From Alphaproteobacteria bacterium (lineage in GTDB: Bacteria > Pseudomonadota > Alphaproteobacteria > CBDBCS01 > JAHZLG01): a DNA stretch of 27,486 nt. Under the pieces are notes generated by a model. It was not told the DNA's origin, did not search any database, and saw nothing but the letters and a program-made list of their open reading frames with translations. The DNA is taken from positions 1-27,486 of the forward strand of contig JAHZLG010000181.1 in NCBI GenBank assembly GCA_022599995.1, written 5' to 3'. Of the stretch, positions 1-27,486 are shown in pieces; within the stretch, counting starts at the first letter, position 1, and every line of letters begins with the position of its first letter. The translations under genes were made by a program, and so were the position numbers.

Positions 1-68
1 CACCTTCGTTGCTTTGGCACCCCGCCTTGCGGGCGGTTGTTGTTTCTCTTTTCTTTGTTGCTGTGCTC

Positions 69-1931
69 ATGACCTTTGATCCGTTGCCCACGCACTCGCC
101 ACCCGAGTCGGAGCCGACCCTTTTTGACACAGCCCACTCCGGCACCGGCGGCCCGTCGTCGCGGCACGTTTCGCGCAAGGGGCTTTCGATCACAGTCGAT
201 GACCGACGCAACAACAACATCACCGATTTTGGGCATCGGGTGATGGAACAGTCTTATCTTTACGGCGAAGAAAACGTGCAAGACATGTTTGCCCGTGTGG
301 CGATGCACTATGCCGACGACAACCGTCATGCCCAGCGGCTCTACGACGCCATGTCGCATCTTTGGTTGATGCCTGCGACGCCGATCCTTTCGAATGGGGG
401 CACGAGTCGCGGGTTGCCGATCTCTTGTTTTGTGAATGAGGTTGGTGATTCCCTGCACGACATTGTTGGCACGTGGAACGAGAACACGTGGCTTGCCTCA
501 CGCGGGGGCGGGATTGGCACCTACTGGGGGAATGTGCGGTCGAATCACGAAACGATTGGCGAGGTGGGGACAAGCTCCGGGATTTTCCCCTTCATCAAGG
601 TCATGGACAGCATGACCCAAGCGATCAGCCAAGGGGCTATTCGTCGGGGATCGGCGGCGGTGTACCTTCCGGTTGATCACCCTGAGATCGAAGAATTCAT
701 CGAGATGCGGCGCGTCACCGGCGGAGAAATAAACCGCCGCATGCCCGAATTGCACCATGGCGTGGTGATCACCGACGCATTCATGCAGGCGGTGGAACGC
801 AACCTGCCGTGGGAGTTGCGCAGCCCGCGCAAGTCGCGTGAGGTACTGCGCACCGTGAAGGCCCGTGATATTTGGGTGAGCCTGTTGAAGGCGCGCATCG
901 AGACGGGCGAGCCCTACATGCTCTTCATCGACCACGTGAACAGCGCACGCACCGAGAGTCACAAAGCGGAGGGGCTCGAGGTACGCACGTCCAATCTGTG
1001 CTCTGAGATCATGCTGCCCACCGGAATTGATACATTGGGCGAACAACGCACGGCCGTGTGTTGTCTTTCTTCGATGAACCTTGATCGCTTCGACGAGTGG
1101 GGCGATAACCCCGTTATCATCGAAGACGTGATGCGCTTTCTGGACAACGTCCTGACGGAATTCATCGACACCGCCCCCGCCGAATTTGCCCATGCGACCT
1201 ACTCGGCTAAGCAGGAGCGGTCGGTCGGGTTGGGGGTCATGGGGTTCCATAGCTTCCTTCAAACCAAGGGCATCCCGATAGAAAGTCCTTTGGCGCGATC
1301 GTGGAACAAATCGATTTTCTCGCGCCTGCGCACCGCAGCAAACAAGGCGTCGCTGAAGCTTGGCCGCGAACGCGGGGCGTGCCCTGATAATGCTAAGCAC
1401 GGCAGCGAAGAGCGGTTTTCCTACAAGATGGCGGTTGCGCCGACTGCCACGATCTCGATCATTTGCGGCGGCACGTCTCCGGGCATCGAGCCTATCACGG
1501 CGAATATCTACGAACACAAGACGCGCACGGCGGGCAACGTTGTCATTAAGAATCGAGCCCTTCGGACGTTGCTCGCGAAGAAGGGGGCTGACACGAAAGA
1601 AGTCTGGGAGGGCATTCAACACCACCATGGCTCGGTGCAACACCTGACCGACCTGCTTGATGATCACGAGCGCGACACCTTCAAAACCGCCTTTGAGATC
1701 AATCAGTACCAACTGATCGATCTGGCGGCAGACCGTACCCCATTCATCTGTCAGGGGCAGTCATTGAACCTGTTCTTGCCGCCGAACATTCACAAACGTG
1801 ATCTCCATCGTGTGCACCACAAGGCGTGGGAATCGGGGGTAAAGTCGCTGTACTATGTGCGCTCGCGTGCCCTTCGCCGCGCTGGCGATTCGTTGGAGGC
1901 ACCTCCCGTAGATTGCGCTTGGTGCGAATAA
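69..1931 (+). CDS. nrdA: Ribonucleoside-diphosphate reductase class Ia alpha subunit (short form, no N-terminal ATP cone), about 620 aa
   Basis: Motifs PATPILSNGG, LPISCF, NLCSEI (radical Cys), AVCCLSS, APTATIS, KSLYY and C-terminal CAWC. I prefer ATG at 69 over TTG at 9 because 9-68 is a T-rich low-complexity leader. Confidence 0.95.
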   Translation: MTFDPLPTHSPPESEPTLFDTAHSGTGGPSSRHVSRKGLSITVDDRRNNNITDFGHRVMEQSYLYGEENVQDMFARVAMHYADDNRHAQRLYDAMSHLWLMPATPILSNGGTSRGLPISCFVNEVGDSLHDIVGTWNENTWLASRGGGIGTYWGNVRSNHETIGEVGTSSGIFPFIKVMDSMTQAISQGAIRRGSAAVYLPVDHPEIEEFIEMRRVTGGEINRRMPELHHGVVITDAFMQAVERNLPWELRSPRKSREVLRTVKARDIWVSLLKARIETGEPYMLFIDHVNSARTESHKAEGLEVRTSNLCSEIMLPTGIDTLGEQRTAVCCLSSMNLDRFDEWGDNPVIIEDVMRFLDNVLTEFIDTAPAEFAHATYSAKQERSVGLGVMGFHSFLQTKGIPIESPLARSWNKSIFSRLRTAANKASLKLGRERGACPDNAKHGSEERFSYKMAVAPTATISIICGGTSPGIEPITANIYEHKTRTAGNVVIKNRALRTLLAKKGADTKEVWEGIQHHHGSVQHLTDLLDDHERDTFKTAFEINQYQLIDLAADRTPFICQGQSLNLFLPPNIHKRDLHRVHHKAWESGVKSLYYVRSRALRRAGDSLEAPPVDCAWCE

Positions 1932-1947
1932 GCCCCGGGGCGGCGGC

Positions 1948-2193
1948 GGGAAGGGGCGTGCGACTGGAGGGGGGGCGTGTGCCTGAGCCGGCGTGCGCCT
2001 GGGCCCGTGTGCCTAAGCCGGCGTGACCTAATACGCACCTAACGCACCTCACTTAAAAGAACGCTGGGCAGAGCTCCTGGAATGGGGGGAAGGGGCGTGC
2101 GCCTGGAGGGGAGGGGCGTGTGCCTGAGACGGCGCGACCTAGTACGCACCTCACGCATCTCACTTAAAAGAACGCTGGGCAGAGCTCCTGGAA
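1948..2193. repeat. Imperfect tandem duplication (about 135 and 107 bp) that includes the 3' end of the TPR gene
   Basis: The 35-bp core ctcacttaaaagaacgctgggcagagctcctggaa is exact at 2048-2082 and 2159-2193. The flanking ggaaggggcgtgcg...gtgtgcctgag...acgcacct sequence is also shared. Confidence 0.95.
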
Positions 2194-5100
2194 ATCGACC
2201 CGCGACGGGGCAGGTGCGCCCGCCTCGCGAATGTACCGCGTGCGGGCACGTTGCAAGTGATCGCGATCGGCAGAAGCCAATGACACCGCATAACGCGCAA
2301 TGGTCGTGGCATCCAACGAGGCACGCGGCGCAAACAAAAAAGCAAAAACCTCGGCATAAGCACTCGACGCCGTGTCGGCACGAAAGCGATTGGACAGGGC
2401 GGTTAATCCGTCCTCATCCCCAAGCAGGCTTAGGGCTAGCCCCCAACGGATAAGAAACAATTCCGATTGAGCCGTCAGCCCCGATTCGGCACGCAAGTCA
2501 TTGGCAACCAGACGTTGCATCACAGAAGCAACCTCCTGCCATTGCTTGCCGCGCCAGTAAATGTTTGCCCGCAGCCGATCGGCTTCGAAGGAAACATCGC
2601 CGACGAGCAATGCCAGAGCCTCGTCCGTGCGCTCGAGTCTCTGCAACCCATAGGCTCGCAGCAACCGCGCCTCGCGTTGGTATCGATCTAATTCGACCGC
2701 GCCAAAGTCATTGGATTGAAGACGGGTGACGGCCTCCTCGTATTGCCCCCCCAGCATCTCCAACAGGGCAGCTTTCACAATCACCCGGCGGCGTTCAACC
2801 CCCTGATGGCGGTCAATGTACAGGCGGTTACCGACCAAATCCAAGGCGACATCGTAGGCCTCAATCCGTGCCAAACGATCTGCCAACGATTCTATCAGCC
2901 GCGCCCCTTCCTCACCCGCAGGGATCAGCTCGCGAAACCGCAGGAACAGCTCCAGCGCCTCTTGTGACTGCAGGCCGTACTCCTCGGGGCTCAACAGGGT
3001 CTGGATAAATATCTGACTCATGTTGCGCGCCACCACGAGCGAATTGGGATCGTTCTCAAGACTCGCCAAAAGGTTACGATACACGGCAAGGCCGCTCGCA
3101 TAATCGCCGCTTAGGAGGTAGAAGCACCCCAAAACTTGGCGGCCTTGCACTGCCAGCAGCCCGTCATCCCAGCCAAACAGCAGGTGCCTCAGCGTCTCGA
3201 TCGCCTCGGCGGACTCGAGAGCATCCTGGGCGTACAGCGGCGGGAACCCGTCAACAGCTGCCTGCAATCCCCAGAGCACATCGCGATCATTGGCCATCTC
3301 CAAGATGACCTGCTTGGCACGCGACGTGTTGCCTTCGTCAATATCGAAGAGCCCCACATTCAGGCGCAAGGCGTACTCCCGATGCCGCGCCGAGAAGAAG
3401 AGGTTGGCGGTCGTCAGCCGCTCTATCCAATCCCGGGCATCGACGCTGTTCCCTTGGGCGATGGCGACACGGATACGATCGGGGGCGATTTCCCGCTGCA
3501 ATGACTGCGGGTAGAGATTCAGCAACACATCGCCACGCAGAAATGATTGCTCCGCCAGTTGAAAGCGACGGTGCTTGGTGTGGTTCACCCCAAGCCAAAT
3601 GTGCGTTTCATCGTACTCACGCAAGGAGGGATTGGCGCGGAGAAGGGCTTCGGCTTGGACATACTTCCGTGCAAGCACCAATCCTGCGTAGCGTCCCAAG
3701 AGGGCAGGCAAGGTGTTCGCCTGCTCGGGGGCTTTGCTGCGGATGATCTCGTGGGTGGCAACGGCTTCGTGTCCTAAACCCTCGGACAGAAAAAAATGCA
3801 GCATGTCCAACCAGAAGGCAGGACGCTCCGATTCCAAATAATTGCCGTACGACTGGGTGAGGTAATTGTGCTCTGCGGTAAACAGGTCGAAGGTGCGCCG
3901 TCTCCCAATGAGGCCGAGCAACGACGCTTGGCGGTTAGACACATCGCGCTCGGTGAGGGGGAGCAACAAGCTGCTCGTTTCGGGAACAACGGGCTCGGCC
4001 GTGCCATCGGCGGGCAAAAAGGCCTGCGCATCACCAGCTCCATCATCAGCTTGCGGCGACGCACCGGGCGACACAGACTCGGGACGCCCCCCGCCAACCC
4101 GCCCCGCAGCCCCCTCGCGCACCACACGAAACCCCTCGCGGTGCGGCTCGAGGGTGACCGTGGGCAGGGATTCGCGAATCACCAACCCTTGAATGGTGTT
4201 CAACATCTGAAAGTCAGGCCAGCTCTGTTCGACGCGCACGCCGCCGCGTTCTTCGCCGGTCATCCCAACAAGCAGGCGATCCCCGGTTTCGGGGTCGATG
4301 AAACTCGCAGTCGCCCCCGGAGAGGGCATGACAACCAGAATGTCACTGCCGACTTCGATGCTGCCGAGCGGCACAACCCGAAGGTTTTCGGGGGGCAACG
4401 GCTGTGGATCGCGATAAAAACTATAGTGCCATTGAAACAGGCGTTTGGTGATAAGCCCGCGCGGCTGGCCGCGGGTGATGAATCGGAGCACTGTCGCCGT
4501 TGGGTGATCGATTTGCTCTACGGCGGTGACAAATGGTCTGGCAATTTCCGACAGTTGAAGCAGATTCGGGCTAAACCGCGCGCCAATGACCAACCAGTGA
4601 CTGCCACCATACGCGAATGCAGCCAGTGTGATATTCTCGGGAAGCAAAAACCCCACCGATCCGAGTTCATCGGGGGGAACCGCCGTCGGACGCAACGACA
4701 GCTCGCGCTCCTGTTGCGGCGCAAGGTTTACGAGCCGTTGATCCACACTTTTGTGCTCGACTTCCAGCAGGATTTGCTGCCCGCGACGCCACGTGTTGTA
4801 ATTGTAGTCGGCGGGCACATCGAGCAGGAACCGCACCCCAGCACCTGCCCCACTGCCCTGTTGCGCGCGGGGGTTACGAAACCCGAACTCACGGGGAAAG
4901 GCGGCGGCAGTATCCAACAGGTCAACGGTCAAATAGCCCGGACGCGAGAACTGCAAAGACAAGACACCGCCATCGTGCGCCGTGTCGACATTCACGGCAA
5001 TCGGCCAGTTGAACACAAAACGCGTCGCCGCCTTCGTCTGCAACAGGGTAATCGGCACCTCGACGAGGTCGGGCTGTGCCGCCGCCGCCTGCGGCGGGAC

Positions 5101-5871
5101 AAGGCTCACGGTGACGGTGTTGTCCTGTGTGGCAAAGCGCACATTGTAGGGCTGGTATAACGGGGCGAGAGGAATCTCCAAGCGGCGATTTTGGACATCG
5201 ACAAACCGGGGAAAACCGACCCCCACCGTGCCCAGCTGGTCAGCAAGGGCCGAGAGACTCATGGTAACCGGCTGGCGAAACCCAATGGTCAGGTTTTCTC
5301 CGGTGGTCACGCGATCGATAACAGCCGGTTCATCGAGGGCAAAGCTGATTTGCACGATTGCCCCATCGAATGACACGCTCGGCTCTGCCACGGATTCGCC
5401 CCCACGGGCCAGCAGGTCAACAATAAGGCGGCCTTCGTTACGCACCCGCCTCGGGGGGAGGCAAGCCACGCGTTCGATGGTCTCGGGACGCAGAACAAGC
5501 AACAGCACGCGATTTGTGGGATCGCGCTGGACGTCCCGAATGTACTTGCCCAGGGTCAAAAGTATCTGCGCTTCGTTGATGTCGACCTCCTCGGGGGCGG
5601 TCAGCACGACGGAGTTGTCCTCGACCGTGCAGGTGGTCGCGGCAATGATCGTGGGGTCGCCGATCAGTTGAACCCGACCGAAGCTTGCGTGCGGCGTCGA
5701 TTGAAGCCGCAGTAGGGGGGTATTGGACTGGGCACTCGCGACCCCTCCTACCCCTAGTACCCCTCCCATCCCTAGTATCCCCAATATCACTAGTATCCCC
5801 ACCAGTGTCCAAACCATCCTAGCCAAGCGGATCACCCCGCCGAATTGCCATCTCATGCGCAGGAAATTCAC
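2164..5871 (-). CDS. Large exported protein, 1235 aa: signal peptide, repeated N-terminal beta domains, C-terminal TPR-like helical region (alphaproteobacterial large TPR family)
   Basis: Hydrophobic N-terminus ending ASA-QS. Repeated segments such as TRFVFNWPIAVNVDTAHDGGVLSLQFSRP and LAAFAYGGSHWLVIG. TPR-like C-terminus (EARLLRAYGLQRLERTDEALALL, ADRLRANIYWRGKQW, RWGLALSLLGDEDGL). The GTG start overlaps the upstream stop (GTGA, 5868-5871). Confidence 0.8.
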   Translation of the reverse strand: MNFLRMRWQFGGVIRLARMVWTLVGILVILGILGMGGVLGVGGVASAQSNTPLLRLQSTPHASFGRVQLIGDPTIIAATTCTVEDNSVVLTAPEEVDINEAQILLTLGKYIRDVQRDPTNRVLLLVLRPETIERVACLPPRRVRNEGRLIVDLLARGGESVAEPSVSFDGAIVQISFALDEPAVIDRVTTGENLTIGFRQPVTMSLSALADQLGTVGVGFPRFVDVQNRRLEIPLAPLYQPYNVRFATQDNTVTVSLVPPQAAAAQPDLVEVPITLLQTKAATRFVFNWPIAVNVDTAHDGGVLSLQFSRPGYLTVDLLDTAAAFPREFGFRNPRAQQGSGAGAGVRFLLDVPADYNYNTWRRGQQILLEVEHKSVDQRLVNLAPQQERELSLRPTAVPPDELGSVGFLLPENITLAAFAYGGSHWLVIGARFSPNLLQLSEIARPFVTAVEQIDHPTATVLRFITRGQPRGLITKRLFQWHYSFYRDPQPLPPENLRVVPLGSIEVGSDILVVMPSPGATASFIDPETGDRLLVGMTGEERGGVRVEQSWPDFQMLNTIQGLVIRESLPTVTLEPHREGFRVVREGAAGRVGGGRPESVSPGASPQADDGAGDAQAFLPADGTAEPVVPETSSLLLPLTERDVSNRQASLLGLIGRRRTFDLFTAEHNYLTQSYGNYLESERPAFWLDMLHFFLSEGLGHEAVATHEIIRSKAPEQANTLPALLGRYAGLVLARKYVQAEALLRANPSLREYDETHIWLGVNHTKHRRFQLAEQSFLRGDVLLNLYPQSLQREIAPDRIRVAIAQGNSVDARDWIERLTTANLFFSARHREYALRLNVGLFDIDEGNTSRAKQVILEMANDRDVLWGLQAAVDGFPPLYAQDALESAEAIETLRHLLFGWDDGLLAVQGRQVLGCFYLLSGDYASGLAVYRNLLASLENDPNSLVVARNMSQIFIQTLLSPEEYGLQSQEALELFLRFRELIPAGEEGARLIESLADRLARIEAYDVALDLVGNRLYIDRHQGVERRRVIVKAALLEMLGGQYEEAVTRLQSNDFGAVELDRYQREARLLRAYGLQRLERTDEALALLVGDVSFEADRLRANIYWRGKQWQEVASVMQRLVANDLRAESGLTAQSELFLIRWGLALSLLGDEDGLTALSNRFRADTASSAYAEVFAFLFAPRASLDATTIARYAVSLASADRDHLQRARTRYIREAGAPAPSRVDFQELCPAFF

Positions 5872-7058
5872 AGGTCAGACCCTTGGTTCATCAAGACGAG
5901 CGATTCAACCGCGTCACTGTCAATTGCCTGGCTGCTCCGCGGAGAGATATGCCCGATGGGGAACAACCCCGGCCCGACGGGTTCCACCAAAACATAGGTT
6001 GTGCCCCCAACCGTAATCGCAGCGTCGCCCTCCCGCGGGGGAATGGCTAGGCCAAGAAAGGCATGCTCGGGGATCAGCACCATCACGGTGGTAACATCCG
6101 GCCACATCGCACCCAGCACGGCAGCCATGGCTGTTGTCTTCGTATCACAGTCGCCCTTGTTCAAATCGATCAGGGCGTAGGGTGACACAAACCCCGCGAT
6201 CCCTTCGCGGTCACGCGTCAGCAATTCATCGTAGGGAATGGATTGGAAAAACCGCAGGGCAAAGGCGAGCTGCTCCCGCCGGTCGCTGGACGCGCGCAGG
6301 AAGATATTGGACAACACATCGAGCCGCTCGGCATATTCGCCCGCAATAGCCGCATAGTTCAACCGCACAAAACCCAGTCGGTCATCGCGGATCAGGTAGT
6401 GACTTGCCATGATATTGTCGGCGCGGTCATCCAATGCCTCGCGCACATCGAATTGGCCGTACTCCTCCTGCACCACCGCCAGTTGCCGGTGGTAATTCTC
6501 GGTGAGCAGGGCGTATTGCTCGTCAAAGTGGGCGATGGCGTCATCAATGTCCTGCTTCTGCCGCCGCAGATAAACCCCACTGCCCTCGCGTCCGACCCTG
6601 ATGGACTCGCCCTCGCGCGTCACCACGTAATTGATGGTACCGGGCAGGCGATCGTTCACAAAGGCGGCAAGGGCAATCAGGTCTTGCTCATAGTCATCGA
6701 ACAAGCCTTGCTGGGCTTCTAAGTAGCGGGCGTTGCGTTGATCCTGAAACGCCTGCCCATCCGCCCTGATCTGTGCCGAGAGCGCGTCCAATGAGGGAAT
6801 ATCACGGATGCTTGCCTCGACCTCTGCCCGGGGGAGACGCAACCTTATGCGCCACGTTTGCCGGTTGGCATCGGCAAATTCGTATTTGTAGGTGAATTGG
6901 TCATCGGTGATCTCCTTCGCAAAAGAGAGTTGCTGGGCAAGCGCAGGAGGCGCGGCCAACCCAAGACTCAGCGCACCGAGCAGCGCACCGCACACCCATG
7001 TGCCTCGCCGCACAAGAGCACGCAGCGACACAACCGATTTATCCAAAAACGCAGCCAT
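5868..7058 (-). CDS. Secreted transglutaminase-like cysteine-protease-fold protein, about 396 aa
   Basis: Signal peptide ending APPALA-QQ after ATG 7058. The C-terminal domain has FFQSIPY, KGDCDTKT (Cys codon 6147-6149), PEHAFLG (His codon 6063-6065) and YVLVEPVGP. The ORF-track extension to 7400 overlaps rsmI and is low complexity. Confidence 0.7.
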   Translation of the reverse strand: MAAFLDKSVVSLRALVRRGTWVCGALLGALSLGLAAPPALAQQLSFAKEITDDQFTYKYEFADANRQTWRIRLRLPRAEVEASIRDIPSLDALSAQIRADGQAFQDQRNARYLEAQQGLFDDYEQDLIALAAFVNDRLPGTINYVVTREGESIRVGREGSGVYLRRQKQDIDDAIAHFDEQYALLTENYHRQLAVVQEEYGQFDVREALDDRADNIMASHYLIRDDRLGFVRLNYAAIAGEYAERLDVLSNIFLRASSDRREQLAFALRFFQSIPYDELLTRDREGIAGFVSPYALIDLNKGDCDTKTTAMAAVLGAMWPDVTTVMVLIPEHAFLGLAIPPREGDAAITVGGTTYVLVEPVGPGLFPIGHISPRSSQAIDSDAVESLVLMNQGSDL

Positions 7059-7087
7059 CAACCGAAGAAAGACCAAAGAAAGAAACG

Positions 7088-7119
7088 CCACCAACAACGA
7101 ACCCCACCAACAACGAACC
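7088..7119. repeat. 16-bp exact tandem duplication (ccaccaacaacgaacc x2)
   Basis: Read directly at 7088-7103 and 7104-7119. Confidence 0.9.
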
Positions 7120-7263
7120 CGATGACCGAATTCACCATCTTTATCCCTCAGGGGAGCACCAGCGCGGGGAGCCATCTGAACCATCACGGGGAACCATAGA
7201 GGGGAACGGAGAAAACTGGCTTGTGCCCAACCCCCTACATCATGCCATAGGCGGTCGACAAAA

Positions 7264-7968
7264 TCACGCCACCTTCGCATGCCACGGGGGCACGTAACCC
7301 TCCGAGGCCAGCATGACCACGAACTCACCCTTGATCGAGACCGTCCCACTGGCGACCAACTCAGCAAGCGAAGGGAGCGTGCCCCGATAAATGCTTTCAA
7401 ATTTCTTCGTCAGCTCCCTGCCGAGCACCCCGTAGCGCGTGGGAAACATCGTCGCAAGCCGACTGACCTGATGCACGATACGATGCGGAGACTCATAAAA
7501 TACCAAGGTCGCCGGTAACTCGGCCACCAAGCCGAGCTCTTTGCGGACGCCATGCTCGGTGCGCGGCAGAAAACCGCCGAAATAAAACCGGTCGGTGGGC
7601 AACCCCGCGCAGCACAGGGCCGTGGTGATGGCACACGCCCCGGGGATGGGAACAATGACGATGCCCGCAGCGATCGCCTCGGTGACCAGCCGATAGCCCG
7701 GGTCGGCAATCAGCGGCGTGCCTGCATCGGACATCAGCCCGATAGAAGCCCCTTCTTGCAGCAACGCCAAAATGGCCGGGCGCACCTCGGCAGCATTGTG
7801 ATCATGGTAAGGCCGCACCTTCGCGGCCACTGCATGGCGTACCAGCAATTGCTTCGCCACACGGGTGTCCTCGCAGAGCACCTGGTCGCACGCCGCAAGC
7901 ATCTCAAGCGAACGCAACGAGACGTCAGCAAGGTTGCCTATCGGGGTGGCAATGATGAACAGCGGCAT
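7264..7968 (-). CDS. rsmI: 16S rRNA (cytidine1402-2'-O)-methyltransferase, short 234-aa form
   Basis: ATPIGNLAD, LCEDTR, SDAGTPLIADPG, PIPGACA, FGGFLP, FYESPHR, RELTKKFE, KGEFVV. Confidence 0.95.
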   Translation of the reverse strand: MPLFIIATPIGNLADVSLRSLEMLAACDQVLCEDTRVAKQLLVRHAVAAKVRPYHDHNAAEVRPAILALLQEGASIGLMSDAGTPLIADPGYRLVTEAIAAGIVIVPIPGACAITTALCCAGLPTDRFYFGGFLPRTEHGVRKELGLVAELPATLVFYESPHRIVHQVSRLATMFPTRYGVLGRELTKKFESIYRGTLPSLAELVASGTVSIKGEFVVMLASEGYVPPWHAKVA

Positions 7969-8056
7969 GCGTGACTCAGGCGTAGGAGGAAAGACAACAG
8001 CGCACTGGCTGGCGATGGCCCATTATCCAAATGCCACGCCGGGACGAGGGCACGGG

Positions 8057-8144
8057 GGGCACGGGGGCAAGGGAGGGCACGGGGGCAAGGGAGGGCACGG
8101 GGGCAAGGGAGGGCACGGGGGCAAGGGAGGGCACGGGGGGCAAG
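8057..8144. repeat. 18-bp G-rich minisatellite (gggcacgggggcaaggga) x4 plus one imperfect copy
   Basis: Exact units start at 8057, 8075, 8093 and 8111; a variant starts at 8129. Confidence 0.97.
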
Positions 8145-8251
8145 AAAGGAGGCATAAGCAAGGGGCAGGGAGCAAGACAAGAGGCAGTAAGAGATAGCCA
8201 GGAAGACGTCACCCAAGCAACCAGCATCGGTATCACGGTGCCTCGTGCCAG

Positions 8252-9094
8252 CTACCGCGGCGCAACCCCTGTGCCCGCGTCAACCGCCTCCCCTTCGCCA
8301 TAAAGGGCATCCGACACCCCCACAACCAAAACACGGCGAGGCCCGTGTATCCCCAGCTGGACAGACAGGTCGATGTCTCCGGTTCGCGACGTTCCAGTGA
8401 CAAAATTGATCATGCCAGAGCACAACCCATCACCCGCGCCCTCGGACTCGCGCACTGTCAGCCCCGCAAGGGCGTGTTCCATCGTCGCAACAACCGCCGA
8501 GCAGCGCACGACAATCACCACATTCGGCACGACAAAATGCAGGGGCACCGAAAAGCCGGGACGATCGTGCAACACCAAACTACCGGTCTCGGCAATTCCT
8601 GCAATGGCAGCGGTGACACCGATACAGTCATTGCCGTCGACTCTCCCTCCTTGCCCTTCGTAGTGTTGCACCAATACCCGTCCACACGCTTCATCCAGCA
8701 ACCCGTCGGCAACCCGAAACTGCAGGGGCAACTGATGTTCGTGGCACCACGTTGCCACGCCTTCGGCAAACTCCTGTTCGTGCGCGGCGGTGATCACCTC
8801 GCAGGCTGCCTGCTTCGCACGGGTGACAAAGGCCGACCAGCAATCCGCGGGCGACAAGTGCCCCCATGCCCCGGCTGAGCTGGTTGAACCAGATGCCACG
8901 ACCGTATCAGATACCCCGGCTGAGCCGGCTGAGCCGGGTGACCCGACCGCCCCGACCGTATCAGATGCCCCGGTTGAACCGGATACCCCGGCTGAGCTGG
9001 TTGAACCGGTTGAACCGGATGCACCACTACAGAGTCGGGCAAGGATGCGAGACCGCGCCGACTCCGGGGGCTCGTCTTGGTCGATGCCACTCAT
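8252..9094 (-). CDS. lutC: Lactate utilization protein C (LUD domain) with an N-terminal G/S/A/T-rich repeat insert
   Basis: GIAETGSLVL and INFVTGTSRTGDID...GIHGPRR motifs. ATGA overlap with the lutB stop at 9091-9094. Confidence 0.88.
   Translation of the reverse strand: MSGIDQDEPPESARSRILARLCSGASGSTGSTSSAGVSGSTGASDTVGAVGSPGSAGSAGVSDTVVASGSTSSAGAWGHLSPADCWSAFVTRAKQAACEVITAAHEQEFAEGVATWCHEHQLPLQFRVADGLLDEACGRVLVQHYEGQGGRVDGNDCIGVTAAIAGIAETGSLVLHDRPGFSVPLHFVVPNVVIVVRCSAVVATMEHALAGLTVRESEGAGDGLCSGMINFVTGTSRTGDIDLSVQLGIHGPRRVLVVGVSDALYGEGEAVDAGTGVAPR
8869..9024. repeat. In-frame degenerate 9-bp-unit repeat inside lutC
   Basis: Units such as ccggctgag, ccggttgaa and ccgtatcagat encode SGASGSTGSTSSAGVSGSTGASDTV... 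Confidence 0.85.
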
Positions 9095-10677
9095 GCCCCC
9101 GCCCCTCTCTCAGGAGAAGAGGCACTGCTGCCATCCGTGTCCGGTGCCGGGGATGTGCCTGCAACCGAGGGTTGCCATCCGCTGTGTGCAAGCAGTGTCA
9201 TGAACGGCTTAGCGTGCGGCATCGGCAATGTGCGGTGCACACACCAATCCTTTGCCAAACGACCGGCAAGGACACGTCCCACTGCCGTGTGGGCGCATTT
9301 TCCCACCAATCGATGCACTGTGTGAAACACCTGTGCCCGTCGCGCAAGCCAACCCCATCCTCGAATCAGATGCCGAGAACGCACCAGTTTTTGCCGAAAC
9401 GCCGTCACTCGATGCTGCCGCATGAGGTCGGTCAAGGGAATGTCCATTGGGCACACCTCAACACAGCGTCCGCAGAAACTGCTGGCGTGGGGCAGATCAT
9501 AGAATTCGCCCAACCCCGCAAGGAGAGGGGTAAGCACTGCGCCAATCGGGCCAGGATACACCCAGCCATAGGCATGGCCGCCGATCGAGTGATATATGGG
9601 GCAGTGGTTCATGCAAGCCCCGCACCGGATGCACCGCAGCACCTCGCGGAATGCTGAATTGTATATTGCCGACCGGCCGCCATCGACAAGCACCAAATGC
9701 ACCGCCGTTGGCAAATCACCATGCGACCGATTCGCCCCCTCGCCGCGTGGCGCAACGAAGGTAGTGTATGCCGATATTGGTTGCCCGGTTGCCGACCGTG
9801 CGAGCAGTCGCAAAATCGCCGTGGCGTCGGTCATGCTCTCGACCACCTTGTCGATGGAGGTCACAATGATATGGGTGCGCGGCAGCGTCATGCTGAGGTC
9901 GGCATTGCCCTCATTGGTCACAACCACCGCGTGGCCGGTCTCGGCGATGAGCATGTTCGCCCCCGTGATCCCCAAATCCGCCTCAAGGAATCCCTGACGC
10001 AACTGGGCACGCGATTCCTGGAGCAACGCATCATAACTTTCGAGCGAGCGGTCTGGGGGCAAATCGGTATGGTGCTGATGAAACAGCTCCGCCACTTGCG
10101 CCTTGCGGACATGCAGGGAGGGCGCAATGATATGGCTCGGCTTCTCCTTGCGCAGCTGGATGATGTACTCGCCCAGGTCGGTCTCGAGCGGAAAAATCCC
10201 CGCCTGCTCAAGGTGGGCATTCAGATCGATCTCTTCGGTGATCATCGATTTGGATTTCACCACTTTTTTGGCGTCGACCTCGCGGCAGATGCCTTCGATG
10301 ATGGTGCACGCCTCGTGGCCGGTCTCAGCCCAGTGGACATGCCCGCCTTGCGCGACAAATTTCTGCTCGAATCGAGTCAGCAGGGTCGGCAGTATCGCCA
10401 AGGCGTGGTCTTTGCGTTGCCGTGCATGGGTGCGCAATCCGTCAAAGTCCCCCAGTGCCGCAATGGCGGCGCGACGTTTCGCGACCTTCGTGGTGCGGAT
10501 AAGCTCGACCGCCTGCTGGCGACTCGGATTGCCGAGCCCCGCCTGCGCGCGCTCGGAGAAAGTCCCGACGTGGTAGGCTTGTGCCATGCGGGTCGCCAAA
10601 TCATCCTTCGGCGCATCGTCGGGCTGGGCCTTGCCGCGGGGTTGCGTCGCGGCACCCGCCTTATTTGGTGCCAACAT
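9091..10677 (-). CDS. lutB: Lactate utilization protein B (LutB/LldF Fe-S protein)
   Basis: VVKSKSMITEEI, ETDLGEYIIQL, PSHIIAP, ETGHAVVVTNEGN, CIRCGACMNHCP, YPGPIG, SSFCGRCVEVCP. SD-like AAAGGAG lies upstream of ATG 10677. Confidence 0.95.
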   Translation of the reverse strand: MLAPNKAGAATQPRGKAQPDDAPKDDLATRMAQAYHVGTFSERAQAGLGNPSRQQAVELIRTTKVAKRRAAIAALGDFDGLRTHARQRKDHALAILPTLLTRFEQKFVAQGGHVHWAETGHEACTIIEGICREVDAKKVVKSKSMITEEIDLNAHLEQAGIFPLETDLGEYIIQLRKEKPSHIIAPSLHVRKAQVAELFHQHHTDLPPDRSLESYDALLQESRAQLRQGFLEADLGITGANMLIAETGHAVVVTNEGNADLSMTLPRTHIIVTSIDKVVESMTDATAILRLLARSATGQPISAYTTFVAPRGEGANRSHGDLPTAVHLVLVDGGRSAIYNSAFREVLRCIRCGACMNHCPIYHSIGGHAYGWVYPGPIGAVLTPLLAGLGEFYDLPHASSFCGRCVEVCPMDIPLTDLMRQHRVTAFRQKLVRSRHLIRGWGWLARRAQVFHTVHRLVGKCAHTAVGRVLAGRLAKDWCVHRTLPMPHAKPFMTLLAHSGWQPSVAGTSPAPDTDGSSASSPERGAGA

Positions 10678-11605
10678 TCCGTGCTCCTTTGTGCTTCGCG
10701 CGACTGGTCATCGGCGCATCCTCACCGATGGCAGGGCTATGCCGCCATGTTCCTGCCAAGACCTCCGCAATGTGATAGCACGGCCGATTGATGCCCTGAT
10801 GGCGCAGGCCCGTGGCAATGTTCAGCAGACAACCAAGGTCGGCAGACACGATCATATCGGGGACTTTGCCGTCGGTGGGTTGGGTAAGGGTCTCGCATTT
10901 GCGGTGGAGCATCGAAGCCGAAATGTCGGGGTATTTCACGCAGAAGGTGCCACCGAAGCCACAGCATTCATCACTGCCCTCCACGGGCACCTGTGTGACC
11001 GTTGCCGCGCGATCGAGCAGGGCAATGGCATCTTGTGCCGACTGCGTCTCCCGCAGCGAGGAACACGATTGGTGCAACGCCACCCGCCATGGCATCGACG
11101 CCCGGTCGTGGGAGTGAGGGGCAACCTCGTGCGCGGCGGCACGTGCCGCGGGCATGGCGAGCAGCGATGAGGCCTCAGCGTCAAAGCTATTGGGATCGAA
11201 ATGGCGTTGCACAAGGAATTGACACAGTTCAACCGTCTTCCCCGCCAAAACCTGCAGGGGGGACGCTTCGTGCCCTGCCTTGCTTTGCTCGGCACTGCGC
11301 TCTTCCTGCGGTTCCTCCCCCGGATCAAGCGTCGGATAGTGTTTCTGTATCATCCCCCCACACGACCCCGAGGGCACAATCACCAGATCGCACGCCGAGA
11401 ATGCCTGTGCCTGCTGGAGCGCAGTGGCATATGCCCCGGCAGGGTCGCCGCTGTTGAAACTGACCTGTCCACAACAGGTCTGCACCGAAGGCACAACAAG
11501 GGTCTCACCCGCATCAAGGCAGTGCTCGATAAGTCGCATGCTCGCAAAGGCTGCCGATGGGCGCATGCTATTCATCAAACAGGTAACAAAAAATCCGATC
11601 TTCAC
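10661..11605 (-). CDS. lutA: Lactate utilization protein A (two CCG domains), about 314 aa
   Basis: GTG start giving MKIGFFVTCL, then QTCCGQ, PSGSCGGM, HQSCS, ECCGFGGTF and ADLGCLLNI. It is the first gene of the lutABC order. Confidence 0.92.
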   Translation of the reverse strand: MKIGFFVTCLMNSMRPSAAFASMRLIEHCLDAGETLVVPSVQTCCGQVSFNSGDPAGAYATALQQAQAFSACDLVIVPSGSCGGMIQKHYPTLDPGEEPQEERSAEQSKAGHEASPLQVLAGKTVELCQFLVQRHFDPNSFDAEASSLLAMPAARAAAHEVAPHSHDRASMPWRVALHQSCSSLRETQSAQDAIALLDRAATVTQVPVEGSDECCGFGGTFCVKYPDISASMLHRKCETLTQPTDGKVPDMIVSADLGCLLNIATGLRHQGINRPCYHIAEVLAGTWRHSPAIGEDAPMTSRAKHKGARNVGTK

Positions 11606-11710
11606 AGAGAATATTTTACGACACCCTGCAACAAAGACAAGCACAAAAACCAGCACCCCTCCCTCTGCCCCTTTCTCCGCCCCTGCCCCGGTTGCCTGCG
11701 ATCGGCACAC

Positions 11711-11752
11711 CAACCAAAAACAACAAAGGTGCAAGCATGATGCTTGCACCTT
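11711..11752 (-). terminator. Candidate Rho-independent terminator or perfect palindrome between the phasin gene and lutA
   Basis: Perfect inverted repeat aaggtgcaagcat-g-atgcttgcacctt (11726-11752), followed on the minus strand by tgttgtttttgg. Confidence 0.6.
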
Positions 11753-11757
11753 CATCT

Positions 11758-11944
11758 GGGCATGATGCCCGGCGAGCGTGACGCCCAGCGGCATGATGCC
11801 CGGCGGGCGTGATGCCTACCGAGCGTGACACTCCGGGCATAATGCTCCGCTGAACAGCATACCCGGGGAGTATGATACCCCTGGAGTATCATGCCCGTGG
11901 GGTATAGTGCCCGTGGGGCGTCACGCCCGTCGAGCATCATGCTC
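11758..11944. repeat. Array of 11 mini-palindromes with about 16-bp period (consensus GRGYRT-N-AYRCYC) and 29-bp imperfect terminal inverted repeats
   Basis: Palindrome centres at 11764, 11780, 11795, 11811, 11827, 11841, 11874, 11890, 11906, 11922 and 11938. 11758-11786 matches the reverse complement of 11916-11944 at 25/29 positions. Confidence 0.9.
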
Positions 11945-11952
11945 CGTTGGGA

Positions 11953-12735
11953 TTAGCTGGCTTGGGTCGCTTTCGCGAATTGCACCGGGACAAACGAGGT
12001 CGTCACATCATCATAGAACTGCTTGGCAACCTGCGCATTCAACGCAATGGTTTTGTCGGCAGCGTCTTGCACGAAGCTCGTCCAGGTGGCGAAGGCACTT
12101 TGGAAATCAGTCGTCGCCGTCAATTGCTTCGCAAGGGTGGTTTGCTCGGTGATAATGTCTTGGCCAAGGGAAACCGAGGTGCGGTTGGCTTCTTCGGCGG
12201 ATTTCGCCAATTTCTCGGACAGGTCGCTCCAGTTTTTCATGACCGATGTCTGAAATGCCACCGACTGCTCGATGCCTTTGCTGAATTGGTCGGTGGTTTT
12301 TTGCACCGAGTCGCGGGTCACGTGAGCAGCATCATTGAGGTTTTGCTCGGCGAACGTTTGGGTATTTTGTGTCATGGGATTGGTGGTCTTTGAAGAGGAA
12401 GAAAAGAAAGAAGGGGAAGAAACAGCAGCCGCTGGCTGGGGCACTGCCTGAGGGGAAGCAACAACTGCCTGAGGCACTGCAGCTTGAGGGGAAGCAACAA
12501 CCGCTTGAGGCACTGCAGCTTGAGGGGAAGCAACAACTGCCTGAGGCACTGCTTGGAGAACAGCAATTGTCTGGGGTTGGGGCTGGAGCAGTGCCTTAGG
12601 CACAACCGCTTGCTGAACTGGAGCCACAACCGTCACCGTCTTCTTGCGCGCCTTGCGCGATTTGGCCGGGGTTGATTGCTGCGATGCCCCCGACTTGGCG
12701 GCGGACTGCGAGTTGGTTGATGGGGTTTGCGACAT
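11953..12735 (-). CDS. phaP: Phasin-family (PHA granule-associated) protein with a long basic/repetitive N-terminal extension
   Basis: The C-terminal 120 aa are amphipathic and phasin-like (SAEEANRTSVSLGQDIITEQTTLAKQLTATTDFQSAFATWTSFVQ). SD GGAGA lies 9 nt before ATG 12735. PhaR-type boxes are upstream. Confidence 0.72.
   Translation of the reverse strand: MSQTPSTNSQSAAKSGASQQSTPAKSRKARKKTVTVVAPVQQAVVPKALLQPQPQTIAVLQAVPQAVVASPQAAVPQAVVASPQAAVPQAVVASPQAVPQPAAAVSSPSFFSSSSKTTNPMTQNTQTFAEQNLNDAAHVTRDSVQKTTDQFSKGIEQSVAFQTSVMKNWSDLSEKLAKSAEEANRTSVSLGQDIITEQTTLAKQLTATTDFQSAFATWTSFVQDAADKTIALNAQVAKQFYDDVTTSFVPVQFAKATQAS
12441..12553. repeat. In-frame 36-bp tandem repeat (about 3 copies; QAVVASPQAAVP) in the phasin gene
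   Basis: Units start at 12449, 12485 and 12521. Confidence 0.92.
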
Positions 12736-12815
12736 CGCACAAGGTCTCCGTAGGAATTGCGGGGCAACAACCGTGCGGGCAACGATATTGCCTGCGTTGG
12801 TGCGCTTATGCGGAT

Positions 12816-12844
12816 AACATAGAGGCTATTGTGCATTGTGTCAA
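12816..12844 (-). promoter_or_regulatory. Sigma70-type promoter for the phasin gene
   Basis: Minus strand reads TTGACA (12844-12839), 17 nt, TATGTT (12821-12816), about 80 nt upstream of the ATG. Confidence 0.7.
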
Positions 12845-12854
12845 GGATTTTTGT

Positions 12855-12866
12855 TGCACCGCACAA
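12855..12866 (+). promoter_or_regulatory. PhaR/AniA-type operator box
   Basis: TGCACCGCACAA matches 12/12 the alphaproteobacterial PhaR consensus as I recall it (TGCRNYGCASMA). It lies 10 bp upstream of the phasin -35 element. Confidence 0.7.
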
Positions 12867-12998
12867 TATTTATTTCTTCTTGGATTCCTTCGCGGTTTTC
12901 TGCTTGATCTCGCCCTTGTTGCGGCTGTCTGTTGTGCAACTGGACTTTGCTATCCCAAAATACCGCGGGCACGCGCGTCATTTTGCCCGCTCGAATGA

Positions 12999-13010
12999 TG
13001 CACTGCACAG
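12999..13010 (+). promoter_or_regulatory. Second PhaR-type box
   Basis: TGCACTGCACAG, 11/12 match to TGCRNYGCASMA. Confidence 0.5.
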
Positions 13011-13192
13011 AGCCGGGTGCGCGCACGTCTCCTCGACTGTGATCTGGTTGGCGGTAGCTAAGAAGACCTTCGTCTGCAGCGACGTAATACTGTGTTCACA
13101 AAGATGTCGCGTCACCCGCGCCGGGGCCGGGTGAGAAAGACTCACGCTAACCCATTGCGCAAGGTCGTTAGGCTGTGCCTGTTGCTCAGTTA

Positions 13193-14758
13193 TCACGTCC
13201 CAAGCGGGAGGTCTTCTGCAATCAACGCCTCGGGCGTCATGTGGGGGCGCAACAACACTGGCCGACCACGATAGATGCCGACCTCGGCAGGGAGACCAAA
13301 CAGATTGTACGCATTGGCCATGCTCGACCCATAGGCTCCGGCATCCAAGACGGCGACGGCGTCGCCTGCCTGCAACGTGGCGGGCAACAGCCTTGGGGTT
13401 GCCCATGTATCGGTCGATTCGCACACAGGGCCAGCAATGCGGTAGGGCGTCGTCACAGTCTGCGACACAACCGGCACAATATGATGCCACGCATCATAAA
13501 GGGCAGGGCGCATCAGGGTATGCATGCCTGCGTCTAACAATGCGATGGGAGCAATATCGCTTGGACTGTTGCCACTGTTTTTGTCATTGTCGCTGTCACT
13601 GTCATTGTCATTGTCGTGGGCATCGCCATTGTCGCTGTCATAGTCGTTGTCATGGGCATGGGCGCGGGCATCGCCGGGTTTCAGATCGTCATCACCCGTG
13701 GCAAGACGCATCGGTGGGGCTTTTGTCCGCATCACGCGGCTCAACAACACCCCCGCAGGGCCAACCAGCCAACGCCCGGGCTCGATGGCTATTGCCATCT
13801 CCCCGGCATCGATACGTGCCCGCGCGGGAGCTAACCCCTTCGTGAGAGCCGCAGCATAATCGGTGGGCGATGGGGGCGTCTCATCTTTGTAGCGAATGCC
13901 GAGCCCGCCACCGAGATCGAGGCAGGGCACAGCAAGCCCCTCCGCAAGCAGCTGCATTGCCAGGGTTGCAATCGCCATGACCGCCGCCTCCAACGGAACA
14001 AGGCTTTGCATCTGCGATCCGATATGCACAGCCAACCCGCCGGGGATCAGCCCGTCGACGTTTTCGGGACTATGCAGGGCACGGTAGACCATCGGGACTG
14101 CCTCGATCTGGATGCCGAATTTGTCGCCCGCACTGCCCGTGCTGATCTGCGCGAGGGTGTCCGCACGAACATCGGGGTTCACCCGCAACCCGACTTTTGC
14201 CTTGCGCCCGACTCGCTCGGCACAGGCCCGAATCGCGGCGACTTCTTCGATGGACTCGGCATTGATCTGCCCGATCCCCATGCGGATGGCGGTTTCAATG
14301 TCGGTATCCGACTTGCCCACCCCCGAGTAGATCATCGCCGAAGGGGCTATTCCGGCGGCGGTGGCGGCGTGCGCCTCGCCGACCGAGACCACATCCGCCC
14401 CCCAGCGCGGCGCCAACGCCTCCAGGAGGCCGCGGCGCGGATTCGCCTTCACGGCATAATACCCCTGCACCGGGAAGGGCAAGGCTGCCAACAGGGCTTC
14501 TCCGCGCTGGACAACCTGATCAATGTTCGTCACGTAGAGCGGCGAGCCGTATTGCTCGATCAGCGCAGCCGCAGACAAGGGAGGGGCAGGCTTCTCTGAC
14601 TCAGCATTCGACTCGTTGCAGGATCGATCTGTCGGGTCAGCGACAAAATTCAGAGTGCCCTGCTCATACCCCATCCACGCATGGGCGGGATTCCCCGCGA
14701 GCAAGGCATCGAAGGGGGTGGCATCCGCGGACGTAGCATGCGAGGTGGGGTGGGTCAT
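13193..14758 (-). CDS. lysA: Diaminopimelate decarboxylase with an acidic low-complexity insertion, about 521 aa
   Basis: YAVKAN (PLP Lys), DVVSVGE, SGVGK, NAES, LRVNP, KFG, HIGSQ, LDLGGG, EPGR, DAGM, GPVCESTD, GAYG. ATG 14758 chosen as start. Confidence 0.95.
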   Translation of the reverse strand: MTHPTSHATSADATPFDALLAGNPAHAWMGYEQGTLNFVADPTDRSCNESNAESEKPAPPLSAAALIEQYGSPLYVTNIDQVVQRGEALLAALPFPVQGYYAVKANPRRGLLEALAPRWGADVVSVGEAHAATAAGIAPSAMIYSGVGKSDTDIETAIRMGIGQINAESIEEVAAIRACAERVGRKAKVGLRVNPDVRADTLAQISTGSAGDKFGIQIEAVPMVYRALHSPENVDGLIPGGLAVHIGSQMQSLVPLEAAVMAIATLAMQLLAEGLAVPCLDLGGGLGIRYKDETPPSPTDYAAALTKGLAPARARIDAGEMAIAIEPGRWLVGPAGVLLSRVMRTKAPPMRLATGDDDLKPGDARAHAHDNDYDSDNGDAHDNDNDSDSDNDKNSGNSPSDIAPIALLDAGMHTLMRPALYDAWHHIVPVVSQTVTTPYRIAGPVCESTDTWATPRLLPATLQAGDAVAVLDAGAYGSSMANAYNLFGLPAEVGIYRGRPVLLRPHMTPEALIAEDLPLGT

Positions 14759-15006
14759 CGGAGAGTCACAAAGAAAAAGAAGAGAAGGCAATGGCACTAT
14801 GTTGTCCGACAGTTCGGATTCGGCACATAGGATTCGGCTTATCGGGATCGACACTTAGGTTCGATGCAGCGTCTGAGGGCACATAGTGTCCTGCCCTGTC
14901 TTAATAAGGCATGGCAGGTGATAGGTGAAGGCGCGCGGTCGTGGTGCGCGGCGTCAGCAGACAACAACCTCTCGGCGTATGGAAATTGAGACGCAAGGGT
15001 GATTCC

Positions 15007-15034
15007 TTGAAAGACAAAGCCAGTGCCTTATGAT
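15007..15034 (+). promoter_or_regulatory. Possible sigma70 promoter for ileS-lspA
   Basis: TTGAAA, 16 nt, TATGAT, in the divergent lysA/ileS intergenic region. Confidence 0.4.
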
Positions 15035-15313
15035 ACGCAAGCCATCACCTGCATGCCGGCAGCCGCTCAATATCACGATGCTGTGATCGGTGTGCCAACC
15101 AATGCTAAAGCAACAAATTCAAGGTCGAGCCTAAGGCAGTAACACCCGCAAGATTCCCCGCCCCTCCCCGCCCCTCCCCGGCCTTTTCTTGGCCTTTCTT
15201 GGCCCTTTCTTGTTCTCTTGATGTTCTGCCCCTCCCCTCCCCGCCCCTCCCCCCCTCCTTCTCCCCCTCGCTGCCCCCCTACTGCAGAACCCTCCCTTCT
15301 CTTAATCGACACC

Positions 15314-18300
15314 ATGCCCGACCATTCCGCCGACGCCACGGCAGCCTCTGTGCTTTTGCCCAAAACGAGCTTTCCGATGCGGGGCAACCTCGCCAAACGC
15401 GAACCCGACATGTTGAAGCATTGGGCCGCCATCCAGTTGAATGACACGCGCAAGGCACGCGCCGATGCTTTCGATCACGATGATCCGCGTCCGTCTTACT
15501 CCTTGCTGGACGGGCCTCCCTATGCCAATGGGCATCTCCATATTGGGCATGCGGTGAACAAGATTCTGAAGGATGTCGTGGTGCGCAGCCGCTTTCTCCT
15601 TGGCTATCGGGTGTTTTATCAGCCCGGATGGGATTGCCACGGGCTGCCCATCGAGTGGAAAATAGAAGAGCAAATCCGTGCCGAGGGCAAGACGCGCGAC
15701 TCCCTCTCGGTTTTGGAAATCCGCCAACGCTGCCAAGCTTTTGCCAAGGGGTGGGTTGATGTGCAGCGCGAGGAGTTTCAACGCATGGGCATGATGGTGG
15801 ACTGGGACAACCCCTATCTCACCATGACTCCGGCCGTGCAAGCGACCATCGTGCGGGAGCTCGGGCATTTCCTGATGAACGGCGGGTTGTATCAGGGCAA
15901 AAAGCCGGTGATGTGGTCGGTGGTCGAACAGACCGCCCTCGCCGATGCCGAGATCGAGTATCACGATCGCACCTCGCCGAGTATCGATGTGGCATTTCCG
16001 TTGGTCGACGCGGGTGGTGCGACCGGTGCGACCGGGGCGTCCGATGCGACCGGGGCGACCGGGGCGTCCGATGCGACCGGGGCGACCGGGGGGTCCGATG
16101 CGACCGGGGCGACCGGGGCGACCGGGGCGACCGGGGCGGACATCGAAGCCGCCCTGTCGGGGGCATCGATCGTCATCTGGACAACAACCCCGTGGACAAT
16201 CCCCAGTAATCGCGCCATCGCCTATGCTGATGCGATCGATTATGTCGTGGTGGCAGTGACACGCGACGGTGCTATCCGCAAATTAGTGATCGCGAAGGCC
16301 TTGCTCGAGGCCTTCTTGGCACGGGTCAATGCCTATGTCCCTCCCTCCGATGCGCCTGCCTCCGATATGCCTGCGGGTGTCGCGCGCGCAACTGTGTTGG
16401 TCGAGTGCAAGGGACACCACCTCGCCGGGAAGGTCTGTCTCCACCCGTGGCACGCCCTTGATCCGCAGTATCATCGCGCGACCCCTTTGTTGCCCGGCGA
16501 CCACGTGACCGACACCGCGGGAACGGGGTTTGTCCATATCGCCCCCGGCCACGGAGAAGAGGATTTCGAGCTGGGCCTTGTCCATGACCTGCCCAATCCG
16601 GACACCATCTCTTCGCACGGGCAATTTCTCGACACCGTCGCCCTGATGGCAGGACAAACAGTCATCGATGCCGAAACTGGGAAATATGGCAACGCCAATA
16701 AGGCCGTGACCGCCCTGCTTGTCCAAAGCAACGCCCTGTTGAGCGAGGGGAAAATCCGTCACTCCTACCCGCATTCGTGGCGGTCGAAGGCCCCGCTGAT
16801 CTTCCGCAACACTTCGCAGTGGTTCATCTCGATGACCACGAACGGGTTACGCAACACCTCATTGCGGGCACTGAAGGGCGTGGACTTCTACCCGCCGGCC
16901 GGACGCGCCCGGCTGACCTCTATGATCGAGGCGCGCCCCGATTGGTGCATCTCACGACAACGCGCATGGGGGGTGCCGTTGCCGATCTTTGTGCACCGCG
17001 CATCGGGAGAGCCACTTCGCGACCAAGCCATGCTCGATCGAATTGCCGAAGCCTTCGCTACCCATGGCGCCGACTGCTGGTTCGACCGCGACCCCGCCGA
17101 ATTTCTGGGGGACGACTATGACCCCGCCGACTACACACAGGTAACCGATATTGCCGATGTCTGGTTTGACTCCGGCTCGGCCTACGTATTCGGATTGGAG
17201 CGGCTCGGGTTGCCGGTGCCGGCTGATCTGTTCCTCGAGGGGTCTGACCAACACCGCGGGTGGTTTCATTCGTCCTTGTTGCATGCTGCAGGCACGCGCG
17301 GGATTGCCCCTTATCGTCATTTGCTGACACACGGTTTTGCCCTCGACGGCGAGGGGCGGAAAATGTCCAAGTCGCTGGGCAACATTATTGCCCCCCAAAA
17401 GGTGATGTCTCAGTACGGGGCTGATATTCTGCGCCTGTGGGTGGTGATGTCGGATTACACCGAAGACCTGCGCATCTCCGACCTGATCCTCAAGCAGACG
17501 GCCGAAAGCTACCGCAGGATTCGCAACACCCTGCGCTGGTTGTTGGGTAACCTCGCCGCACATCCGATCCCCGCCGAGGAGGACGTGCAACTGGACGCCC
17601 TTGATCGCTACGTGCTCCACCGGTTGCATCACACCAATGTCGCGATTCTGGCTGCCTACGACACCTATCAATTCACCCATGCCATGCGGCTTGCGCACGA
17701 TTTTTGTGCCGTCGAGCTCTCTGCCTTGTACTTCGACATTCGGAAAGATCGCATGTATTGCGATGCTCCGTCTGATCGCCTGCGGCAGGGGGCGGTGTTT
17801 GTGCTCGACCGGGTGTTCGCAGGGTTGGTGCGTTGGTTTGCGCCAGTCCTTTGCTTCACCAGCGAAGAGGCGTGGATGACGCGGCATCGCGAAGCTAATG
17901 CCACGACTGCGGACGCCCTCGAATCGGTGCACCTCGCCACCAAGGTTGATTTCCCTGACCATTGGCACGACCCTGCGTACGCGGCGCAGTTTTCGGCTCT
18001 CTTGCCGGTGCGCGATGCGGTGAATGGTGTCCTTGAACAGGCCCGCCGCGACGGAGTCGTGAAATCTGGCCTCGAAGCGTCGATCACCTTGCCCGCCGGG
18101 ATCGCTGCCGATGCTGCTGCGGCTGGCCTTGACCTTGCCACCCTTGCCGACTTCTTTATCGTCTCGGCCGTGCACATCGCGCCTGTCGAGGACGGGGAAA
18201 CAGCCGCCGAAAACCACGAGGGCATACAAGTCGCGGTTTCCCCTCTCACCGCCCATGCCGACTATCGGCGGTGTGACCGGTGCTGGCGTTATACGCCAAC

Positions 18301-18370
18301 CGAGGAATCGATGTGCGGTAGGTGCGAAACCGTTACCCGCGAAACCGTTGTCCGTGATAGCGGTGCCTAA
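15314..18370 (+). CDS. ileS: Isoleucine--tRNA ligase (type 1), about 1018 aa
   Basis: [12 protein letters not shown] (HIGH), [37 protein letters not shown], KMSKS and a C-terminal CDRCW...CGRC zinc finger. ATG 15314 preferred. Confidence 0.98.
   Translation: [1018 protein letters not shown]
16015..16138. repeat. In-frame 9-bp-unit repeat (gcgaccggg, with a 27-bp higher-order unit) in the IleRS editing domain
   Basis: Encodes [41 protein letters not shown]. Confidence 0.97.
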
Positions 18371-18427
18371 TTAGCCGTGCCCCAATAGCGGTGCCTAAGT
18401 AGCCGTGCCTCAATAGCGGTGCCCAAG
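18358..18427. repeat. 14-bp tandem repeat x5 (tagcSgtgccYYaa-like, alternating) overlapping the ileS stop
   Basis: Units at 18358, 18372, 18386, 18400 and 18414. Confidence 0.92.
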
Positions 18428-18536
18428 ACGCATCGCACGCCCTTTATGCGCGGCAGTCGCCCTCGTCCGAGCCCCATCACGGCGTGGGGGGGCAGGTGAT
18501 TTCGTCCCATCGCACGCCCCTCGCCATTCAAGCACC

Positions 18537-19046
18537 ATGTCTATCAAGTACAAATATGCCGTTGCCATTATGATGGCAGTTCTGGTCACCGATCAGCTCA
18601 CCAAGCTTGGCATCTACAGCATCCGCGCCTCGCAGGGGTTCATCACCGAGGTCTTGCCGATCTTCAACATCGTGATGGTGTACAATTTCGGCATTAGTTT
18701 TGGTCTTTTCCAAGCCGATTCTGCGCTGAGTCGCTGGGGGCTGGTCGTGGTGACCTCGGTGGTCGTGTTGGTGCTGGTGGTGATGCTCACCCGGGCGCAG
18801 AGCTGGTATCGTGTCGTCTTCCTTTCCATGATCATTGGCGGGGCAACCGGCAATATCATCGACCGTATCTGGTTCGGAAAGGTCATCGACTTCCTTGATT
18901 TTCATCTGGGGGCGTGGCACTGGCCGTCGTTCAATATCGGCGATATCGGTATTGTGCTAGGGGCGTTTATGTATATCTTGGAAAGTCGCCTCGCCCCCCA
19001 CCCCACGCGCGATGACGATAACGACCACGAGGAAGAAGAGTGGTAA
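18537..19046 (+). CDS. lspA: Lipoprotein signal peptidase II
   Basis: DQLTK, NFGISFG, GGATGNIIDR, VIDFLD, WPSFNIGD, hydrophobic segments, and the classic position after ileS. Confidence 0.96.
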   Translation: MSIKYKYAVAIMMAVLVTDQLTKLGIYSIRASQGFITEVLPIFNIVMVYNFGISFGLFQADSALSRWGLVVVTSVVVLVLVVMLTRAQSWYRVVFLSMIIGGATGNIIDRIWFGKVIDFLDFHLGAWHWPSFNIGDIGIVLGAFMYILESRLAPHPTRDDDNDHEEEEW

Positions 19047-19142
19047 TTCCTTGCTGCCCTTGCCCTGCCCCGTGCTCCTCTTTTCGCTTCATTTCGCTTC
19101 ATTTCTCCCGCAATTCCTCCTTACCCCATAGAAACACCTTCG

Positions 19143-20435
19143 ATGACTGACTCGGTTGCTCCTTCTTTCAAAGTTCACGATCTTGCCCTTGCCGACTGGG
19201 GGCGTCTCGAGATCACCCTGGCAGAAAACGAAATGCCCGGGTTGATGATGCTTCGTACCCTGTACGCTGCCGACAAACCCCTCGCTGGGGCACGGATAGC
19301 CGGGTGCATTCATATGACCATTCAAACGGCGGTGCTGATCGAAACATTGATTGCCCTCGGGGCCGAGGTGAAATGGTCATCGTGCAACCTGTTCTCGACC
19401 CAAGACCACGCGGCGGCTGCCCTTGCGCGCGATGGCATCCCCGTCTTTGCGTGGAAGGGGGAGACCGAAGAAGAGTATTGGTGGTGCATCCGCCAGACCC
19501 TCGATGGATGGACGCCCAATTTGTTACTCGACGATGGGGGCGATCTGACGGGGCTCGTCCATAGTGATTATGCCTCCTTGATCGACGGCATCCGTGGCGT
19601 GTCCGAAGAGACCACCACCGGGGTGATGATACTCAATCGCCTGCACCAGGAGGGGGCATTGAAAATGCCGGCTATCAGTGTGAATGATTCCGTAACCAAG
19701 TCCAAATTCGACAACGTCTATGGGTGTCGGGAGAGCCTTGTCGATGCCATCCGACGCGCCACCGATCTGATGATGGCGGGCAAGACTGCTGTCGTGTGTG
19801 GTTATGGCGACGTTGGCAAGGGCTCGGCGGCATCGTTGCGCAATGCTGGGTGCCGGGTGCAGGTTACCGAAATCGACCCTATTTGCGCCTTACAGGCCTC
19901 GATGGACGGGTATGCGGTGGTGTCGCTCACTGACGTGGCGGCAGATGCCGACATCGTGGTCACTGCGACGGGGAATGCTGGGATCGTCACCCTCGAGCAC
20001 ATGCGTGCCATGAAGGACCTTGCGGTTGTCTGCAACATTGGGCATTTCGACAATGAGATCGAGGTCGAGGCACTCCGTAACCTCCAGTGGACGTCGATCA
20101 AGCCTCAGGTTGACCAGATCACCTTCCCCGACGGCAAGCGGCTGGTGTTGCTGGCAGAGGGCAGACTTGTGAATTTGGGCTGTGCGACCGGGCATCCGAG
20201 CTTTGTCATGTCGACCTCGTTCACCAATCAGGTGCTGGCACAGATCGAATTATGGCAACGCGGCACCGACTACGCGGTCGGCGTGCACCGCCTGCCCCGC
20301 CACCTTGATGAGACGGTCGCACGATACCATCTGCCGAAGCTGGGGGCGAAGCTCACCACCCTTACCGAGGCACAGGCCGACTATATTGGCGTGTCGGTGG
20401 ATGGCCCCTATAAGGACGCCACCTATCGTTATTGA
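19143..20435 (+). CDS. ahcY: Adenosylhomocysteinase (SAH hydrolase), short 430-aa form
   Basis: [80 protein letters not shown]. Confidence 0.98.
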
Positions 20436-20500
20436 TCAGCATTGATCGTCGATACTGATGCTCGGTATTGCTTGGTGTTGCGCCGTGGCATCGAGCGCGA

Positions 20501-20674
20501 GGCGGCTAGTCGTCTTGGCGGTTAGCCGCCTTGGTGGCTAGTCGTCTTGGTGGTTGGCCGTCTTGGCGGCTAGCCGTCTTGGTGGTTAGTCGTCTTGGCG
20601 GTTAGCCGTCTTGGTGGTTGGCCGTCTTGGCGGTTAGCCGCCTTGGTGGCTAGTCGCCTTGGTGGCTAGTCGCC
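20501..20674 (+). repeat. 11 x 16-bp tandem array of a 14-bp palindrome plus TT (GGYGGYTRGYCGYCTT)
   Basis: Units every 16 bp from 20501. The reference palindrome is GGCGGCTAGCCGCC. Confidence 0.97.
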
Positions 20675-20676
20675 GC

Positions 20677-20716
20677 AAAAAAGAAGCCGCCGACCTCAAG
20701 CGAGGATCGACGGCTT
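20677..20716 (-). terminator. Rho-independent terminator
   Basis: Minus strand: aagccg-tcga-t-cctc [gctt] gagg-tcgg-cggctt followed by cttttttg (14-bp stem, one bulge). Confidence 0.85.
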
Positions 20717-20885
20717 ATCAAGGAGGAAACGCCAAGTGCAATAAAGCACTCCAAGCCCAAAGGCTTGACCCTTTCTACATAGGTGCTGCTTGGATGCGTT
20801 GCAACATGATTGGCGGAATTTATTTTGCAGTGCGAAGTGACCCCGACACGACAATCCCGCATCCACTTGGCAGTTTCCTCCATAG
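20677..20885 (-). ncRNA. Candidate structured small RNA with an anti-Shine-Dalgarno seed (suhB/alpha-r8/MmgR-like 3' module)
   Basis: UUUCCUCCUU lies directly before the terminator. A 17-bp long-range inverted repeat joins 20722-20738 and 20864-20881, with internal hairpins. A GATAAT -10-like element lies just upstream and no convincing protein is encoded. Confidence 0.55.
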
Positions 20886-20954
20886 TCGCCGAATTATCAC
20901 GTTATTTTGAATGTGATGTGACTCCCTTTTCGCATCGTGATGTGCCGAATATTC

Positions 20955-20969
20955 TGTTGCAATGCAACA
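20955..20969. promoter_or_regulatory. Perfect palindrome TGTTGCA-A-TGCAACA containing a PhaR-like TGC-N3-GCA core
   Basis: Read directly. It lies about 70-85 bp upstream of the putative sRNA 5' end. Confidence 0.5.
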
Positions 20970-21115
20970 ATAACGCCGCCGCATCGAATCAAGGGCAAGC
21001 CATGCGACGGTCTGCTGTGCCTGTCTTTTGTTTTGGCGTCGTTCTTCTGCATCGGGGCAGGGCACAGTCATGGTGCAGGAAGCGACTTCCTTATCGGTGC
21101 TCTCGCGTTGTCCGC

Positions 21116-21182
21116 TCACTAGTGATCCACACTAGTGTGGCACGCTAGCTAGCTAGCTAGTGAGCTTGCACACTAGTGTGCA
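21116..21182. repeat. Cluster of CTAG-centred perfect palindromes and (CTAG)4
   Basis: tcactagtga 21116-21125, ccacactagtgtgg 21127-21140, (ctag)4 21145-21160, tgcacactagtgtgca 21167-21182. Confidence 0.92.
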
Positions 21183-21206
21183 CGGTGACTTATTGATCTT
21201 TGGAAT

Positions 21207-21914
21207 TTGTCCTTGTCCCTTTTGCCACTCCACTATGACTGCGACCGATCAGCCGAGCGGTTTGCGGTAACCGATGCCCACGCATCGCTGTTGGCGGCAA
21301 TCCAGCAGGCTCGATCGACCCCGAGCACCCAAGACTTGCCTGTGCTGGTCTGCGGCCCCCCACGCAGCGGCAAAACGCATTTTGGCAACTGGTGGCAGCA
21401 TCATGATGCGTTACGTGGTCAGCCAGCGCGCGTCTGGGACATCACCCCGCAGCAGTGGGAAACCGCCCTTACCGATGACGGTGCCGCCAAGACACTGATC
21501 GCCACCCTCGATCAGTGGAAGACGCCCGCACGGCATCAACGCTTGATTCTCGCCCCGATCAGCCTTGCGCACCTCGTCGGAGGCGCAGACATTGCTCCTT
21601 CGCCTCTGCCCCGGTGGCCGGAGTTGCGATCACGCCTGCTCACCTTGCCCCACGGCAGCATGCCCGCCGCCGATGACGCCCTTTGCATGGCGGTGGCGCG
21701 CAAGGTCGCCCGCGATCGCGGACTAGACGTTGAGGCACAGCCCTTTCAAGGGTTTGTCGAGGTGCTTGTCCGCAACACCCGGCGCCGGATCGATGCCATC
21801 GAAGACCGGGTGATTGCCTTTCATGCCTTCGCCCAAGAGCGGTCGCTTTCTCCTTCGACGCACAGCTTTGCGGCCTATGCCCGTGCAACGGCAGTCGCTA
21901 GCGACTGCCGCTAG
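21207..21914 (+). CDS. hdaA: DnaA regulatory inactivator HdaA/DnaA-like AAA+ protein (divergent)
   Basis: N-terminal LSLLPL (clamp-motif-like), Walker A GPPRSGKTH, ELRSRL arginine-finger box, and ADDAL...KVARDRGL. TTG start is the first possible after an in-frame TGA at 21186. Confidence 0.72.
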   Translation: MSLSLLPLHYDCDRSAERFAVTDAHASLLAAIQQARSTPSTQDLPVLVCGPPRSGKTHFGNWWQHHDALRGQPARVWDITPQQWETALTDDGAAKTLIATLDQWKTPARHQRLILAPISLAHLVGGADIAPSPLPRWPELRSRLLTLPHGSMPAADDALCMAVARKVARDRGLDVEAQPFQGFVEVLVRNTRRRIDAIEDRVIAFHAFAQERSLSPSTHSFAAYARATAVASDCR

Positions 21915-21939
21915 GGTAATGCCCACGATCAAGCCCTGC

Positions 21940-22959
21940 TCATCGTGGAGCGGGGCATTCTGGGGAGATAACACTGTAAAACGTCCGCCACAGCCCACCT
22001 GCGTGGGGATGGTGCCTCCGTCGCGCATCCGTCATCCCCTGATGGGCTGAGGTCGCATAGAGCCGCCCAGCACTGTCAAAGGCGGGACAGGTCACCTGCG
22101 GGGTCGGAACCGGGAAAAGAGCCACCAAATCACCCTGGTTGTTGAATTTCGCAACATAGGAGGCATCGGCGCGCTTGGAATCGATATACATGGCGATGTA
22201 CAGATTGCCATCTCTGTCGGTGATCGCCCCGTCCGGTTCGGCATGCGGTGAGATGGCGGGGTAGTGGTCGAGATCAATAAATACCATCGACAAGCGCCCG
22301 GGGCTATGCGGGCCATCATGTAGTTTTTGATCAATCGGACCGAGGGGAATGCCGGTTTTAGGATTGAGCAGGCAACGATAAATCTTTCGCGTGGGGGAAT
22401 CGGTGAAATACAGGGTGTCACCGTGCCGCGAGAAACAGATCGCATTCGGAATCCGAATATTGGAAAATTGTTTTTTTATGTTTTGCCAACCAGTTTTTCC
22501 CTGTATTTTAGATCTGCTAATCGAATAAATGTCGCCAACGCCTTGGTCAGGTTCGCGATACATGGTGCCAATCCAAAACGTTTTGCCGTTCGGGTGCAGG
22601 CGACCATCATTTGTCCGGACAAGTGTCGTATCCGAAACAAAATCTCCGAGAACCTCCGTCGAGATAAAATCCTCTCCTCGGGAGTTTCCTTGTTTAGAAA
22701 TTCCCCCCGCAGTGCCTTTTTCTTCAGATTTGATTTCGTGTTGCAGAATCACACCTTCTTGCCCTAGCGTGATCGTGTGTTTTTCCTCGGCGTTGATGTC
22801 GACCCAGTGCATGCGCTCTTTTTGAGCACCACCCCCAGGTTGCCAGAGCACGCCCTCCCCGAGCGAATTGCGCGCATCAACCAGCAAGTGCAACGGCCGA
22901 TGAACAGTCACCGGTGGCGCAGAGCTAACGGTCGAATCTTGGGGTGGCAGGACAGTCAT
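21940..22959 (-). CDS. SMP-30/gluconolactonase/LRE family beta-propeller (sugar lactonase-like)
   Basis: LGEGVLW, HWVDI, RTNDG, FWIGTM, PNAICFS, LYFTDS, PDGAITDRDGNLYIA, VTCPAF, LYATSA. Confidence 0.92.
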   Translation of the reverse strand: MTVLPPQDSTVSSAPPVTVHRPLHLLVDARNSLGEGVLWQPGGGAQKERMHWVDINAEEKHTITLGQEGVILQHEIKSEEKGTAGGISKQGNSRGEDFISTEVLGDFVSDTTLVRTNDGRLHPNGKTFWIGTMYREPDQGVGDIYSISRSKIQGKTGWQNIKKQFSNIRIPNAICFSRHGDTLYFTDSPTRKIYRCLLNPKTGIPLGPIDQKLHDGPHSPGRLSMVFIDLDHYPAISPHAEPDGAITDRDGNLYIAMYIDSKRADASYVAKFNNQGDLVALFPVPTPQVTCPAFDSAGRLYATSAHQGMTDARRRHHPHAGGLWRTFYSVISPECPAPR

Positions 22960-23160
22960 AACAAACTCACAGAGGGCAGAGGGGATTTTGCCAATACGCG
23001 ACGGGGCACACTGGCAAGCGGTTGCACTTAGTCATCAGCCTCCACTATACACGTTTTTGCCGAGCGCATCAGGTCAGTGCCCTTATGCTCGTGCTGTTGA
23101 ATTGGGCGCAGCACGATGTACTCTCTGATCATCCCCTCTCCTCATTCATCGGTACACCCC

Positions 23161-24222
23161 ATGCCCCCCTCCCCCCCCTCCCCCCCCTCCCCTGCCCCCT
23201 CCTTGCCGCCGATTCACCCGTCGGTGCTGGACTCCATCGGCAACACCCCCCTTCTGTACTTGCGCGAGGCATCGGAAGCCACCGGGTGCACCATCTTGGG
23301 CAAAGCCGAGTGGATGAACCCGGGCGGCTCGATCAAGGACCGTCCTGCCAAAGCCATGATCGAGGACGCCATCGCCCAAGGCACGTTGAAGCCGGGCGGG
23401 CGAGTCATCGAAGGCACTGCAGGCAACACCGGCATCGGCTTGGCCTTGGTCGCCAATTGTTACGGGATGCAGTGCGAGATCGTCATGCCCGATAACCAAT
23501 CCGAGGCAAAGAAAACCGCAATTCGGGGGCTCGGGGCGACGCTGATCGAGGTGCCACCAAAGCCCTACAAAGACCCGGGCAATTTTGTGCGGTACTCAGG
23601 GCGGCTTGCCGAGCAACGGCGCGCCGAGGATGCCGCATCCGCTGATCCGCGCGGTGTCCTGTGGGCAAACCAAATGGACAACCCCATCAATCGGCGTGCC
23701 CATCAACAAACGACGGCTGCCGAGATATGGCAACAAACCGAGGGCAAGCTCGATGGCTTCATCTGCGCGGTCGGCAGTGGCGGCACGTTGAGCGGCATCG
23801 CGGCGGGGTTGCGCAGTTTCAACCCATCGATTGCGATCGGACTCGCCGATCCCATGGGGGCTGCCATGTATGCCTACTACACGCGCGGGGTGCTGGAATC
23901 CGAGGGCTCGTCGATCACCGAGGGCATCGGCCAAGGACGCATCACTGCCAACCTTACCGATTTGACCGTCGACCACGCCTATCAGATCGATGATGCCACC
24001 GCCCTGCAGTGGCTCTATCGGATGATCGCGCAGGAGGGGCTCAGCCTCGGCACCTCGTCGGGGATCAACGTCGCCGGGGCGGTTGCCATGGCGAAAACGC
24101 TCGGCAAGGGGCACACCATCGTGACAGTGCTTTGTGACGCCTCGCATTACTATGCGGCGAAGATTTTCTCGCCCGCCTTTTTGCGCGAGCGGGGACTGCC
24201 GGTTGCGCCGTGGATGGCTTAA
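23161..24222 (+). CDS. cysK: Cysteine synthase A family (PLP-dependent), about 353 aa
   Basis: IGNTPL, KAEWMNPGGSIKDR, EGTAGNTGIGL, ANQMDN, AVGSGGT, SITEGIGQGR, EGLSLGTSSGIN, IVTVLCD. The start (23161 or 23116) is uncertain. Confidence 0.93.
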   Translation: MPPSPPSPPSPAPSLPPIHPSVLDSIGNTPLLYLREASEATGCTILGKAEWMNPGGSIKDRPAKAMIEDAIAQGTLKPGGRVIEGTAGNTGIGLALVANCYGMQCEIVMPDNQSEAKKTAIRGLGATLIEVPPKPYKDPGNFVRYSGRLAEQRRAEDAASADPRGVLWANQMDNPINRRAHQQTTAAEIWQQTEGKLDGFICAVGSGGTLSGIAAGLRSFNPSIAIGLADPMGAAMYAYYTRGVLESEGSSITEGIGQGRITANLTDLTVDHAYQIDDATALQWLYRMIAQEGLSLGTSSGINVAGAVAMAKTLGKGHTIVTVLCDASHYYAAKIFSPAFLRERGLPVAPWMA

Positions 24223-24224
24223 CT

Positions 24225-24242
24225 CCCCGGCGGGGGCACGCA
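24225..24242. repeat. Dispersed 18-mer ccccggcgggggcacgca (copy 1)
   Basis: Identical copies at 24329-24346 and within the array at 27399-27486. Confidence 0.9.
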
Positions 24243-24311
24243 GCCCCTCCACTCCACGACCACAATGCCCCCTCGATAGCAAAGCACGCCAACACCTGCC
24301 ATGGCATCATG

Positions 24312-24346
24312 CCAGCGGGGGCACACAGCCCCGGCGGGGGCACGCA
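24312..24346. repeat. Dispersed 18-mer (copy 2, 24329-24346) preceded by a variant ccagcgggggcacaca
   Basis: Read directly. The same variant-then-canonical arrangement occurs at 27381. Confidence 0.88.
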
Positions 24347-24388
24347 GTCCCTCCACCCCACACCCCTTGTCCCCCCAGTAATTGCGCC

Positions 24389-25111
24389 ATGACCACTAAG
24401 CTGTTCGAAACCGATGCCTATCGCCAATCGTGCCCCGCCATCATCGAAGCGGTCTTCTCCTTGGATGCCGACCCTGATAAGGCGGGGGTCGTGCTCGATC
24501 AGAGCGTGTTCTATCCGACAGGTGGCGGGCAACCCGGCGATAGTGGCACGCTTGCCCTCGATGATGGCACTGAGGTCGCGATTCAGACCACCGAAAAACA
24601 CGCCGAATTCGGCATCGTCCACGTGGTCGACTCTGCCGCCTTAGGCCAGCTGGCTGTCAGCACCCCGGTCACGGTCACCATCGACTGGGAAAAAAGACAC
24701 CGCCATATGCGGTTTCACTCAGCCCTGCATCTTCTGTGCGGTATTTTGCCCTTTTCGGTAACAGGGGGGCAGATAGCAACCGATAAGGCACGGCTCGACT
24801 TTGATGCCTCGGCGGCGAATACCCCCGACAAGCAATCCCTGACCGAGCAACTGCAAACCTTGGTGGCGGCATCGATCCCGTCGCAGGTCGAATGGACGTC
24901 GGAGGACGTGACCTCATTGGTACGCACCTCTGGCGTTGCCCCGCCAAGCCAAACCGGGAGCACGCGCATCCTGTCATTCGGCACAGTAGACAAACAACCC
25001 TGCGGAGGCACCCACGTGGCCAACACCGCCGAGATCGGCAAGGTCTTTGTGCGGAAGATCGAGAACAAGGGCAAGCACTATCGGCGCATCATATTGGCCA
25101 TCGAAGAATAA
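24389..25111 (+). CDS. alaX: Alanyl-tRNA editing protein (AlaX-M type), about 240 aa
   Basis: MTTKLFETDAY start, FYPTGGGQPGDSG, and the zinc motifs HSALH and PCGGTH. Confidence 0.92.
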   Translation: MTTKLFETDAYRQSCPAIIEAVFSLDADPDKAGVVLDQSVFYPTGGGQPGDSGTLALDDGTEVAIQTTEKHAEFGIVHVVDSAALGQLAVSTPVTVTIDWEKRHRHMRFHSALHLLCGILPFSVTGGQIATDKARLDFDASAANTPDKQSLTEQLQTLVAASIPSQVEWTSEDVTSLVRTSGVAPPSQTGSTRILSFGTVDKQPCGGTHVANTAEIGKVFVRKIENKGKHYRRIILAIEE

Positions 25112-25256
25112 TACCTCCTTGGCGACGGCAGTCTCATCACGGCTTTCTGCGCGTGAACCCTCTCCCCCCCACTGCTAGCACACCGACACTATCCCCTCTG
25201 CTTACGGGAGCAGGGTGCGCAACCGCGCCTGCGTCGCGTGGTGGTGTTCCCGTTGC

Positions 25257-26408
25257 TTAGCGGGACTCGATCGAGCTAGCGGCTTCTCCGCCCGCGGAAG
25301 AGCTTGAGATCGCATCTTCGTCGTCTTCATCGTCCTCGTTGTAGAGCCGCGAGTGCTGATAACGGTTGAGAACAAAACGAACCGTCGCAGCAATAGCCGC
25401 GGCCATCGGCATGGCAACCAAGAACCCCGGCAATCCTGCCACGGCCCCGCCTCCCAAGAGGGCGAAGATGATCCAAACCGGGTGCAATCCGATTTCACGT
25501 CCGACTAGGCGTGGCGTCACAAAATAGCCCTCAATGCCTTGCCCAGCGAGGAACACGCCCAAGACCAGCGCGGCACTCAGGGGGCTGCCGGTGTCGACAT
25601 AGGCGAGAGTCGTGCCAATGACCATGGCCGAAATAGGGCCAAGATAGGGAACGAAAACGAAAAACCCGGTCAGAATGCCAAACAGCAAGGCGTACTTCGT
25701 GAACCCGACCACAAGGAACAACACCGTGTAGAAGGTCGACATGATCAACGCAACAATCAACAACCCACGCAACAGCTTCGAGACCGACAGGTCAATAGCT
25801 TGGGCAAGCTCGACGACCGTTCGCGCATACGATTTCGGGAGTATCGACCGCACGCTTCCGACGACGCTCGGCCAGTCGTTCAGCATGTATATCGACACAA
25901 TCGGCGTCAGGATGACAAAAGCCACCACGGATGCCACCGAGCTCAATTTGCCCGTGAAGGCGGACACCCAGTTGCGCACTGCTCCAACCAAGGTGCCGAC
26001 TATCTCTTCGGAAGAGCCGAAAATGTCCTCACGCGAAATACCCAGCAGGTCAAGCTCGGCTTCCACCTTCACCAATACCTCTGTGCGCAGCCGTTCGATA
26101 AGCATGGGCAGGGCCTCTGAGAGGGCTATCGCCTGAGCCACCACCGCCGGCAAAACAACCAGAAACACCGCGAGCACGACCACCAAAAACCCCAGCATCA
26201 CGACGAGAATGCCAATGTATCGGGGCACCCCTTGGCGTTCCACGGCATTGACCACCGGTTGAAACAGATATGCCACAATCATGCCGAGCACGAAGGGTGC
26301 CAAAATGCTTTGGAACAAGGTGAAAAAGCTCCAAAGGGCAATCAGGATACCAACCCAGAATGCTGTCCATATTTGCCAGTTCAGTCTCTTTTTGTGCTCC
26401 ATGTTCAT
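25257..26408 (-). CDS. AI-2E (UPF0118/PerM) family membrane transporter
   Basis: ILAPFVLGMIVAYLFQPVV, multiple TM helices, FVPYLGP, QGIEGYFVTPRLVGREIGLHPVW, GLPGFLVAMP. Confidence 0.93.
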   Translation of the reverse strand: MNMEHKKRLNWQIWTAFWVGILIALWSFFTLFQSILAPFVLGMIVAYLFQPVVNAVERQGVPRYIGILVVMLGFLVVVLAVFLVVLPAVVAQAIALSEALPMLIERLRTEVLVKVEAELDLLGISREDIFGSSEEIVGTLVGAVRNWVSAFTGKLSSVASVVAFVILTPIVSIYMLNDWPSVVGSVRSILPKSYARTVVELAQAIDLSVSKLLRGLLIVALIMSTFYTVLFLVVGFTKYALLFGILTGFFVFVPYLGPISAMVIGTTLAYVDTGSPLSAALVLGVFLAGQGIEGYFVTPRLVGREIGLHPVWIIFALLGGGAVAGLPGFLVAMPMAAAIAATVRFVLNRYQHSRLYNEDDEDDEDAISSSSAGGEAASSIESR

Positions 26409-26444
26409 GGCCGAAATCCATTTTTTCTAAGAGAGGAGAGGTGC

Positions 26445-27017
26445 TTAAAGCCGCGTCACAAGATTGCGCAATCGAGGGAACAGCAACGCAGCCAACACTG
26501 CCTTCACAACATCAGCGGGCAGGAAATTCAGCAGTCCGATCGTCAGGATGGGTTTGCTCCATCCCAGCAAGGTGCCCAGCCACAGCACGCCCGGCAGATA
26601 AATCAGCACCAGCCCAGCGAACACCGCCAGCAGTGTGGTGGGGGTGCGCTTGTCAAAGCCGCGCTCGGCCAGATAGCCGGTTGCTGCTGTTGCGAGCAGG
26701 AAGCCCAGCAAATAGCCTCCTGTTGGCCCCAGCATATAGGGCAAGCCAATCCCCAGATGGGGAGTGCCAGCAAAGACGGGTGCCCCTGCCGCCCCGAGCA
26801 GGAGGTAGGATAACACGGTCGAGACGCCCAGCCGCATGCCGTAGGTAAGGCCAATCAGCAGCACGACAAAGGGCTGCAAGGTGAACGGCACCGGATAGGA
26901 CGGGATAGTGAATTTGGACGATAGCGTCAGCAATACCACCCCGATAACCATCGCGAGAGGAACAGTCAGGACGGGAAATTTGATCGCATAGGGGATCGCG
27001 ACTGGCGTAGATTTCAT
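26445..27017 (-). CDS. bioY: Biotin transporter BioY, about 190 aa
   Basis: PVPFTLQ, GAAGAPVFAG, GPTGGYLLGF, YLPGVLWL, DVVK. ATG 27017 preferred. Confidence 0.94.
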   Translation of the reverse strand: MKSTPVAIPYAIKFPVLTVPLAMVIGVVLLTLSSKFTIPSYPVPFTLQPFVVLLIGLTYGMRLGVSTVLSYLLLGAAGAPVFAGTPHLGIGLPYMLGPTGGYLLGFLLATAATGYLAERGFDKRTPTTLLAVFAGLVLIYLPGVLWLGTLLGWSKPILTIGLLNFLPADVVKAVLAALLFPRLRNLVTRL

Positions 27018-27380
27018 AGGGGAGCTCACAAGGCGGGAATACAGAAATGCAACACGGAAGGAAGAGTTGATGGATGCAAGGAAGCAAGAATGGACGAAGG
27101 GAAAGAACCCCTTGCACGCACACCGCCTGCTGAGGGTCAACCACCAAGAGGAAAAGGACTAGAGCAAGAAAAGCAGGAGGAGCACCAAATGACGCGGGCA
27201 CCGTGGCTTCGCATACGTCCATGCGTCCATGAATTCGAGCAGCGTACTCGCTTCTTGGTGCGAAACCTAAGGCATAGCAACCCGTCTGCGCACGAAAAAA
27301 CGAAGGGCTTTTTTGGTTTTCTGCCCTTGCCACTCAGGGCACTTTACCTGCGACACAGAACAATGGCAACCACCACCCCT

Positions 27381-27486
27381 CCCCAGCGGGGGCACGCAAC
27401 CACCCCGGCGGGGGCACGCAACCACCCCGGCGGGGGCACGCAACCACCCCGGCGGGGGCACGCAACCACCCCGGCGGGGGCACGCA
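27381..27486. repeat. 22-bp minisatellite (accaccccggcgggggcacgca) x4 plus a partial copy, running off the window end
   Basis: Exact units at 27399, 27421, 27443 and 27465. Confidence 0.97.

Follow-up and report, generated by a model that had tools for sequence, protein, structure and literature searches.

The 767-nt spacer between ahcY (19143-20435, plus strand) and an hdaA-like gene (21207-21914, plus strand, with a weak NCBIfam match) very probably holds a diverged alpha-r8/MmgR-like small RNA (sRNA) gene with an inverted copy of its seed beside it. Our preferred reading, with a probability of roughly 0.58, is that the spacer carries two divergent siblings, hereafter units A and B, under common PhaR-type operators. 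The seed, hairpins, and terminator of A, the inverted seed, three PhaR-type operator cores, and a palindromic TTGCAA between the two units are all present in the sequence. The window, i.e., the whole 27,486-nt stretch of DNA analyzed here, belongs to a small host-associated assembly with many local repeats (1.70 Mb in 310 contigs, 68% complete), and DNA of this contig was matched in sponge-metagenome sequencing runs, no RNA run being listed among them. The original prediction had drawn the same region as one switchable, self-sequestering minus-strand RNA of about 210 nt.

Unit A, on the minus strand, has the following features:

20677..20770, minus: unit A, an alpha-r8/MmgR-like sRNA gene of about 92 nt, its 5' end placed from the predicted promoter
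20677..20716, minus: intrinsic terminator of A, with arms at 20716-20707 and 20693-20684 and U6 at 20682-20677
20720..20729, minus: anti-Shine-Dalgarno (anti-SD) 10-mer of A, UUUCCUCCUU (family: UUUCCUCCCU), read from the sequence
20734..20768, minus: pair of weak hairpins on the 5' side of A, one at about 20767-20752 and one at about 20751-20734, from folding
20776..20804, minus: weak predicted promoter of A, TTGCAA-17-TATGTA, from the promoter model

The Rfam scan of the window returned no family at its cut-off. With 22 bits (20746-20670, minus strand; E of 0.045 against all families), A matches RF00519 (suhB) below the Rfam gathering cut-off of 41 bits, and we therefore call it alpha-r8-like rather than a formal member. 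It is nonetheless the top suhB match of the genome according to both the Rfam model and R1, an independent model built from 31 outside alpha-r8 copies that scores A at 24.5 bits (with rough E-values of 2.4e-5 for the window and 0.0015 for the genome). The predicted alpha-r8/MmgR-like anti-SD sRNA was supported for A. The strong terminator that had been proposed was also found, as was the anti-SD stretch immediately before it. This terminator, at -23.0 kcal/mol, falls within the range of 30 family copies (-18.1 to -28.4 kcal/mol), lies directly 3' of the core, and has a stem that opens with GCCG, as the family requires; the weak hairpin that characterizes the family 5' of the core is present as well. 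Folding of the 92- to 94-nt RNA (z of -4.5) gives a pair of weak hairpins followed by an anti-SD stretch that is left open and by the -23 kcal/mol terminator. The 10-mer of A retains 9 of the 10 bases of the family sequence, and the changed base is a U in A and a C in all 31 outside copies. According to a promoter model trained on 30 alpha-r8 promoters or upstream regions, the predicted promoter of A scores 4.3 (training range, 3.4 to 19.3), with 52 nt between its -10 and the seed (family, 41 to 68 nt). In many promoters of alphaproteobacteria, the final T of the -10 element is missing. The 6S family (RF00013), which had been named as a possible known identity, gave no cut-off match in the window and was not among the 10 matches with E up to 5 in 20400-21200. 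A second Rfam match in the genome, on contig C259, was discarded as an sRNA candidate as it appears to lie inside a coding gene, and miRNA and snoRNA matches near the spacer were far below their Rfam cut-offs.

An inverted copy of the seed lies 142 nt from that of A and forms part of a candidate gene on the plus strand:

20799..20826, plus: predicted promoter of B, TTGCAA-16-TATTTT, from the promoter model
20833..20930, plus: unit B, a putative diverged inverted sibling of about 98 nt, from the seed matrix (the whole-RNA model being not significant)
20864-20883, plus: seed region of B, with the 10-mer UUUCCUCCAU at 20874-20883
20884..20930, plus: terminator-like hairpin of B (20884-20923), weak, with CCC and U4 after it, from folding

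The 17-bp pairing of 20881-20864 with 20738-20722, on which the original prediction was built, is present with one bulge, spans the family-conserved part, and goes beyond chance, its score being reached by none of 2000 dinucleotide shuffles. An accidental match beside A as the only feature is consequently very unlikely. Matches as good were found in 25 of 12,580 genome windows, i.e., in 24 besides the locus itself, and the A-B similarity stops within 18 nt, as an accident would have it; however, the match falls on the seed of the best alpha-r8 candidate of the genome, with an operator and a promoter at family spacing. A seed matrix derived from 30 outside copies, free of any window sequence, was used in an ungapped scan, in which B on the plus strand ranked 2nd of 3,376,656 positions with 10.0 bits (compared to a training range of 24.6 to 46.8 bits) and A scored below 8 bits. 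The 10-mer of B shares 9 of 10 bases with the family core and has a 1-nt insertion just upstream, and its 8-nt core is predicted to be open (P of being unpaired, 0.99). Its predicted promoter scores 8.3, the second best in 20660-21210 after one located before the hdaA-like gene, with the -10 lying 53 nt from the seed. The palindromic hexamer TTGCAA serves as the -35 of both predicted promoters. The promoter model thus sets a promoter at family distance before each seed, which we count in favor of the two siblings.

The remainder of B is less typical of the family. RF00519 was not listed for B at E up to 5, and R1 gave a nonsignificant 5.1 bits. Its hairpin folds well on the plus strand (-12.3 kcal/mol, z of -2.8) and not on the minus strand (-6.3 kcal/mol, z of -0.5), which favors the two siblings, yet as a terminator it falls short of every one of the 30 family terminators in strength, with the U4 three bases away from the stem. 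Outside the seed, the A-B similarity is not significant (164 of 2000 shuffles were as good) and none was found past 18 nt, while comparison of the 6 nt after the seed of B with the family gave a P of 0.07.

Two divergent siblings would give a 17-bp "stem" exactly over the conserved seed automatically, and the long self-sequestering stem is therefore likely a by-product of inverted duplication rather than the fold of one RNA. If transcribed, the 20885-20677 RNA would indeed fold as had been drawn (-88.2 kcal/mol, z of -5.5), and both local helices are there (20750-20746 with 20739-20735, and 20791-20798 with 20858-20865). As the main reading, a single RNA of about 210 nt is not supported: the last 92 nt at its 3' end already show the complete family layout and a predicted promoter of their own, and its "5' arm" bears the marks of a plus-strand sibling gene. 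The proposed competition between two folds was not supported either: opening the seed costs 14.6 kcal/mol (-88.2 versus -73.6 kcal/mol), so the long fold would act as a lock and not as a balanced switch. The mean probability that the 10-mer of A is unpaired is 0.84 in the 92-nt RNA, 0.61 in a 99-nt RNA, and 0.17 in RNAs of 209 and 284 nt. The GATAAT proposed as the -10 element of this RNA exists, though at 20898-20893 instead of 20897-20892, and the minus-strand promoter that it would form, GTCACA-18-GATAAT, is the only E. coli-type match and stands at chance level (1 found, 0.5 +/- 0.7 expected). The same GATAAT is one arm of the plus-strand hairpin of B. Self-sequestration is thus abandoned as the main reading and survives in a modified form, as a long minus-strand RNA masking the seed of A.

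The alternative offered with the original prediction, an mRNA for a 56-amino-acid peptide whose SD sequence is hidden by its own 3' end in the style of type I toxins, is extremely unlikely. The 56-codon GTG frame at 20866-20696 is present, open down to 20696, and GGAGG lies 10 nt ahead of the GTG, but this GGAGG is the complement of the seed of B. In addition, the ORF has a coding score of -0.41, lower than that of 99.96% of called-gene pieces of the same length but higher than that of 93% of off-frame pieces, its best 19-residue hydropathy is 0.9, and no Pfam or NCBIfam match was obtained for it. The ORF thus looks noncoding, and the toxin mRNA was rejected.

The operator-like elements of the spacer and of the phasin gene, along with two candidates close to the upstream palindrome, are as follows:

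20795..20803, no strand assigned: PhaR-type operator core 1 (YGCRNYGCR), which overlaps the palindromic -35 common to both predicted promoters, by motif match
20826..20834, plus: PhaR-type operator core 2, covering the position where B is predicted to start, by motif and matrix
20955..20969, no strand assigned: perfect palindrome with PhaR-type operator core 3 (20958-20966), by matrix
20961..21095, plus: unit C, uncertain, which may be a third copy that has diverged strongly or a small RNA of another kind
20969..20998, minus: weak candidate promoter TTGCCC-18-GTTATT for an RNA of about 284 nt, score 6.8
12855..12863, no strand assigned: PhaR-type operator before the phasin gene, placed first in the genome by the operator matrix

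The PhaR motif was taken from bioRxiv 10.1101/2025.02.17.638283, and the operator matrix comprises 21 alpha-r8 -10/operator sites. Motif matches occur in the spacer, as had been predicted, and also at the phasin gene, and the perfect palindrome with a PhaR-type core lies upstream on the minus strand. Core 1, the operator of A, is 74 nt from the seed of A and 79 nt from that of B; the family spacings between core and seed cluster at 40 to 68 and 72 to 83 nt. It scores below 9 bits in the -10/operator matrix. Core 2, at 48 nt from the seed of B (a common family spacing), ranks 18th of 3,379,136 positions, among which the palindrome ranks 2nd on the minus strand (20.0 bits) and 4th on the plus strand (18.2 bits). 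Finding three cores in the 767-nt spacer has a chance probability of 0.016, and finding them within a 172-nt span, which was picked afterwards, one of 2e-4. In 25 of the 30 outside copies, a PhaR core precedes the seed by no more than 110 nt, compared to 6 to 10% of random windows. These 30 top alpha-r8 copies come from 30 genomes of different families, and the core is often found just after the -10. PhaR control of the alpha-r8 family therefore looks class-wide.

Unit C, which on the plus strand begins with the palindrome, may be a third, reshaped alpha-r8 copy. It is collinear with the promoter and 5' part of A (2 of 2000 shuffles were as good, for boundaries picked by eye), although the alignment is not significant under stricter scoring (236 of 2000 shuffles). 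Its long hairpin at 21038-21086 favors the plus strand (-25.0 versus -15.3 kcal/mol on the minus strand, z of -3.1), its seed-like bases are paired inside this hairpin, and the promoter model found no good -35 for it.

The state of B and C would also suit a reading in which A is the sole working gene and the 17-base match is left over from a duplication whose remains, B and C, are decaying. In B the family terminator has been lost, one nucleotide has been inserted beside the seed, and the model failed; C has lost its seed to its own hairpin; and the host genome is small, host associated, and repeat rich. We nevertheless consider such decay unlikely, as it is not expected to leave precisely the seed, operator, and promoter spacing intact and remove everything else, and the chance probability given above for the three operator cores argues against it as well.

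Similarly unlikely is that the inverted copy was recruited as an anti-seed. In this scenario, a long minus-strand RNA starting at about 20960 (or about 20886) would run antisense through B into the terminator of A and would either fold on itself with the seed locked or pair with free A in trans, making it an inactive precursor or a CrfA-like sponge. The strongest operator of the spacer, the palindrome, is slightly better in the minus direction (20.0 versus 18.2 bits), and TTGCCC-18-GTTATT lies just before it, as in the family layout; its score of 6.8 exceeds the 4.3 of the promoter of A, which we count against the two siblings. The sole E. coli-type promoter match is also on this strand, the long RNA would mask the 10-mer of A (P of being unpaired, 0.17), and pairing of A with antisense B yields -39.6 kcal/mol, cofolding bringing a net gain of about 15 kcal/mol. 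A hairpin at 20812-20860, of a kind that a long minus RNA might carry, exists on the minus strand only (z of -1.5 for a fixed window and -2.4 for chosen ends). B is poor as an sRNA gene, given its 5.1 bits and weak terminator, and sponging of alpha-r8 RNAs by a seed complement has been proven in Caulobacter (PMC12559287). However, both promoter candidates for the long RNA are weak or at chance level. In TTGCCC-18-GTTATT the -11 A is missing and the spacer measures 18 nt, a length found in none of the 30 training promoters, and GATAAT is already accounted for as an arm of the B hairpin. Across 20868-20951, a fold signal was detected on the plus strand and none on the minus strand, and the palindrome can equally serve unit C on the plus strand. 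The long RNA must also cross two more operators and both short promoters. Finally, a seed complement was found within 330 nt upstream in 0 of 31 outside alpha-r8 copies (best score of 15, compared to 29 here). A more specific version, in which the inverted duplication became a built-in off-switch with a PhaR-controlled promoter at 20998-20960 producing the RNA of about 284 nt, is distinctly unlikely. If true, this RNA would silence B as an antisense and lock or sponge the seed of A, and one 300-bp locus would encode an sRNA, its sibling, and a sponge, with occupancy of the three operators deciding among them.

For the two divergent siblings, we propose the following mechanism. Sigma-70 RNA polymerase would read the single TTGCAA as the -35 of either A or B, and since one hexamer serves either unit, initiation at A would come at the expense of B and vice versa. 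Both promoters would be covered by a PhaR/AniA-type repressor as long as PHB granules do not titrate it away; once they do, A, B, and the phasin gene would be released at the same time. A, at about 92 nt, would load on Hfq via the U-tail of its terminator, and its exposed UUUCCUCCUU would pair with Shine-Dalgarno sequences, repressing translation of carbon and nutrient genes. With the same seed and a weak terminator, B would be a minor, less stable sibling.

The PHB context is in part present in the genome, which encodes hfq, phaC, and phaB. The phasin gene (11953-12735, minus strand) matches Pfam Phasin_2 with 25.0 bits, just over the cut-off of 24.9; it is thus real, and the proposed co-regulation with the sRNA holds at the level of a common operator motif. 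The phasin operator fits the long motif published in bioRxiv 10.1101/2025.02.17.638283. The Phasin_2 domain begins at residue 157, after an N-terminal extension of about 140 residues that is rich in Ala, Pro, Gln, and Val and encoded with 36-nt repeats. A further long-form PhaR box (G000:C80:295-311) lies about 300 nt before a thiolase-like gene that precedes phaB. Across the genome, 12 of 51 long-form boxes lie between genes, which is no enrichment given that called genes leave 27% of the genome uncovered. The usual position of phaR is divergent, next to phaAB; it was not found upstream of phaAB here. Searches with three models did not find phaR in this 68% complete assembly, so that PhaR repression is proposed here from motifs alone; the gene is present in 35 of 61 genomes of the class. 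Target prediction was performed on crude gene calls, 1,135 of which had enough upstream sequence. The start of the phasin gene ranked 123rd with a 31-nt probe of A and 536th with the core, and direct targeting of the phasin by A is therefore not favored. Among the top predicted targets were a formyltransferase, an AMP-binding ligase, and a HemY-like gene (three tested).

The core of the locus is ordinary, as alpha-r8 RNAs are widespread and multiple copies are known: RF00519 reached an E of 0.01 or lower in 105 of 151 class genomes. This frequency, together with the description of the family as alphaproteobacterial in PMC12559287, points to Alphaproteobacteria as the class of the host. The family layout consists of weak hairpins, an anti-SD stretch, and a terminator (PMC12559287 and PMC7143759). 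MmgR of Sinorhizobium meliloti (RF00519) resembles A in its three stem-loops, anti-SD motif, and intrinsic terminator, as well as in the PhaR/AniA-type operator of its promoter and a host with PHB genes and Hfq (PMC7143759 and bioRxiv 10.1101/2025.02.17.638283). MmgR is 77 nt long, compared to about 92 nt for A; A has 9 of the 10 core bases, lies below the Rfam cut-off, is not FGase adjacent, and, unlike MmgR, has an inverted seed copy 142 nt away. Linkage to an FGase gene marks the main alpha-r8 copy of most species. The FGase gene of the genome is on contig C111, where no model match was found; this linkage is also missing in the paralogues SisB-D (PMC12559287). For the action of A, a model is provided by SuhB of Sphingopyxis granuli TFA, which represses translation by Hfq-aided pairing with the SD region and is activated by a LysR-type regulator (bioRxiv 10.64898/2025.12.09.693200).

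Like A and B, SisA-D of Caulobacter crescentus are several alpha-r8 copies in one genome with little in common besides the seed; they are dispersed and have unrelated promoters (PMC12559287), whereas A and B stand back to back and would have one -35 hexamer and its operators in common. The minus strand of B, which complements the alpha-r8 seed over 17 pairs, also resembles the second stem-loop of CrfA from C. crescentus, which carries a G/A-rich complement of the same seed. CrfA is a separate RNA for which expression and Hfq-dependent pairing have been shown (PMC12559287 for both points), while the seed complement of B lies in cis, apparently comes from an inverted sRNA gene copy, and is known from sequence alone. 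The back-to-back layout suggests a simple route to a CrfA-like sponge, namely, inverted duplication of an sRNA gene followed by transcription of the other strand.

Adjacent alpha-r8 siblings are known (PMC12559287). Three tandem same-strand copies, each with PhaR-type boxes upstream, occur at G058:C60:54432-55030. The unusual part here is the back-to-back layout with one palindromic -35. A search for inverted pairs of the canonical seed in 400 genomes of the class gave one match that looks coding, and a reversed control also gave one; canonical inverted pairs at a spacing of 117 to 177 nt gave 3 matches in a collection of 185,579 species, all titled as non-alphaproteobacteria. We count the missing precedent for divergent pairs in these searches against the two siblings. 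Being stricter than the A/B locus, which neither of them matches, both patterns would overlook diverged pairs in other genomes. The literature searches turned up no account of divergent alpha-r8 pairs; a 2016 family phylogeny, cited for adjacent copies, may mention them. For RNA scans in general, the locus carries a caution, in that two divergent siblings mimic one self-locking RNA.

Among relatives of the host genome, none was available from its genus or family and one from its order. A DNA-level match better than an E of 0.02 was found in none of 40 genomes, and a metagenome search with the hdaA-like neighbor returned one distant match (31%). The order-mate (G001) has one ordinary alpha-r8 copy (37 bits) located far from ahcY, and a PhaR domain was not found in it. 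Taken as a whole, the locus hints at continued PHB-linked RNA control in a deep-branching bacterium found in a sponge metagenome. From the same study, a second DNA run covers 20857-21113 with a single contig, at whose end are 20 loose nucleotides, presumably a sequencing adapter. This contig gives no covariation because no internal differences were listed.

Repeats are found on both sides of the units. A 16-nt near-palindromic unit, repeated in tandem about 11 times, fills the gap between ahcY and the terminator of A (20501-20676), the plus strand of which folds as a very long rod (z of -9). Each unit matches 9 of 10 bases just 5' of the seed of A, which may be due to chance. At the other end, 21114-21190 consists of short, CTAG-rich palindromic repeats, the end of which is overlapped by the best promoter of the spacer (21166-21194), and 54 nt of this stretch (21114-21167) are missing from the second run. 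The whole window has 25 tandem-repeat rows; many lie in spacers, and some are in-frame insertions within housekeeping genes, such as 18-nt units at 13582-13652 in a PLP-dependent decarboxylase and 9-nt units at 16019-16138 in an ORF that we take to be ileS-like from reading its sequence rather than from a family search. Two neighboring ORFs, 2164-5871 (1235 amino acids) and 5868-7400 (510 amino acids), had no Pfam match at an E of 0.1.
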